DNA of 64,000 bases from Acidimicrobiales bacterium. GTDB taxonomy: Bacteria; Actinomycetota; Acidimicrobiia; Acidimicrobiales; RAAP-2. Shown here one piece after another: positions 1 through 64,000 of the stretch. The notes under the pieces were generated by a model. The model saw only the letters and a list, made by a program, of their open reading frames with translations. It searched no databases and was not told where the DNA came from. Each line of letters opens with the position of its first letter. Positions within the stretch are counted from its first letter, which is position 1. The DNA lies in contig JBEKRV010000015.1 of assembly GCA_049517675.1 (NCBI GenBank), positions 4,148 through 68,147 of the forward strand. Reading direction: 5' to 3'. A program made the translations under genes and the position numbers.

Positions 1-69
1 ATCGCCCGACGCCACCGGGACGTGTGGGAACGGGTCGTGCGGGAAGGCGCGGTCCGACGTGGCGGTTGA
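1..69 (+). CDS. 3' end of an unidentified upstream CDS (partial, runs off window start)
   Basis: Frame 1 is open from base 1 to TGA at 67-69 (..DVWERVVREGAVRRGG*). It overlaps the GTG start of the next gene by 11 nt. Too short to identify. Confidence 0.25.
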   Translation: MARRHRDVWERVVREGAVRRGG

Positions 70-1243
70 GCCCGGGTCGACACCCGGGGGAGTGCTCCGG
101 GTCGCGCTCGATGTGAGCGCAGTTCCTGAACGGCCGGTGGGCGCGGGTCACTACATCCTGCAGTTGGCCGGGCAGCTGTCCATCCGGCCGGACATCGACC
201 TGGTGCTGGTCTGCAGGGCCGGGGACCGGGCCCGCTGGTCGACCCTTGTCCCCGACGGTGACCTCCTGGCCGCGGCTCCGGCCGCTCGGCCGCTCCGCCT
301 GGCCTGGGAGCAGCTCCGGCTCGGTCCGCTGCTGAGGGCCTCGGGTGCCTCGGTGCACCACGGCCCCCACTACACGATGCCCCGGCGACCACCGATCCCG
401 TCGGTGGTCACCGTCCACGACCTCAGCTTCTTCGATGCACCGCAGTGGCACGAACGGTCCAAGGTCGCCCTCTTCCGGCGGGCGATCACCCGGGCAGCCC
501 GGGAGGCAGCCGTGGTCGTGTGTCCGAGCGAGACGACCGCCCGGTCGTTGCGACGGTGGTGCCGGGTCGATGCCGAGCTGGTGGTGGCCCCCCACGGAGT
601 GGACTCCGGGAGGTTCCGTCCCGAGGAACCCGCTCCCGGTGCGGACACGGCCCGTCTGTCCCTGGTCGACGAGCGCCTGGTCACGGGCCGGCCCCTCCTC
701 GTCTTCGTCGGAACCCTCGAACCGAGGAAGGACGTGCCCACGCTGGTCAGGGCGTTCTCCGCGGTGGCATCACTCCATCCGGAGGCGCTGCTCGTACTGG
801 CCGGAGGACGGGGGTGGGGGGCGGACGACGTCGATGCAGCCGTCATCGCGTCGGGGTTCGGGGCGCGCATCGTGCAGACCGGGTACGTCGACGACGACAC
901 GATCCCGGCCCTCCTGCGGTCGGCAGCTGCCGTCGTCTACCCGTCGCTCTACGAGGGGTTCGGCTTGCCTGCCCTCGAGGCGCTGGCCTGCGGAGCCACG
1001 CTCGTCACCACCAGCGGCACGGCCATGGAGGAGGTGGCGGGGGAGAGCGCGCTGCTCGTGCCGCCCGGTGACTCCTCCGTCCTGGCCGAGGTGCTCGACG
1101 GCATCCTCAGCGGATCCGGTGACGACCGGGCGGGATCGAGGCGGCGCTCCCTCGGGTTCGACATCGTGGAGCGGCACACGTGGAAGCGGAGTGCCGATGT
1201 CCACGTGGGCGCCTATCGGACGGCGGCCGGGTCTCGTAGGTGA
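59..1243 (+). CDS. Glycosyltransferase family 1 (GT4-like, GT-B fold)
   Basis: 394-aa ORF. The C-terminal motif EGFGLPALEALACGATLVTT...LVPPGD is typical of GT1/GT4 enzymes. GTG start. Confidence 0.85.
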   Translation: MAVEPGSTPGGVLRVALDVSAVPERPVGAGHYILQLAGQLSIRPDIDLVLVCRAGDRARWSTLVPDGDLLAAAPAARPLRLAWEQLRLGPLLRASGASVHHGPHYTMPRRPPIPSVVTVHDLSFFDAPQWHERSKVALFRRAITRAAREAAVVVCPSETTARSLRRWCRVDAELVVAPHGVDSGRFRPEEPAPGADTARLSLVDERLVTGRPLLVFVGTLEPRKDVPTLVRAFSAVASLHPEALLVLAGGRGWGADDVDAAVIASGFGARIVQTGYVDDDTIPALLRSAAAVVYPSLYEGFGLPALEALACGATLVTTSGTAMEEVAGESALLVPPGDSSVLAEVLDGILSGSGDDRAGSRRRSLGFDIVERHTWKRSADVHVGAYRTAAGSRR

Positions 1244-1301
1244 GACCTGCAGGCCGGGGGCCGTTCTCCCCTTGGGTGCCCAGCCGATAGGGTGACCCGT
1301 C

Positions 1302-2201
1302 GTGCGCTCCTTGATCACCGGTGGACGCGGCTTCGTGGGAACGTGGCTGGCCGAGCATCTCCGAAGCCGCGGGGACGACGTCGTCCAGATCGACCAGGAG
1401 GTCGAGATCACCGACCCCGTCGCGCTCTTGGATGCGGTGTCCGCGGCCGCGCCCGACGCGATCTACCACCTGGCGGCGATGACCCACGTGGGACAGTCGT
1501 GGGACGAGCCGCTCCGGGTCTTCGCGGTGAACGTGCTGGGGACCGGTGCCCTCCTGGCCGCCGCTCGCGAGTGCGGGAGCGACCCCACCATCCTGGTGAC
1601 GAGCTCCGCCGAGGTCTACGGGGCGGTGACCGACCCTGCGATGCTGCCGCTCACCGAATCGTCCCGGACCGCCCCCCTCACCCCGTATGCCGCCTCCAAG
1701 CTGGCCGCCGAGGCGCTGTGCACCCAGGCCTGGCTCGGCCACGGTCAGCGGGTGGTCGTGGTGCGGCCCTTCAACCACATCGGACCGGGGCAGTCCCCGA
1801 ATTTCGCCGTGGCCGCGCTGTCGAAGCGCATCGTGGACGCCGAGCGCTCCGGCGCATCCGAGATCCCGGTCGGGAACCTGTCCGCCCGCCGTGACTTCAC
1901 CGACGTCCGAGACGTGGTCCGCTCCTACCGCTTGCTCGTCGAGTCCGGGGAGCCCGGCGGCGTCTACAACGTCTGCTCGGGGCGCGACGTGTCGATCCAG
2001 GAGATCGCCGACCGCCTCCTGGCGGCAGCGGGGAGTTCGGTCCGCTTGGTCCCCGATCCGGCGCTGATGCGCCCGATCGAGGTGCCGGTGCTGCGTGGGG
2101 ATCCCGGACTCCTGACGGGGACGACGGGATGGACGCCCGAACTCACGCTCGACCAGACCCTGGCCGACGTCCTGGCCTACTGGCGCGCCTCCCCGGCCTG
2201 A
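1302..2201 (+). CDS. NAD-dependent epimerase/dehydratase (extended SDR, GDP-sugar dehydratase/reductase-like)
   Basis: 299 aa. Rossmann motif TGGRGFVGTWL at the N-terminus and catalytic YAASK (YxxxK). GTG start at 1302. Confidence 0.85.
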   Translation: MRSLITGGRGFVGTWLAEHLRSRGDDVVQIDQEVEITDPVALLDAVSAAAPDAIYHLAAMTHVGQSWDEPLRVFAVNVLGTGALLAAARECGSDPTILVTSSAEVYGAVTDPAMLPLTESSRTAPLTPYAASKLAAEALCTQAWLGHGQRVVVVRPFNHIGPGQSPNFAVAALSKRIVDAERSGASEIPVGNLSARRDFTDVRDVVRSYRLLVESGEPGGVYNVCSGRDVSIQEIADRLLAAAGSSVRLVPDPALMRPIEVPVLRGDPGLLTGTTGWTPELTLDQTLADVLAYWRASPA

Positions 2202-2298
2202 CCTGGTCTGACCGGTCCCGGGTGGGTGCCCGGCCCCCGAGGGTGGTCGCCCCGGGCCACGGTCGACACGCTGGTCGACCGCTCCTTGTGCGGACGCG

Positions 2299-2329
2299 GA
2301 GAACGGCCCACACGTGGTGGGCCGTTCTC
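2299..2329. terminator. Strong hairpin between convergent genes (bidirectional terminator candidate)
   Basis: Perfect 13-bp stem GAGAACGGCCCAC / GTGGGCCGTTCTC with a 5-nt loop ACGTG. It lies in the 232-bp gap between convergent CDS. No clear U-tract. Confidence 0.5.
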
Positions 2330-2387
2330 GCGGGGACCGAGGGGGGATTCGGTCCGGTTCGACCGGGTCCCGTAGGGCCCTGGTCCG

Positions 2388-2421
2388 GGTGCCGGGGTAG
2401 GCGGGGTTCCGCCCCGGCACC
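2388..2421. terminator. Second GC-rich hairpin in the convergent gap
   Basis: GGTGCCGGGG ... CCCCGGCACC (10 bp) with an inner GGCGG/CCGCC stem, followed on the + strand by AGCCTGTTTCG. It sits 13 nt from the stop of the minus-strand gene. Confidence 0.35.
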
Positions 2422-2433
2422 AGCCTGTTTCGC

Positions 2434-2835
2434 TCAGGCGACGGTGGTGGGGCGCATCGAGCGCAGCTGGGTGCGTGCGTCCTTGGCCTGGACGTGCGCC
2501 TGCTTGGCGATTTCACGGGCCTGGGCGGGCAGACGGTCCTCGAAGGGAGCGAAGACGGCCTCGACCCGCTCGATGATCTCCTCGACCCGGTCCATCAGAT
2601 CCTCGACCTTGGTGTCCACGGTGCGGACGGCCTCGGTGAGGTCCCCACGAACGGTCGACACCCGATCTGCCACGCCCGACGAGGGCTCGTGCAGCTTCGC
2701 CATGAGCTCACGACGCTGGACCTGGGCCTGCTGGAATCCGAGGACCCCTGCGCCGATGACGACGTAGGTGGCGTCCTTCGCGACGTTGGCGATGTCCTTG
2801 GCTGCCTTGGAGATGTCGGTGTTGATGTCGGTCAT
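2434..2835 (-). CDS. Coiled-coil protein of unknown function (phasin/HbhA-like helical protein)
   Basis: The track ORF is 259 aa. I chose the ATG at 2833-2835 because AAGGAG lies 6 nt upstream, giving 133 aa (MTDINTDISKAAKDIANVAKD...). The product is an Ala/Glu/Arg/Val-rich helical protein. The upstream extension of the ORF is Arg/Gly/Pro junk. Confidence 0.7.
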   Translation of the reverse strand: MTDINTDISKAAKDIANVAKDATYVVIGAGVLGFQQAQVQRRELMAKLHEPSSGVADRVSTVRGDLTEAVRTVDTKVEDLMDRVEEIIERVEAVFAPFEDRLPAQAREIAKQAHVQAKDARTQLRSMRPTTVA

Positions 2836-2926
2836 GCTGTGCTCCTTGTGTCGGTTACGTGCTGACTCGTGCCGTTCCCACCGTGCCGGTGCCTCATACC
2901 GGGTCCGGTCACCGTGTTCGAATACA

Positions 2927-2955
2927 ACTGTATACGCAATGTTAAACAGTTGCAA
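2927..2955 (-). promoter_or_regulatory. Predicted promoter of the coiled-coil gene
   Basis: On the minus strand: TTGCAA (2950-2955), a 17-nt spacer, then TACAGT (2927-2932). It sits inside the only AT-rich island of this intergenic region and is overlapped by the inverted repeat CAACTGT(2925-2931)/ACAGTTG(2946-2952). Confidence 0.4.
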
Positions 2956-2995
2956 GCACTCCGCGATCACCCCGCGAACACAAGACGAGACGATG

Positions 2996-3063
2996 CAACC
3001 CTCCGGCGACCACCCGGCAACCTTCCGCCGACCACCCGGCAACCTTCCGCCGACCACCCGGCA
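2996..3063. repeat. Tandem direct repeat array: 22-bp unit x2.6, resolvable into about six 11-bp subunits
   Basis: CGACCACCCGGCAACCTTCCGC occurs at 3007-3028 and 3029-3050, with a partial copy at 3051-3063. It is preceded by the related 11-mer CAACCCTCCGG (2996-3006). The two halves of the 22-mer match each other at 7 of 11 positions. Confidence 0.9.
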
Positions 3064-3197
3064 GTCGGGCGTCGGGCGGTCGCCGGACACCCGGAGTGCC
3101 GTCTCTGGCACCGGCCGGAGACCCTCCTCTGCGGGCCGGTGATCCGAGGCGGTATGCCCCGTCACCCACCCTCCGGCCCGATAGCCTCTGACCCCTG

Positions 3198-6100
3198 ATG
3201 GAAACACTGGCACCGCCGGTTGTCGCCGTCGTCGTCACCCACGATCCCGGTGCGTGGTTCGAGGAGACGCTGGCTTCGATCGCCTCACAGGACTACCGGG
3301 AACTGTCGGTGCTGGTGTTGGACACAGGTGCCTCCCCGGACCTCGCCGCCCGCGTGGCGGCCGTCCTCCCATCGGCCTACGTGCGCCACTTCGAGGAGAA
3401 CCGTGGATTCGGGGCCACCGTCAACGAGGTCCTGTCGATGGTGGACGGCGCCGCGTACTTCCTGGTCTGTCACGATGACGTGGCCCTGTTTCCCGACGCC
3501 GTCCACCTCCTGGTGGAGGAGGCGTTCCGCTCGAATGCAGGGGTGGTCTCCCCGAAGGTGGTCAGCTGGGACGACCCGGAGCTGCTCATCCACGTCGGGA
3601 TGAGTGTGGACAAGGGTGGATCGGTCGTCGATCGGGTCCAGCCGCACGAGATCGACCACGGTCAGCACGACGCCGTCCGCGACGTCTTCGTGGCACCGGG
3701 GGGCTGCACGCTCATGCGGGCGGACCTCTTCGACGAGCTCGGCGGCTTCGACCCGACCATCGTGGCCATGGGGGAGGACCTCGACATCTGTTGGCGGGCC
3801 CAGGTGGTGGGGGCGCGGATCCTGGTGGCCCCGGACGCCCGGGTCCGGCACCTCGAAGTCCTGGCATCCGGCGAACGCAGCCTCGATCCGTCCCTCTTCG
3901 CCGCCGCGGACTCTGGCCCTGGTGGCGGAGGATCGGATGGCGGGGAAGACGAACCCGTCGTCGACGCGAGCTCCGATGCGACCGCCGTCGCACCCCCGGC
4001 CGTCCGGCCGCCGCGTCACCCGGTCACCCTTCAAGAGCTCCAGCGGCGCCACGAGCTTCTGGCCGTGCTCAAGTGCTACTCGAAGACCCACCTCGTCCGG
4101 GTCCTTCCCCAGGTGTTCGTCCTCGCCGTCGCCGAGATCGTCGTGGCCGAACTGGCCGGCAACCGGACCCGTGCCCGGGCCGTGGTCCGTGCGTGGCGAT
4201 GGAACTTCGGCCGCCTGGGGGTCATCCGGACGCAGCGTGCCGAACTGCAGGCCAAACGGCGTGTGGGCGACAAGGAGATCCGCCTGCTCCAGGTGCGGGG
4301 CAGCGCGCGACTCACCGCCTATATGCGGCGGGTGTTCCAGTTCGGGTTCCACGGTGCTCATGCCGACGAGCTGGCGGCGGCGGAGGCGATCGGTCCGACG
4401 GTCCCGGTGGAGGAGGCCGCAGAGGCGGAGGCCGGCGCCGAGCAGACCGAGGCCGGTCGGGTCAGCGGACAGGCACGTCTGGCCGTATGGCTGACCGCCA
4501 CGCTGATCGTGGTGATCGGTTCGCGCGGGGTGCTGACCGGTCGACTTCCCGCCGTGGGCCAATTCACCCCGTTCCCCTCGTGGTCCGCCACCCTGTCGCA
4601 GTTCTTCACGGGGTGGCACCCGTCCGGGGTGGGCACGACGGCCCCGGCGGCACCGGCACTGGGCATCGCCGGTGTCCTCGGCACGGTGCTGATCGGATCC
4701 ATGGGCCTCACCCAGAAGGTCCTGGTCTTCGGATGCCTGCCGGTAGGGGTCTGGGGCGCCGTGAGGCTGTTGCGACCGTTCGGCTCGCAGCGGGCATCCC
4801 TCGTGTCCGGGCTCGCCTATCTCGCCATGGCACTGCCCTACGACGCCCTCGCCCTCGGTCGCTGGGGGGCCCTTGTCGTGTATGCCGGTGCGCCGTGGGT
4901 CCTCGCCTCCCTCGTACGCTCCACGGGACTCGAGCCGTTCGTCCGGCGGGTGGAGGTCCCGCTGCCGCCCACCGGAGCGGGGGCGGGACCCCCGGCACCG
5001 GGAGGCGCCTGGGCGTCGCGGCACGGTCTCCTCGGTGGTGCCCTGGCCCTCGGCGTCCTCGAGGCCGTCCTCATCTCCTTCGTCCCGGCGGCGGCTCTGG
5101 TGGTCCTTCTCGTCGCACTCGCCGTGGTGGCGTCCTCGATGCTCTTCCGTGACGCCGCCTCGACCGGTCGGGCCGTGCGGCTCGCCCTCGGCTCGACCGG
5201 TGTCGCCCTGGTGATCTGCCTTCCCTGGTTCGTCGGTGTCCTGAGCTCGGGAAAGGGCGTCCTCGCCGTCTTCGGCGTGCCGACACCGACGTCGGGCGCT
5301 GCGTCCTGGGGCTCGCTGCTGCGGTTCGCCGTCGGGCCCATCGGTGGGTCCCCCCTGGCCTGGGGATTCGTCGTCGCGGCGGCGGCCCCCCTCGTCCTGG
5401 CCCGTGGCGTCCGCTTCCGGTGGGCGGTCCGGTTCTGGACGATCGCCCTCGCCTTCTGGATGGCCGCCTGGGTGATCGGGCGGGGGTGGACCGGCGGGCT
5501 GGCGGTCGACCCCCTGGTGCTCCTCGGACCGGCGGCGGCGGCAACGGCGGCCTCGATCGGCCTGGGCGTCGCCGCATTCGAGCGCGACCTTCGCAAGGCG
5601 GAGTTCGGGTGGCGCCAGCTGACCACTGCCGTGGGGATCCTCGCCGTCGCGCTCGCCTCAGTCCCGACCCTGGTGTCGGCGCTGCCCGGGCGTTGGGAGC
5701 TGCCGGTCAACGACTTCTCGCAGGCGCTGGACTGGATGCACGCCGACACGGCGACAGGCGCCTTCCGGGTCCTGTGGCTCGGCGATCCCCGCAGCCTCGA
5801 CCTCGGCGGGTGGGGGGCCGGCGACGGCCTCGCCTACGCCACCTCGGAGAATGGACTGCCCGATGCCAGGTGGCTGTGGAATGCCACGTCGCCCGGCCCG
5901 GCCGCCGCGTTGGGTTCAGACGTCGATCTGGCCCGTGCCGACCGGACGGACCGCCTCGGGAGTCTGATCGCACCGGCCGGCGTCCGCTACGTCGTCGTGC
6001 TCACCTCCGTGGCTCCCGAGATCCCGGGCGAGCAGACCCCGACCGTGTATCCCGTTCCGAGTGACCTGCTGCCGGCCCTCGGGCGTCAGCTCGACCTGAG

Positions 6101-6650
6101 CCAGGTCCTGTCCGGTACCGGCATCACCGTCTTCGCCAACGCCGACTGGATTCCCCAGCGGGCCGAGGTGCCCGGCGCCCCGGGGGCCGCTGTCCCCCTG
6201 GTCTCGGTGCTGGCGGCCGCCCCCGGCGTGCCGATCCTCCCCGGGGCGGTACCCGTGCTTCCCGGTCCAGCCGCCGCCCGATCGTTCCGCGGGCCCCTGG
6301 CGACCGGCACCGTGTTCGCCGCGGTGGCACCGGCCGGCAAGTGGGTGCTGGTCGGGGATTCCGGCGCGGTCGCCCGGCGGTCGTCCTCCTTCGGGTGGGC
6401 CGCCCGGTACCGGGTCCTCTCGACGACCACCGGCACCCTCCGGTTCGAAGACGGCCTCCTTCCCCTGGTGATGGGGGTGTTCTCGATCCTGGTCTGGGCG
6501 CTCGCCCTGGTGGCCCTGGTGGATCGGCGACGCATCCGGCGCGAGTGGGAGCGGGTGGGACGACCCCGCAGCTGGTCCACCAGACGGTCGTCGCACCCGG
6601 CCGAGACGCTCGAGGACGCCTGGTCCACCGACGAGGGGATGTCCAGGTGA
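3198..6650 (+). CDS. Glycosyltransferase family 2 fused to a large polytopic membrane domain
   Basis: 1150 aa. The N-terminal GT-A region has VVAVVVTHDPGAWFEETLASIASQDY, VCHDDV and GGCTLMRADLFDELGGFD. An acidic/Gly linker follows, then about 700 aa of hydrophobic helices and a C-terminal TM segment. Confidence 0.85.
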   Translation: METLAPPVVAVVVTHDPGAWFEETLASIASQDYRELSVLVLDTGASPDLAARVAAVLPSAYVRHFEENRGFGATVNEVLSMVDGAAYFLVCHDDVALFPDAVHLLVEEAFRSNAGVVSPKVVSWDDPELLIHVGMSVDKGGSVVDRVQPHEIDHGQHDAVRDVFVAPGGCTLMRADLFDELGGFDPTIVAMGEDLDICWRAQVVGARILVAPDARVRHLEVLASGERSLDPSLFAAADSGPGGGGSDGGEDEPVVDASSDATAVAPPAVRPPRHPVTLQELQRRHELLAVLKCYSKTHLVRVLPQVFVLAVAEIVVAELAGNRTRARAVVRAWRWNFGRLGVIRTQRAELQAKRRVGDKEIRLLQVRGSARLTAYMRRVFQFGFHGAHADELAAAEAIGPTVPVEEAAEAEAGAEQTEAGRVSGQARLAVWLTATLIVVIGSRGVLTGRLPAVGQFTPFPSWSATLSQFFTGWHPSGVGTTAPAAPALGIAGVLGTVLIGSMGLTQKVLVFGCLPVGVWGAVRLLRPFGSQRASLVSGLAYLAMALPYDALALGRWGALVVYAGAPWVLASLVRSTGLEPFVRRVEVPLPPTGAGAGPPAPGGAWASRHGLLGGALALGVLEAVLISFVPAAALVVLLVALAVVASSMLFRDAASTGRAVRLALGSTGVALVICLPWFVGVLSSGKGVLAVFGVPTPTSGAASWGSLLRFAVGPIGGSPLAWGFVVAAAAPLVLARGVRFRWAVRFWTIALAFWMAAWVIGRGWTGGLAVDPLVLLGPAAAATAASIGLGVAAFERDLRKAEFGWRQLTTAVGILAVALASVPTLVSALPGRWELPVNDFSQALDWMHADTATGAFRVLWLGDPRSLDLGGWGAGDGLAYATSENGLPDARWLWNATSPGPAAALGSDVDLARADRTDRLGSLIAPAGVRYVVVLTSVAPEIPGEQTPTVYPVPSDLLPALGRQLDLSQVLSGTGITVFANADWIPQRAEVPGAPGAAVPLVSVLAAAPGVPILPGAVPVLPGPAAARSFRGPLATGTVFAAVAPAGKWVLVGDSGAVARRSSSFGWAARYRVLSTTTGTLRFEDGLLPLVMGVFSILVWALALVALVDRRRIRREWERVGRPRSWSTRRSSHPAETLEDAWSTDEGMSR

Positions 6651-8212
6651 CCGGCCCGCCAAGGACGGACCCGACCCCATCCGATCCGGCGGGCGCGACC
6701 GGAGCCGGGGAGGCGGTGGTCGACCCGGGAGCAACGGGAGCGGTGCTCGTCGAATCCCGGGTCGCCCGACGGCGGCGTGCGCAGCGCCCGGTGACCGGAC
6801 GCACCACGGCGATCGCGGCGGCCGCGGTCGTGGTCTTCGGGGTGGCCCTGGCGGCCGCACTGGTGCCACCTCCCGGTACGCCGACCGCACCGGCCGCCGG
6901 CGACGGGGTGACCATCTCCCCGGCCGACGCCCGTTCCTCGTCCTTCTTCTGTGCGACCGGGGCGGGCGTCGACGCCGGATCGGGTGCGACCGGTGTGGTG
7001 GTGCTGACCAACACCAACCACACGACGGCAACGGGCGTCATGTCGACGGTCGGGACCTCCGGGGGCCGGGCGGTCAGGCATGCGCTGACGGTGCCGCCGC
7101 TCGGGTCGACCGAGGTCACGCCGGGCGACGGCCTGCCGGCGGGCGCCACGGCCTCCACCTTCTCGTTCCTCGGCGGCGGGGTGACCGGCACGGCGATCAT
7201 CACCGGCCCGGCGGGATGGAGTACGGCACCTTGTGCGTCGGAGGTCTCGTCGCAGTGGGACTTCGCCGGGGGCTCGACCTCGTCGGGTCTGCTCGACCTC
7301 TCCCTCTACAACCCGACCGCCGCTCCCGCAGTGGTCGACCTGACCTTCCTGACCGCGTCCGGGAACGTGCTCGACCCTCAGCCGTACCAGGGCATCACCG
7401 TGACCCCCGGGGCGCTGGTCGTGGAGGGACTCGGCTCCTACGTGCAGAACCAATCGGTGGTGGCGACGCTGGTGCAAGCGTCGTCGGGATCAGTCGTGGC
7501 CACCGAGCTCGACCAGATGGCGGTGGCATCCGGGACCGGCCTCGCGCTCCTGGCCGGAACGCCGGCCCCGGCCGTCACCTGGCGGTTCGCCCAGACGACG
7601 GCGGTCCAGGGCGGGACGGTCGAGCTCGACCTGGCCAATCCGGGAACGTCCCCGGTGACCGCCGAGGTCTCGGTCGGGCTGCCGGGGGCCTCGGTGGAGC
7701 CCCACCAGGTCCCGTTGCCCGCCCTGACCGTGGTCACGTTCGGCGCCTCCTCGGTGGCGGGGTGGCCCCTCGGTTCCCCGTACTCCGTGACGGTCACGGC
7801 GTCGGCACCGGTCGTCGTCGGTCGCACCGTGACCGCTCCGGCCGGGGCGGCGGCACCACAGGGTGGGATCGCCATGGGGACGACGACGACGGCCACGTCC
7901 TGGCTCGTCGACGGCCCGGGTGCCCCCGGGAACCCACCGGTGTCCGGTGCTGCCCGGGACAGCCTGGCCGTGGTCAATCCGGGTTCGGCGCCGGTGAACG
8001 TCACGGTGACACCCCTCGGCGGGAGACGGCCGGTGGCCACCTTCCGGATCCCGCGCAACGGCACGTACGTTCTCGGCGCCGGCCTGGCGGGGGGGCTCCG
8101 GCCCCTGGTGGTCGGGGCCTCCGGCCCGGTCGGGGTCGAAGCGGACAGTGGACCGTCCGGCGCTCCGGGGTCCGTGTCGTCGGCCGGATTCCCGTTCGGC
8201 CCCGGGTCATGA
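6647..8212 (+). CDS. TM-anchored extracytoplasmic protein, DUF5719-like partner of the large GT2
   Basis: The GTG at 6647 overlaps the GT2 stop (GTGA) in the frame of track ORF 6341-8212. It has an N-terminal Arg cluster and a TM helix (TAIAAAAVVVFGVALAAAL), then a Thr/Val/Gly/Pro-rich domain. The family name is from my memory of actinobacterial synteny and is unverified. Confidence 0.6.
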   Translation: MTGPPRTDPTPSDPAGATGAGEAVVDPGATGAVLVESRVARRRRAQRPVTGRTTAIAAAAVVVFGVALAAALVPPPGTPTAPAAGDGVTISPADARSSSFFCATGAGVDAGSGATGVVVLTNTNHTTATGVMSTVGTSGGRAVRHALTVPPLGSTEVTPGDGLPAGATASTFSFLGGGVTGTAIITGPAGWSTAPCASEVSSQWDFAGGSTSSGLLDLSLYNPTAAPAVVDLTFLTASGNVLDPQPYQGITVTPGALVVEGLGSYVQNQSVVATLVQASSGSVVATELDQMAVASGTGLALLAGTPAPAVTWRFAQTTAVQGGTVELDLANPGTSPVTAEVSVGLPGASVEPHQVPLPALTVVTFGASSVAGWPLGSPYSVTVTASAPVVVGRTVTAPAGAAAPQGGIAMGTTTTATSWLVDGPGAPGNPPVSGAARDSLAVVNPGSAPVNVTVTPLGGRRPVATFRIPRNGTYVLGAGLAGGLRPLVVGASGPVGVEADSGPSGAPGSVSSAGFPFGPGS

Positions 8213-8297
8213 TCCGGTGCCCTCCCATCCCACCCGGGACGGCCGGATTCCCGTCCGGACCGGTAGGACCGGGACGGTCCCGATCAGTAGCGCCGTC

Positions 8298-10553
<2,256 letters not shown>

Positions 10554-10669
10554 CCCATCATGCTACGCGCCGCCGGGAGGCGTTGACGCATCGCGCCGCC
10601 CGATCGCGCCGCCCGACGGCTCGTGCGACCCGGTGCCCCGCCCCAGGGTGGGATCGGTATCGTGGGGGG

Positions 10670-11575
10670 GTGAACGACCGACCCGAACAGGCGGTGGATG
10701 CCGCGGGTCCCGGCGCATCGCCCCCACCTGCTGTGGAGCGCGGGTCCTCGGTCCGGACCTTCTGGCGGGGGGACGTCCCACTCGGGCGCCAGTTGGACGC
10801 CGGCAGTGCCCCGTGCGACCGCAACGCCGCCTGGATGTGGCTGCTCTTCGCCGGACTCGGATTCCTCGGAGGCCAGGTGCTGGCCGCGGTCTTCGTCGGA
10901 GTCGCCGCCGAACTCGCCGGCCAGCTCCACTCGCTCACCGCGCTGTCGAAGCTGGCCGAACCCCCTACCTGGTACGTGGTCTCCACACTGTTCGGGCTGT
11001 GGGGCGGCTTCCTCGGGGCGGCCGTGCTGGCCAGCCAGATGAAGGGCACCAGGCACTTCCGCACAGACCTCGGGCTCCGGTTCCGCTGGATCGATCTGAT
11101 CGGCATCCCGATCGGGGTCGGCGGCCAGTACCTGATCGCGCTGATGTACGTACCGATCGCGCCCCACGTCCACGACTTCCACCAACGCTTCTCGGCCCCG
11201 GCCCAGCGCCTGACCGGCGGCTCGCACGGTCTGGACTACATCGTGATCGGGGTCGCCACCGTGGTCGGCGCCCCCTTCTTCGAGGAGCTGTTCTTCCGGG
11301 GCGTCCTCCTTCGGTCCCTCGCCCGGTTGTTCGGCAACTGGGGAGGCTGGGTGGGCCCCGGACTCGCCATCGTGATCAGCGGCGTGCTGTTCGGCCTGGC
11401 CCATGCCGAGTCCCTTCAACTCCTCGGACTGGCCGTCTTCGGGGTGATCCTCGGGACCGTGTCGTACCGGACGGGCCGGCTCGGCATGGACATGGTGGCC
11501 CATGCCTCGTTCAACCTCGTGGCGATCGTCGCCGTCGTCTGCCCGACGATCCTCAGCCTCCGGGGCCCGGTGTGA
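10670..11575 (+). CDS. CPBP family intramembrane glutamic endopeptidase (CAAX protease-like)
   Basis: Motifs FFEELFFRG, FGLAHA and HASFNL in a multi-TM protein. I placed the start at GTG 10670, after a G-run. The track start at 10526 would overlap the ftsH start region, so the start is uncertain. Confidence 0.8.
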   Translation: MNDRPEQAVDAAGPGASPPPAVERGSSVRTFWRGDVPLGRQLDAGSAPCDRNAAWMWLLFAGLGFLGGQVLAAVFVGVAAELAGQLHSLTALSKLAEPPTWYVVSTLFGLWGGFLGAAVLASQMKGTRHFRTDLGLRFRWIDLIGIPIGVGGQYLIALMYVPIAPHVHDFHQRFSAPAQRLTGGSHGLDYIVIGVATVVGAPFFEELFFRGVLLRSLARLFGNWGGWVGPGLAIVISGVLFGLAHAESLQLLGLAVFGVILGTVSYRTGRLGMDMVAHASFNLVAIVAVVCPTILSLRGPV

Positions 11576-11576
11576 C

Positions 11577-14144
11577 GTGACGGTGGAGGAGACTGGTGAT
11601 CCGGTAGCAGCGACAGCCGTCGGCGCCGCCGGGCGGCTGGTCGACCCCGGCGTGGAACCGGCGGCCAGCCGCGGCGTCCCTCCGACCCCGACCGGACCGA
11701 TCCGGCCCCGCCGCACCGTCTGGTGGGTCCGCACGACCAATCGTACGGCCTGGCCGGCGTGGTCGAGCGGCGTGGCGATCCTCGGGGTGATCGTCGTCGT
11801 GCTCACCCAGATGCACCCGAACCTGCTCTTCCTCAACACCACCACGGCCGGTGGCGACACCGGGTCCCACGTCGCGCTCCCGGCCTTCCTCGAGTCGAAC
11901 CTGCTCACCCACGGACAGGTGACCGGGTGGGATCCGGGGTGGTACGACGGGTTCCCCCTCTACACCTTCTACTTCCCGTTGCCGGGCCTGGTCACGGTCG
12001 TTCTCAACGCCTTCTTCACCTACGACGTGGCGTTCAAGCTGGTGACGATCCTGGGCAGCCTCCTGCTGCCGGTGTGCGCCTGGGCCTTCGGCCGTCTCGC
12101 CGGCCTGCGCGACCCGGGGCCGGGCTGCCTGGCCGCGGCCACGCTCCCGTTCCTGTTCGAGCCGAGCTTCTCCATCTACGGGGGCAACCTGCTCTCCACA
12201 TTGGCCGGGGAGTTCTCCTATTCGCTCAGCCTGTCCCTGGCCCTGCTGTTCCTCGGCGTGGTGGCCGCCGGACTGCGCACCGGTCGCTATCGGGCGGCGA
12301 CCGCCATGCTCTTCGCCGCGACGCTGCTCTGCCACCTCATCCCCGCGATGTTCGCGGTCGCCGGGGCCGGGATCCTGCTCCTGCTCGATGCCGACCTCCC
12401 GCGACTCCTGGGCCGGAGCCGGCGGGCGGTGGCCGCCGGTCACCGTTGGGGCGGACGGGTGCTGTGGTCGGTGGTGGCCGGCGCCGTCGGCCTGGGACTC
12501 ACCGCATGGTGGCTCGTCCCCTTCATCGCCGAGCAGTCGTACACGACGAACATGGGGTACACCAAGGTGTTCGGCTACCCCGGCCTCCTGTTCCCCGGGT
12601 CGGCCCGGTGGGTGCTCATCGTCGACGTGGTGGGCCTGGTGGCCATGGTGGCCCGCCGCAACCGGGTGGCTCTCTTCATCGTGTTGATGGGGGGGCTGTC
12701 GGCCGCCGCGGTGATCCTCGACCCGGCCGGCAAGCTCTACAACGTCCGGTTCCTCCCGCTCTGGTTCCTCTGCCTCTACCTCCTGGCCGGGTACGCCGTC
12801 GCCGAGGTCGTCGCCGCCACCGCCCGGTGGACGCGCCGACGGAGGCTCAACGTGTGGGTGCGCGCCGTCCGCGGACGACTGAGGTCGATGCCCGAATCGA
12901 CGTGGCTCCCGGGGATGAGGATCAGCCACTACCGGCGCCCGGTGCCCCTGGCGGTGCCGGCAGGGGCCGTGATCGGACCACTGGTGGCACTCGCCGCGGC
13001 GTGCCTCGCCGTCGTCCCGCCACTGGCCGTCCCGGCCGCCACCCTGGCCAAGATCGGGGTGCACGTCGGCCCGGACCAGCCGAGCGCCTGGGCGGAGTGG
13101 AACTACACGGGCTACGAGCGCAAGCCGGACTATCCCGAGTTCCAGGCGGTCATCCAGATGATGGAGTCGGTGGGCGCCGAACAGGGGTGCGGTCGGGCGA
13201 TGTGGGAGTACGACCCGTCGCTCAACCGGTTCGGGACGACCGAGTCACTGATGCTGCTCCCGTACTTCACCCACGGGTGCATCGACTCGATGGAGGGGCT
13301 GCTGTTCGAGTCGTCCTCCACCACGCCCTTCCACTTCATCAACCAGAACGAACTGTCCCCCAACCCGTCGGACGCGGTGGTCGGCCTGCCCTACGGAGGC
13401 CTCGACATCCCGCTCGGGATCCAGCACCTCCAATTGATGGGCGTCCGCTACCTGCTCACCTCGTCGACCACGGACCAGGACGCGGTGTCCGCCGACCCCA
13501 ACGCCGTCCTGGTGGGCACCTCCGGACCATGGAGCACCGACTACAACGGCGAGTCGCTCGACACCACCTGGAAGGTCTACCGGATCTCCGATTCGCAGTT
13601 GGTGGTCCCGTTGGCCAACCGACCGGTGGTGTGGCAGGGGATCGGCCCCAGTCAGTCGAGCTGGCTGGCACCGGCGCTGGGCTGGTACGACACACCCACC
13701 CGATGGAACGTGGTCCCGGCAGCCGACGGACCTCCGGACTGGACCCGGGTGGCCATCGGTGACAAACGGCCCGGTGTGGAGCCCGAACCTGCCACCACCG
13801 TGTCCGACGTGGGCCAGACCCCCGAAGGCGTGACCTTCCACGTCGACAGGGTGGGCACGCCCATCGAGGTCCGGGTGTCGTACTTCCCGAACTGGCACGC
13901 GACGGGGGCCGAGGGGCCCTTCCGGGTCGCACCCAATCTGATGGTAGTGGTCCCCACCAGCCACGACGTGAGCCTCTCCTACGGTCGAAGCCCCGCCGAC
14001 GACGTCGGCCAGCTGATCACCGTGCTCTCGCTGGTGGCCGTCGTCGCACTCGTGGTCGTCGACCGCCGCTCGAGGCGGGCCAGGCGGTCCGGCCGGTCCG
14101 GGACGGGCGGACGGCCTGCGTGGCCGGGGCCCGCGATCCGATGA
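11577..14144 (+). CDS. Large polytopic membrane protein with a big extracytoplasmic C-terminal domain (GT-C-like / PTPS-related membrane protein family candidate)
   Basis: About 855 aa from GTG 11577, which is 2 nt after the CPBP stop. It has about 12 hydrophobic helices and an N-terminal motif NTTTAGGDTGSHVALPAF...GWDPGWYDGFPLYTFYFPL, then a 400-aa soluble domain and a terminal TM helix. The family assignment is tentative. Confidence 0.7.
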   Translation: MTVEETGDPVAATAVGAAGRLVDPGVEPAASRGVPPTPTGPIRPRRTVWWVRTTNRTAWPAWSSGVAILGVIVVVLTQMHPNLLFLNTTTAGGDTGSHVALPAFLESNLLTHGQVTGWDPGWYDGFPLYTFYFPLPGLVTVVLNAFFTYDVAFKLVTILGSLLLPVCAWAFGRLAGLRDPGPGCLAAATLPFLFEPSFSIYGGNLLSTLAGEFSYSLSLSLALLFLGVVAAGLRTGRYRAATAMLFAATLLCHLIPAMFAVAGAGILLLLDADLPRLLGRSRRAVAAGHRWGGRVLWSVVAGAVGLGLTAWWLVPFIAEQSYTTNMGYTKVFGYPGLLFPGSARWVLIVDVVGLVAMVARRNRVALFIVLMGGLSAAAVILDPAGKLYNVRFLPLWFLCLYLLAGYAVAEVVAATARWTRRRRLNVWVRAVRGRLRSMPESTWLPGMRISHYRRPVPLAVPAGAVIGPLVALAAACLAVVPPLAVPAATLAKIGVHVGPDQPSAWAEWNYTGYERKPDYPEFQAVIQMMESVGAEQGCGRAMWEYDPSLNRFGTTESLMLLPYFTHGCIDSMEGLLFESSSTTPFHFINQNELSPNPSDAVVGLPYGGLDIPLGIQHLQLMGVRYLLTSSTTDQDAVSADPNAVLVGTSGPWSTDYNGESLDTTWKVYRISDSQLVVPLANRPVVWQGIGPSQSSWLAPALGWYDTPTRWNVVPAADGPPDWTRVAIGDKRPGVEPEPATTVSDVGQTPEGVTFHVDRVGTPIEVRVSYFPNWHATGAEGPFRVAPNLMVVVPTSHDVSLSYGRSPADDVGQLITVLSLVAVVALVVVDRRSRRARRSGRSGTGGRPAWPGPAIR

Positions 14145-14788
14145 CCTACCGGCTCGGGATGTTCCCGCTCTCGACCGTGCTCTTCCCGGAGGCAGGTCTA
14201 CCCCTCCACGTGTTCGAGGAGCGGTACCGGGTCCTCATGGCCCACTGTCTGGACGCCGACGGCACCTTCGGCGTGGTCCTCATCTCGCGCGGTTCAGAGG
14301 TCGGCGGCGGCGACGAGCGTGTCGACGTCGGAACGCTCGCCCGCATCGCCAACGTGGCCGAGCTCGAGGACGGTCGCATGCTGGTCGTGGCCACGGGTGT
14401 CCGGAGGGTCAGGGTGGAGGAGTGGCTGCCCGACGGCCCCTACCCCCGTGCCCGGGTGGTCGACCTTCCCGACCGGGTCGCCACCTGCTCCGCCGGGCTG
14501 CTCGCCACGGCCGAGGGCTCGCTGCGCCGGCTGCGGTCGCTCCTGTCCGAGCTCGGCGACGTGCCCGCCCTTCCGCACAGCCTGCGGATCTCGGGTGGAC
14601 AGGACCAGATCGGCTGGCAGCTCTGCGACATGGCGCCCCTGGCCTCGATCGACCTGCAGCGGCTCCTCGTGGCCGACGGTCTGGAGGCGCGGATGACGCT
14701 CCTGGCCGAACTGTGCGACGCGATGGCCGGCGACGTCATCGGCCTGTTGTCGGACAGGGACGGCGGGGGGGCCGAGGAGCCCGCATAG
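14141..14788 (+). CDS. LON peptidase N-terminal substrate-binding domain protein (stand-alone)
   Basis: The ATG at 14141 overlaps the upstream stop (ATGA). The sequence MTYRLGMFPLSTVLFPEAGLPLHVFEERYRVLM is the classic LON N-domain start. At 215 aa it has no ATPase or protease domain. Confidence 0.8.
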   Translation: MTYRLGMFPLSTVLFPEAGLPLHVFEERYRVLMAHCLDADGTFGVVLISRGSEVGGGDERVDVGTLARIANVAELEDGRMLVVATGVRRVRVEEWLPDGPYPRARVVDLPDRVATCSAGLLATAEGSLRRLRSLLSELGDVPALPHSLRISGGQDQIGWQLCDMAPLASIDLQRLLVADGLEARMTLLAELCDAMAGDVIGLLSDRDGGGAEEPA

Positions 14789-14801
14789 GCTCCGGCGGTG
14801 C

Positions 14802-16385
14802 TCAGGGCACCTCGCGCTGGACCAGGAACGCGGTGATCCCGTCGGCCAGGCCCTGGGCCGCCTGCTGGCGCCACGCCGGGTTCTCGGTCAGCGCGGCGTC
14901 GGCCGGATTCTGCATGTTGGCGCACTCGACGAGAACCTTCGGGACCGTGGAGAGATTGAGTCCTCCGAGGTCGTCACGCGGGTCGATCCCGTCGCTCCCC
15001 GCATAGTCGGACACCTGTTCACCGGTGTCCTCCAGGAAGCTGTTCCGCACGTCGGTCCCGAGCTGGACCGAGGCCGGCACGATCGGGGTGTCGTTGCTGA
15101 TGCTGCTGACCACCGGGAGCGGAACGTCGACGGCGAAGCCCCGGCCCGTGACCGGACCGCCGTCGGCGTGGATGGAGATGGCGGCATCCGACCCGTCGTC
15201 GTTGCCGATGGCGGCCCGCACGTTCACGCACGGTCCGACCCCCACGTCGGTGTAGCGGGTGAGCACCACGGTGGCGCCACCCGCCTCGAGCAGGGCGGCC
15301 AGGCGGGTGGCCACGTCGAAGTTGAAGGCATGCTCGGGATAGCCGGAGGCTGTCTCGGTGCCGGCCGTGTCACACGGCTCGGCGAGCCCGCCGCCGTCGA
15401 TCGGCTGATCGATGAAGGAGGGGTCCGAGCCGTTGGCGCCGTCGTGGCCCGGATCGATGGTCACGACCTCGCCCACCAGCGGTGGTACGTGCACCGAGCC
15501 GAGGTATGCGGCGCCGCCGAAGTCGTAGACGGACCCGTCGGCCGAGACGACCCGGTAACCGGTACCGCTGGAATCGAGGGACACGGCCGCCCTCTGGAGA
15601 AGTCCGACCGCCGAGCCGGCGAACGGGGTCCCGAAGGAGAACAGCCCGCCGTCGGCCGCCACCAGCCGGTATCCGCCGGCCCCTCCGCCGGACTGCACCC
15701 CGACGACCGGCGAGTTGAGTTGGATGCCGCCCATGGACCCGAGGAACCGCGCGTCGCCGAAGGCGAAGACGCCCCCGTCGGAGGCGACCAGCCAGTAGCC
15801 CCCTCCATCGGGAGCGGCGGCCATGCCCACCACCGGCCGGTTCAACGGCACGCGGCCCATGGACCCGAGGAACCGCGCGTCGCCGAAGGCGAAGACGCCC
15901 CCGTCGGAGGCGACCAGCCAGTAGCCACCGCCGTCGGGGGTCGCGGCCATCCCGACGATGGGCGCGTTCAGCGGCAGGCCACCCATCGAACCGTGGAACC
16001 GGGCGTCGCCGAAGGCGAAGACGCCCCCGTCGGAGGCGACCAGCCAGTAGCCCTGGAAGTCGGACGTCGCTGCCATTCCGACCACGGGTTCCACCAGCGG
16101 GAGTGCGCCGGCCGATCCCTCGAACGGGGCACCGAACGCGAAGACCCCGCCGTCCGAGGCCGTCAGCCAGTAGCCACCGGTGAGGGCGTCCCCGGCCGAT
16201 GCGACGACGAGGTGGGTACTGGCGACCACGAGCTGGTGCGGGACGGGGGACGCGCCACCGGGTCGGCCCGCTGCCACGCCGCCGGCTGCGGACGTGCCGG
16301 CCACCACCGAGGTGACGAGGGCGAACACGGAGGCCGCAAGCCGGGCCCGACGGCCTCGTGCGTGACCGGAGGAGGTTCTGTCCAT
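14802..16385 (-). CDS. Secreted N-acetylmuramoyl-L-alanine amidase (Amidase_3) with an N-terminal six-repeat domain
   Basis: 527 aa with a signal-like N-terminus. The C-terminal domain has VTIDPGHDG...EHAFNFDVATRL...ISIHADGG...LVECANMQNP. The N-terminus carries six repeats of about 42 aa: GYWLVASDGGVFAFGDARFLGSMG. Confidence 0.85.
   Translation of the reverse strand: MDRTSSGHARGRRARLAASVFALVTSVVAGTSAAGGVAAGRPGGASPVPHQLVVASTHLVVASAGDALTGGYWLTASDGGVFAFGAPFEGSAGALPLVEPVVGMAATSDFQGYWLVASDGGVFAFGDARFHGSMGGLPLNAPIVGMAATPDGGGYWLVASDGGVFAFGDARFLGSMGRVPLNRPVVGMAAAPDGGGYWLVASDGGVFAFGDARFLGSMGGIQLNSPVVGVQSGGGAGGYRLVAADGGLFSFGTPFAGSAVGLLQRAAVSLDSSGTGYRVVSADGSVYDFGGAAYLGSVHVPPLVGEVVTIDPGHDGANGSDPSFIDQPIDGGGLAEPCDTAGTETASGYPEHAFNFDVATRLAALLEAGGATVVLTRYTDVGVGPCVNVRAAIGNDDGSDAAISIHADGGPVTGRGFAVDVPLPVVSSISNDTPIVPASVQLGTDVRNSFLEDTGEQVSDYAGSDGIDPRDDLGGLNLSTVPKVLVECANMQNPADAALTENPAWRQQAAQGLADGITAFLVQREVP
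15425..16175 (-). repeat. Intragenic 126-nt tandem repeats (six copies, three near-identical)
   Basis: The period is 126 nt. A 70-nt stretch is identical at 15731-15800 and 15857-15926, and a third copy from 15983 shares 50 identical nt. Confidence 0.9.
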
Positions 16386-16413
16386 GGCCAGATCCTGGCA
16401 CGGGGGCCTGGCC

Positions 16414-16419
16414 TAGGAT
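16414..16419 (+). promoter_or_regulatory. -10-like box TAGGAT, 9 nt upstream of the manB ATG (leaderless candidate)
   Basis: TAnnnT hexamer. There is no SD between it and the ATG at 16429. Confidence 0.3.
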
Positions 16420-16428
16420 GAGCACTCC

Positions 16429-17820
16429 ATGACCTCACTCTCCAACGTCTTCAAGGCCTACGACATCCGAGGGATCGTCCCCGACGAGCTGGACGCGGTC
16501 ATGTTCCGGGCCATCGGCGTGGCCGTCGCCCGGTTCACCGGTGCCCCGACCGTGCTGGTGGCTCGCGACATGCGGGAGTCGGGGGTGGCCCTGTCCCAGG
16601 CGTTCGCGCTGGGCGTCCGGTCCGAAGGCGTCGGCGTCGTCGATCTGGGGCTCGCCTCGACCGACCTGCTGTACTTCGCGGCGGGGAGCCTGGACGCCCC
16701 AGGCGCCATGTTCACCGCGTCGCACAACCCGGCCCGGTACAACGGCCTCAAGCTGTGCCTGGCGGGGGCTCGGCCGATCGGACGCGACACCGGCCTGGCC
16801 GAGATCCAGTCCACCGCCGAGTCGCTGCTCGACGAGTGGTCGGCTGACGGTCCACCGGAACCCGATCCGGCCACGCTCGGACCGATCGAACACCGGTCGG
16901 TCCTCGACGCCTACGCCGACCACGTGCGCTCGTTCGTGGACACCGGGGCGCTCCGCCCGCTGAAGGTGGTGGCCGACACGGCCAACGGGATGGGCGGCCT
17001 GGTCGCGCCCAAGGTCTTCGAGGGGCTCCCCTTCGACGTGGAGATCCTCTATCCCGAGCTGGACGGCAACTTCCCCAACCATCCGGCCGACCCCATCCAG
17101 CCCGAGAACCTGGTCGCGCTCCGACAGGTCGTCCTCGACACCGGCGCTGACGTCGGTCTCGCCTTCGACGGCGACGCCGACCGGGTGTTCCTGGTCGACG
17201 AGAAGGCCGAACCGGTGTCCGGCTCCCTCACCACCGCCCTGGTGGCCGCCGCTCTGCTCGACAAGTTCCCGGGCTCGACGGTGCTCTACAACTGCATCTG
17301 CTCCCGGGTGGTTCCCGAGGTCATCGCCGAGAAGGGCGGGGTCGGCGTGCGGACGAAGGTGGGTCACAGTTACATCAAGCAGGTGATGGCCGAGACGGGG
17401 GCGGTGTTCGGCGGTGAGCACTCCGGCCACTACTACTTCCGGGACAACTACCGGGCCGACTCCGGCATCATCGCCGCCATGCTGGTTCTCGAGGTCCTGA
17501 GCGTGACGGGCAAGCCGCTGTCGGAGCTGCTGGAGCCCTACAAGCGCTACGCCGCGTCGGGCGAGATCAACACCGTGGTCGACGATCCGGCCGGGGCTGT
17601 CGAGATGTTGGCGGCCGAGGTGGAGGCCGCGGGCGGCGCCCTCGGCACGGCCGACCGGATCGACGGGCTCACCGTCGACCGGGGCGACTGGTGGTACAAC
17701 CTGCGCCCGTCGAACACCGAGCCGCTGCTCCGGCTCAACGTCGAGTCCCGCGACGAGGTGTCGTGCGCGGCCCATGTCGTCGAGGTGCAGGCGGAGATCG
17801 CCCGTCTGCTCGGCACCTGA
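16429..17820 (+). CDS. manB: Phosphomannomutase/phosphoglucomutase
   Basis: 463 aa. It has the active-site loop TASHNPARYNGLK, the Mg site FDGDADR, and the sugar-binding motif GGEHSGH. Confidence 0.93.
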   Translation: MTSLSNVFKAYDIRGIVPDELDAVMFRAIGVAVARFTGAPTVLVARDMRESGVALSQAFALGVRSEGVGVVDLGLASTDLLYFAAGSLDAPGAMFTASHNPARYNGLKLCLAGARPIGRDTGLAEIQSTAESLLDEWSADGPPEPDPATLGPIEHRSVLDAYADHVRSFVDTGALRPLKVVADTANGMGGLVAPKVFEGLPFDVEILYPELDGNFPNHPADPIQPENLVALRQVVLDTGADVGLAFDGDADRVFLVDEKAEPVSGSLTTALVAAALLDKFPGSTVLYNCICSRVVPEVIAEKGGVGVRTKVGHSYIKQVMAETGAVFGGEHSGHYYFRDNYRADSGIIAAMLVLEVLSVTGKPLSELLEPYKRYAASGEINTVVDDPAGAVEMLAAEVEAAGGALGTADRIDGLTVDRGDWWYNLRPSNTEPLLRLNVESRDEVSCAAHVVEVQAEIARLLGT

Positions 17821-17834
17821 CGGTGATGACCGAA

Positions 17835-17885
17835 CCCGTGACACCGTGAGACCCGTGACACTGTGAGACCCGTGACACCGTGAGA
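17835..17885. repeat. 17-bp tandem repeat x3 (CCCGTGACACCGTGAGA)
   Basis: Copies are at 17835-17851, 17852-17868 (one C-to-T change) and 17869-17885. They fill most of the 76-bp manB-trm112 spacer and end at the RBS GAGAGAGGAA. Confidence 0.95.
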
Positions 17886-17896
17886 GAGGAACCCCG

Positions 17897-18142
17897 ATGA
17901 CGCTGGACCCCCTGCTGATCGATGTGCTGGCCTGCCCCGAGGACAAGGGTCCGCTGCTGTACTTCGCGGACGAGAACCTGCTCTTCAACCCCCGCCTCCA
18001 CCGCACCTACCCGGTGCGGGACGGCATACCCGTGATGCTGATCGACGAGGCGACGACGGTGGACGCTGCCGAGGACGCCCGGCTGACGTCCAAGGCGGCC
18101 GCCGGAGGCGCCGTGTCCACGAGCAGCCCCGCCGGGGCGTGA
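17897..18142 (+). CDS. Trm112 family protein
   Basis: 81 aa. The motifs LLIDVLACPEDKGPLLYF and YPVRDGIPVMLIDEA are characteristic of bacterial Trm112/UPF0434. Confidence 0.85.
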   Translation: MTLDPLLIDVLACPEDKGPLLYFADENLLFNPRLHRTYPVRDGIPVMLIDEATTVDAAEDARLTSKAAAGGAVSTSSPAGA

Positions 18143-19188
18143 CCCCCGTGCCGCTGCCCGTGGACTCCCGCGACCTGTGGGAGTCCACGATGGGACTACC
18201 CGAGCAGGTGGCTGCGGCGGCTGATGCCGCCTCGGCCGTGGACGACCTCCCGGGTCACGACAAGGTGGAGAACGTCGTCGTCCTGGGAATGGGCGACAGC
18301 GGCATCGTGGGGGACGTCCTCACGGCAGTGGCGGCCCCCTTCATGCCGGTACCGGTCACCGTGGTGAAGGGCTATGTGCCGCCCGACTACGTGGGGACCG
18401 GCTCGTTCGTGATCGCCGTCTCCTTCTCGGGTGACACGGAGGAGACGGTCGAAGCCGCGACCGCGGCATTCGAGGCCGGCGCAGCCCTGGTCGTGGTGTC
18501 CGGCGGGGGTGAACTCGTGCGGCTCTCCGGCGAATGGGACGTGCCGCTCGTCCCCGTCCCGGTGTCGATCCCCGAAGCGAGGACCGCGCTCGGGGCCATG
18601 GCCGTCCCGCCGCTGGTGTTGCTGGAGCGGATCGGACTGTTCCCCGGCGCCCGGCAGTGGATCGACCAGGCGGTGGTCCAACTGCACCGCCGGCGGGACC
18701 AGCTCGACCGGTCCGGGAGCGTGGCCGAGGCCGTGGCCCGGAGGATCGGTCGGACCATCCCTCTCGTCCACAGCTCCCAGGACCTGGGTGCGGCAGCGGC
18801 TCTGCGCTGGAAGTGCCAGATCAACGAGAACGCCAAGGCACCCGCGTTCTGGAACGTCCACCCCGAGCTGTGCCACAACGAGGTGGCCGGCTGGGGGCAG
18901 AACGGCGATGCCACCCGCCAGCTGGTGACGCTCGTGAACCTGCGCCATGACGCCGAGCACCCCCAGGTGAGCCGGAGGTTCGACCTGGTCACCGATCTGC
19001 TCCGCGAGGTCATGGCCGACGTCGTGGAGGTCCGGGCCGCCGGCGAGGGCGATCTGGCCCAGCTCCTCGACCTCGCCCTGGTGGGAGATGTGGTGTCCCT
19101 GCTGTTGGCAGGCCACGAAGGGATCGACCCCGGTCCGGTCCCCGCGGTCGATGACATCAAGCGCGCGCTCTCCGGTGTGGACGCCTGA
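18139..19188 (+). CDS. SIS-domain bifunctional phosphoglucose/phosphomannose isomerase
   Basis: 349 aa. The GTG overlaps the trm112 stop (GTGA). It has a SIS pattern (VVVLGMGDSGIVGD, SFSGDTEET) and a C-terminal WKCQINENAKAPAFWNVHPELCHNE, and lies in manB synteny. Confidence 0.75.
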   Translation: MTPVPLPVDSRDLWESTMGLPEQVAAAADAASAVDDLPGHDKVENVVVLGMGDSGIVGDVLTAVAAPFMPVPVTVVKGYVPPDYVGTGSFVIAVSFSGDTEETVEAATAAFEAGAALVVVSGGGELVRLSGEWDVPLVPVPVSIPEARTALGAMAVPPLVLLERIGLFPGARQWIDQAVVQLHRRRDQLDRSGSVAEAVARRIGRTIPLVHSSQDLGAAAALRWKCQINENAKAPAFWNVHPELCHNEVAGWGQNGDATRQLVTLVNLRHDAEHPQVSRRFDLVTDLLREVMADVVEVRAAGEGDLAQLLDLALVGDVVSLLLAGHEGIDPGPVPAVDDIKRALSGVDA

Positions 19189-19276
19189 TCACAGGCGTCA
19201 TCCAGAGCCGGTCCCGCTCCATTGTTTCGATTCGATGACGTCCGGGTGGCAAGCCCGTGAACTCGGCGAGGGGAAG

Positions 19277-19305
19277 TTAACTTTGCGGGCGGGCGGGCGT
19301 AGACT
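19277..19305 (+). promoter_or_regulatory. Predicted promoter of the hpf-upstream RNA
   Basis: TTAACT (19277-19282), an exact 17-nt spacer, then TAGACT (19300-19305). The expected TSS at about 19311-19313 coincides with the 5' end of the long-range helix. Confidence 0.45.
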
Positions 19306-19312
19306 CCTCGTC

Positions 19313-19591
19313 GTGAGCAGCGTGCGGGTCTGTGGTTGCAAGTCGAAGCCAGTCGCAGGCAAAACGACCCACGTAAGGCAACTCATGGTTGCTGAGCATG
19401 GTGCGGCTTAGGAGTAAGCCCTGCCCGCGGCGTCCCCGGCTGTCGGGGGCGGGCGGAGAGGAGATGACGCGTGCCCCGAGGGGCCCCGCAGGGTGTCCGA
19501 CCGGTGACGGTCGCCACCGCCGGGGTCCGGCCGCAACTCTCCCTGCAGGCGAGTGTGGGGTCAAAGACCAGGTCAGCCGCACGCTGCTCGC
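19313..19591 (+). ncRNA. Structured RNA candidate (raiA-motif-like) upstream of hpf
   Basis: A 15-bp closing helix pairs 19313-19327 with 19577-19591. It has 13 perfect pairs (GAGCAGCGTGCGG/CCGCACGCTGCTC), one G-C pair, and one U-G wobble that is valid only on the + strand. Nested hairpins are at 19405-19420 (GGCUUA-GGAG-UAAGCC), 19423-19454, and 19498-19513 with a GUGA (GNRA) tetraloop. The surrounding 493-bp gap has no credible ORF. Confidence 0.5.
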
Positions 19592-19681
19592 CATGTGCCA
19601 ATTCCCATCCCTTCACCGACCGACCAGGAGGACCGGCCACCGATTGCAGTAACCGATCAACGATGCCGAGGAGGCGTAACA

Positions 19682-20044
19682 GTGGACGTGGTAATCACGA
19701 ATGGTAGGAAGATCGTGTCCGACGAGGTACGAGCCCTGACCGAGGAGAAGGTCCGTCATGTCGGCCTTCACTGTCCCGGATTGGAACGTGCCGAGGTCCA
19801 CTTCACGGAGGAGCGCAACCCGAGGATCGCCGACCGGGAGTGCTGCGAGGTGGTGATGTCCGGCCATGGGCGCACCATCCGGGCCAAGGCAGCCGGCCAG
19901 GCCCCACTGATCGCCGTCGACCTCGTGGTCGACAAGCTGGAGCACCAGATCGAGCGCACCAAGGGGCGCATCGTCGGCCGCTCACAGCCCCGTCACCGCC
20001 TGGCCCCGACGGAGACCCTCTACCGAAGGGTCCGCACCGCCTGA
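19682..20044 (+). CDS. hpf: Ribosome hibernation promoting factor / RaiA (short form)
   Basis: GTG at 19682 with GAGGAGG 8 nt upstream. The 120-aa product reads VDVVITNGRKIVSDEVRALTEEKVRHV...AEVHFTEERNPR...GRTIRAKA...PLIAVDLVVDKLEHQIERTKGR. It lies immediately upstream of secA, as in other Actinomycetota. Confidence 0.85.
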   Translation: MDVVITNGRKIVSDEVRALTEEKVRHVGLHCPGLERAEVHFTEERNPRIADRECCEVVMSGHGRTIRAKAAGQAPLIAVDLVVDKLEHQIERTKGRIVGRSQPRHRLAPTETLYRRVRTA

Positions 20045-20054
20045 GCGCAGCGGC

Positions 20055-20097
20055 GCCCGCCCCCGGGGACTCCGACGCGAGATCACCGGGGGCGGGC
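20055..20097 (+). terminator. Hairpin downstream of hpf
   Basis: Perfect 12-bp arms GCCCGCCCCCGG / CCGGGGGCGGGC separated by 19 nt, 11 nt after the hpf stop. No U-tract. Confidence 0.35.
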
Positions 20098-20141
20098 GAC
20101 CGGTCACGCCGGCTCGGTGTTCCAGGGGAGGCCGCCGACAG

Positions 20142-20147
20142 TAGAGT
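20142..20147 (+). promoter_or_regulatory. -10-like box TAGAGT, 9 nt upstream of the secA ATG
   Basis: TAnnnT hexamer. No SD lies within 15 nt of the ATG at 20157. Confidence 0.3.
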
Positions 20148-20156
20148 GGATTCCCC

Positions 20157-22925
<2,769 letters not shown>

Positions 22926-22926
22926 G

Positions 22927-24084
22927 ATGGCGGGTGACAGTCCCCGCAAGGGGGACGGTGAGCCGGAAAGGGTCGACATCGCCGCGGCCCTGGACAGGCT
23001 GCGCGAGCGGCTGCGCGAAGCCCGGGGGTTCCTCGGGGCGGACGCATTGGCCGAGCGCCGGGCCGAGTTGGAGAAAGCGGCGTCGGAGCCCGACCTGTGG
23101 GATGACCCGGATCACGCCCGCGAGGTGACCACCGCGCTCGGTCGGGTCAACGAGGACCTCGAACTGCTGGCCTCGCTCTCCGGGCGCCTGTCCGATGTCG
23201 AGACGCTCGACGAGCTCATGCAGGAGGAGGACGACGAGTCGCTCCGGTCCGAGGCGGAGGAGGGCATCGCCGACCTCGACCGCACCCTCGGGGCACTCGA
23301 GCTCCGTGCGCTGTTCGCCGGCGAGTACGACGACGGCGACGCCGTGGCCGAGATCCACGCCGGCGCGGGCGGCACCGATGCGCAGGACTGGGCCGAGATG
23401 ATGCTCCGGATGTACACGCGTTGGGCCGAACGCCGGGGATTCTCCATCGAGGTGGAGGAGGCGACACCGGGACAGGAGGCCGGGTTGATGTCCGCCACGT
23501 TCATCGTCCGGGGCCGGTACGCGTTCGGCCTCCTGGCCGCCGAGCGCGGCGTGCACCGGCTGGTCCGCATCTCGCCGTTCGATGCCCAGCACCGCCGCCA
23601 GACCAGCTTCGCCTCGCTCGACGTGGTTCCGTTCCTGGAGGACCTCTCCGGCGAGGTCGAGATCGACGAGAAGGATCTTCGCATCGACACCTACCGCTCG
23701 TCGGGGGCCGGGGGCCAGCACGTGAACAAGACCGACTCGGCCGTCCGGATCACCCACCTCCCGACCGGCATCGTGGTGACGTGCCAGAACCAGCGCAGTC
23801 AGACCCAGAACAAGGCCCGGGCCATGCTGGTCCTCGGGGCCAAGCTGGCCGAACGGCAGCGGGCGGAGCACCAGGCCACGCTCGACCAGTTGGCTGGTGA
23901 CCGCACCGACAACGCCTGGGGGAACCAGATCCGTTCGTACGTGATGGCGCCGTACCAATTGGTGAAGGACCTGCGGACGAATGCGGAGACCGGCAACGTC
24001 GAAGCGGTGCTCGACGGCGACCTCGACATGCTTATCGAGGCGGAGCTGCGGCGCCGAGCCGAGCTGCGACGCGACCAGGGCTGA
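22927..24084 (+). CDS. prfB: Peptide chain release factor 2
   Basis: ATG at 22927, 1 nt after the secA stop, giving 385 aa. It has the SPF motif (RISPFDAQHRRQTSFA) and the GGQ motif (SGAGGQHVNKTDSAVRITH). It is a single uninterrupted frame. Confidence 0.95.
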   Translation: MAGDSPRKGDGEPERVDIAAALDRLRERLREARGFLGADALAERRAELEKAASEPDLWDDPDHAREVTTALGRVNEDLELLASLSGRLSDVETLDELMQEEDDESLRSEAEEGIADLDRTLGALELRALFAGEYDDGDAVAEIHAGAGGTDAQDWAEMMLRMYTRWAERRGFSIEVEEATPGQEAGLMSATFIVRGRYAFGLLAAERGVHRLVRISPFDAQHRRQTSFASLDVVPFLEDLSGEVEIDEKDLRIDTYRSSGAGGQHVNKTDSAVRITHLPTGIVVTCQNQRSQTQNKARAMLVLGAKLAERQRAEHQATLDQLAGDRTDNAWGNQIRSYVMAPYQLVKDLRTNAETGNVEAVLDGDLDMLIEAELRRRAELRRDQG

Positions 24085-24138
24085 CGACGGGCGGGCGTCG
24101 ACGGGACCGCAGTCGGTGCCGTCATCCGTGTCGAGGGA

Positions 24139-24160
24139 GGTCAGGGGGGCTGACCCCTTT
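24139..24160 (+). terminator. Intrinsic terminator candidate after prfB
   Basis: GGTCAG-GGGGG-CTGACC followed by CCTTTGTG, 55 nt after the prfB stop. Confidence 0.4.
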
Positions 24161-24271
24161 GTGCGACACCCCCGGGTAAGATGAACCGGCGGGCGACCCG
24201 CGCCTGACCCGACGTATCCCCCTCACCGCAGTTTCCCGTAGCACCAAGCAACGCCGAATCACCTCCGCTCC

Positions 24272-25063
24272 ATGATCAAATTCCAGAACGTCACCAAGAC
24301 GTACAAGGGATCCACGGTCGCACTCAGTGACTGCACCGTCGAGATCGACAAAGGTGAGTTCGTGTTCCTCGTCGGCCCGTCCGGCTCGGGGAAGACGACG
24401 TTCATCCGGCTGCTGCTACGCGAGGAGATGCCCGACTCCGGACGCATCTGGGAGGCCGGCAAGGAGATCGGGCACCTGCCCAAGTGGCGTATCCCGTACC
24501 TGCGCCGGAACATCGGCTGCGTGTTCCAGGACTTCCGGCTGCTCCCCAACAAGACCGTCTTCGAGAACGTCGCGTTCGCCCTGGAGGTCATCGGTCGGCC
24601 GAAGCACGTGATCGCCGCCCAGGTCCCACAGGTGCTCGACCTGGTGGGCCTGGCCAAGAAGCGGGACAACCTGCCGGGCGAGCTCTCCGGCGGTGAGCAG
24701 CAGCGCGTGGCCGTGGCCCGGGCCTTCGTCAACCGTCCGTTGATACTCCTGGCCGACGAGCCGACCGGCAACCTCGATCCCACGACCAGTCTCGGCATCA
24801 TGCGCCTGCTGGACCGGATCAATCGCACCGGGACCACCGTGATCATCGCCACCCACGACGCCGGCATGGTGAACCAGATGCGCCGCCGCGTCATCGAGCT
24901 CGACCGGGGCATCCTGGTGCGCGACCAGGCCCACGGGGTGTACGACATCGACAGCGCCACCGTGGCGGGCGGGGCCGGAATGCCCACCGGATCGCTCGTG
25001 GACCAGATGCCCACCGCCGACTCCGAATTCGAGGTGCCCGGCACCTTCCTGGCCCGACCCTGA
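24272..25063 (+). CDS. ftsE: Cell division ATP-binding protein FtsE
   Basis: 263 aa starting [13 protein letters not shown]. It has Walker [10 protein letters not shown], signature [14 protein letters not shown] and Walker [11 protein letters not shown]-terminal extension of about 35 aa lies beyond the ABC core. Confidence 0.93.
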
Positions 25064-25953
25064 TGCCCGTTTCCCCGGCGTACGTCTCGAAGGAGGCCGT
25101 CACCAACCTGTGGCGGAACCGCCTGATGACGGCGGCAGCGATCCTGACCGTCGCCGTGTCGCTCGCCCTCGTCGGCTCGGCGCTGCTGTTGAAGCAGGGT
25201 GCGAACAAGGCGACCGAGCTGTGGCAGAACGGCGTCCAGACCATCGTCTGGGTCCAGCCGACCGCGGGCAGGGCCCAGACGAACGCCATCGGTTCCGAGC
25301 TGCACCAGTCGGTCTACGTGAAGACGTGCACCTACCGGTCACAGGCCTACGACTACAACGAGGCGAAGCACGTCCTTCCCGTCGACGAACTGGACGTCAC
25401 CACCCAGTCCGAGTATCCGGCGTCGTTCCGGTGCGAGCTCACCAACCCGTCCCAGGCGCCCGCCCTGTACCTGGCCTTCTACGGCAAACCGGGGGTCTAC
25501 GACGTCAAGTACCCCGGTCAGCAGATCAAGACGATGCAGAGCGTCATCCGGGTCCTCCAATGGGTGTTCCTGACGGTGGCGGTGGTCCTGCTCCTGTCCG
25601 CGTCGGTACTCATCCTCAACACCATCCGGATGGCCATCTTCGCCCGACGTCGCGAGGTCTCGGTGATGAAGCTGGTCGGTGCCACCAACTGGTTCATCCG
25701 TCTGCCGTTCATGGCCGAGGGGATGATCCAGGGTCTACTCGGGGCCGGGGTCGCGGTCCTGGTCGTCCTGGCCCTCTACTGGGGGACCGGTCTGGACCAG
25801 GGGAGCACGGCGGCCGACGCGAACAGCATCATCCACCAGATGTCGTTGAGCGGGTGGGAGGTCTTCGGGACCTGCCTCCTCGTGTCGGCGGTCGGTGTCG
25901 GTGTCGGTGTGGTCGGGTCGGCGTTCGCCGTCCGTCGCTTCCTCGACGTCTGA
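25063..25953 (+). CDS. ftsX: Cell division permease FtsX
   Basis: The ATG overlaps the ftsE stop (TGATG). It starts EAVTNLWRNRLMTAAAILTVAVSLAL, then has an extracytoplasmic loop and three C-terminal TM helices (296 aa). Confidence 0.9.
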   Translation: MPVSPAYVSKEAVTNLWRNRLMTAAAILTVAVSLALVGSALLLKQGANKATELWQNGVQTIVWVQPTAGRAQTNAIGSELHQSVYVKTCTYRSQAYDYNEAKHVLPVDELDVTTQSEYPASFRCELTNPSQAPALYLAFYGKPGVYDVKYPGQQIKTMQSVIRVLQWVFLTVAVVLLLSASVLILNTIRMAIFARRREVSVMKLVGATNWFIRLPFMAEGMIQGLLGAGVAVLVVLALYWGTGLDQGSTAADANSIIHQMSLSGWEVFGTCLLVSAVGVGVGVVGSAFAVRRFLDV

Positions 25954-25969
25954 CCGCGATCGTCCCGTC

Positions 25970-27274
25970 TCAGGTGGTTCGGGAGAGCCCCAGTCCCGGC
26001 CTGGTGCAGGAGTCGATCGTCGGCCCGCCGCCGAACCTGTCCTGGATCCACCGTTCGATGAGCCCCGATGAGATCCCCATGACCTGGCTGTGCCCGGCTC
26101 CCTGGTCGGTCACGTACTCCACGTCGTCGTACTGACTGCGGCACAGGCTCTGCTTGATGAACTCGGTCGTCTCGCCGAAGGGGACCACCTCGTCCGCAGT
26201 GCCCTGGACCACCAGGATCGGGGCCGAGGTCGGGGTCCCACCGGGGCGGTTGGCGCGGTTGGCGGCCTGGACGGCGGGGACCTGCTCCCAACCGGGGAGG
26301 AAGAAGTGGGCCGGAGGCACGGCGTCGTACAACGAGGCCACGCCGTCGACGCACGAGGAGGACACGGCGCCGAGGTCGGCCAGGCCGGCCGGAGTGAGCA
26401 CGGTCCGGAGGCCGAACGTCCGGTAGTGGCGGGCCCAGGCGAAGAGGACCATGGCGGTGAAGGCCGACTGGCCCGAGGGGGGCGGCAGGTCCCCCGACGG
26501 CGCCAACTCGAGTACCGACGTGACCGGGGCCACGGCGGCAACGCCGGCGACGTAGAGATCGGGGGCGTACGACGGTGCGATCTCCCCGGCGAAGAGTGCG
26601 GCCTGGCCTCCTTGTGAGTACCCGAGGATCACCACGTCGTCCGATGCGTCGCTGCCGACCAGCGCCCGTGCCGCCCGTGCTGCGTCGAGTACGTCCTCGC
26701 CCTCGCTGTCGCCGACGAGATAGGGATGGAGGCCCGGGGCCCCCAACCCGCGGTAGTCGGTGGCCACGACGATGTCCCGATCGTGGATGAGGCCGGCCAG
26801 ATCGGGCAGGGTCGCGGTCCCCTCCAGGGACGGTGCGCAACCCGACGCCACCCCGGTGGTCCCGTGGGCCCAGCTGACGACGGGGAATCCGCCGGGCGGA
26901 GGGGTACCGCCGGGAACGACGGCGATCCCGGACTCGGCCAGGTCGCCGCCCGATCCCGATGTGGAGTGGTACAGGATCCGGTAGGCCCTGGTGCCAGAGG
27001 GGAGACCCGACCCGGCGGGGATCTGCTGGGTGCGGATGACGGAGCCGGCGGGGGCGTAGGGGAGCGGGTCCGGCGGTCGGTAGAACGAGGCGAGTGCTCC
27101 GGTGACCGAGGCGTCGGTCCCGTCGACCGCGGTGGTGGGCGGGGCCGGGGTGCCGGCGGAGGCCGCGGCAGGGGCGGCGAGTGCTCCTCCGAAGCAGGTC
27201 ACCGCGGCGAGCGCGACGGCGAGGGAGCGGGCCCGCTTCGACAGCGCGGCGACACGTGCGCGGAGAGGGGCCAT
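25970..27274 (-). CDS. Secreted lipase (LIP/secretory lipase family alpha/beta hydrolase)
   Basis: 434 aa. The signal peptide ends AAPAAASA. The nucleophile elbow is ILGYSQGGQAALFAGE. Confidence 0.75.
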   Translation of the reverse strand: MAPLRARVAALSKRARSLAVALAAVTCFGGALAAPAAASAGTPAPPTTAVDGTDASVTGALASFYRPPDPLPYAPAGSVIRTQQIPAGSGLPSGTRAYRILYHSTSGSGGDLAESGIAVVPGGTPPPGGFPVVSWAHGTTGVASGCAPSLEGTATLPDLAGLIHDRDIVVATDYRGLGAPGLHPYLVGDSEGEDVLDAARAARALVGSDASDDVVILGYSQGGQAALFAGEIAPSYAPDLYVAGVAAVAPVTSVLELAPSGDLPPPSGQSAFTAMVLFAWARHYRTFGLRTVLTPAGLADLGAVSSSCVDGVASLYDAVPPAHFFLPGWEQVPAVQAANRANRPGGTPTSAPILVVQGTADEVVPFGETTEFIKQSLCRSQYDDVEYVTDQGAGHSQVMGISSGLIERWIQDRFGGGPTIDSCTRPGLGLSRTT

Positions 27275-27317
27275 GGCCGTTCCACAGTAGCCAGACCGGA
27301 CTGCGGGCGTCGTCCTC

Positions 27318-27323
27318 TACGCT
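27318..27323 (+). promoter_or_regulatory. -10-like box TACGCT, 9 nt upstream of the ATG at 27333
   Basis: The context CTACGCTGG is identical to the box upstream of the acyl-CoA dehydrogenase gene. No SD. Confidence 0.3.
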
Positions 27324-27332
27324 GGTCGGGAC

Positions 27333-28223
27333 ATGGACGCTCTCGCATCGGTGGCCGACTGGCCGGTGGACTCGGCGGCTGTCGGCGTCGTGCGGATCGA
27401 CCGGGACGGTCCCGAACGACTGTCGGCGGTCGGCGACGTGGAACGTCGCTACCCGTGGGCTTCGGTGACCAAGCCGGCCACCGCGTTGGCCGTCCTGGTG
27501 GCCGTCGAGGAGGGCACCCTGGCACTGGACGAACCGGCCGGTCCGGCAGGTTCGACGGTCCGGCACCTCCTGGCCCACGCATCGGGGCTCGGGCCCGAGC
27601 CCGGGCCGCCGACCGAGCCCCCCGGCACCCGGCGGATCTATTCGAACGCCGGCTACGTGGAGCTTGCGACCGTGCTCGCGGCTCGTGCCGGCATGCCGTT
27701 CGCCGACTACCTCGCCGAGGCGGTCCTCCGCCCGCTCGGCATGTCCGGCACGACCCTGATGAACCCGACGGCCGGTGCCGCCGCGGCCGGTCTGCTCGGG
27801 CCTCTCACGGACCTGGTGTCCCTCGGTTGCGAGTGGGCCCGCCCCACGCTCGTCGCCGGCACGACCTGGAGGGATGCCACCTCGGTCCAGTTCCCGGGGC
27901 TCGCCGGGGTGCTCCCCGGCTTCGGCCCATTCGACCCGTGCGACTGGGGACTGGGGGTCGAGATACGGGGCGCCAAGTTCCCGCACTGGACGGGCGCCGA
28001 CAACTCGCCGGCCACCTTCGGACACTTCGGCCAGACGGGATCGTTCCTGTGGGTGGACCCGGTGGCGGGGGTGCTGTGCGCCGGCCTGGCCGACCGCCGG
28101 TTCGGGGTGTGGGCGTCACGAGCCTGGCCGGCCCTGGCCGACGCCGTACTGGCCGAGGCCGCCCTGTCCGCACCGGGTGCGGTCGCGGGCGGGCCACCGC
28201 ACGGTGGCGACGGCCACGTCTAG
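27333..28223 (+). CDS. Serine hydrolase (beta-lactamase/DD-peptidase family)
   Basis: 296 aa with SxxK (WASVTKPATA) and YxN (IYSNAGY) motifs. Confidence 0.8.
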   Translation: MDALASVADWPVDSAAVGVVRIDRDGPERLSAVGDVERRYPWASVTKPATALAVLVAVEEGTLALDEPAGPAGSTVRHLLAHASGLGPEPGPPTEPPGTRRIYSNAGYVELATVLAARAGMPFADYLAEAVLRPLGMSGTTLMNPTAGAAAAGLLGPLTDLVSLGCEWARPTLVAGTTWRDATSVQFPGLAGVLPGFGPFDPCDWGLGVEIRGAKFPHWTGADNSPATFGHFGQTGSFLWVDPVAGVLCAGLADRRFGVWASRAWPALADAVLAEAALSAPGAVAGGPPHGGDGHV

Positions 28224-28233
28224 GCTGCGCCGC

Positions 28234-28977
28234 ATGAAGGGTGTCCTCCTCGCCGGCGGTACCGGCTCGCGTCTCCATCCCCTGACCCGGATCACCAACA
28301 AGCACCTGCTGCCGATCTACGACCGACCGATGATCAACTGGGGCATCGAGGCCCTGGTCAACGCCGGTATCACCGAGATCATGCTGGTGACCGGAGGTAC
28401 CCACGCCGGTGAGTTCCTCCGGCTGCTCGGCAACGGGCACGAGTTCGGCATCGACCGCCTGAGCTACGGCTACCAGGACAGGCCGGGGGGGATCGCCGAG
28501 GCGCTCGGACTGGCGGCCCGGTTCGTCGACGGGGACCCGGTCCTGGTGATGCTCGCCGACAACATCGTCGAGAATTCGATCAGGCCGTTGGTGGAGGCCT
28601 TCCAGGCGGACCCCCGCGGGGCGCGGATCCTGCTCACCCCGGTGGACGAGGACGAGCACCTGCGCCACCTCGGCGTCCCCACCTTCGACGACGAGAACCG
28701 CATCGTGGGAATCGTGGAGAAGCCGGAGCACCCCGCCTCCAAATTCGGGGTCACCGGCATCTACTGCTACGACGCCGACGTCTTCGACGTGATCCCCGAC
28801 CTGGTCCCCTCCGGGCGGGGCGAGCTCGAGATCACCGACGTCAACAACCACTACATCGCCCAGGGGGCCATGGCCTACGACATCCTCGAGGGGTTCTGGG
28901 GCGACGCCGGCGAGTCGATCGACGCGTACTACACCGTGAACGACTTCGTCCGGAAGCACGGGGCCAACAAGGCCTGA
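28234..28977 (+). CDS. Sugar-phosphate nucleotidyltransferase (glucose-1-phosphate thymidylyltransferase-like, short form)
   Basis: In-frame ATG at 28234 within track ORF 27775-28977. It starts MKGVLLAGGTGSRLHPLTRITNKHLLPIYDRPMI and contains EKPEHPASKFGVTGIY (247 aa). Confidence 0.85.
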   Translation: MKGVLLAGGTGSRLHPLTRITNKHLLPIYDRPMINWGIEALVNAGITEIMLVTGGTHAGEFLRLLGNGHEFGIDRLSYGYQDRPGGIAEALGLAARFVDGDPVLVMLADNIVENSIRPLVEAFQADPRGARILLTPVDEDEHLRHLGVPTFDDENRIVGIVEKPEHPASKFGVTGIYCYDADVFDVIPDLVPSGRGELEITDVNNHYIAQGAMAYDILEGFWGDAGESIDAYYTVNDFVRKHGANKA

Positions 28978-29077
28978 GGCGGCTCCTGCCCGGGCGGTCC
29001 GGACCGGGAGCACCTCGGCCCGTACGGCACCGGGGCCCCGGAACCGTCCCCGTGCCGGTCCGGGCCGCGGCCACCCG

Positions 29078-30730
29078 TCAGTCGAGCGGGACGCCCAACC
29101 ACTCGGCGGTCTCGCTGCGGTGGCGTGCGTAGTCGACCTTGCCCGACGGCGACCGCCCGATGGTCTCGACGAATCGGACGCGGCGGGGCGCCTTGAAGCC
29201 GGCCAACCGCGCCTTCACGTGCCCGATGACCGCGTCGGGAGCGACCGAGCCCTCGGCGACCCCGGGCGACAGCTGCACGACGGCCACGATCTCCTCGCCG
29301 AAACGCTCGCTCGGGATGCCGACGACGACCGCGTCGAGCACGTCCGGGACGGTCTTGACCACCTCCTCGACCTCCTCGGGATAGACCTTCTCACCGCCGG
29401 TGTTGATGCACACCGAGCCGCGCCCGAGCAGGTGGATGGACCCGTCGGCGCGAACCTCGGCGAAGTCGCCGGGGACGGAGTAGCGGGTGCCGTCGATGGT
29501 CCGGAACGTGGCCGCCGACTTCGCCTCGTCCTTGTAGTAGCCGACCGGGATCCTGCCACCGAGGGCGAGCACCCCGATCCGGTCCGACCCCGGCCCGATG
29601 TCCCGTCCGTCGGCGTCGATGACCCGTACGTCGGGCCCGAGGGAGAACCGGGCCGTCTCGGCGGCCGCCTGGGCCGACGACACCGAGGAGCCCATCCCGA
29701 GGGCCTCCGACGAGGAGAACGCGTCGACGAGGAGCATGCCCGGGTGGTGGAGGAGGAGGCCCTGTTTGGACTGCTCACTCCACATCACCCCCGAGGAGAC
29801 GATGGCGACGAGGCTCGACAGGTCCCAGCGGCCCGGCTCGGCGTCGAGGGTGGCGAGGATCGGCTTGGCGAAGGCGTCGCCCACGATGACGAGGCCGTTC
29901 ACCGCCTGCCGTTCGATGGTGTCGAGCAACTCGGTCGGGTCGAACTGCCGCGAGGTCAGGGTCACGACGTGGCCACCCTCGCTCAGGCACTCCATGGCGG
30001 TGAACGCACCGGTCCCGTGCATGAGCGGGCAGGCGGGCAGGAGCGTCATGCCGGGCCCGCTCCGGGCCAACTCGGCCCGGACGTCGTCGATCCCGCCCTC
30101 GGGCGGATAGCGCCGGAAGCCGCTGCCGTTGAGCCGGGCGAACAGATCGTCCTGGCGCCACATGACGCCCTTCGGCATCCCGGTGGTCCCACCGGTGTAG
30201 AGCATGTGGAGGTCGTCCGGACTCCTTCCCCATGGCGCCCGGACCCGTTCGTGGCCGTCCGGCCCGAAGGCGCCGGTCGTCTCGGCGGCCTCCTCGAAGG
30301 GGACGGCCCAAGGCGGGCACGAGGCGGTCGCGTCGTCGACCCACAGCCAGCTGCGTATCCCGGGGACCCGGTCGCGGATGCCCTCGATCCGCTCGACGAA
30401 TGCCCCGTGGAAGACGACGGCGACGGTGTCGGCGTTCTCCCACAGGTAGACCAGTTCGTCGTCGGCGTAGCGGTAGTTGGTGTTGATGGGGACGAGGCCG
30501 ATCTTGTGGGCGGCGAAGGTGGACTCCAGGTACTCGGAGCAGTTGTAGAGGTACAGGGCGACCTTGTCCTGCTCGGCCGCGCCGGCCCCGAGCAGCCATC
30601 GGCCCACGTTGTCGGCCCGCTGGTCGAACTCGCGCCAGGTGCGGGTGTAGCTCCCGTGGACGAGGGCCGGCGCGTCCGGGATCTCGTCGGCCACCGTCTC
30701 CCACACGTCGGCGAAATTCCACTTGCTCAC
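29078..30730 (-). CDS. Acyl-CoA synthetase (AMP-dependent synthetase/ligase, FadD-like)
   Basis: 550 aa with the AMP-binding motif MLYTGGTTGMPKGVMW, GEKVYPEEVE and SGKVDY. Confidence 0.9.
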   Translation of the reverse strand: MSKWNFADVWETVADEIPDAPALVHGSYTRTWREFDQRADNVGRWLLGAGAAEQDKVALYLYNCSEYLESTFAAHKIGLVPINTNYRYADDELVYLWENADTVAVVFHGAFVERIEGIRDRVPGIRSWLWVDDATASCPPWAVPFEEAAETTGAFGPDGHERVRAPWGRSPDDLHMLYTGGTTGMPKGVMWRQDDLFARLNGSGFRRYPPEGGIDDVRAELARSGPGMTLLPACPLMHGTGAFTAMECLSEGGHVVTLTSRQFDPTELLDTIERQAVNGLVIVGDAFAKPILATLDAEPGRWDLSSLVAIVSSGVMWSEQSKQGLLLHHPGMLLVDAFSSSEALGMGSSVSSAQAAAETARFSLGPDVRVIDADGRDIGPGSDRIGVLALGGRIPVGYYKDEAKSAATFRTIDGTRYSVPGDFAEVRADGSIHLLGRGSVCINTGGEKVYPEEVEEVVKTVPDVLDAVVVGIPSERFGEEIVAVVQLSPGVAEGSVAPDAVIGHVKARLAGFKAPRRVRFVETIGRSPSGKVDYARHRSETAEWLGVPLD

Positions 30731-30882
30731 GTCGGTCTCCTCGTTCCCCCGGTCCGGAGCGGGTCCAACCCGTCCCCGAGACCATGCCGTCCCCTTCGAC
30801 CCATCCCGTCCCGCAACCGTCGGAGGCCGTCACCAGCGTACGGGCACGTCCCGACGGTGGGACCGCGGTGGTCGGTGCAGCC

Positions 30883-30888
30883 TACGCT
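30883..30888 (+). promoter_or_regulatory. -10-like box TACGCT, 7 nt upstream of the GTG at 30896
   Basis: TAnnnT hexamer in the context CTACGCTGG. No SD. Leaderless candidate. Confidence 0.3.
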
Positions 30889-30895
30889 GGCCCAC

Positions 30896-32038
30896 GTGGA
30901 TACCGCGCTGCCCCCCGATGACGACCCGCGCCGTATCGAGCTCCGGTCGTGGTTCGAGGCCAATCCGACCCCGAGCGGTCGCCAGCTGGCCCGGCGCGGC
31001 CTGGTCGCCCCCCACTGGCCGGCCCCGTGGGGCCTCGGGGCCGACCCGACCCACCAGCTGCTGGTCGACGAGGAGCTGCGTCGCGCCGGGGTCCGGCGTC
31101 CGGACAACACCATCGGGATCGGTTGGGCCGGGCCCACCATCCTGCATGCGGGCTCCGACGAGCAAAAGGAGCGCTACCTGCTGCCCCTCCTGGCCGGCGA
31201 CGAGATCTGGTGCCAGCTCTTCAGCGAGCCGGGAGCCGGCTCCGACCTCGCGTCGCTCACCACCCGGGCGGAGCTCGACGGCGACGAGTGGGTGGTCCAG
31301 GGGCAGAAGGTGTGGACCAGCTACGCACACCGGGCCGAATTCGGGATCCTCCTGGCCCGGACGGATCCCGATGCCCCGAAGCACCAGGGGATCTCGTACT
31401 TCATCTGCCCGATGGACCTTCCCGGGATCACGGTCCGCCCCCTGGTCGACATGACCGGGACCCACACGTTCAACGAGGTCTTCCTCGACGAGGTCCGCCT
31501 TCCCCGCTCCAACCTCGTCGGCGACCCCGGCCAGGGCTGGTCGTTGGCCAAGGTCACCCTGGCCAACGAGCGGGTGTCGCTGTCGGGGGCCGGTGCGCTC
31601 TGGGGCATGGGCCCGACGGCGGACGACCTGGTCGCCGCGGTCCGCGCCGGCGGGGGGACCGGCGACCCGCTCATGCGCCAGCGCCTCGCCGCGCTGTGGG
31701 CCGAGGGGGAGATCCTCCGCCTGCTGCGACTGCGGACGGTGTCGGCGGCGGTGGCCGGCGCCCCGCCGGGACCGGAGGCCTCGGTGCGCAAGGCGCTCGC
31801 CGACGAGCACGGACAGAACATCATGGCGCTGGCCCGCGACCTGGCCGGTGCCGCCGGGATGCTGTCGGACAGCGGGCCGACCCCGGGGACCCCCGGCGAT
31901 CCGTCGTGGCCGGACGCCATCTGGTCCTACGGCTTCCTCTTCGCGCCGGCGCTGACCATCGGAGGGGGGACCTCGGAGGTCCAGCGCAACATCGTGGCGG
32001 AGCGGACCCTCGGACTGCCCCACGACCCGCAGGTGTGA
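30896..32038 (+). CDS. Acyl-CoA dehydrogenase family protein
   Basis: This is the C-terminal 380 aa of track ORF 29120-32038, which upstream is antisense to the synthetase gene. Motifs: CQLFSEPGAGSDLASL, DGDEWVVQGQKVWTS and GGTSEVQRNIVAE. Confidence 0.88.
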   Translation: MDTALPPDDDPRRIELRSWFEANPTPSGRQLARRGLVAPHWPAPWGLGADPTHQLLVDEELRRAGVRRPDNTIGIGWAGPTILHAGSDEQKERYLLPLLAGDEIWCQLFSEPGAGSDLASLTTRAELDGDEWVVQGQKVWTSYAHRAEFGILLARTDPDAPKHQGISYFICPMDLPGITVRPLVDMTGTHTFNEVFLDEVRLPRSNLVGDPGQGWSLAKVTLANERVSLSGAGALWGMGPTADDLVAAVRAGGGTGDPLMRQRLAALWAEGEILRLLRLRTVSAAVAGAPPGPEASVRKALADEHGQNIMALARDLAGAAGMLSDSGPTPGTPGDPSWPDAIWSYGFLFAPALTIGGGTSEVQRNIVAERTLGLPHDPQV

Positions 32039-32048
32039 TCCGGCGTGC

Positions 32049-32525
32049 TCAGCCGACCAACGGGCCCGCGTCCTCGTAGCCCTGGCGCACCCCACGGCCG
32101 GCGTTCCGGGTGAGCTGTTCGGGCTCGTAGAGCATCCAGTAGGCGTTCCGGGCGTGCTTCCGGGCCCGGTTGACGCAGACGACCGCCAGCTTGGCAGGGT
32201 CGTCCTCCTCCGTCTCGTGGACGAACACCTCGAGGATGTGGGTGGAGGTCATCAGCTGGGCCAGCATGATCCCCTGGGACGCCTCGTGGGCGCAGACCTG
32301 GTCGATCTCGGCCCTGCCGGGCATGCCGAGGGCGACCACGATCCGGCAGCCCTCCTGTTCGATGAGGCGCTTGCAGGCCACACCGAGGTCCTTGAACCCG
32401 GGGACGGTGCGCCGGAGCACCTCGAAGGTGGTCCCGAAGCCGGGGCAGTCCTCGAGCTCGGCGATCGCCTCCGCCCCCATGTCGTAGCGGGCGAACATGG
32501 TGTCGACGACCCCGATCCGATCCAT
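32049..32525 (-). CDS. Archaeal-type riboflavin synthase (lumazine synthase-fold paralogue)
   Basis: 158 aa. Segments IGVVDTMFARYDMG, RRTVPGFKDLGVACKRLIEQEGCRIVVALGMPGRAEIDQVCAHEASQGIMLAQLMTSTHILEVFVHE and LTRNAGRGVRQGYEDAGP align along their whole length with my recollection of Methanocaldococcus jannaschii RibC (MJ1184). Confidence 0.8.
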   Translation of the reverse strand: MDRIGVVDTMFARYDMGAEAIAELEDCPGFGTTFEVLRRTVPGFKDLGVACKRLIEQEGCRIVVALGMPGRAEIDQVCAHEASQGIMLAQLMTSTHILEVFVHETEEDDPAKLAVVCVNRARKHARNAYWMLYEPEQLTRNAGRGVRQGYEDAGPLVG

Positions 32526-32622
32526 CGGTCCACTCTACCGGCCACCCTCCGCGACGACGCCCCGACAGGGCGGTACGGCCCGGTTCGCCCGGCGCCCCCC
32601 GGGTGGGCAAGACTCGTTCCCG

Positions 32623-33954
32623 ATGAGTGCCGATCCCCCGTCCGTGGACGCCGTCGACCCCTGGGTGGCCAGGGACGCCGCCGTGGTGTGGCACGGGTTC
32701 ACCCAGATGGCCGCCTATCCGGGGAACACGCCGGTCACCGTCGAGCGGGCCGAGGGGCGGGAGCTCATCGACGTCCACGGCAACCGCTACTTCGACGCCA
32801 TCTCCTCGCTGTGGGTGACCACCCTCGGCCACCGGGTGCCCGAGCTCGACGCAGCCGTCGCCGATCAACTGGGGCGTGTGGCCCACGCCACCCTCCTCGG
32901 GAACGGCAGCCGGGCCGTCATCGAGTTCGCCGAGGCGCTGGCCGCGGTGGTCCCGGTGGACGGGGCGCACATCGCGTTCGCATCCGACGGCGCCGTCGCG
33001 GTGGAGCAGGCCCTCAAGATCGCGTTCCAGTACTGGGTCAACCGCTCGGAGCCGGGACACACCGGGTTCCTGGCCCTTTCCGACGCGTACCACGGGGACA
33101 CCGTCGGGGCCCTCTCCGTCGGCGGCGGCGGGTTCGGGACCACCGTCTTCGACCCGCTCCGGTTCCCGGTGGTGCGCACACCGGGGTACGCCACCGCGGA
33201 CTGGGCGGCCAAGGCGGTGGCGGCCGTGGGTGCCCACGCCGACTCGCTGGCCGCCATGATCATCGAACCCCTGGTGCAGGGCGCCTCGGGCATCCTGGTG
33301 GCCGATCCGGCCGACCTGGCCCTGGTCGGGCGGGCCTGCCGGGAGCACGGGGTCCTGCTGATCTGCGACGAGGTGGCGACCGGGTTCGGGCGCACGGGGC
33401 GCCTCTTCGCCTCCGAGTGGGCCGGTCCCGAATTCCGTCCCGACATCATGTGCCTGGGCAAGGGGATCAGCGGCGGGTACCTTCCGCTGTCGGCCACCGT
33501 CGCCTCGGAGCGGGTGTTCGGGGCGTTCGACGGCGAGGACCTCGGGACCACGACCTTCTACCACGGCCACTCCTACGGGGGGAACGCACTGGCCTGCGCG
33601 GTGGCCCTCCGCCACCTGCAGCTGCTGGGTGAGTGGGAGGTCCTCGACCACGTGGCCGCGGTGTCCGACCACCTGGAGGGTCGCCTGGCCGATTCGATCG
33701 CCGGACTCGACGGGGTGGCAGCAGTACGCCAGCGGGGGCTCATGGTCGGTGTCGAGCTGGCCCCACCCGTCGGGGCGACCCGCTGGGGACGGCGGGTCTG
33801 CGCCGCAGCCGTCCGACGGGGCGTGCTGCTCCGTCCCCTCGGTGACGTGGTCGTCATCATGCCGCCGCTGACCAGTACCTCCGGCGAGTTGGACCGGGTG
33901 GTCGACGTGCTGGCCGAGTGCATCGGCGAGGTGTGGACCGAGGACGCGCCGTGA
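32623..33954 (+). CDS. bioA: Adenosylmethionine-8-amino-7-oxononanoate aminotransferase
   Basis: ATG at 32623, giving 443 aa. Motifs: VWHGFTQM, FDAISSLWVTTLGH, DEVATGFGRTG and CLGKGISGGYLPLSAT (PLP lysine). It lies next to bioF and bioD. Confidence 0.92.
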   Translation: MSADPPSVDAVDPWVARDAAVVWHGFTQMAAYPGNTPVTVERAEGRELIDVHGNRYFDAISSLWVTTLGHRVPELDAAVADQLGRVAHATLLGNGSRAVIEFAEALAAVVPVDGAHIAFASDGAVAVEQALKIAFQYWVNRSEPGHTGFLALSDAYHGDTVGALSVGGGGFGTTVFDPLRFPVVRTPGYATADWAAKAVAAVGAHADSLAAMIIEPLVQGASGILVADPADLALVGRACREHGVLLICDEVATGFGRTGRLFASEWAGPEFRPDIMCLGKGISGGYLPLSATVASERVFGAFDGEDLGTTTFYHGHSYGGNALACAVALRHLQLLGEWEVLDHVAAVSDHLEGRLADSIAGLDGVAAVRQRGLMVGVELAPPVGATRWGRRVCAAAVRRGVLLRPLGDVVVIMPPLTSTSGELDRVVDVLAECIGEVWTEDAP

Positions 33955-35141
33955 CCGAAGGCGGTGCGACGGCATGGGAGTCGTGGGTCGACGACGCGTG
34001 CACGAGGGTGGCGACGGCCGGACGGTGGCGGGCCCCGCGGATGTTCGACGCCCGGGGCCACGACGGACTGCTCGGCCCCGACCCGAGCCCCGCCCGGACG
34101 GTGGTCTCCTTCGCCTCCAACGACTACCTGGGCCTGGCCACCCACCCGGCCGTGGTCGCCGCGGCCCACGATGCTCTCGACCGCTGGGGCGCCGGATCGG
34201 GAGCGTCGCGGCTGGTGACCGGGTCCCGTCCGGTGCACCACGACCTCGAGGCGGCCCTGGCCGAGTGGAAGGGCGCCGAGGCGGCTGTCGTCCTCCCTAC
34301 CGGTTTCGCGGCCAACCTGTCGGTGCTGTCGGTCTTCGCCTCGGACGGGGCGGTCGTCCACTCCGACGAGCTCAACCACGCGTCGATCATCGACGGGTGC
34401 CGCCTCGCCCGGGCAGAAGTCAGGATCTACCCGCACGGCGACCTCGATCGGCTGGACGCCTCGCTGGCCTCGGTGGCCGGACGGTCGATCGTGGTGTCGG
34501 ACACCGTGTTCTCCATGGACGGGGACATCGCCGACCTCGACGGACTGGTGGCGGTGGCCCGACGGCACGGGGCGTTGCTCGTCCTCGACGAGGCCCACGC
34601 CGTCCTCGGGCCCGACCTCGGGTGTGTGCCCGGGGTCGACGTGCTGCGGGTGGGGACCCTGTCCAAGACCCTCGGCTCCCTCGGCGGGTTCGTGGCCGGC
34701 CCCCGACGGTTCGTCGACCTCCTCGTCAACCGGGCCCGGCCCTACATCTTCACGACCGCCCCGACGCCGTCGGACGCCGGTGCGGCCCTGGCCGCCGTCG
34801 GCGTCCTGCGCTCGGCCGAAGGTGCCGAACTGCGTGACCGGCTCGGCCGACTCGTGGATCGGGTCGCCGACGGGATCGGTGCGCACGCCCACCCGTCGCC
34901 GATCGTCCCGATGGTGATCGGGCCGGAGGACGACGCGGTCGCCGCTTCGGCCGCGCTCCTCGAGCAGGGCCTGTGGGTCCCGGCCATCCGTCCCCCGACC
35001 GTCCCCGCGGGCACCTCGAGGCTGCGGGTCACGCTCTCGGCCACCCACACCGACGAACAGGTGGGCCGACTGGTCTCGGCCCTCGCAGGCCTTCCCGGCG
35101 CCGCGTCCCGACGCGCCAGGGGCGTGGGCAGTGCGGCCTGA
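33951..35141 (+). CDS. bioF: 8-amino-7-oxononanoate synthase
   Basis: The GTG overlaps the bioA stop (GTGA). Motifs: FASNDYLGLA, SDELNHASIIDG, DEAHA and GTLSKTLGSLGGFV (PLP lysine). Confidence 0.9.
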   Translation: MTEGGATAWESWVDDACTRVATAGRWRAPRMFDARGHDGLLGPDPSPARTVVSFASNDYLGLATHPAVVAAAHDALDRWGAGSGASRLVTGSRPVHHDLEAALAEWKGAEAAVVLPTGFAANLSVLSVFASDGAVVHSDELNHASIIDGCRLARAEVRIYPHGDLDRLDASLASVAGRSIVVSDTVFSMDGDIADLDGLVAVARRHGALLVLDEAHAVLGPDLGCVPGVDVLRVGTLSKTLGSLGGFVAGPRRFVDLLVNRARPYIFTTAPTPSDAGAALAAVGVLRSAEGAELRDRLGRLVDRVADGIGAHAHPSPIVPMVIGPEDDAVAASAALLEQGLWVPAIRPPTVPAGTSRLRVTLSATHTDEQVGRLVSALAGLPGAASRRARGVGSAA

Positions 35142-35811
35142 GCGGGTGGTGCTGGTGTGCGGCACCGGGACCGAGGTCGGAAAGACCTGGGTGGCCGCCC
35201 GGCTGCTCGCCGAGCTGCGCGGGCGCGGGCTCGCGGTGGCGGCCCGCAAGCCCGCCCAGTCGTTCGACATCGACACCCGAGGGGCCAGCCTGGGCGGCGC
35301 CACGGATGCGGAGGTCCTGGGGGCCGCCACCGGTGAGCCCCCGGGCACGGTCTGCCACGCCTCGCGCTCGTACCACCGGGCCATGGCCCCACCGATCGCC
35401 GCCGCGGTCCTCGGCCTGCCGGCCTTCAGCGTCGCCGATCTCGTGGGGGAGCTGTGCTGGCCGACCGACGGGGCCGACGTCGGCCTGGTGGAGACGGCGG
35501 GAGGGGTGCGCTCCCCCCAGGCCGACGATGGTGACGTGTGCGACATGATCGGGGCGGTGGGGCCCGACGTGGTCGTCCTGGTGGCGGACGCCGGACTCGG
35601 GACGATCAACAACACCCGACTGTCGATGGGTGCTCTGGCCACCGCGCCCGGTGGCCCCGACCTCGCGGTCGTGGTCGTCCTGAACCGCTACGACGGGCAC
35701 CACGAGATCCACCTTCGCAACCGCGCCTGGCTGACCGAACGGGACCGCTACCGGGTCGTGACGCTGCCCGGCGAGGAGCCCGCCCTGGCGGACCTGGTGG
35801 CGGGCGCCTGA
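35131..35811 (+). CDS. bioD: Dethiobiotin synthase
   Basis: 226 aa. It has the P-loop VVLVCGTGTEVGKTWV and the motif VETAGGV. The start overlaps the bioF end by 11 nt. Confidence 0.9.
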   Translation: MRPERVVLVCGTGTEVGKTWVAARLLAELRGRGLAVAARKPAQSFDIDTRGASLGGATDAEVLGAATGEPPGTVCHASRSYHRAMAPPIAAAVLGLPAFSVADLVGELCWPTDGADVGLVETAGGVRSPQADDGDVCDMIGAVGPDVVVLVADAGLGTINNTRLSMGALATAPGGPDLAVVVVLNRYDGHHEIHLRNRAWLTERDRYRVVTLPGEEPALADLVAGA

Positions 35812-35865
35812 TCCCACCCCGGGCGTGTCCGCCGGTCGCCGTGGCCGACGGGCGGGGTCGTCGGC

Positions 35866-36741
35866 TCAGCCGCCCATGCCCGACGCCGCCACCACCTGGC
35901 GCGACCAGGGTCGGGCCAGGCCCCGGAGGGTGTCGCACCCGTCCTCGCCGATGGCCTCGTAGGGGGCGACCGAGAGCCGGTCGGTGGCCTCCTCGATGGC
36001 CTGGCGCACGGCGGCGCCCTCCTCGCTGAGCACCAGGTGCTCGGCCGACCCCGCGGGCCGGACCCAACGGCGCTCGCGCAGTCGTTCGGTGGCCGAGGCC
36101 CACTCCTCGTCGGTCCAGCCACGGGTGGAACGCAGGAAGCTGACCGGGAGCTCCCCGGTGGCCTCGTGCATCACCAGTGCCTCGAGACCGTCGAGACCGT
36201 GCTCGAGGAGCAGGGCGATGTGGCCGTCACCCCGGAACTCCCGGAGCAGGGTCTGGGCGTGCCACAGCACCTCGAGCGGCTCCTCGGGCCAGTCCAGGCC
36301 GGCGTGGCCGGCGAAGAGCGGTCGACCCTCCATGTGCTCGCAGGCACGCAGCGCGGCTCGCCGGGCCAGCCCGGCCGCGGTGGCCAGCTCGGGCGAACCG
36401 GACGCGGCGCCGAGCATCCGGCGCAGCGCCGACCCGGCGGCGGCGGTGCGGGCCGCCAGCACCGCCGCAGGGGTCGTGGCCTCCCACACCCCTTCCATCG
36501 ACCGGTGCACGAGGGACGGTTGGAAGTTGTAGAACGTGGCGACCACGGTCCCGGCGGACACCGCGCCCATGGGCGCCGAGCGGGAGGCGAAGTAGCCGGC
36601 CTGTCCCACCAGGCCGAGCGCACGGTAGGACGCATCGGACTCGGGGGCGAAGTAGACCATGCCGTGCAGCGGCTCGACGGTCCGCCAGGTCTTCCTGGCG
36701 GTGACCGGCGAGACGGGGGACGGGGACGGGTCGGGGGTCAT
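35866..36741 (-). CDS. Conserved actinobacterial hypothetical protein (SCO6745-like)
   Basis: About 291 aa from ATG 36741 (MTPDPSPS...). It contains TARKTWRTVEPLHGMVYFAPES...GYFASRSAPMGAV. The family name is from memory and the function is unknown. Confidence 0.6.
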   Translation of the reverse strand: MTPDPSPSPVSPVTARKTWRTVEPLHGMVYFAPESDASYRALGLVGQAGYFASRSAPMGAVSAGTVVATFYNFQPSLVHRSMEGVWEATTPAAVLAARTAAAGSALRRMLGAASGSPELATAAGLARRAALRACEHMEGRPLFAGHAGLDWPEEPLEVLWHAQTLLREFRGDGHIALLLEHGLDGLEALVMHEATGELPVSFLRSTRGWTDEEWASATERLRERRWVRPAGSAEHLVLSEEGAAVRQAIEEATDRLSVAPYEAIGEDGCDTLRGLARPWSRQVVAASGMGG

Positions 36742-36941
36742 GGACCACGGTATCCGCCGCCGGTCGGTCCACGGGCGTGGAGGGCCTTCCAGGGCGTCCA
36801 CCGGATCGGGCCCGGGGGACGGGCACCGAAGAGCGGTCCCGTATAGTGCAGTGGAGTGGTCGAGACGCCGACGTCCCCGGGAGACGCAGGTCCGTCGGGT
36901 CCCAGACCAGGTGAACGTAGAGCAGGAATCAGGAGTCGGCG

Positions 36942-37154
36942 ATGTTGAACGGTGTCCCTGGCATGGTGGGCGAGACCGCGGTGGTCACCAAGGAGCTGTC
37001 GGCGACACATTCGCCCGGGTCGGTCCTGGCCCGAGGCGAGGAGTGGTTCGCCAGGCCGCTGTTCCCGGGGACGGTCATCGCCCCCGGGACGACCGTGGTG
37101 GTGGCCGACGTCGAGCGGGGGCTGCTCGTCTGCTACCCGGCGAACGACTCCTGA
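36942..37154 (+). CDS. NfeD-like OB-fold protein (short, no TM region)
   Basis: 70 aa with GGAG 6 nt upstream. An in-frame TAG at 36918 excludes an N-terminal extension. The sequence GETAVVTKELS..GSVLARGEEWFARP...IAPGTTVVVADVERGLLVC matches the NfeD C-terminal domain. It lies directly upstream of the SPFH gene. Confidence 0.7.
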   Translation: MLNGVPGMVGETAVVTKELSATHSPGSVLARGEEWFARPLFPGTVIAPGTTVVVADVERGLLVCYPANDS

Positions 37155-37313
37155 CGGGACACCTGGCCGGTCCGACGAGGCTGGCGGGCGACCGGGACCG
37201 GGCCTCCACGGAGTCGGGACGGGGCGCCCGGGTGAGGCGGCGGGGCGGCAGCCGGAACGACGCCGCATATCGGTGGCCGGCGGTGCCTAAGGTGTGACCG
37301 GGAGGTGGTCGCG

Positions 37314-38303
37314 ATGATCATCGGTTCGGTGGGGTTCGACGTCGGCGTGGCGGTGGTGGGCTTCTTCGTCTTCGCCTTCATCGTCCTCTTCTTCAAGTCG
37401 TCCTTCAAGGTCGTCCAGCAGGGTTGCGTCGGTGTGGTCAAGCGGTTCGGCGAGTTCAGGACCATCAAGCAACCGGGGCTCCACGTACTGATGCCCATGG
37501 CCGACCGGATGGACAAGGTGGACATCCGGGAGTTCCCCCGCACCGGTGACCAGCAGGCCGTGATCACCAAGGACAACGTGTCCCTGTGGGTGAGTGCCAC
37601 GATCTTCTGCCAGGTGACCGATGTGAAGCTCGCCCTCTTCGAGGTGAACGACTTCGGCCTGGCCATCGACCAGATGGCCCGGACCGCGCTGCGTGCCGTG
37701 TTCGGGGAGCTCACCCTCGACGAGTCGCTGTCGGAGCGCGAGACGATCAATTCGAAGATGCAGGACCACATGGCCGAAGCCACCCTCAAGTGGGGGGTCC
37801 GCCTCAACCGGATCGAGATCCTGGACATCACCCCGCCGACCAACGTCCTCCAGGCCATGTCCGAACAGAAGGAGGCCGAGCAGCACAAGCGGGCGGCGAT
37901 CCTGAAGTCCGAAGGCGAGCAGCAGGCGGCCATCAACAGTGCCCAGGGCCGCAAGCAGGCCAACGTGCTCGAGGCCGAGGGTCAGAAGCAGGCGTCGATC
38001 CTTGCCGCCGAGGCCCAGAAGCAGGTCCTCGAGCTGCGTGCCGACGGTGAGAAGCGGGCGGCACAGCTCCGGGGCGAGGGCGAGGCGGCGGCGCTCAATG
38101 CCATCGACATGGTGGGGATCAAGCCGAACACGCTGGCCGTCATGCAGTTGCGGGCGCTCCAGGCGGTGGCCACCTCACCCAACGCCAAGGTCGTCGTCCC
38201 CTACGAGGCGGCCGGCCTGGTGGGTGCGGCCTCGGTGCTGGTGGACGCCATGAAGGATGCCGGGGCCGTCCCGGACGCGGCGCCGGGTGCTCCGCCGAAG
38301 TAG
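37314..38303 (+). CDS. SPFH/Band 7 (stomatin-like) membrane protein
   Basis: ATG at 37314, 9 nt after GGGAGG (the track start is GTG 37305). It has an N-terminal TM helix, then VVQQGCVGVVKRFGEFRTIKQPGLHVLMP...ITKDNVSLWVSATIFCQV, then a coiled-coil Ala/Glu/Gln-rich tail. Confidence 0.9.
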   Translation: MIIGSVGFDVGVAVVGFFVFAFIVLFFKSSFKVVQQGCVGVVKRFGEFRTIKQPGLHVLMPMADRMDKVDIREFPRTGDQQAVITKDNVSLWVSATIFCQVTDVKLALFEVNDFGLAIDQMARTALRAVFGELTLDESLSERETINSKMQDHMAEATLKWGVRLNRIEILDITPPTNVLQAMSEQKEAEQHKRAAILKSEGEQQAAINSAQGRKQANVLEAEGQKQASILAAEAQKQVLELRADGEKRAAQLRGEGEAAALNAIDMVGIKPNTLAVMQLRALQAVATSPNAKVVVPYEAAGLVGAASVLVDAMKDAGAVPDAAPGAPPK

Positions 38304-38677
38304 GCCCGTCGGTCCGTGGCCGGATCCGGCACGGGCGTCCGTCGCACCCCGTGTTTCGGTACCGGAGCCGGGAACCACCGCATAGGATCGTCGGGAACGG
38401 CGAGGTCTTCCCTGCACGCTCGAGATGCCGCCCGGACTCTCGGGGCCTGTGGGCTCGGGAGAGAGCATGGTTCCTTCGAGTGGAGAGTTCGGTGCGCCCC
38501 CTGCGTCGGCCTCCGACGGCGCCGTCGCCGGTCCGGCCGAAGCAGCCGCGAGGAGCGCCGACGCCGACGGACGGGCCCATCGGGCGCCGGAGCCCCCGGG
38601 GGGTGACCTGGTGGCTCAGCCGATCCGGGCGCGGGCCGGGTGCGGGCCACCCTGTGGCTGACGACGCCGGCCGTGCG

Positions 38678-39316
38678 GTGAAGGTGCTCGTGGTGGACGA
38701 CCACGAGATGTTCTCGCAGAGTCTCGCCCGGCTCCTCTCGATCGAAGACGACATCACCGTCGTCGGGACGGCGACCACAGGGCCGATCGCACTCGAGATG
38801 GTGGCGGAGCTCCATCCGCACGTCGTGCTGGTCGACTATCAACTACCCGGTCAGAACGGCGTCTCCGTGGTGGCCGAGATCAAGCGACTGCATCCCCAGG
38901 TGATGGCCGTCATGGTCACCGGGCTGTCCGACGAACGGATCCTGCGCGCCGCGGTCGAAGCCGGATGCTCCGGCTTTCTCACCAAGGACCAGACGGCGGA
39001 CAGCGTCGCGGACGCGGTACGTTCGGCGGCGGCCGGCGAAGCGGTCATCTCGCCGTCACTGCTCGGCCGCCTGCTGCCCACGCTCGGTCGCGGCAACCGC
39101 GACCTCGGGTACGACCTCACCGAGCGTGAGCGGGAGGTACTGGTCCTGCTGTCGAACGGCCTGAGCAACAAGGCCATCGCCACCGAACTGCACCTGAGCG
39201 TCAACACCATACGGAATTACGTGCAGTCGATCCTCACCAAGCTGAACGTGCACTCGAAGCTGGAAGCGGTGTCGACCGGCGTCAAGGCCGGGATCATCGA
39301 CTACCCGTCGTCCTGA
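38678..39316 (+). CDS. Two-component response regulator, NarL/LuxR family
   Basis: GTG at 38678 within track ORF 38351-39316. The receiver domain starts VKVLVVDDHEMF and has VLVDYQLPG. The C-terminal HTH reads LTEREREVLVLLSNGLSNKAIATELHLSVNTIRNYV. No histidine kinase gene is adjacent. Confidence 0.9.
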   Translation: MKVLVVDDHEMFSQSLARLLSIEDDITVVGTATTGPIALEMVAELHPHVVLVDYQLPGQNGVSVVAEIKRLHPQVMAVMVTGLSDERILRAAVEAGCSGFLTKDQTADSVADAVRSAAAGEAVISPSLLGRLLPTLGRGNRDLGYDLTEREREVLVLLSNGLSNKAIATELHLSVNTIRNYVQSILTKLNVHSKLEAVSTGVKAGIIDYPSS

Positions 39317-39744
39317 TCGCTCGAGGAGACCGCCTTCGACATCAGGGTCAGGAGGACGTAGAGGGTCGACCGATTCCGCTCGGGCGTACCCCCCGTCGTC
39401 GATCCGTCGAGGGCAAGCATGCAGCTGTCGTCCAGCTGCCGGATGACGAAGCGTCCGTGGAACCGGCTGAAGACCCCGTCGTCACTGTGGGGCCACCAGA
39501 TGAACGGCACGGAGATCTCGGGGCCGGCCTCCGCCGTCGGTCCGAGGCGGTACCAGGGCACGGCCGTCGAGCCGTTGCCGCCACGCGTGGCCGCGCCCGG
39601 CAGCAGCGACAGCTGGAGGAAGGAGCGCAGCCAGGTGGCCGGTCGATGCTCCAGCAGGCCGACCACGGTTGCCGCCCCGGTGTCCGCCCGCTCTTCGATC
39701 CGGATGGTGTCGATGACCCTCGACCTTTCTGGCAGCTGTTGCAC
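39301..39744 (-). CDS. Hypothetical protein
   Basis: GC3 is high from about aa 50 of the track ORF onward and poor upstream, so GTG 39744 is the likely start (147 aa). I recognise no motif. The 3' end overlaps the regulator gene by 16 nt in convergent orientation. Confidence 0.5.
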   Translation of the reverse strand: MQQLPERSRVIDTIRIEERADTGAATVVGLLEHRPATWLRSFLQLSLLPGAATRGGNGSTAVPWYRLGPTAEAGPEISVPFIWWPHSDDGVFSRFHGRFVIRQLDDSCMLALDGSTTGGTPERNRSTLYVLLTLMSKAVSSSDQDDG

Positions 39745-40121
39745 CCATCCTGAGCCACGAGGTCGGGGCGGGCCAGATGTGGTTGGCCCGAATCGGTAGA
39801 TGCAGTCGCGTCCCCGGCAACCCGCCCGACGGGGTCGACCGGAGTCGCCCGCAGCCGGATCTGGCGCGTTCGGACCGTGTGGAGAGGTCACTACGCACCG
39901 GGGGACGAGACGCGAGTGCCACTGGACATTCGACGTACCTGCGTCTACACGGGCGCCACCACTCCTGTTCTACTGGGTTACATGGCAGCGAGGGGCACGA
40001 GCACGACGACGGCGACCGCGCCCGTCATCGGGGACGGTCGGTGTCGTCGCACCCGGCAGTTCACGGTCCGGACCGTCCCACGTGCCGGATCGTCGAGGAG
40101 GCCGAACCGGGAGGCCGCCCG

Positions 40122-42494
40122 ATGACCGCGCGCCGCAACGGCTGGACCGTGGTCGCCGGACTGCTCTTCGTGGTCGGCGTCACCGGCTCGCTCTTCGGGG
40201 CCCGGGCCATCGTGTCGAACCAGAGCCAGAAGTCCCGTCAGCAGCTGGCGACCTCGGCCACGCAGATCACGGAGTCCCTGCGGGAGACCCTGGTCCACGA
40301 GCAGGACCTGACCATCACCGCGGCCGCGTTCGTGGGGGGCGACCCGTCCATGTCGCAATCGGCCTTCGCCCGGTGGATGGACCAGGTCCAGGCCTTCGCC
40401 CGCTACCCCGAAGTGCTGAGCATCGGTGAACTGGCAATGGTCACGGCGTCGCAGCTCCCGGTATTCGAGGCCGCAGAGGACCGGTTGGCGATCGCGTCCG
40501 GTTCGGCGACGCCCTATGCGGTCTCGCCACCCGGCCGGCGGCCCTACTACTGCCTCCCCACCGTGTCCGTGCACCGGAACGGCGTCATCCCTCCGCCGTC
40601 CGGAGTCGACTACTGCACCACTCCGGTGGGGGCGGCGCTCCGCGAGGCCCGCGACTCCGGACAGAGTGCGTACCTGCCATTCAAGATCGGGAACGCCGAA
40701 CTGCTGGTCGTCGGATCCGCCGTGTACCAGGGCGGCTCGTCCCCGACCACCGTCGCCGGCCGGCGGGCGCGAGTGGTCGGCTGGCTCGGCACGGAGATCC
40801 AGCCCGGGACCTTCCTCGACTCCGCACTCGTCGGTCACCGGGACACGATGCTGAGGTTGAGTTTCCGGGGAAGCTCGCAGAAGGTGACGTTCCAGACCGG
40901 ATCCGCCCCCGTGGGTGCCGCCTCGGTTCTCGTCCGCCTGCCGGACTCGTGGCAGGTCCAGATCCTCGGTCCGGTCGTCGGGTCCGGGCTGCTCTCGAAC
41001 GGGACCGCGCTCCCGTTCCTCATCGCCGGGTCGGTCTTCTTCCTCCTGCTCGCGATCCTCGTGTACGCGCTGAGCACGGGCCGCTACCGCGCCATGCGAC
41101 TGGTCGAGGACCGCACCCGCGACCTCCGGTACCAGGCATTCCACGATTCGTTGACCGGTCTGGCGAACCGGGCGCTGATCCTCCGGAGCACCCGTCAATT
41201 GGTGACGCAGCACCAGGAAGAGGGTGTCCCCTTCTCCGTGCTCTTCCTCGATCTCGACGACTTCAAGGACATCAACGACACCCTCGGTCACGCTGCCGGG
41301 GACGAGCTGTTGATCGCCGTGGGCAGGCGGTTGGAGTCCGTCCTCCGCGATGGCGATTCCGTCGGACGCCTGGGCGGAGACGAATTCGTCGTCCTGGCCA
41401 GCGGGGCGTCACTGGCCGCGGGGAGCCAAGGGGTGGCGGACCGCATCAGCGACGCGTTCAACGAACCTTTCGTCATCCCGCACGCGGGCATCGACCTGTC
41501 GACCACCGTGAGCATCGGCGTGGTCACGGGCGATCGATCGGATCCGGAGCTGCTGCTGCACGACGCGGATATCGCCCTGTACCGGGCCAAGGCGCAGGGG
41601 AAGAACCGTGCCGTGCTGTTCGACCGGTCCATGCAGGAGGAGGTCGACGATCGTCGGAAGCTCGACCTCGATCTGCACGAGGCCCTGGCCCGTGGACAGT
41701 TCTTCCTGGCCTACCAGCCGGTGGTGAGCCTGGCGTCGGACACGGTCAAGGGCTTCGAGGCGCTCGTCCGGTGGCGCCACCCGGAACGGGGCGTCGTGAT
41801 GCCGAGCGAGTTCATCCCGACCCTGGAGTCGAGCGGCCTGATCGGCTCGGTCGGGACATGGGTGCTCGACGAGGCGTGTCGCCAGGGAGCGGAGTGGCAG
41901 CGGCAGGGACGGCGGTTCACGATCTCGGTGAACGTGGCGGCAGCACAGCTCGACAACGACGGCATCGTCGACGACGTGTGCAACGCGCTCGAGGCGAGCG
42001 GCCTCGATCCCGGGTTGCTCGTGGTGGAGCCGACCGAGACCACACTCATGAACGACATCCGGGCGATCAGCGGTCGTCTCCAGCGGATCCGGGCGCTCGG
42101 GGCCAAGGTGGCGATCGACGACTTCGGGACCGGCTACTCCTCGATGTCGTATCTCCAGGACCTGCCCATCGACTGCCTGAAGCTCGACCGGTCCTTCATC
42201 TCCCGGCTCCCCGCTGCCGGGAGATCCCCGTCGCTCGTGCGGGCGATGATCCAGATCGCCCAGGCGCTCGATCTCGATGTCGTCGCCGAAGGGGTCGAGA
42301 ACGACGACCAGAGGCGTTGGCTGGCCGACGAGGGGGCGGATTTCGCCCAGGGGTTCCTCTTCTCCCAACCGCTTGTCGGGGACGAGCTCGACCGGTTCGT
42401 CGAGGGCACGACGCACGTCGACGCGGAGTTCACCGGACAAGGGTTCGCCCAGGTCGCGGCGTCGGGTTCCGGGATCTCGACCGACACCTGGTAG
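40122..42494 (+). CDS. CHASE sensor - GGDEF - EAL signalling protein (c-di-GMP turnover)
   Basis: ATG at 40122 after GGGAGG, giving 790 aa. Layout: TM helix, a CHASE-like periplasmic domain, a second TM helix, then RLGGDEFVVL (GGDEF) and FEALVRW...DDFGTGYSS (EAL). Confidence 0.9.
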   Translation: MTARRNGWTVVAGLLFVVGVTGSLFGARAIVSNQSQKSRQQLATSATQITESLRETLVHEQDLTITAAAFVGGDPSMSQSAFARWMDQVQAFARYPEVLSIGELAMVTASQLPVFEAAEDRLAIASGSATPYAVSPPGRRPYYCLPTVSVHRNGVIPPPSGVDYCTTPVGAALREARDSGQSAYLPFKIGNAELLVVGSAVYQGGSSPTTVAGRRARVVGWLGTEIQPGTFLDSALVGHRDTMLRLSFRGSSQKVTFQTGSAPVGAASVLVRLPDSWQVQILGPVVGSGLLSNGTALPFLIAGSVFFLLLAILVYALSTGRYRAMRLVEDRTRDLRYQAFHDSLTGLANRALILRSTRQLVTQHQEEGVPFSVLFLDLDDFKDINDTLGHAAGDELLIAVGRRLESVLRDGDSVGRLGGDEFVVLASGASLAAGSQGVADRISDAFNEPFVIPHAGIDLSTTVSIGVVTGDRSDPELLLHDADIALYRAKAQGKNRAVLFDRSMQEEVDDRRKLDLDLHEALARGQFFLAYQPVVSLASDTVKGFEALVRWRHPERGVVMPSEFIPTLESSGLIGSVGTWVLDEACRQGAEWQRQGRRFTISVNVAAAQLDNDGIVDDVCNALEASGLDPGLLVVEPTETTLMNDIRAISGRLQRIRALGAKVAIDDFGTGYSSMSYLQDLPIDCLKLDRSFISRLPAAGRSPSLVRAMIQIAQALDLDVVAEGVENDDQRRWLADEGADFAQGFLFSQPLVGDELDRFVEGTTHVDAEFTGQGFAQVAASGSGISTDTW

Positions 42495-42555
42495 CCGATC
42501 CGACCGGCCGGACCGGTGGCCGTCCGATGCGCACCGGGCGGTACCGGGGTCGTGG

Positions 42556-44154
42556 CTACTTCATCTCCACCATGTCGAGGTAGTCGTCACGCCAGTGGGT
42601 GAAGACCTCGTCGGGGAGCTTGAGGGCATGGGTCGGCTCCATCGCCTCGACGAAGGCACGGTCGTGGCTGACGACGATGATGGTGCCGGGCCAGTTGGCG
42701 AGCATGGTCCCGACCGCCTCGATCGACGAAGGATCGAGGTTGTTGGTCGGCTCGTCGAGCAGAAGCACGTTGGCCTGCCCCGCGGCCAGCATGGCCAGAC
42801 CGAGCTTGGCCCGTTCCCCACCCGACAGGGTCTTGGGCATCTGGTAGGCGACGTCGCCGACCAGGCCGAACGAACCGAGCAGTGCCCGACGCTCCGTCTC
42901 CTTGGTCAGGATCCGGTCGTCGATGTTGTCGAGGACGCTGACCCCGAGGTCGACCTGCTCGTGCTCCTGGGCGAAGTAGCCGAGGGCGACGTTCGGGCCC
43001 GGTTCGACCGTCCCGTCGGTCGGCTCCTGCACCCCGGCCAGACAGCGCAGGAGGCTGGACTTGCCGGCACCGTTCTTGCCGATGACCACCACCCGGTCCC
43101 CCCGGCGGCAGTGGAAGTCGACATCGGTGAGCACGGTGTTGGTGTCGTAGCGGACGCACAGGTGGGTGACCCGCAACGGCACCTCACCGGAGCGGGCCGG
43201 GGTCGGGAGCTTGAACGAACTCTTCCTCTCCCGCTTGTGCACCTCGGTCTTTCCCGACTCGAGACGCTCGACCCGCTTGTCGAGTGACTTGGCGATCCTG
43301 GCCCTTCGGTTGGTACTGCCCCGCATCGAGTCGGCGAGCTTCGACAGCCGGTCGATCTCCCGGCCCTCCAGCTGGGCCGACCGCTCGCGTTGGGACTGGT
43401 CCGCCTCGAGCTGCACCAGGTACGAGGAGTAGGTGCCCTTGAACTCGGTGAGGCGGGCGTCGGACAGATGGAGCACCTTGTTGATCGACCGGTCGAGCAG
43501 CTTGAGATCGTGGGACACCACCAGGATGGCGCCGGGGAAGGTCTCGAGCTCGTCCATGAGCCACTTCTTGGCCGGGCGGTCCAGGTGGTTGGTGGGTTCG
43601 TCGAGGATCATGGTGTCCGGGCCCTGGAAGAGGATCCGGATCAGGTCGACCCGGCGCCGCTGCCCCCCGGACAGGCTCTCGATGTCCTCGAAGAGGAGCT
43701 CCTGGCGGAGGCCGAGCCCGTCGGCCAGGCGGGCCATCGTCGACTCCGCCTCGTAGCCGCCGTTCTCCCGGAACTGCTCCTCGAGGTCGGAGAAGAGGGC
43801 GATGTTCTCGGTCGACGGGTCCTTGGCCATCTGGGAGCGGGCCTTGCCCAGGGCGTCGTCGAGGATGTCGAGCCCCCTTCCGGACAGCACGTGGGAGAAG
43901 CCGTTGGGCTCGAGGCCCAGACCATGGGGTTCGGGTACCTGTGGGAGGTAGCCGTAGGTGCCCCGGATGGCGGCGCTCCCGGTGGACCGCACGTTGCGCC
44001 CCGGCTCCTGGATGACCACGGAGATGAAGGTGGACTTGCCGGTTCCGTTCCGTCCGACCAGTCCGACCTTCTCCCCGGCACCGACGACGAACGAGGCGTC
44101 ACGGAGCAGGGTGCGGTCACCGATCTCGATGGTGAGGGAGGATCCGACGATCAT
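42556..44154 (-). CDS. ABC-F family ATPase (translation-associated, no TM domain)
   Basis: ATG at 44154, giving 532 aa. It has two ABC cassettes (GRNGTGKST / LSGGQRRRV and GKNGAGKSS / LSGGERAKL) joined by a charged linker. Confidence 0.9.
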   Translation of the reverse strand: MIVGSSLTIEIGDRTLLRDASFVVGAGEKVGLVGRNGTGKSTFISVVIQEPGRNVRSTGSAAIRGTYGYLPQVPEPHGLGLEPNGFSHVLSGRGLDILDDALGKARSQMAKDPSTENIALFSDLEEQFRENGGYEAESTMARLADGLGLRQELLFEDIESLSGGQRRRVDLIRILFQGPDTMILDEPTNHLDRPAKKWLMDELETFPGAILVVSHDLKLLDRSINKVLHLSDARLTEFKGTYSSYLVQLEADQSQRERSAQLEGREIDRLSKLADSMRGSTNRRARIAKSLDKRVERLESGKTEVHKRERKSSFKLPTPARSGEVPLRVTHLCVRYDTNTVLTDVDFHCRRGDRVVVIGKNGAGKSSLLRCLAGVQEPTDGTVEPGPNVALGYFAQEHEQVDLGVSVLDNIDDRILTKETERRALLGSFGLVGDVAYQMPKTLSGGERAKLGLAMLAAGQANVLLLDEPTNNLDPSSIEAVGTMLANWPGTIIVVSHDRAFVEAMEPTHALKLPDEVFTHWRDDYLDMVEMK

Positions 44155-44275
44155 GGGAGGGGGGAGGGGCGACCGTTCGGGACCGGGGGATCCCCGGCAC
44201 CGCGCCGGATGGCCCCGGCGGGGTCGACCGTCCCAGTCTCCCACACCTCCGTCGCCCGCCTGTCGGCGGCGACGG

Positions 44276-45436
44276 TCATCCTCCCGACACCAGCAGGTCG
44301 CCCCCGGCGGGAGGGGTGGGGTCGTCGACCGTGTCGAGCCAACGGTCGGGCAGGTGCACCGGCCGGGGGCCGTTCGTGTGGCCCCGGGCCATGCGGAGCG
44401 ACTCGGGGGGGAACGCGGCGTCCGGGTCGAGGCCGTCGAGCAGGGCCACCACTTCGGGCACCGACGACGCCGTGGCCAGCGACCTGCGCACCCGGGGACC
44501 CACCGGGAACCCGGTCAGGTACCAACCCGAGTGCTTGCGGAATTGACGCACACCGAGGTTCTCTCCGAACAGACCGCAGAGCAGGTCGAGGTGGACGAGC
44601 ATCATCGAACAGATCTGGCCGAGCGTCGGCGGGTCGGGGACCGGTCGTCCCCGCAGCGCCGCGGCAAGGTCCCGGAAGAGCCACGGGCGTCCGAGGCAGC
44701 CCCGCCCCACCACCACCCCGTCGCACCCGGTGGAGGCCATCATGGCCAGGGCGTCCGACGCCTCCCAGAGGTCACCGTTGCCGAGGACCGGGATGGTGGC
44801 CACGGCCTGCTTCAACGAGGCGATGGCGCCCCAGTCGGCGCTGCCCGAGTAGAGCTGCTCGGCGGTGCGGGCGTGCAGGGTGACCGCGGCCACACCCTCG
44901 GACTCGGCGATCCGACCGGACTCGAGATAGGTGACGTGGTCGGCGTCGATCCCGATGCGCAGCTTCACCGTGACCGGCACCGTGCCGGCGCTGGTCACGG
45001 CAGCTCGGACGATGTCGCGGTACAGGGTCCGGTGTACCGGGAGGGCGGCCCCGGCCCCCTGCCGGGTGACCTTGCCCGCCGGGCACCCGAAGTTGAGGTC
45101 GATGTGGTCGACCCCGATCTCGTCGACCAGGCGCGCCACCGCCCTACCCATCACCGTGGGATCGACGCTCGACAGCTGCACGCTGCGCACCTTTTCGTCG
45201 TCGCCGAACGAGGCCATGCCCAGCGTCTTGGCATTCCCTTCGACCAGGGCCCGGGCCGTCACCATCTCGCTCACGTACAGGCCTGCCCCGTAGCTGCGGC
45301 ACAGGGTGCGGAACGCACTGTTGGTCACCCCGGCCATCGGTGCGAGGACGACCGGCAGATCGACGACGAGCTTGCCCAGCTCGAGCACGGCCGCCCCGGA
45401 GGGTGCCGGTTCCGAGGCACGGACGTCGACGGTCAC
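44276..45436 (-). CDS. dus: tRNA-dihydrouridine synthase
   Basis: The GTG at 45436 overlaps the maf stop (GTGA). Motifs: VVLAPMAGVTNSAFRTLC, DLNFGCP and VTVKLRIG. Confidence 0.9.
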   Translation of the reverse strand: MTVDVRASEPAPSGAAVLELGKLVVDLPVVLAPMAGVTNSAFRTLCRSYGAGLYVSEMVTARALVEGNAKTLGMASFGDDEKVRSVQLSSVDPTVMGRAVARLVDEIGVDHIDLNFGCPAGKVTRQGAGAALPVHRTLYRDIVRAAVTSAGTVPVTVKLRIGIDADHVTYLESGRIAESEGVAAVTLHARTAEQLYSGSADWGAIASLKQAVATIPVLGNGDLWEASDALAMMASTGCDGVVVGRGCLGRPWLFRDLAAALRGRPVPDPPTLGQICSMMLVHLDLLCGLFGENLGVRQFRKHSGWYLTGFPVGPRVRRSLATASSVPEVVALLDGLDPDAAFPPESLRMARGHTNGPRPVHLPDRWLDTVDDPTPPAGGDLLVSGG

Positions 45437-46038
45437 GGCCGGCGACCGTCCCACAGGTCGGTGATCACCACGCCGACGTCGGCCAGCAGCGAGCGGAGCG
45501 CGGGGAGGGACAAGCCGATCACGTTCCCGTGGTCACCGACGATCCCGTCGACGAACGGGGCCGACCTCCCGTCCAACGTGAACGCACCGGCGACGGCGAG
45601 GGCGTCCCCGGTGGCGAGGTAGGCGTCCAGTTCGTCGTCAGTGGTGACCCCGAACCGCACGGTGGTGCCGACCACGGCCTCCGACCTCGCCCCGGTGGCC
45701 TCGTCGATGAGGACGTGCCCGGTGAAGAGGGTGCCGGACCGCCCCCGCATCGCGGTGAGCCAGTTCCGGGCCTCGTCCACCGACGCCGGCTTTCCGTGGG
45801 GCCGTCCCTCGAACTCGAGCATCGAGTCGCAGCCGATGACCAGGTCGGCACCGTCCGGCCGGGCGACCGCTTCGGCCTTTCGAGCGGCCAGCCGCCTCAC
45901 CGACCCCCGAGTGTCGCCGGGGTCGACGTCGTCCTCGTCGATGCCGCTGACCACGACCCTCGGATCGATGCCGGCATCGCGCAGTAGCTTGAGGCGCGCG
46001 GGGGAGCCCGAGGCGAGAACCAGGGTGCGAGCCGACAT
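45433..46038 (-). CDS. maf: Maf-like nucleoside triphosphate pyrophosphatase
   Basis: 201 aa. Motifs: LVLASGSPARLKLL, VIGCDSML, and GKP...AGAFTLDG. Confidence 0.9.
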   Translation of the reverse strand: MSARTLVLASGSPARLKLLRDAGIDPRVVVSGIDEDDVDPGDTRGSVRRLAARKAEAVARPDGADLVIGCDSMLEFEGRPHGKPASVDEARNWLTAMRGRSGTLFTGHVLIDEATGARSEAVVGTTVRFGVTTDDELDAYLATGDALAVAGAFTLDGRSAPFVDGIVGDHGNVIGLSLPALRSLLADVGVVITDLWDGRRP

Positions 46039-46123
46039 GGGACAAGCCTAGGTGTCCGGTGGAGCGGCCGGAGCGGGACCACCGGGTCGTGCCGGGCCCC
46101 GGAGAATGCGCGATCCTGGGAGG

Positions 46124-46405
46124 ATGACCGACGCCGGCACCACCTTGGCCCCGACCCACGTCGACCCCCAGCTCGACGGCGACCACGAGCGGATGTCCCA
46201 CATCGTCCTCGAGGGGTTCAAGCCCGAGAAGGGCGACTTCATCTCGGCCGGGCCCTCGGTGGTGGAGGGGATGGTCAACGGGACCGCCGTGAAGGCGCTG
46301 TGCGGGAAGATCTGGGTTCCGGGCCGCAATCCCAAGCGCTACCCGGTGTGTCCCACGTGCAAGGAGATCGCCGAGTCCCGGGGCTGGAAGGTACCCGAGG
46401 GCTGA
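46124..46405 (+). CDS. DUF3039 domain protein
   Basis: About 93 aa. It contains DHERMSHIVLEG...ALCGKIWVPGRNPKRYPVCPTCKEI. The start could be ATG 46124 or 46106. Confidence 0.75.
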   Translation: MTDAGTTLAPTHVDPQLDGDHERMSHIVLEGFKPEKGDFISAGPSVVEGMVNGTAVKALCGKIWVPGRNPKRYPVCPTCKEIAESRGWKVPEG

Positions 46406-46451
46406 CGTCTGCAGCGGCGACCCGCGGATCCGGCGCGCAGGTCGGCATCGG

Positions 46452-46457
46452 TATCAT
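46452..46457 (+). promoter_or_regulatory. -10-like box TATCAT, 6 nt upstream of the ATG at 46464
   Basis: TAnnnT hexamer with no SD. Leaderless candidate. Confidence 0.3.
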
Positions 46458-46463
46458 CTCGCC

Positions 46464-46820
46464 ATGGCCGACCAGGATGGACCGAACGTCGACGCGCTGC
46501 AGGATCTGACCGATGCGAACCGTGTCGCCCGGGAGGTCATGGTCGAGGCCGAGGAGTTGCTGTCGCGGGGGATCGAGCAGATCAGGGCGGGCGTCAAGGT
46601 CACCGATGCCGTCCGCACCGAGCCCGTGAGCTCGCAACGGCTGTCGACCCGCGAGGCGATGGAGCGGGTGGACGTGGCCCGCAACGAGCTACGGCTGCTG
46701 GTCATCGCCGAATGCGTCAAGGAGGGGATGGTCCCGCGGGAGGTGGCCGAGCTGTGGGGCATGTCCCGTCAACGCGCTGACCAGTACGTCCAGCAGATCA
46801 GGCGGGCGTCGCGAACCTGA
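46464..46820 (+). CDS. Small helical protein with a C-terminal HTH-like segment
   Basis: 118 aa. GMVPREVAELWGMSRQRADQYVQQIRR resembles a sigma-70 region-4-type HTH. I recognise no family. Confidence 0.55.
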   Translation: MADQDGPNVDALQDLTDANRVAREVMVEAEELLSRGIEQIRAGVKVTDAVRTEPVSSQRLSTREAMERVDVARNELRLLVIAECVKEGMVPREVAELWGMSRQRADQYVQQIRRASRT

Positions 46821-46992
46821 CGACGCCGGACGCGCGACGGGCACGACCGCGGCCGCTCCGACCCCCGTACCGGACCGACCCGTCGGACGCGGCCCCCGGG
46901 GGTACGATGTGCCACCGTCGCTCGGCGTCCGGCCCGCATCAGGCCCTCCGGAATGACCCTGCCCCACGCGCGCCTGCGCTCCTGGAGTCATC

Positions 46993-47952
46993 ATGGGTCC
47001 CGCATCCCCCGCCACCGCCGTCCTGAGCGCCACCGATCCGTCCGACGACGGGAGCGGTCCTCCCCATGTGGTCCCCGTACCGCAGAAGGTGATCACCGCG
47101 ACCATCGTGGCGGGCCCTGCGATCGCCCTCGGCCTGGCCGTGTGGTGGCTCTGGGGCGGCGTGGTCGACGTCACGGACGTGGCCATCGCCCTGGTCCTGT
47201 ACGTGGTCACCGGCTTCGGGGTCACCGTCGGCTTCCACCGCCTCTTCACCCATCGGGGCTTCGCACCTCACCGGGCGCTCAAGATCACCCTCGCCGTCCT
47301 CGGATCGATGGCCGTCGAAGGATCGGTGACCAGCTGGGTGGCCACCCACCGCCGCCATCACATCTACAGCGACCACGCCGGCGACCCCCATTCCCCCTAC
47401 CGGTACGGCGACCGGGGGACCGCACTGCTGCGGGGGCTGGCCTTCTCCCACATGGGTTGGCTCTTCGTCTCGGACGCCTCGAGTGCGGAGCGCTACGCCC
47501 CCGACCTGTTGAAGGACCGTGACATGGTCCGGATCGGGCGGTTGTTTCCGGTGCTGGCGGTGGCATCACTGGCCATCCCCTTCGGTATCGGGTACGCCAT
47601 CTCCGGATCCTGGGTGGGTGCGCTGATGGCACTGGTGTGGGCCGGTCTCGTCCGCATGGCACTGCTCCACCACGTGACCTGGTCGATCAACTCGCTGTGC
47701 CACGTCTTCGGGAGCCGGACCCACACCACCCCCGACCGGAGCTCCAACCTGTGGCCCCTGGCCGTGATCTCCTTCGGCGAGAGCTGGCACAACATCCACC
47801 ACGCCCACCCGTCATGGGCCCGTCACGGCGCACGCCGGGGGATGGTGGACCCCTCCGCCTGGCTCATCGGACGATTCGAGCGGTGGGGTTGGGCGACCCG
47901 GGTGCGGTGGCCGGAGCTCGGGATCGACGGCGGATCGCCCCGGCCGACCTGA
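46993..47952 (+). CDS. Acyl-CoA (stearoyl-CoA-type) membrane fatty acid desaturase
   Basis: 319 aa with three His boxes: HRLFTH, HRRHH(IYSD), and HNIHH. Confidence 0.9.
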   Translation: MGPASPATAVLSATDPSDDGSGPPHVVPVPQKVITATIVAGPAIALGLAVWWLWGGVVDVTDVAIALVLYVVTGFGVTVGFHRLFTHRGFAPHRALKITLAVLGSMAVEGSVTSWVATHRRHHIYSDHAGDPHSPYRYGDRGTALLRGLAFSHMGWLFVSDASSAERYAPDLLKDRDMVRIGRLFPVLAVASLAIPFGIGYAISGSWVGALMALVWAGLVRMALLHHVTWSINSLCHVFGSRTHTTPDRSSNLWPLAVISFGESWHNIHHAHPSWARHGARRGMVDPSAWLIGRFERWGWATRVRWPELGIDGGSPRPT

Positions 47953-48001
47953 CGACCGGCCTTCTCTCCTCGCCGGCCTGTCGTCCCGGCCGGTCGAGGC
48001 T

Positions 48002-48418
48002 CTAGACCCCGGTGGCCCCGCCCGAGACGTGCTGGACCAGCCAGCCGTTGCCGTCGGGATCGCGGACCTCGAAGAAGGTGTTGTAGTCGCGACCCTCGGG
48101 GTCCGGCCCGTCGGTCGGTCGGCCTTCCACGAAGTGGACGAGGCCGCCCGGTCGGGCCCCTCGTTCGACCAGCTCGGCGCGGGCCCGGACGATGTCGGGG
48201 ACCACCAGGTGGAGACCCTGGGCACTGCCGGCCGACTCGGGTTCGAGCATGAGAGCCACCGAGCACGCCGAGCCGGGGGGCGTGACCTGGATCACCCTGA
48301 AGTCCGGTCCGCCCCGATGGTCGACGTGGAGGTCGAAGCCGAATCTGTCCAGGTAGAAGGTCTTGGCCCGGTCCTGGTCGGCGACGGGGACCACGACCAA
48401 TTCGAGTTTCCACTCCAT
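48002..48418 (-). CDS. VOC/glyoxalase family protein
   Basis: ATG at 48418 preceded by AAGGAAG, giving 138 aa. This is the tail of track ORF 48002-49378 and reads MEWKLELVVVPVADQDRAKTFY...FEVRDPDGNGWLV. Confidence 0.8.
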   Translation of the reverse strand: MEWKLELVVVPVADQDRAKTFYLDRFGFDLHVDHRGGPDFRVIQVTPPGSACSVALMLEPESAGSAQGLHLVVPDIVRARAELVERGARPGGLVHFVEGRPTDGPDPEGRDYNTFFEVRDPDGNGWLVQHVSGGATGV

Positions 48419-48441
48419 GTGCAGCTTCCTTTCCGGTCCGA

Positions 48442-49116
48442 TCAGGGGAGCGTCCGGATCCCCTTGACGACGAGATACACCGTGAACACCGCTTCGATGA
48501 CGACGCCGATGATGCGGGCATGGCCGTTCACCCAGTCGTGGGTGGCGTCGAGGGCCGGGTCGGCGCCGGACCCGGTGGCGGTCACGAGCACCACGGGGGC
48601 CAGGACGGGAAGCAGGACGATCACGTACATGACGGCGAAGACGACCGCCTTGGTGGCGTCGTCCGCGGTCGAGTGGGTGATCTCGTGGACGGCCGCCAGC
48701 ACCAGGACCAGTGTCGAGAAGTTCACGACCATCCCGACGGCTCCGACCCCGAGGAACCATCCTGTCGAGGCCGTGCCGAGCCGGTCGGCGATCGTGGAGG
48801 TGTGCCGCTCGCCCACGGTCGGTCGGCGCACCAGCGACCGTACGGCGAGCAGGCCGAGCAGGCCGCCGGAGACCAGGAGCACCGCGGCGTCCGTGGCCGA
48901 CTTGTGGGAGGCGTGGTGCGGCCGGATGCGTTCGAGCGCGGTGACGCACAGGACCGAGTAGACGCCCAGCACCAGGGCGGAACCCAGGGTCAGAGCCCAG
49001 GCGCGGGCCAGCCGGTGGGTGTGCCCGGTCAGGACCAGGAGCTGCAGGGCGAGCAACGTGGGGCTCACGGCCGCGCCGAGTGCCAGCGGCAGCACGGCGA
49101 TGAGCAGCGACCCCAT
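48442..49116 (-). CDS. GAP family (DUF2910-like) integral membrane protein
   Basis: 224 aa with six hydrophobic helices, starting MGSLLIAVLPLALGAAVSPTLL. The family name is from memory. Confidence 0.7.
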   Translation of the reverse strand: MGSLLIAVLPLALGAAVSPTLLALQLLVLTGHTHRLARAWALTLGSALVLGVYSVLCVTALERIRPHHASHKSATDAAVLLVSGGLLGLLAVRSLVRRPTVGERHTSTIADRLGTASTGWFLGVGAVGMVVNFSTLVLVLAAVHEITHSTADDATKAVVFAVMYVIVLLPVLAPVVLVTATGSGADPALDATHDWVNGHARIIGVVIEAVFTVYLVVKGIRTLP

Positions 49117-49245
49117 CGACCCACGGTACCGCGGCGCCTTCCGTTCGACGATGACCCGGGTGGCGCCGTCCGGACGGACCCGGACAGCGCGGACCAGGAG
49201 GAAGGGGCACGTCCGGTCGGTGACGGCCGCACCGGACCGGCGGGG

Positions 49246-49443
49246 TCAGTGGCCGGCCACTTCCCCGTGGTCGCGGCACCGTGCCCGGTAGCCCCCGGGA
49301 GTGACCGTGACCGTCAGCCGGAGCCCGCAGTCGGGACAGAAACGCGGCGGGTCGAGGGTGCGGCCGCATCCGATGCACGACTCCGAGCCGCAGCCGGTGC
49401 AGTGGGTCCCCGACCCGGTGGTGACACGGCCGGCGGCGTCCAC
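49246..49443 (-). CDS. bsaP: Small Cys-rich zinc-ribbon-like protein, candidate biotin synthase auxiliary protein
   Basis: 65 aa from a GTG 11 nt after the bioB stop: VDAAGRVTTGSGTHCTGCGSESCIGCGRTLDPPRFCPDCGLRLTVTVTPGGYRARCRDHGEVAGH. It has three CxxC pairs, and GC3 is high. Confidence 0.55.
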   Translation of the reverse strand: MDAAGRVTTGSGTHCTGCGSESCIGCGRTLDPPRFCPDCGLRLTVTVTPGGYRARCRDHGEVAGH

Positions 49444-49454
49444 GACCGTGCCGC

Positions 49455-50549
49455 TCAGAGGACGCCGGTGAGGGCGCCCACCGGCATGCGGAGGTCGGCC
49501 AGCATCCGGAGGTCCTCGTCGGCCGAGCGACCGAGCGTGGTCAGGTAGTTGCCGACGATGAGGGCGTTGATGCCCGCGGTCATCCCCATGGACTGCAGCT
49601 CCCGGAGCGTGACCTCGCGGCCGCCCGCGTAGCGCAGGATGACGCCGGGGAGCCCGAGCCGGAACAGGGCGATCCACCGGATCGCCTCCCAGGCCGCCAC
49701 CGGTCGCTCGCCGCCGAGGGGCGTGCCCGGGCGCGGGTTCAAGAAGTTGAGGGGAACCTCGGTGGGGCCGAGCTCCTGGAGCTGGGTGAGCAGCTCGATC
49801 CGCTGTTCGTCGGACTCGCCCATGCCGATCAGGGCGCCACAGCACAGCTCCATGCCGTGGTCGAGGACCAGCCGGCACGTCTCCACCCGCTCTTCCCAGG
49901 TGTGGGAGGTCACCACGGTGGGGAAGAAGGACCGGGAGGTCTCGAGATTGTGGTTGTAGCGGTGCACCCCACATTCGGCGAACCGTCGTGCCTGGTCCTC
50001 GGTCAACAGGCCGGCGCTCACGGCGACATTGAGGCCGGTGCGTTCCTGGACCATGGGCACGAGCTCCAGGATCCGCTGCATGGTGCGCTCGTCGGGACCC
50101 CGGACGGCCAGGACGATGCAGAACTCGGAGGCGCCGGCGGCCCGTGTCTCCTCGGCGGCCTGCAGCACCTCCTCGGCGTCGAGGAAGGGGGTGGCCTTGA
50201 CCGGGGTGTCGAACCGGGACGACTGGGAGCAGAAGTGACAGTCCTCGGGGCAGCCGCCGGTCTTGGCCGACAAGATGCCCTCGACCTCGACCTCCGGCCC
50301 GCACCAGGCCAGACGTACCTGGTGGGCCAGCGCGGCCAGGGACGTCACGTAGCCGTCGGGCAGCGCGGCCAGGCCGGCCAGCTCGTCGCCGGTGAGGAGA
50401 CGCCGCTCGTCGAGGAGCGCGACTTCGGCCGCGTGGATGCGGACCCGGGCGGTCGACGGGTCGACGTCGGGGCGCTCGGGCTCACACCGCCTGGGCGGCG
50501 AGAGGGTGATGGTCGTGGGTACGGGGGCGGTGGCGGAGTCTCCGGACAT
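49455..50549 (-). CDS. bioB: Biotin synthase
   Basis: 364 aa with the radical-SAM cluster motif GGCPEDCHFCSQS and other typical BioB motifs (NHNLETS, CCGALIGMGE). Confidence 0.95.
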   Translation of the reverse strand: MSGDSATAPVPTTITLSPPRRCEPERPDVDPSTARVRIHAAEVALLDERRLLTGDELAGLAALPDGYVTSLAALAHQVRLAWCGPEVEVEGILSAKTGGCPEDCHFCSQSSRFDTPVKATPFLDAEEVLQAAEETRAAGASEFCIVLAVRGPDERTMQRILELVPMVQERTGLNVAVSAGLLTEDQARRFAECGVHRYNHNLETSRSFFPTVVTSHTWEERVETCRLVLDHGMELCCGALIGMGESDEQRIELLTQLQELGPTEVPLNFLNPRPGTPLGGERPVAAWEAIRWIALFRLGLPGVILRYAGGREVTLRELQSMGMTAGINALIVGNYLTTLGRSADEDLRMLADLRMPVGALTGVL

Positions 50550-50603
50550 GGGGGCAACGGTACCCGGCCGGAGCGCACCGCCGGAAACCGGGTGCCGATG
50601 CCG

Positions 50604-51446
50604 TCAACCCCCGGGAGACGGGTCGCCGAACACCGGCGGGCGCTTCTCGCGCAGGGCGGCCACACCCTCCCGGTAGTCCGGTCCGGCCATCATCGGATCG
50701 AGCAGTGCCTCGGCGGCCCGGACCGATTCGGCCGCCGTCATGTGGAACGACTCGTAGACCTGGCGCTTCGAGGCGGCGAGCGAGGCCGGCGAGACCGTGG
50801 TGGCCAGGGAGCGCGCGTAACGGTGGACGTGGTCGAGCAGGTCGGGCCCGTCGACGACGGCGGTGACCAGGCCGAGCTCGTAGGCCTCGTCGGCCTCGAA
50901 CGTCCGGCTCGTCAGGATGAGGTCCAGTGCCCGGGGCAGCCCCACCAGCCTGGGTAGGAGCCAGGCCAGGCCGAAGGCGCACGGGAGCCCGAGCTTGCCG
51001 TGGGCCGTGGTGAACTTCGCCCCCCTGGCGGCGAACCGCAGGTCGCAGTAGCACGAGAGGGCGAAGCCGATCCCGGCGACCGGCCCGTTGATGGCGGCCA
51101 GGATCGGCTTGTCGACACCGAAGTGGTAGGCGAGCTCGGCATCGAACTCCTGCCGGACGCCGTAGCCGGGCGTGGCCAGGCCGTCCGGGGCCCCCGACTC
51201 GTAGGAGCCCCGCTCGGCATGGCCGGCCAGGTCCTCGGACTCGGCCCCGGCGCAGAAGCCCCGTCCACTGCCGGTGACCACGACGACCCGTACGGCGGGG
51301 TCGTCGGCCGCCGTCTGCAGGAGCGCCCGGTACTCGGCGTTCATCGTGGCCGTCCAGGCGTTGAGACGCTCGGGACGGTCCAGGGTGATCGTGGCGATCC
51401 GGTCGACGACCTCGTAGCGCGTCGCCTCGAGGATGGGTGGGGTCAT
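50604..51446 (-). CDS. Enoyl-CoA hydratase/isomerase (crotonase) family protein
   Basis: 280 aa with IATITLDRPERLNAW, VVVTGSGRGFCAGA and ILAAINGPVAGIG. Confidence 0.9.
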   Translation of the reverse strand: MTPPILEATRYEVVDRIATITLDRPERLNAWTATMNAEYRALLQTAADDPAVRVVVVTGSGRGFCAGAESEDLAGHAERGSYESGAPDGLATPGYGVRQEFDAELAYHFGVDKPILAAINGPVAGIGFALSCYCDLRFAARGAKFTTAHGKLGLPCAFGLAWLLPRLVGLPRALDLILTSRTFEADEAYELGLVTAVVDGPDLLDHVHRYARSLATTVSPASLAASKRQVYESFHMTAAESVRAAEALLDPMMAGPDYREGVAALREKRPPVFGDPSPGG

Positions 51447-51492
51447 GTGCGGCTCGTCTCGCCGACGGGGCCACCCGATCGGGCGGCCCCGG

Positions 51493-52944
<1,452 letters not shown>

Positions 52945-53074
52945 GTGGCTCCTTCGTCGTGGCGACCCCTGCGGGGACGGTGCTCACCGGCACGGGCCGA
53001 CCGGCTCGTGCGCGTGCGCCCGGACCCCGTCCTCGGCCGTAGCCCCGGGCCCCGGAAACGCCCTGACGATGATA
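52945..53074 (-). promoter_or_regulatory. ahcY promoter (-10 TATCAT at 53069-53074) and structured leader of about 118 nt; weak SAH-riboswitch candidate
   Basis: On the minus strand the leader contains GGCCGA...UCGGCC, then GAGGA-CGGGG, a GUGC-CGGUGA-GCAC hairpin, and a 3' CCCCG that can pair with CGGGG or with the downstream GGGG. The SD GAAGGAG lies 6 nt from the ATG. The match to the SAH-element core is only partial and from memory. Confidence 0.25.
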
Positions 53075-53090
53075 GTCCACGGTTCCGATC

Positions 53091-53110
53091 GCACCGCCGG
53101 AGGGCGGTGC
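53091..53110 (-). terminator. Hairpin after the MDMPI-like gene
   Basis: Perfect 8-bp stem GCACCGCC/GGCGGTGC with a 4-nt loop, 16 nt downstream of the stop at 53126. No U-tract. Confidence 0.4.
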
Positions 53111-53125
53111 GGTGACCCTCTGCGG

Positions 53126-53824
53126 CTACTCGACGATCTCGACCCCCGGAGGGTGCATCGGAGTCCCCTCGAACATGGCCAGATAGGGCTCGGGGTCGCC
53201 GTCCCAGGCCAGCGCGTGGATCTGGGACAGGGACCGCCGCCCCGTGATGAACCGGTACAGGGAGAAGGTGTCGGTGGCGAGCCGGACCCGGGCGGTCCCG
53301 GAGCCGATCGTGGTCGAGTACCCCGGTGTGTCGAGGTCGAGAGCTGGCAGCCCGTTGCGACCGATCAGGCCGGTCAACCTCGCGGTCATGAACTGCAGAC
53401 CGACCTGCACGCTCGCCGCGTCCCGGCCGCCGGGCCGACCGAGGGCGCCGCGGAGGTCGTGCTCGTGGACACCCGCATCGAAGGTGATCTGGGCGGAGAT
53501 CCGGTCGGGGAGGTCGGCGGCCCGCTCCTCGAACCCGGGGGCGACCGTGTTCCAGGCCTCGACGATGCCGGCGAGGCCCATGGGGGAGAACCGGTCGACC
53601 TGAGCGTTGGTCCACCCGTTGCTGCCGGCGTCCGCCAGGTTGCCGTCGTAGGCGTCGCGGGTCACCCCGTAGACGTGTGCGGCGAGGTCGGTCACGCTCC
53701 AACCCGGGCACGCGGCGACGGGCGCGGCCGCCGCCTCGGCGTCGGGTACCGCGGAGAGCAGCTCGGTCAGGCGGAGCCGCATGTCGGTGTAGGCGGCCGC
53801 GGACTCGGTCGACGAAGGCAGCAC
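53126..53824 (-). CDS. Maleylpyruvate isomerase N-terminal domain / mycothiol-dependent (DinB-like, TIGR03083-type) protein
   Basis: GTG at 53824 with GGGAGG 4 nt upstream, giving 232 aa. It contains CPGWSVTDLAAHV...FDAGVHEHDLRGALG. The track ORF start at 54013 adds a low-quality extension. Confidence 0.7.
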   Translation of the reverse strand: MLPSSTESAAAYTDMRLRLTELLSAVPDAEAAAAPVAACPGWSVTDLAAHVYGVTRDAYDGNLADAGSNGWTNAQVDRFSPMGLAGIVEAWNTVAPGFEERAADLPDRISAQITFDAGVHEHDLRGALGRPGGRDAASVQVGLQFMTARLTGLIGRNGLPALDLDTPGYSTTIGSGTARVRLATDTFSLYRFITGRRSLSQIHALAWDGDPEPYLAMFEGTPMHPPGVEIVE

Positions 53825-53951
53825 GGGACCTCCCGGTGGCGGGGTGCCTCCCCCGTTGCGGGGAGGTGATCGGACGTCCCTACAGTACGGGAACGGGTCC
53901 CGTCGGAGCGGCCCGACCCGGAGCGGTGGCCGCTGGTCGCCGGCCAGTAGT

Positions 53952-56461
<2,510 letters not shown>

Positions 56462-56517
56462 TGGCGCGGACCGGCGCGACGTCGCCGACCGACACGGCGA
56501 TCCGCGCCGGTGTTCGG

Positions 56518-57468
56518 TCAACGACCGGCGAACCAGCGCCCCAACTCGTCCATCCCCCGGTCCACGCCGACCCGTGGTCGCCACCGGAGGACCCGCCGGG
56601 TGTCGGACTGGTCGAACCAGTGGGCCACCGACAACTGCCGGGCGGCGAAGTGGGTGAGGGGCGGCTCCCCGCCGGGCCACATCCGTCCGATGGCGCGTCC
56701 GGCCAGGGCTGCCACCGGAGCGGGTACCGAACGGACCCGAGGGTCCAACCCGGCGGCCTCCAGGATCCCCTCGACCAGTTCGGCCAGGGGACGGGGGTCG
56801 CCGCCGGTGACCACCCACGCCTTCCCGGTCGCCTCGTCGGAGTCGGCGGTCCGGTCGAGGCCGGCCACGATGGCGTCCGCCGCGTCGTCGACGTAGGTGG
56901 TGTCGACGAGCGGCCTGCCGTGGTCGGGAAGGACCAGGCGGCCCTGGCGGGCACGCTCGACGATGCGGCCGATGAGCTGGGTGTCCCCCGGCCCCCAGAC
57001 GAGGTGGGGGCGGACCACCACGGTGGGGACCGTGGTGTGCTCCAGGACATAGCGCTCGGCAACGGCCTTGGACCGGGTGTACGCGTCCCGTCCCCGGTAC
57101 GTGGCGGGCTCGGCGCCGGCGCCGACCGCCGGCCCGCCGTCGAAGGCGACGGACGGTGACGACACGTGCACGAGGCGACCACAGCGGGCCGCGGCGGACA
57201 CGACGTTGCGGGAACCGACCACGTTGACCCGGTAGGCGCGGTCCCACCCGGGCCGGGGTGCCACCAGCGCCGCCAGATGGATGACGGCGTCGTGTCCCGC
57301 CGCCGCCGCCAGGACGGCCGCCGGATCGCTCACGTCACCGAGGACATCGGTCGTCCCGACCCCGCTCGGCGAGCGCTGGAAGCAGGTCACAAGGTCGCCC
57401 CGTGCGAGCAGGGTCGGCGCCACGGCACGCCCGATCAGGCTCGAACCCCCGGTGAGCAGCACCCTCAT
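56518..57468 (-). CDS. oleD: NAD(P)-dependent epimerase/3-beta-HSD family reductase, OleD by synteny
   Basis: 316 aa with MRVLLTGGSSLIGRAV and YTRSK (YxxxK). It lies directly downstream of the fused oleBC gene. Confidence 0.75.
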   Translation of the reverse strand: MRVLLTGGSSLIGRAVAPTLLARGDLVTCFQRSPSGVGTTDVLGDVSDPAAVLAAAAGHDAVIHLAALVAPRPGWDRAYRVNVVGSRNVVSAAARCGRLVHVSSPSVAFDGGPAVGAGAEPATYRGRDAYTRSKAVAERYVLEHTTVPTVVVRPHLVWGPGDTQLIGRIVERARQGRLVLPDHGRPLVDTTYVDDAADAIVAGLDRTADSDEATGKAWVVTGGDPRPLAELVEGILEAAGLDPRVRSVPAPVAALAGRAIGRMWPGGEPPLTHFAARQLSVAHWFDQSDTRRVLRWRPRVGVDRGMDELGRWFAGR

Positions 57469-57487
57469 CGTCCGGCGGCCCGGTCGC

Positions 57488-59956
57488 TCATCGTCCGGCG
57501 AGGAAGTCGGCGGCGTCGGCCGCCAGTGCGGTCCGGTCGATCTTGGACTGGTGTCGCCGATCGACCGGGAGGGCTCCTTCGAGGACCGCCGCCACCCGGT
57601 GGGTGCAGGCGTCGCGGACCGCGACGCGCAACGGGCGGACGGCGACCCGGAGCGGGCCGACGCCCTCGACGACGACGCACAGGACCTGGCAGCCGGCCGG
57701 GCCGACTCCCACCGCGGCCACCTGTCGGCCGATGGCCTCCCGGATCGGCCCTTCGACGCCGACGCTGGTCAGCGGTCCGTCCGCGGTGTCGATGACGTGG
57801 CGGCGCCTGCCGAGCTGGAAGAGCAGACCGTCCTCGACATAGCCGACGTCGCCGGTGCGGTGGAACCGGAGCCCGTCGTGGACGGACCAGGTCGCCGCAT
57901 CGGCGGACCATGCCGCGTCGTATCCGTCGAACATCCACGGCGCGTGCACCAGGATCTCTCCCCAGCCGTCCCCGTCGTCGAGCGGACGGGTGGGATCGTC
58001 GAGCGGGGTGATCACGACGGTGCACCCCGGTACGGGGCGACCGGTGCAGTTGCCACCGAGCCGGCCCACCCGGTCGGGACTGGTCCCGTCGGTGACCGGA
58101 AGGCACTCGGTCATGCCGTAGGGCGCACGTACATCGCCACCGGTGATCCGACGGATCCCCTCGACCAGGTCGACGGGGACGGGCGCCCCGGCCAGCATGA
58201 CCAGGTCGACGGGGGCCGTCCGTCCCCCGGCGGTGGACAGGATCCGGCGGGCCGAGGCGGGGGAGAGCCACGCCACCGTGACCCGGGCCCGACGCAGTGC
58301 GGCGGCCAACTCGTCGAACCCGAGCGCGGAGGGCTCGGCCACGTCGAAGTCGGGACGCACGCAGGTCATCTGCAGCGACGGGGCGAGGAGCATGAACGGG
58401 CCGAACGAGGTGGTGAACGCGTCGCCCGGCCGCATCCCGAACAGGGGCGCGACCACCTCGCGCTGGGCGGCCAGGGCCCCGTGGGTGTAGCGGACCGCCT
58501 TGGCCGGGCCGGTGGCCCCGGAGGTGTGGACGATGGCGGCGACGTCAGCGGCTCCGACCGCCTCCGGGACGATCGCCGACGTCGGGGCCCCGGCCCGGCC
58601 GAGGTCGACGGCGCCCGGGAACGGGGTGAAGCAAGCCATGGTGGATCCGGGGGCGAACCGGAGGGCCCGGGCGAGCGCCAACGTGGCCGCTGTCCCGACG
58701 GTCCACGACGGGGCGCTCGCCCGGATCAACGTGCGGAGCCGGCGGATCCCGGCCGATGCGTCGGCCACCACGGGGATCCCTCCGGCCTTCCACACCGCGC
58801 CGGCGGCGACCAGGAGCTCGCAGCTCGGGGGGACGAGCAACGACACCCGATCGCCGGGGCGCATGCCGCCGTCGATCAGGGTGCGGGCGGCTGCCGAGGA
58901 ACGGGCGTCGAGGTCGGCCCAGGTCAGCACCCCGTCCGGTCCGTCGTAGGCGGGCGAGGTGTCGTCGCTGCGGTCCCCGAGCGCGGCCAGTACCGACACG
59001 AATCCCGTGTGGTCCCCATCGACCCCGGCCGTCGTCGACGGGTGTCTGAGTCGGTCGAGCCATCGGGCGACGACGTCGCCCACCGGTGCGTCGAGCGTCA
59101 CCAGGTGGCCGGCGTCGACGAACCGCTCGACATCGGCATGGCGTATCCGGGACCGCAGGTCGGCCAGGAACCGGTCGTGGAACACCGGGTCCCGGCCGCC
59201 CCAGAGCAGCAGGGTCGGTCGGGGGTGGGCGTCCAGGACGGCGGCACACTCCTGGAGCGCCGCGTAGGACGGGTCGTCCGGGGTGAGGGGGATGTCGGCC
59301 ACGAAGTCTCGGACGGCCTCACGGCGGTCGGCACCCCGGTACGGGGCGCGGAGCGCGTCCCGGTGGGTGCGCGACGTCATCATCGCCGTCCCGGCCACGA
59401 AGGCGGACGTCCGGCGGCAGCTGAGGTCGACCAGGGTCCGGGCGGCGGCGATGAGTGGCGGGACGGCGACGTCGGCCGGCTTGGCCACGGCCGTGTCGGC
59501 GAGGACGAGGGCCTCCACCTCGAGTGAGCCCGAGGCGCCGACGGCGATCGGCCCGCCCCAGTCGTGGGCGGCGAGGACGAAGGGCCCGTCGACCTCCTGG
59601 TGGCAGAAGTTCACCAACTCGAGCACCCGATCGGCCAGGCGCCGGGGTCGGCCCCGCTCCGACCATCCCATTCCGGTCTGATCCACGGCGACGACCCGCC
59701 AGGCGGGTGCCAGGGTGGTGAGGACGTCGCGCCACACGTATGCCCAGGTCGGGTTCCCGTGGACGCACACGATCGTCCCATCCGGACCGGGCCCGGTGTC
59801 GAGGACGTGCCAGTCGACTGGCCGGCCGTCGGATCCGTCGATGGTGACCCGTCGGGACCACGCCGGGTCGAGTCCCCATGACGCGAGCTGGTCGGCACTC
59901 GGGGTCGGCGGCCGCGGCGACACCACGGCTCCGGTGGCCGGCCGGGTCGGGGTCAC
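57488..59956 (-). CDS. oleBC: Fused OleB (haloalkane-dehalogenase-like alpha/beta hydrolase) - OleC (AMP-dependent synthetase)
   Basis: 822 aa. The N-terminal hydrolase domain has VHGNPTWAYVWR and AAHDWGG. The C-terminal adenylating domain has IVHTSGATGPAK and YRTGDVGY. Fusion of these two domains is the actinobacterial ole arrangement. Confidence 0.8.
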   Translation of the reverse strand: MTPTRPATGAVVSPRPPTPSADQLASWGLDPAWSRRVTIDGSDGRPVDWHVLDTGPGPDGTIVCVHGNPTWAYVWRDVLTTLAPAWRVVAVDQTGMGWSERGRPRRLADRVLELVNFCHQEVDGPFVLAAHDWGGPIAVGASGSLEVEALVLADTAVAKPADVAVPPLIAAARTLVDLSCRRTSAFVAGTAMMTSRTHRDALRAPYRGADRREAVRDFVADIPLTPDDPSYAALQECAAVLDAHPRPTLLLWGGRDPVFHDRFLADLRSRIRHADVERFVDAGHLVTLDAPVGDVVARWLDRLRHPSTTAGVDGDHTGFVSVLAALGDRSDDTSPAYDGPDGVLTWADLDARSSAAARTLIDGGMRPGDRVSLLVPPSCELLVAAGAVWKAGGIPVVADASAGIRRLRTLIRASAPSWTVGTAATLALARALRFAPGSTMACFTPFPGAVDLGRAGAPTSAIVPEAVGAADVAAIVHTSGATGPAKAVRYTHGALAAQREVVAPLFGMRPGDAFTTSFGPFMLLAPSLQMTCVRPDFDVAEPSALGFDELAAALRRARVTVAWLSPASARRILSTAGGRTAPVDLVMLAGAPVPVDLVEGIRRITGGDVRAPYGMTECLPVTDGTSPDRVGRLGGNCTGRPVPGCTVVITPLDDPTRPLDDGDGWGEILVHAPWMFDGYDAAWSADAATWSVHDGLRFHRTGDVGYVEDGLLFQLGRRRHVIDTADGPLTSVGVEGPIREAIGRQVAAVGVGPAGCQVLCVVVEGVGPLRVAVRPLRVAVRDACTHRVAAVLEGALPVDRRHQSKIDRTALAADAADFLAGR

Positions 59957-59960
59957 CGCC

Positions 59961-60977
59961 CTACCAGATCAGCTCGGCGGCGGCGCAGTTGAGGCCCGAA
60001 CCGATGCCCATGAGGAGCACACGCTCGCCGGGCGAGATCTCGTCGGCCACGGTCGACAACGTGTACGGCACCGCTGCCGGACCCATGTTCCCGAAGTTCG
60101 GGTAGGTGAGTGGGACCAGGTCCATGTCCACGCCGAGCAGGTCGCACAGCCTGCGGGTGTGCACGGCGGACACCTGGTGCATGACGTATCGGTCGCACGT
60201 CTTCCAGTCCCAGCCGGCGGCGACCGAGGCGTCGAACGCCTCGCGGGCGAGGGTCAGGCCGTTCTCGAGCAGTGCGGCGGTGTCGGTGCGCATGGTGTCG
60301 AGGTCCCCGACGCAGAGGTCGTGGCTGTCGGTGGCGGCCCGGGAGATGCCGCCCAGGAACCGGTGTCCCCCTGCACGCGGCCCGCCCATGACCATGGCCG
60401 CGCCCCCCGATCCGAGGGTGAGGGAGGCGAACTGGTCGAACACGTCGGTGGCACCGGCCGTCGGCAGGCGGAGCCGCGCGATCGTGGCCAGCTGGGTGTA
60501 CCGGCTTCCCTCGCCGTCGACGACCAGGACCGTGTCGGCCTGGCCGGTCTCGATGGCCATCGCACCGATCTGCATGGCGTTGACGAAACCGAGGCACGCA
60601 TTGCCGATGTCGAAATTGACGCACTCGGGGCCCAGACCCAGACGGTGGTGGACCGAACAGGCCACGCTGGGCTCGAGGTGGTGCTTGCAGACCGAGGTCG
60701 AGATGAGCATGTCGACCTCGGTGGGGGCGATGTCGGCGAGCTCGAGCGCGCGGATCCCGGCGAGCGCAGCCGCCTCGTCGAAGGTGACGTCCTCGGGCCA
60801 CCAGCGGCGCTCCACGATCCCGGCGACGGACTCGAGCAGTCCGGGTCGGATGCCGGTCCGGTCGTAGGTCTCGGCCAACTGCTCGTCGATCCAGGCCGAG
60901 GTGACGACCTCGGGCGCCTCCGCGTGACCCACGCTCCAGATCGTCGGACGCGTGAATTCGGTTCGGGGACGCACCAC
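59961..60977 (-). CDS. oleA: OleA thiolase (FabH-like condensing enzyme for head-to-head Claisen condensation)
   Basis: 338 aa. TYDRTGI, STSVCKHHLEPSVA, NFDIGNACLGFVNAM and LVVDGE parallel my recollection of Xanthomonas OleA. Its stop lies 4 nt from the oleBC start. Confidence 0.8.
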   Translation of the reverse strand: MVRPRTEFTRPTIWSVGHAEAPEVVTSAWIDEQLAETYDRTGIRPGLLESVAGIVERRWWPEDVTFDEAAALAGIRALELADIAPTEVDMLISTSVCKHHLEPSVACSVHHRLGLGPECVNFDIGNACLGFVNAMQIGAMAIETGQADTVLVVDGEGSRYTQLATIARLRLPTAGATDVFDQFASLTLGSGGAAMVMGGPRAGGHRFLGGISRAATDSHDLCVGDLDTMRTDTAALLENGLTLAREAFDASVAAGWDWKTCDRYVMHQVSAVHTRRLCDLLGVDMDLVPLTYPNFGNMGPAAVPYTLSTVADEISPGERVLLMGIGSGLNCAAAELIW

Positions 60978-61014
60978 AACAGGTTACGGCCTTCCGCGGG
61001 ACGTCCGGCACGGT

Positions 61015-61054
61015 GCGGTCCCCGACCCCACGGCCCGGTCGGGTCGGGGACCGC
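61015..61054. repeat. Perfect inverted repeat / hairpin in a divergent intergenic region
   Basis: GCGGTCCCCGACCC (61015-61028) pairs with GGGTCGGGGACCGC (61041-61054): 14 bp with a 12-nt loop. It lies 38 nt upstream of the oleA start. Confidence 0.7.
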
Positions 61055-61160
61055 CCGGCCGTCGTTCCGATCGCCTCCGACGGGTCGGTCGTCCCGCCCA
61101 CCCGGCGGGCCGCAGCCGGCGGGGACCTGCCGGCTCGCGCTCCCGATGGACCGTTGATGA

Positions 61161-61184
61161 CGTATCGGTGACGCCACCGATACG
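61161..61184. repeat. Perfect 24-bp palindrome
   Basis: CGTATCGGTG-ACGC-CACCGATACG in a locally lower-GC patch, 111 nt upstream of the ATG at 61295. Confidence 0.7.
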
Positions 61185-61294
61185 AGCAGGCGACCCCAGG
61201 ATGAACTCTTCGCGACACGGCGATCTGGTTACGCACGGTCGTCGGACCCGATGTTAGGAAGGGCCAGCTTCGGTCCCCCCATGGAGGTTCTTCG

Positions 61295-64000
61295 ATGTCC
61301 AGTCGTCGCTCGTCCCCATCACGACTCGTGTGCTTCCTGACCGTCGGCGCGGCCACCCTGGCCGCGGTCGGTGCGTCGATGAGCGTGGCCATCACGTCCG
61401 TCAGCACCCCGGCTGCAGCATCGCCGTTGTCCGTCGGTTCGACCACGTTCTCGGTGGGCACGCCTGCGCTGGCATCCATCACCAACGGCACCACGGCCGC
61501 CCCGTGGAACACCTCCCAGGGTGACCCGTCCTCCACGGCGTACCCGAACAGCGATCTGTTCCCGACGTACACACCCGGCGGCCCGACCACCGGGACGGGC
61601 GCCTCGACCGAGCCCAACGTCGCCGTGTACCCGTCGTCGAACAGCGGCACCGACGGGGTCGCGCCCTACCCGAGCGGAACGGTGGGGACCCCCGGCCCGC
61701 TCGACGGCTACTGCGGCACCGGCAACCAGGTGGCCGAGTCCGCCGGCACGCCGGCGCGCCAGCCTGCCGGGACCACGCTTCCCTTCGCCCCCGCCTACTT
61801 CCCCCACGTGGTGAAGAACGCCGACGGGTCGCTCACCGGCTACTTCGACTACCGACCCAAGGATGCCGACGAGGCGCTGGTGGCGGCCACCTCGACCGAC
61901 AACGGCAAGGACTGGACCTACGACGGCGAGGCCCTCGAGGAGAACCCGGGCTACTGCCCCTCTGCTGACATCAACGACGACGGCGAGGGCCACGCCAACG
62001 TCATCACCGTCGGCGGCAACGCCTACCTGTACACGCTTCCCCGGGCGGCCGGCGACATGCAGGGCGTTGGGATGATCGTGCACCAGTTCAGCCCCACCGA
62101 GTCCAGCCCTCTGGCCGGCCTCCCGGCGACCGAGAAGGTGGGGATCGACCCCGACGCCTTCGTGCCGACCGGTTCGACGACGGTCAGCGTGACCCACGGC
62201 ACGGCACAGACCATTCCGCTGACCTCGCTCGGTACTGCCGGATCGCCGGAGCAGTTGGTGGTGGGCAGCTTCGTCGACGTCACCCAGACCCCGGGCGTGC
62301 CGACGGTCGTCACCTGCACCGGCCTCGGCACCAGCTCGCTCACCGGGTGCACCACGGCATCGGGCAGCAGCGTGTCGGTGCATGCCGGCGACCTCGTCGA
62401 GCAGGTCATGGGCTTCACCACCCCGAGCTCCGATGTCGGCCTGGTGATCCCCGCCGGACCCAACACCACCAACGGTGACGGTGGGCTCGCCTCCTTCACG
62501 ATCGACTCGACGAGCGGCAACCCCGGCTTCGCCGACCCGCTGACCGGGACGACGTTCAACAACAACGCCCCCAACCGTCTCTACGTCAACGGCGCCGCCA
62601 TCTACTGCTCGCAGGCCAATGCCAACCCCACCACCCATATCGAGGACTGCACCACCGGACCCACCGGCTCCTCGATGACGCTCTCCTCGCTGGAGCCGAT
62701 CACCGGCGACCCGATCATCCCGGCGACGTCCTACAGCCCCGGCGCGGGCGACGGCATGACGAGCGGCCTGGTCGCCCCCGACGGCATCGTCGGCGTGCTG
62801 CCCAGCTACCCCAACAACGGCACGGTCCCGTCCGGTGCCACCTACGTCATGTACACCGAGAAGGAGCTCAGCTACTACGTGGCGGGCGAGACCGGAGGGA
62901 GCGGGACGTTCAACGCGACCACCGGCCAGACCATCTCCTTCACCCCCGGCACCTACATCTCGTCCGACATGCCGTCCAGCGAGCCCGTCGGCGGGTACAC
63001 GGTCCAGATGGGTGCCACGGCCCCCAGTCCCAGCACGTCGACGGCCATCATCACGGTGACCTGCACCACCCTCAACGAGACGTCGGGAAGCCTCGGCGGC
63101 TGCAAGGTGCCGAGCGCCTACAACGGGTGGACGTACGCCTCCAATTCCCTCATCGGGGCTCCGGGGGCCACGACGCTGGCCCAGTCCACGCTGTCGCTGA
63201 CCGGCGAGGGCAAGTCGAGCGACATCTCGAAGCTCAACAAGAACAACGAGGACCTCACCGTCCTGAGGGTGGCGTACACCACCAACGGCGTGACGTTCTC
63301 CTCGTCGGGACTGACCAACGGGGGCGTCATCAGCGGAGCCGGCTGCGAGACCGGCAGCTGCTCCAACGGCGGCGCCTACGACGACATCTCGAGTCCGGCG
63401 GCGACGGCCAACCCCACCGTCAACGGCCAGATCGACCTCAACGCCTACGCCGCTCCGGGCACACTCGATGCCACCGAGATGCGCTGGGTCGGTTCGGCGG
63501 GCACCATCGTCACCAACCCGAACGGAACCTACGGCCTGTTCCTCTCCGGCGCCTGGGCCGCCGACGGGGACAGCGACGCCTTCAACCAGATCTTCTACAG
63601 CGAGTCGAGCGACGGCGAGCACTGGTCCGTCCCGCAGATGGTCCTGAGCACCGACTACACGTTCGCGGCCTCGGTGGCCCAGGACCAGGCCCTGGCCCAG
63701 GGACATGACGTCCCGCTCGGAGTCAGTGCCTACTACGAAGGTCGGGCCTACGGTCCGAGCGTGGTCCAGAACAACGATGGCACGCTCACCATGATCTTCG
63801 CCGGGTACCGGCTGCCGAAGACCATCTCCGGTGCCGGGACCACGGTGGGCACCAACCCGAATGCACCGTGGACGGTCGGGGCGACCGACCCCGCGCTGTA
63901 CCGGAACATCCTGGCGGTGACGCTCACACCGTCCACCGATGCCACCTCGACCCTGACCAGTCAGACGACGGTCACGTCGAGTACGGCGAACCCGGTTGTC
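61295..64000 (+). CDS. Large secreted protein, Thr/Ser/Gly/Asn-rich with Asp-box (BNR)-like motifs (partial; continues past the window end)
   Basis: This ORF is not in the ORF track. ATG at 61295 lies 7 nt after GGAGG. I translated frame 2 by hand and found it open for all 902 codons to base 64000, with strong GC3. The signal-like N-terminus reads MSSRRSSPSRLVCFLTVGAATLAAVGASMS. Motifs STDNGKDW (61892-61915) and SSDGEHW (63605-63625) are present, along with several paired Cys. Confidence 0.85.
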   Translation, partial: MSSRRSSPSRLVCFLTVGAATLAAVGASMSVAITSVSTPAAASPLSVGSTTFSVGTPALASITNGTTAAPWNTSQGDPSSTAYPNSDLFPTYTPGGPTTGTGASTEPNVAVYPSSNSGTDGVAPYPSGTVGTPGPLDGYCGTGNQVAESAGTPARQPAGTTLPFAPAYFPHVVKNADGSLTGYFDYRPKDADEALVAATSTDNGKDWTYDGEALEENPGYCPSADINDDGEGHANVITVGGNAYLYTLPRAAGDMQGVGMIVHQFSPTESSPLAGLPATEKVGIDPDAFVPTGSTTVSVTHGTAQTIPLTSLGTAGSPEQLVVGSFVDVTQTPGVPTVVTCTGLGTSSLTGCTTASGSSVSVHAGDLVEQVMGFTTPSSDVGLVIPAGPNTTNGDGGLASFTIDSTSGNPGFADPLTGTTFNNNAPNRLYVNGAAIYCSQANANPTTHIEDCTTGPTGSSMTLSSLEPITGDPIIPATSYSPGAGDGMTSGLVAPDGIVGVLPSYPNNGTVPSGATYVMYTEKELSYYVAGETGGSGTFNATTGQTISFTPGTYISSDMPSSEPVGGYTVQMGATAPSPSTSTAIITVTCTTLNETSGSLGGCKVPSAYNGWTYASNSLIGAPGATTLAQSTLSLTGEGKSSDISKLNKNNEDLTVLRVAYTTNGVTFSSSGLTNGGVISGAGCETGSCSNGGAYDDISSPAATANPTVNGQIDLNAYAAPGTLDATEMRWVGSAGTIVTNPNGTYGLFLSGAWAADGDSDAFNQIFYSESSDGEHWSVPQMVLSTDYTFAASVAQDQALAQGHDVPLGVSAYYEGRAYGPSVVQNNDGTLTMIFAGYRLPKTISGAGTTVGTNPNAPWTVGATDPALYRNILAVTLTPSTDATSTLTSQTTVTSSTANPVV

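Follow-up and report, generated by a model that had tools for sequence, protein, structure and literature searches.

A raiA-motif (ModT) RNA gene upstream of hpf in an uncultured Acidimicrobiales bacterium, very probably self-standing and trans-acting

The raiA motif, named ModT in Clostridioides difficile, is a widespread structured RNA of bacteria whose biochemical role is unsolved in every species. Members of the family are found upstream of raiA/hpf in 66% of cases and downstream of comFC in 74%, with secA and prfB near, a neighbourhood that is to be read as a tendency only. Their distance and orientation to genes vary, and no small-molecule binding has been observed in vitro. The class Acidimicrobiia is already on record as a host of the motif, and raiA, secA, and prfB adjoin family members. 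Knock-out strains of C. acetobutylicum and C. difficile have phenotypes that were rescued in trans, and the RNA is stable and present in large amounts (PMC10861870, PMC11706538). The architecture of the RNA has been established by cryo-EM, and the names of its elements used below follow that study (PMC12968392). The multi-stem variant, which has P5 and a P6 domain with P7 and P8, accounts for 68% of raiA members.

Covariance-model analysis of the window (the whole 64-kb stretch of DNA analyzed here) demonstrated a match to the raiA motif, Rfam RF03072, at 19319-19585 of the + strand, scoring 149.1 bits (gathering score, 101.3; E value, 4e-37). The alignment spans model positions 1-209 of 209, is not truncated, and was obtained on the + strand only. 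RF03072 was the sole Rfam family above threshold in the whole window, where it occurs in one copy; neither 6S, tmRNA, and RNase P nor any other Rfam family passed the threshold across the 64 kb. A preliminary description made from the sequence alone had proposed a raiA-motif RNA at this site, and this identity was borne out by the match. The RNA upstream of hpf is therefore a further copy of an already known family. Taken between the two outer ends of P1, it occupies 19313-19591 (+ strand, ~279 nt), and it was assigned to the subtype that lacks P2 and carries P7 and P8.

The strand was assigned from the covariance model and from conserved G-U pairs, stability alone being insufficient. The + strand folded with a z-score of -4.03 and the - strand with one of -3.57, and because both strands score alike, single-sequence minimum free energy folds and z-scores were rejected as evidence. 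Conserved G-U pairs, such as 19337/19566 in 65/65 sequences, can pair on the + strand only.

The closing helix P1 is composed of a 5' strand at 19313-19337 (P1a, 19313-19327; GU bulge, 19328-19329; P1b CUG, 19330-19332; P1c UGGUU, 19333-19337) and a 3' strand at 19566-19591 (P1c, 19566-19570; GGU bulge, 19571-19573; P1b CAG, 19574-19576; P1a, 19577-19591), both on the + strand. P1a is the 15-bp helix 19313-19327/19577-19591 exactly as described earlier, with 13 consecutive Watson-Crick pairs (19315-19327/19577-19589), the pair G19313-C19591, and the wobble U19314-G19590. Its pairing covaries among relatives: two-sided changes were found in 11/18 pairs of P1a/P1b among 29 sequences and in 13/18 among 65, and the GU and GGU bulges were each invariant in 65/65. 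The outer 6 bp of P1a lie outside the Rfam model, in which this helix has 9 bp. Across the order it measures 13 bp, the outermost 2 bp being restricted to the window's own clade (65 sequences). A published remark holds that P1a length is strictly conserved, and the longer Acidimicrobiales P1a bears on that remark.

P1c is followed by a GCAA turn, a GAA(A)-like junction in the absence of P2, and by the P3 hairpin (together 19338-19368, + strand). P3a (GUCG/CGAC, 19342-45/19365-68) has an asymmetric A-rich internal loop (AA/AAAA) above it, and the apical loop (19351-57) of P3b (GCC/GGC, 19348-50/19358-60) supplies the 5' strand of pseudoknot PK1. The segment 19338-19368 fits Rfam consensus positions 20-51 without gaps, and all of its upper-case (highly conserved) positions match, as does each upper-case position on the 3' side (19555-19591). 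The pairs of P3a, P3b, and P4 (CCAC/GUGG, 19369-72/19555-58), as well as the A-rich loop, were kept in 65/65 sequences, with all P4 cells paired. Because of this invariance, the P3 helices are neither backed nor contradicted by covariation. In the P5 hairpin (19377-19393), all cells were likewise paired in the 65 sequences, and one pair was A-U in 53 of them and G-C in 12, which is a true compensatory change.

The PK-L segment (19398-19407, + strand) consists of AUG, which is a PK2 strand, a single G, and UGCGGC, which is the 3' strand of PK1. PK1 pairs 19352-57 with 19402-07, and 99.7% of its cells were paired in the 65 sequences; the pair 19353/19406 was U-G in 48, U-A in 11, and C-G in 6, one-sided changes that keep the pairing. 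In PK2, U19399-A19563 and G19400-C19562 can pair, and both are near-invariant, with one non-pairing cell in 65. The solved Nocardioides structure has C115-G231 at the place of the PK2 U-A pair (PMC12968392), and this difference, matched by the residue numbers of that paper only, would be compensatory. The other PK2 strand lies in the 8-nt P4-P1c linker GGUCAAAG (19559-66, + strand), which reads GGNCAAAG in 64/65 sequences, and P6 (CCUGC/GCAGG, 19420-24/19545-49) is invariant. Overall, P1b, P1c, P3, P4, P6, and PK2 are invariant or nearly so, and in this sample their predicted pairing is backed only by the covariance model and the published structures. A hairpin placed earlier at 19405-19420 can pair on paper but is absent from the family fold, in which the interval runs from the end of the PK1 3' strand through the single-stranded linker into P6.

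Between PK1 and P6 lies a 10-nt exposed single strand, UUAGGAGUAA (19408-19417, + strand). It agrees with the family consensus UUAGA(C/A)GUAA at 9/10 positions, position 5 being G (PMC12968392). Across 65 sequences of the order, this position was G in 40 and A in 25, and the variants UUAGGAGUAA, UUAGAGGUAA, and UUAGAAGUAA occurred in 33, 18, and 7 sequences, respectively. The Acidimicrobiales linker contains AGGAG. Binding of KhpA/KhpB at ~2 uM has been reported, and the linker has been proposed as their site (PMC12968392).

P7 (19425-19456, + strand) is a hairpin whose 4 + 9 bp flank a small internal loop, with two-sided changes in 7/13 pairs (29 sequences) and 10/13 pairs (65 sequences). A hairpin reported at 19423-19454 is essentially P7, but the register backed by covariation is 19425-19456. 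P8 (19460-19542, + strand) is long and irregular, approximately 83 nt, with the base GGAG/CUCC and a tip at 19498-19513 that bears a GUGA loop. The Rfam alignment shows 59 inserted nt here in place of the 16 of the model, and P8 is ~40 nt longer than in the model; members of the clade typically have ~80-85 nt. All four helix segments of P8 showed compensatory changes (7, 5, 4, and 3 pairs in 29 sequences), and two-sided changes were found in 9/9 P8 base pairs. The 19498-19513 hairpin of the preliminary description is thus real as the tip of P8, whereas its GNRA loop occurs in only ~10/29 close relatives, and the tip was rejected as a conserved tertiary contact for this reason. An internal loop of P8, AUGAC/AACU, replaces the E-loop AGUA/GAA of the family, with the clade consensus NGA(C/U/A) / (C/A)A(C/A)N. 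The E-loop is described as a feature that P8 'often carries'; since the literature has it as frequent and not as defining, the missing E-loop is no bar to membership.

The same RNA was found upstream of secA in 64/80 related Acidimicrobiales genomes/loci. When pattern-positive loci were tested against RF03072, 12/12 passed, with 120-163 bits. Covariation was determined on samples of 29 and 65 sequences with the published architecture imposed, under which 95.0 and 96.5% of paired cells, respectively, could pair. Two-sided pair changes numbered 37 in the 29 sequences and 33 in the 65, where shuffles gave 18.2 and 20.4, respectively, and slid controls 13-21. The helices with covariation were P1a, P5, P7, and P8, and the core nucleotides were invariant among relatives. 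RNAalifold recovered these four helices from the close relatives. Its pairing of the core (columns 18-29 with 38-50 of the close-relative alignment) was rejected; since it lacked supporting variation and clashed with the solved structures, the published architecture was used for the core. Modeled in this way, all published helices and both pseudoknots can form in 19313-19591.

The RNA shares with the raiA motif/ModT at large the P1a/b/c helix with its GU and GGU bulges, P3a/b with the A-rich loop, P4-P8, PK1, and PK2, as well as the 10-nt exposed linker and the site upstream of raiA/hpf, then secA and prfB. It differs in the linker sequence, the length and internal loop of P8, and the upstream gene. 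Compared with Ca-raiA of Clostridium acetobutylicum (204 nt, cryo-EM), it likewise lacks P2, continues from P1c into a GNAA-like junction, and has both P7 and P8. However, P7 has 4 bp in the clostridial RNA vs ~13 bp here, P8 is far longer here, the total length is ~279 nt, and the GC content here is 69%; knock-out phenotypes are on record for the clostridial RNA only. Ns-raiA of Nocardioides sp. Iso805N (253 nt, 3.0 A cryo-EM) is also from Actinomycetota, and its P7 of 14 bp is close to the ~13 bp here. Its 8-nt P4-P1c linker corresponds as well, G227, G228, C230, A232, A233, and G234 being matched to GGUCAAAG by published residue numbers. In contrast, it has P2, which is absent here, and differs at the PK2 pair noted above.

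The gene order 3' of the RNA is hpf, secA, prfB, and the 5' neighbour is a PGI/PMI SIS-domain gene in place of comFC, which is absent. The hpf gene is a short form (19682-20044, + strand, 120 aa) composed of the S30AE/YfiA domain only (PF02482, 42.2 bits against a cutoff of 23.7; TIGR00741, 38.0 bits, just below the cutoff of 40.9), and the source contig carries it as a 120-aa gene too. This neighbour, hpf (raiA), is the gene behind the name of the RNA family. Its longest open reading frame (GTG at 19553) overlaps the RNA, which calls for caution from annotators. The Shine-Dalgarno sequence GAGGAGG (19668-19674) is unpaired in the centroid fold. Among the related loci, the RNA precedes hpf in 38/64, at variable spacing, and stands directly before secA without hpf in 24 relatives; its strand is that of hpf/secA in 64/64. 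In the cultured relative Aciditerrimonas ferrireducens JCM 15389, secA follows the RNA immediately.

The spacer between P1 and the hpf start (19592-19681, + strand, 90 nt) has little structure and folds worse than shuffled sequence (z = +2.18). It contains a 21-nt Shine-Dalgarno-like island, GACCGACCAGGAGGACCGGCC (19618-19638, + strand), which is near-invariant in the 17 sequences that have it (window + 16 loci), with variable flanks. The island lies 15-62 nt from P1, and the spacer is visibly variable in length. A small open reading frame through the island (ATG 19593 to TAA 19650-52) was rejected, as a start codon is present in only 2 of the sequences and its third positions are as invariant as the others. 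An in-frame stop 10 codons past the island recurs in 12/17 island sequences. An RNA hairpin in the island (CCGAUC-AGGAG-GACCGG) found no support, as its C/T variation is uncompensated and the region folds poorly.

The promoter proposed earlier, TTAACT-17-TAGACT, was confirmed in part. Both hexamers are present, and the -10 hexamer TAGACT (19300-19305, + strand) is conserved, almost all of the 64 related loci having a TA(C/G)(A/G)(C/A)T sequence 6-8 nt before P1 pairing begins. The -35 hexamer TTAACT (19277-19282) is not conserved; among the relatives with upstream sequence, only the nearest one (L003, TTCACT) shares it. The constant distance of the -10 hexamer from P1 supports a putative start at ~19312-19313, in agreement with the ~19313 suggested before. 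A sigma-70 promoter and terminator scan of the gap called nothing. The scan is silent on TTAACT-17-TAGACT because only 8/12 consensus positions match, and since it also misses the conserved raiA -10, this negative result was given little weight for promoters.

Four direct-repeat half-sites lie further upstream (19224-19262, + strand; GTTTC 19224-28, ATGAC 19235-39, GTGGC 19246-50, and GTGAA(C) 19257-62), with exact 11-nt phasing from approximately -89 to -51 relative to the putative start. They are conserved in a 25-sequence alignment of the window and close relatives, within an otherwise variable spacer, with the consensus GTTGC/GTGAC/GTGAC/GTGAA, and are absent from more distant relatives. 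A pattern of three half-sites matched nowhere else in the window (1 match, 0.07 expected), and a regulon search with two half-sites was uninformative (14 matches vs 14.1 expected). The consensus of Streptomyces MtrA is G/T-T-G/A-A-C-C-N5-G-T-G/T-A-C-N (PMC5650626). From this resemblance, the half-sites are a candidate site for an OmpR/PhoB-type response regulator with an MtrA-like consensus, which is unneeded for the main finding. A wider proposal, that the raiA RNA is under MtrA-like (OmpR/PhoB-family) control and is co-transcribed with short-form hpf through the island-bearing unstructured spacer, is speculative and unlikely; it draws only on phylogenetic conservation and on the likeness to a published consensus.

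We give next to no credence to the alternative in which the gap is devoid of functional RNA and holds a chance inverted repeat or a decayed protein gene (for example comFC). A perfect 13-nt inverted repeat arose in 1/200 mononucleotide shuffles of the gap, in line with an earlier estimate of roughly 1 in 100. GC-rich sequence folds stably anyway, as the minus strand does here (z = -3.57). However, this alternative is refuted by the covariance-model match (E 4e-37), the compensatory changes in P1a, P5, P7, and P8, and the Pfam-negative open reading frames of the gap; the core, moreover, is near-invariant among genomes with a SecA identity of only 66-91%. Third-position GC in the gap frames was 0.62-0.70 vs 0.84-0.94 in the flanking genes, and the six open reading frames of the gap had no Pfam match at E<=0.1, consistent with the previous claim that none of them has a coding-like composition. 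Because these frames lack a Pfam match, nothing points to a decayed comFC, and this or another protein in the gap was ruled out. A GC3 signal was missing over 19134-19476 and 19509-19779, which are the two longest such stretches in the window, and this proxy also supports the description of this gap as the longest non-coding one in the window.

A cis-acting hpf leader or riboswitch that would sense a ligand or the ribosome state and control hpf transcription or translation is improbable. The RNA has the orientation of hpf at a distance of only 90 nt with no terminator found, the RNA-hpf order is kept in 38/64 loci, and the spacer contains the conserved 21-nt island. The Rfam type label of RF03072 is 'Cis-reg; riboswitch', and a highly conserved pseudoknotted fold 5' of a same-strand gene is shared with riboswitches. 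On the other hand, no terminator, anti-terminator, or Shine-Dalgarno-masking structure linking the RNA to hpf was seen, and the poorly folding spacer (z = +2.18) offers no expression platform. The hpf Shine-Dalgarno sequence is complementary to no part of the RNA, and the 15-bp GC-rich P1a clamp looks unswitchable. The features that characterize riboswitches, an expression platform and a single downstream gene class at a short conserved distance, are missing: the downstream gene is hpf or secA, 24 relatives have the RNA before secA with hpf absent, and spacer length varies. The homologues act in trans, and the literature adds that rescue works in trans, that distance and orientation vary, and that small molecules were not bound in vitro; by analogy with them, the raiA RNA would stand outside the riboswitch class by function. 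Since there is neither a terminator nor an expression platform and 24 relatives have no hpf between the RNA and secA, an hpf riboswitch is less likely than an RNA that stands by itself and acts in trans, and of the two options left by the preliminary description, local evidence and the literature favour the free-standing one. It is possible, although we doubt it, that raiA-hpf(-secA) is an obligate transcription unit in which the raiA promoter is the main hpf promoter and the RNA is cut from the 5' end. The levels of the RNA and the hibernation factor would then be transcriptionally coupled even though the RNA acts in trans. The spacer 19592-19681 is unstructured and contains no promoter-like or terminator-like site, the strand is shared in 64/64 loci, and long read-through ModT isoforms are known in C. 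difficile (PMC11706538). However, the scan that misses the conserved raiA -10 is a weak negative for high-GC actinobacterial promoters, and an extremely abundant RNA before the essential secA would demand tight attenuation. Co-transcription with hpf/secA as such is likely, because the strand is the same in 64/64 loci and no terminator intervenes, and some cis effect on hpf is possible.

Overall, 19313-19591 is very probably a raiA-motif RNA gene of an uncultured Acidimicrobiales bacterium that is self-standing and trans-acting and is no hpf riboswitch. The start, 3' end, abundance, and trans action of the Acidimicrobiales RNA are what we infer. By analogy with the clostridial homologues, the RNA would adopt by itself the compact, pyramid-like structure known from cryo-EM, its ends locked in the 15-bp P1a, would accumulate as an abundant and stable molecule, and would act in trans on the transition from growth to stationary phase, not serving as an hpf riboswitch. 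KhpA/KhpB are possibly bound at the exposed UUAGGAGUAA linker, which would form a ribonucleoprotein. The 3' end probably arises by read-through into hpf-secA followed by trimming to P1, or by factor-dependent termination. Sporulation is not known in Acidimicrobiales. As the functional evidence all comes from sporulating Clostridia, the Acidimicrobiales phenotype may differ.

These results indicate that sequence reading alone located a real RNA gene. Few bacterial structured RNAs of unsolved biochemical function are as widespread as the raiA motif/ModT, and the present copy does not solve that function. The conserved upstream repeats provide a testable regulatory input, and if the proposed MtrA-like control and co-transcription were true, they would connect an orphan RNA with a defined signalling input as well as with ribosome hibernation. 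The analysis documents the Acidimicrobiales form of the RNA, with no P2, a P1a of 13-15 bp, a long covarying P8, a non-canonical E-loop position, and the AGGAG linker. Within this one order, the RNA stays beside secA with or without hpf, which argues against hpf-specific cis control.

A scan of the whole 64-kb window against Rfam 15 at gathering thresholds demonstrated a full-length match to the raiA family (RF03072) at 19319–19585 on the + strand, with 149.1 bits against a gathering threshold of 101.3 (E value, 4.3e-37; model positions 1–209 of 209). The raiA-motif-like RNA proposed in the preliminary description was thus confirmed by the covariance-model search suggested there. RF03072 was the single Rfam family to pass its gathering threshold in the window, and a permissive scan of 19100–19800 returned, beyond raiA, one chance-level match only (E value, 0.96). 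ARAGORN predicted neither tRNA nor tmRNA genes anywhere in the window. Acidimicrobiia is already among the classes listed with raiA (PMC10861870). As a member of a known family, in a class with a prior raiA record and beside the usual neighbor genes, the RNA is considered already known, with modest lineage-specific detail.

The third-position GC content of the 493-bp gap was 0.62–0.70 in all six frames compared to 0.84–0.94 in the flanking genes, and none of its six ORFs had a Pfam match at E ≤ 0.1, in agreement with the earlier reading of the gap as non-coding. Of all stretches in the window that lack a third-position GC signal, 19134–19476 and 19509–19779 were the two longest. The next longest were 61129–61368 (240 nt) and then two within 39688–40043 (127 and 211 nt); no Rfam families or tRNAs were found in either region. 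Direct reading of the sequence demonstrated that 19313–19327 pairs with 19577–19591 through 13 consecutive Watson–Crick pairs, an outer G–C pair and a U19314–G19590 wobble, exactly as previously described. When the gap was shuffled 200 times, a 13-nt perfect inverted repeat occurred once, close to the earlier chance estimate of roughly 1 in 100.

Element names from the 2024 consensus (PMC10861870) and the 2026 cryo-EM paper (PMC12968392) were mapped onto the + strand of the window. P1a (19313–27/19577–91) is followed by a GU bulge (19328–29), P1b (19330–32/19574–76), a GGU bulge (19571–73), P1c (19333–37/19566–70), and a GCAA junction with no P2 inserted (19338–41). The remaining elements are P3a (19342–45/19365–68), P3b (19348–50/19358–60), PK1 (19352–57 with 19402–07), P4 (19369–72/19555–58), P5 (19377–93), PK2 (19399–400 with 19562–63), the linker (19408–17), P6 (19420–24/19545–49), P7 (19425–56), and P8 (19460–19542).

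Pair counts were determined for the window with 28 close relatives (29 sequences) and for 65 sequences with distal P8 left out. In the former, standard pairs occupied 95.0% of cells compared to 36–51% with slid partners, and both-side changes occurred at 37 pairs, compared with 18.2 ± 2.5 in shuffles (none of 500 reached 37) and 13–17 in slid controls. In the latter, the corresponding values were 96.5% of cells and 33 pairs, against 20.4 ± 2.0 and 14–21. Covariation was observed mostly in P1a, P7, and P8, and the closing helix proposed earlier covaries in both sets; P5 added one compensatory A–U to G–C pair, and PK1 changed from U–G to U–A and from U–G to C–G. P1b, P1c, P3, P4, P6, and PK2 were invariant or nearly so in the sampled relatives; their support comes from the solved structures and the covariance model. 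In the 65 sequences, conserved G–U pairs leave the + strand as the only workable one; folding energy did not separate the two strands. Among three inner hairpins noted earlier, 19423–19454 corresponds roughly to P7 and 19498–19513 to the tip of P8, but 19405–19420 does not belong to the family fold because its pairing would hide the conserved single-stranded linker. The GUGA tetraloop is present at the P8 tip of the window, but a GNRA loop is kept there in no more than about 10 of the 29 close relatives. Two distal P8 segments, 19486–19493 (CCG-NN-GGG, 5′ strand) and 19517–19523 (CCGCCGG, 3′ strand), were nearly invariant in the window and 28 close relatives and may represent a lineage-specific contact or protein-binding motif.

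The RNA, approximately 279 nt long compared to 204–253 nt for the cryo-EM-solved raiA RNAs (PMC12968392), departs from the consensus in several elements. P1a extends 6 bp past the Rfam model, whose 9 bp may not be the natural length elsewhere; 13 bp are kept throughout the order and 15 bp within the clade of the window, with compensatory changes, and P1a length has been remarked as highly conserved (PMC12968392). P8 has 59 nt inserted at a point where 16 are expected from the model, and its internal loop is AUGAC/AACU instead of the E-loop AGUA/GAA, which is described only as frequent in the family (PMC10861870). The linker is UUAGGAGUAA, whereas the family consensus is UUAGA(C/A)GUAA (PMC12968392). 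In this lineage, the linker has a Shine–Dalgarno-like core (AGGAG in 33 and GAGG in 18 of 65 sequences) without counterpart in that consensus. Tying this core to the translation-related neighbor genes is pure speculation, and weak, because 7 of 65 sequences have UUAGAAGUAA.

The SecA encoded downstream of the RNA is present on a 69-kb contig of JGI metagenome 3300038619. The 80 best SecA matches in the genome collection, from Acidimicrobiales or Acidimicrobiaceae MAGs (66–91% identity), were used as relatives. In 64 of 80 loci, two invariant anchors, GTCTGTGG and CCAGGTCAG, 156–264 nt apart (249 nt in the window), enclosed a raiA-like element in the same orientation as secA. All 12 tested anchor-positive loci passed the Rfam threshold (120–163 bits), and no raiA match was found in four tested anchor-negative loci. 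A short variant at L037:1448–1637, a related secA locus, has 156 nt between anchors (137 bits) and an 18-nt P2-like insertion after P1c without the P7/P8 domain, indicating that raiA subtypes switch inside one order.

The gene order was PMM, Trm112-like, PGI/PMI (SIS), raiA RNA, short hpf (120 aa), secA, prfB, ftsE, and ftsX, with no comFC or mtrAB near the RNA locus. The single-domain hpf of the window (19682–20044) scored above the Pfam S30AE threshold and just under the NCBIfam TIGR00741 cutoff (38.0 vs. 40.9 bits). In the hpf reading frame, the longest ORF begins with GTG at 19553, a position within the RNA; naive gene calling would thus stretch hpf into raiA. The RNA–hpf order was kept in 38 related loci with variable spacing, and in 24 others the RNA lay directly upstream of secA with no detectable hpf. 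In these 24 (L029, L035, L042–L077; e.g., L045:2663–3001), the RNA ends approximately 45–160 nt before the secA start, and no hpf was found elsewhere in the fetched sequence. Within Acidimicrobiales, secA adjacency is more constant than hpf adjacency.

TTAACT and TAGACT are present with the 17-nt spacer previously described, and the scan tool reports no promoter here because they agree with the consensus at only 8 of 12 positions. In nearly all 64 loci, TA(C/G)(A/G)(C/A)T precedes the first base of P1 by 6–8 nt, while other upstream sequence diverged; the −10 element is conserved, but the −35 is not. The hexamer position supports a predicted transcription start at about 19312–19313, as proposed earlier (19313). 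Further upstream, at 19224–19262, four direct-repeat half-sites (GTTTC, ATGAC, GTGGC, and GTGAAC) show exact 11-nt phasing and resemble the Streptomyces MtrA direct-repeat consensus (PMC5650626). Their clade consensus, GTTGC/GTGAC/GTGAC/GTGAA, is kept in an alignment of the window and 24 close relatives (A3); the phased half-sites were not conserved in more distant relatives, and a looser pattern was not enriched across the window. The more distant L029 carries three tandem copies of approximately 14 nt, GGTGACCGTTCTT, at about 2465–2510, approximately 80–120 nt upstream of its raiA RNA.

No terminator-like site was found by scanning downstream of the RNA, and the 90-nt spacer before hpf has a less stable predicted fold than shuffled sequence (z = +2.18). 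A 21-nt island in this spacer (19618–19638), GACCGA(C/T)CAGGAGGACCGGCC, was nearly invariant among the 17 sequences having it (window and 16 loci), lay 15–62 nt from P1, and was found only in the clade with hpf after the RNA. It contains AGGAGG, a perfect Shine–Dalgarno core that is not followed by a start codon. Comparison of the 17 sequences rejected a conserved small ORF, and these sequences and the spacer folding did not support an RNA hairpin.

Clostridial mutants with the raiA RNA deleted enter stationary phase late and show impaired sporulation and aggregation, and these defects are rescued from another locus (PMC10861870; PMC11706538). The C. difficile mutant has raised c-di-GMP (PMC11706538), and KhpA/KhpB bind raiA RNA at approximately 2 μM, probably at the exposed linker (PMC12968392). 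Co-transcription of the RNA with hpf is plausible, but a role as a riboswitch for hpf is unlikely, since an expression platform is absent and the downstream gene varies between hpf and secA. Together with the family membership, fold, strand, and conserved promoter element established here, the reported phenotypes and rescue in trans favor the interpretation that this RNA would work as a self-standing, trans-acting structured RNA.

Follow-up and report, generated by a model that had tools for sequence, protein, structure and literature searches.

A predicted oleA-oleBC-oleD operon of the actinobacterial type in an uncultured peat Acidimicrobiales bacterium

The window analysed here, a stretch of 64,000 nucleotides from the MAG of an uncultured peat Acidimicrobiales bacterium (89.8% completeness), carries a three-gene cluster which, judged from its sequence, very probably is an operon for the head-to-head olefin pathway in the actinobacterial arrangement oleA-oleBC-oleD. 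Sequence, catalytic residues and gene order of this cluster are conserved among its homologues, and from this we infer that the organism would be able to produce olefins.

All three genes lie on the minus strand. The first one, oleA (59,961 to 60,977), encodes 338 amino acids if read from its first GTG and is the predicted acyl-CoA:acyl-CoA alkyltransferase, a head-to-head Claisen thiolase. It is followed after 4 nt (GGCG) by oleBC (57,488 to 59,956; 822 amino acids, GTG start) and after another 19 nt by oleD (56,518 to 57,468; 316 amino acids, ATG start), the latter encoding a predicted NAD(P)H-dependent 2-alkyl-3-oxoalkanoate reductase of the extended SDR type. Such short gaps fit co-transcription of the three genes. 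The first-pass annotation had described three co-directional, tightly spaced minus-strand genes, and its coordinates and gaps proved correct to the base. The G+C content at the third codon position is 0.92 for oleA, 0.91 for oleBC and 0.90 for oleD in source DNA of about 72% G+C, and because these values are around 0.9 the three open reading frames are taken as real coding frames. No frameshift is present in any of them and their third-position G+C is as high as elsewhere. The true start codons may differ by a few residues; in the database, for example, oleBC (P0001) is called from 11 codons further in, with 811 amino acids. Near-identical contigs covering the cluster were found in peat and soil metagenomes from three separate studies, and one contig of 3435 nt runs from oleBC through oleA and the intergenic region into the beginning of the next gene. 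Since this contig bridges the junctions, the gene arrangement is not an assembly artefact.

In common with FabH/KAS III, OleA has the thiolase fold, a triad of Cys, His and Asn and two Pfam domains, ACP_syn_III and ACP_syn_III_C, and database entries for it are named "3-oxoacyl-ACP synthase III". Generic Pfam domains and such names would also suit a FabH paralogue that primes fatty acid synthesis and happens to lie beside an unrelated acyl-CoA ligase and an epimerase. However, the protein scores only 93 bits against the fabH model TIGR00747 (cut-off 292) and 106 bits against NF006829 (cut-off 249), whereas it reaches 388.7 bits against NF006720 (cut-off 285), a cut-off that was passed by none of 14 control genomes. 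In a PDB search it aligned end to end with the X. campestris OleA structures 3ROW and 4KTI at 260 bits, but with any FabH structure at 70 bits or less. A separate FabH is encoded on contig 42 of the same genome; it passes TIGR00747 with 319 bits and gives 49.5 bits to the OleA of the window.

The residues point the same way. Glu102, Cys128, His267 and Asn297 of the window protein align with Glu117, Cys143, His285 and Asn315 of the X. campestris enzyme (3ROW) and are invariant across 70 cluster representatives of the family. Glu117 of the X. campestris OleA is the OleA-specific base in the EPS motif and is supplied by the partner subunit; its counterpart Glu102 is missing in the FabH of this genome. 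That FabH also lacks the pattern EPxx[AS]x(14,18)DxxNACL, used as OleA search pattern by Surger et al. 2020 (PMC7158056), which the window protein carries at residues 102-129.

In a tree of 119 OleA-like and 5 FabH sequences, which includes neither the M. luteus OleA nor any other characterised one from Actinobacteria, the two groups were split with an SH-aLRT support of 100. OleA of the window was placed in an actinobacterial clade of 27 sequences with 99% support, together with a homologue from Ornithinicoccus (order Micrococcales). Two sequences, P0133 and P0137, were considered as proxies for the Xanthomonas cluster but dropped, as their scores to the X. campestris OleA (about 284 bits) were little above that of the window protein; the comparison with characterised OleA therefore relies on the PDB search and not on the tree. 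Together with the strictly conserved linkage to oleBC and oleD, the scores, the separate genomic FabH, Glu102 with its pattern and the tree refute the FabH reading, for which the remaining probability is close to nil. The thiolase is of the OleA type, as the first-pass annotation had proposed, and both the HMM comparison and the phylogenetic placement that it had suggested as a check put the protein on the OleA side.

The second gene is a fusion with an Abhydrolase_1 domain at residues 61-291 and an AMP-binding domain at residues 335-679 (Pfam). The N-terminal OleB part (59,042 to 59,956, residues 1-305) is an alpha/beta hydrolase of the haloalkane dehalogenase (HLD) subfamily III type and a predicted beta-lactone decarboxylase. 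It matches haloalkane dehalogenase structures with up to 75 bits and general haloalkane dehalogenase HMMs with 76-89 bits (cut-offs 241-466); no OleB-specific model surfaced. The pentad Asn68 (HGNP), Asp132-Trp133 (DWGG), Asp256 (GGRDP) and His284 (GH) aligns with the corresponding residues of the dehalogenase structures and is invariant in 113 fused homologues. The same HLD-III pentad, Asn-Trp plus Asp-His-Asp, has been reported as conserved in the X. campestris OleB (PMC10503415). The C-terminal OleC part (57,488 to 58,990, residues 323-822 and the stop codon) is an adenylate-forming enzyme of the ANL superfamily and predicted olefin beta-lactone synthetase, with the motifs TSGATGPAK (478), YGMTE (613), TGD (701) and GRRRH (716) and with the C-terminal catalytic Lys805; the strict core residues of these motifs are kept in 102 to 113 of the 113 homologues. 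Its best function-specific NCBIfam match is the olefin beta-lactone synthetase model NF045786 (193 bits, cut-off 900), followed by 126 bits against NF045785 (cut-off 850), and only the generic PRK09274 scores ahead of these two (237 of 478 bits). A seeming duplication, PLRVAVR, was considered as an insertion and rejected, because the segment aligns without gaps to xLRVAxxxLRxAVR in homologues. No solved structures of OleB, OleC or OleD were found as comparators. The 822-residue OleB-OleC fusion of the earlier reading is thus borne out, and the catalytic residues of either half are intact.

The third gene had been read as a 3-beta-HSD/epimerase-type reductase, oleD, and this holds. Pfam assigns the protein to Epimerase/3Beta_HSD, and the best NCBIfam match is the OleD model NF042422 with 251 bits (E value 1.5e-74, curated cut-off 580), while the next family outside Ole, HpnA, reaches 73 bits. 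The Rossmann glycine motif GGSSLIG (residues 7-13) and the Ser-Tyr-Lys triad (Ser103/Ser104, Tyr130xxxLys134) are in place. With regard to the curated cut-offs, the fused OleBC proteins of Ornithinicoccus and Modestobacter score 293 and 275 bits against the OleC cut-off of 900, and their OleD proteins 288 and 337 bits against 580. Because these clusters also fall short, the OleC and OleD equivalog cut-offs (NF045786, NF042422) appear to be tuned to proteobacterial sequences and to leave the actinobacterial branch uncovered.

The low scores of OleC and OleD have to be weighed, as Actinobacteria do carry beta-lactone clusters built from homologues of OleA, OleC and OleD (PMC7064751). A pathway with a beta-lactone or some other lipid as its end point, as for lipstatin or nocardiolactone, in which the hydrolase domain would act as thioesterase, dehalogenase or in another role, would agree with these scores and with the match of this domain to general haloalkane dehalogenase models only, below their cut-offs. 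The oleACD clusters for lipstatin (LstABCD) and nocardiolactone indeed work with homologues of OleA, OleC and OleD and share the beta-lactone intermediate (PMC7064751). However, the known beta-lactone clusters are entirely without oleB and often encode two OleA-like subunits and tailoring enzymes, and an intact OleB domain tells olefin clusters from oleACD natural-product clusters (PMC7064751). In the window OleB is intact, fused to OleC and equipped with the full HLD-III pentad, there is a single OleA, and the cluster is flanked by metX and the gene of a secreted protein; no P450, glycosyltransferase, other tailoring gene or second OleA-like subunit is found. In addition, the layout equals that of olefin-producing Micrococcales (PMC7158056). 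We consider a beta-lactone or other lipid as the end product very improbable, and an olefin remains the preferred prediction.

The same three-gene operon, oleA, oleBC and oleD, is described for Micrococcus luteus and Micrococcales in PMC7158056, which cites Beller et al. (2010) for it, and the OleB-OleC fusion has been called typical of Micrococcales (PMC7064751). Gene order, the N-terminal position of OleB in the fusion, the single OleA and the tight spacing are all common to that operon and the window. The Ornithinicoccus cluster also matches the window in its NCBIfam scoring pattern; its identities to the window proteins are 52% for OleA, 48% for OleB, 36% for OleC and 52% for OleD, and the likeness to M. 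luteus is one of operon description. The difference lies in the host, here a member of the Acidimicrobiia, whereas oleABCD is reported for no Gram-positive order except Micrococcales (PMC7158056).

A locus search with a 17-sequence OleA alignment gave a wider view of the arrangement. The 80 nearest named loci, all from Actinomycetota and including no M. luteus or Xanthomonas locus, have oleA, oleB, oleC and oleD in the same order and direction wherever the contig is long enough, with B and C in one open frame in 66 out of 74. Named loci came from Acidimicrobiales, Ilumatobacteraceae, Thermoleophilia, Nanopelagicales, Nitriliruptoraceae and Geodermatophilaceae. Modestobacter lapidis DSM 100206, Blastococcus capsensis and Rhabdothermincola salaria are carriers that have been cultured. 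This synteny, together with the published descriptions (PMC7158056, PMC7064751), upholds the claim that oleA-oleBC-oleD is the actinobacterial arrangement. Within the order the cluster was present in about a tenth of the sampled genomes (21 of 201), and in the family in 3 of 13. Literature searches for ole genes or olefins in Acidimicrobiia and related taxa gave nothing relevant.

The OleABCD proteins of X. campestris are characterised biochemically and structurally, with several OleA structures (PDB 3ROW, 4KTI and others). The window shares with them an OleA that aligns end to end and the HLD-III pentad of OleB, and models based on Xanthomonas are the best function-specific matches of its OleC and OleD. 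In difference to the window, OleB and OleC are separate proteins in X. campestris and the system has four genes; moreover, OleC and OleD of the window, with 193 of 900 and 251 of 580 bits, stay far under the equivalog cut-offs for Xanthomonas.

The gene divergent from oleA encodes a secreted protein which had been called giant and whose adjacency had been considered noteworthy. A divergent secreted-protein gene does adjoin the cluster, but as to its size it is a complete ORF of 1200 amino acids, ending 50 nt before the contig end. Homologues of this protein or of metX were found within 7 kb of oleA in none of the 80 nearest related loci. The adjacency is therefore not a conserved feature, and there is no sign of a functional link.

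Upstream of oleA a -10-like hexamer, TAACCT (60,981 to 60,986, minus strand), lies 6 nt before the second GTG of the gene (60,972 to 60,974), from which OleA would have 337 amino acids. The 12 closest relatives, whose OleA proteins are 66-76% identical and whose upstream flanks are otherwise unlike each other, all have a TANNNT hexamer 6 nt (8 nt in one case) before an in-frame start codon. Among 67 more distant loci this placement was seen once, and many of them, as judged by eye, have a Shine-Dalgarno-like purine run before an ATG instead. Because of the conserved hexamer we regard the second GTG as the probable oleA start, and transcription probably begins at this very codon and gives a leaderless mRNA. 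A scan of 56,300 to 61,400 for sigma-70 and terminator consensus sequences gave no match. A hairpin at 61,015 to 61,054 was considered as part of the operon and dropped, as none like it is predicted in front of oleA in eight close relatives.

RNA support comes from one run with a single metatranscriptome contig of 184 nt that matches positions 60,873 to 61,056 exactly. This contig extends beyond the predicted leaderless start, to 82 nt upstream of it, and may be carried-over DNA; it is too little to demonstrate transcription of the ole genes. It would be in line with genes that are intact yet silent or marginally active and give olefin traces only, as found for Arthrobacter, Clavibacter, Dermacoccus and other Micrococcales with intact clusters (Surger et al., PMC7158056), and the patchy occurrence in the order and the sampled family fits this as well. 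On the other hand all catalytic residues are kept, third-position G+C is high, the frames are unbroken and the -10-like element is conserved in close relatives, which points to purifying selection on an expressed operon. A silent or nearly silent cluster is in our view very improbable, and an expressed olefin operon is the reading followed below.

By homology to the systems of X. campestris and M. luteus, the pathway would start with a homodimeric OleA (Cys128, His267, Asn297, Glu102) that condenses two long-chain acyl-CoAs without decarboxylation to a 2-alkyl-3-oxoalkanoic acid. OleD, with NAD(P)H as reductant, would convert this acid into the 3-hydroxy acid, whose carboxylate the OleC half of the fusion would adenylate before closing the cis-beta-lactone ring. 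In the OleB half the nucleophile would be Asp132, the base His284 and the acid Asp256, while Asn68 and Trp133 would act as stabilisers; decarboxylation by this half would turn the cis-beta-lactone into a cis-alkene whose double bond is internal. Through the fusion, a single polypeptide would both form the lactone and decarboxylate it. A membrane-associated long-chain olefin is the expected product, with a chain length set by the acyl-CoA pool and the specificity of OleA. With the short gaps and a start at the second oleA GTG, the three genes would be co-transcribed on one leaderless ole mRNA.

Neither the pathway nor its enzymes nor the three-gene layout with the fusion is new, and no new mechanism can be learned from the cluster. 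Mildly new is only the host, an uncultured peat Acidimicrobiales bacterium and not a relative of Micrococcus. The value of the finding lies in the distribution, with a Micrococcales-type operon in peat Acidimicrobiales and in several other actinobacterial classes, which also gives biofuel research more OleA variants to choose from. As a speculation that we hold to be rather unlikely, fused clusters would be widespread in abundant uncultured Actinomycetota of peat, soil and freshwater, and these bacteria would have been overlooked as producers of long-chain alkenes that occur in peat and lake sediments, with close relatives of this genome using a leaderless oleA mRNA. Uncultured Actinomycetota may in this way add alkenes to the lipid pools of peat and freshwater.

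That three co-directional genes with gaps of 4 and 19 nt lie on the minus strand, as the first-pass annotation had it, was confirmed to the nucleotide. oleA (59961-60977, minus strand, 338 aa) runs from a GTG start to a TAG stop, oleBC (57488-59956, minus strand, 822 aa) from GTG to TGA and oleD (56518-57468, minus strand, 316 aa) from ATG to TGA; the gap between oleA and oleBC reads GGCG, and the 19 nt lie between oleBC and oleD. The start of oleBC is ambiguous by 11 codons, and an identical database protein (P0001) has 811 aa. Third-position G+C of oleA, oleBC and oleD is 0.92, 0.91 and 0.90 against 0.50-0.57 at the second position, and because of this contrast in DNA of about 72% G+C they are taken as real coding frames. 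Pfam assigns ACP_syn_III and ACP_syn_III_C to OleA, Abhydrolase_1 (aa 61-291) and AMP-binding (aa 335-679) to OleBC, and Epimerase/3Beta_HSD to OleD. Peat and soil metagenomes of three separate studies contain contigs that match the window exactly or almost exactly over the entire cluster, so the arrangement is not a chimera; a single 3435-nt metagenome contig covers 58778-62212 with 11 differences. In contigs of three metagenome runs an in-frame 3-nt insertion (CCT) follows window position 59382, which lies in the OleB domain near aa 192, in the stretch separating the core catalytic motifs. It accounts for a sizeable part of the depth (55.6 of 85.2, 3.5 of 12.4 and 4.2 of 7.6) and marks a length difference of one codon between strains that co-occur or between close relatives.

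The identity of the thiolase as OleA rather than FabH (KAS III), named beforehand as the refutation test, is favoured by six lines of evidence, and both the proposed HMM comparison and the phylogenetic placement were run. The protein passes the cut-off of NCBIfam NF006720 (PRK09258; 388.7 bits, cut-off 285), which was exceeded in none of 14 control genomes, and stays far below those of the FabH models TIGR00747 (93 bits, cut-off 292) and NF006829 (106 bits, cut-off 249). In a search of solved structures the top twelve were all Xanthomonas campestris OleA (XcOleA; 3ROW, 3S21, 4KTI, 5VXD and others), aligned end to end with 255-260 bits, against 70 bits for the best FabH-like chain. In this alignment XcOleA Glu117, Cys143, His285 and Asn315 correspond to E102, C128, H267 and N297, which are invariant across 70 aligned cluster representatives with identities down to 29%. 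The pattern EPxx[AS]x(14,18)DxxNACL, described for retrieving OleA by Surger et al. (PMC7158056), is matched by aa 102-129 and unmatched in the FabH of the same genome. This separate FabH is encoded on contig 42, scores 319 bits, above the TIGR00747 cut-off, and matches the window thiolase with merely 49.5 bits. The maximum-likelihood tree has 124 rows. Besides the window protein these are 96 representatives, sequences of 22 named loci and five FabH proteins of this genome and four relatives; characterised actinobacterial OleA is not among them. FabH is split from all OleA-like rows (SH-aLRT 100), and the window OleA falls inside an actinobacterial clade of 27 (support 99%), beside Acidimicrobiaceae and Acidimicrobiales MAGs. 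Two representatives tried as proxies for Xanthomonas OleA turned out not to be such. One representative cluster of the OleA family bears the IMG name 'acyl-CoA:acyl-CoA alkyltransferase'.

The predicted 822-aa fusion of a hydrolase and an AMP-dependent synthetase also stands, as the catalytic motifs of both halves are present and kept in homologues. For the OleB domain, alignments to haloalkane dehalogenases score 75 bits with 5ESR and about 57-62 bits with DhaA and with 8CKP, a subfamily III member; the domain contains HGNP (N68), DWGG (D132, W133), GGRDP (D256) and GH (H284). Asn-Trp together with Asp-His-Asp is the subfamily III pentad, which is reported to be conserved in the X. campestris beta-lactone decarboxylase XcOleB (PMC10503415); none of the five residues varies among 113 full-length fused homologues. 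The OleC domain carries the family-conserved adenylate-forming motifs TSGATGPAK (478), YGMTE (613), TGD (701), GRRRH (716) and Lys805. Its best function-specific NCBIfam model, NF045786 (olefin beta-lactone synthetase), gives 193 bits (E 5.7e-57) and the generic PRK09274 237 bits, both below the curated cut-offs. The solved structures nearest to this domain are those of NRPS adenylation domains and of malonyl-CoA synthetase; no solved OleB, OleC or OleD structure was found in the PDB search. Within OleC, aa 768-781 (57614-57655) form the tandem PLRVAVR-PLRVAVR, whose counterpart in an 86%-identical protein is PLRVAGHPLRVAVR. An insertion was rejected, since the tandem aligns without gaps to xLRVAxxxLRxAVR of homologues and is therefore an older quasi-repeat made exact here.

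The third protein is a 3-beta-HSD/epimerase-type reductase, as had been claimed. OleD matches best to NF042422 (2-alkyl-3-oxoalkanoate reductase OleD; 251 bits, E 1.5e-74, below the curated cut-off of 580), with the Shewanella-type OleD model second (195 bits) and HpnA, at 73 bits, the first unrelated family, and it contains the nucleotide-binding GGSSLIG, S103/S104 and Y130xxxK134. For calibration, the same model library was run on the homologous clusters of an Ornithinicoccus MAG (Micrococcales) and Modestobacter sp.; fused clusters have been demonstrated to produce olefins in Micrococcales (PMC7158056). In these two, OleA exceeds its cut-off (434 and 450 bits) and both OleC (293 and 275 of 900) and OleD (288 and 337 of 580) fall short, placing the actinobacterial branch outside the curated equivalog cut-offs. 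The low OleC and OleD scores do not set the window cluster apart from these two.

By homology (PMC7158056, PMC7064751), OleA would join two acyl-CoAs head to head to a 2-alkyl-3-oxo acid, which OleD would reduce; the OleC domain would then use ATP to form a cis-beta-lactone, to be decarboxylated to a cis-alkene by the OleB domain. An intact OleB domain tells olefin clusters apart from oleACD beta-lactone clusters (PMC7064751). The sequence evidence supports the reading as a predicted olefin pathway.

A consensus scan found neither a sigma-70 promoter nor an intrinsic terminator. A TANNNT-type hexamer, TAACCT (60981-60986, minus strand), lies 6 nt before the second in-frame GTG of oleA. In all 12 closest relatives (loci L019-L030) a TANNNT precedes an in-frame start codon by 6 nt (by 8 nt in one case); that codon usually aligns with residue 2 of the window OleA, and the other upstream flank sequence differs. 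Since hexamer and spacing are conserved in close relatives, the oleA mRNA is predicted to be leaderless, starting at 60974. Only one of 67 more distant loci has TANNNT at such spacing, and many show instead, as judged by eye, a purine-rich Shine-Dalgarno-like run before ATG, which suggests that leaderless oleA mRNA is clade-specific. The single metatranscriptome contig with an exact match (60873-61056) runs against this start, as it extends 82 nt upstream of 60974, though at depth 3 and without strand information it may be DNA. A 14-bp perfect hairpin (61015-61054, roughly positions -41 to -80 relative to the leaderless start predicted at 60974) falls within this match; in none of eight close relatives was a comparable hairpin predicted upstream of oleA.

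The divergent gene called 'giant' is complete and encodes 1200 aa; from 61295-64000 of the window its ORF continues to L018:443-4045 (contig C15). Its product has an N-terminus resembling a signal peptide, about 890 aa without Pfam match, then Big_3_5 at aa 893-985 and, from aa 990 onwards, two fn3 domains. On the other side, the 836-aa ORF 53951-56461 (plus strand) is over-extended: its match to MetX (homoserine O-acetyltransferase; NF047917, 533 bits) is confined to aa 491-835. metX is therefore placed at about 55420-56461 (plus strand), and what precedes it in the ORF is probably part of a different gene, read in another frame. metX converges on oleD, with stop codons 56 nt apart. The adjacency to the secreted protein had been thought noteworthy, but no homologue of it or of MetX lies within 7 kb of oleA in any of 80 related loci, and a functional link with the operon has no support.

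These 80 named loci are the nearest in a scan of one genome per species (OleA identity 51-76%) and belong to Acidimicrobiaceae, Acidimicrobiales, Ilumatobacteraceae, Thermoleophilia, Nanopelagicales, Nitriliruptoraceae, Jiangellales, Pseudonocardia, Ornithinicoccus and the cultured Blastococcus capsensis, Modestobacter lapidis and Modestobacter sp. The actinobacterial oleA-oleBC-oleD arrangement given in the first-pass annotation is borne out, as OleB, OleC and OleD homologues follow OleA in the same order and direction in all 80, to contig limits. Of 74 loci, 66 have OleB and OleC joined in a single open frame; in the remaining eight the open frames overlap in different reading frames, as an assembly frameshift would give. 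The nearest OleBC relatives are MAGs named Acidimicrobiales bacterium (86% identity), for OleA the nearest locus comes from a bog MAG of Acidimicrobiaceae (74%), and the best-matching sequencing runs are peat metagenomes. Distribution in the lineage is patchy: full-length fused OleBC occurs in 21 of 201 sampled genomes of the order (17 of 149 genera), and OleA exceeds its cut-off in 39 of 301 genomes of the class, among them three of 13 other genomes of the window's own family.

Gram-positive ole clusters have been placed in Micrococcales only (PMC7158056) and the OleB-OleC fusion called typical of that order (PMC7064751); our literature search for olefins or ole genes in Acidimicrobiia gave no relevant hit. 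Complete oleA-oleBC-oleD clusters are seen outside Micrococcales in several actinobacterial classes and orders, such as Candidatus Nanopelagicales MAGs (L062, L071), Thermoleophilia MAGs (L034-L039) and cultured Geodermatophilaceae (Blastococcus and Modestobacter, L092-L094), the last being carriers testable for olefins. The window cluster is of a known operon type, intact and ordinary; its host belongs to a class other than the one in which that type was described.
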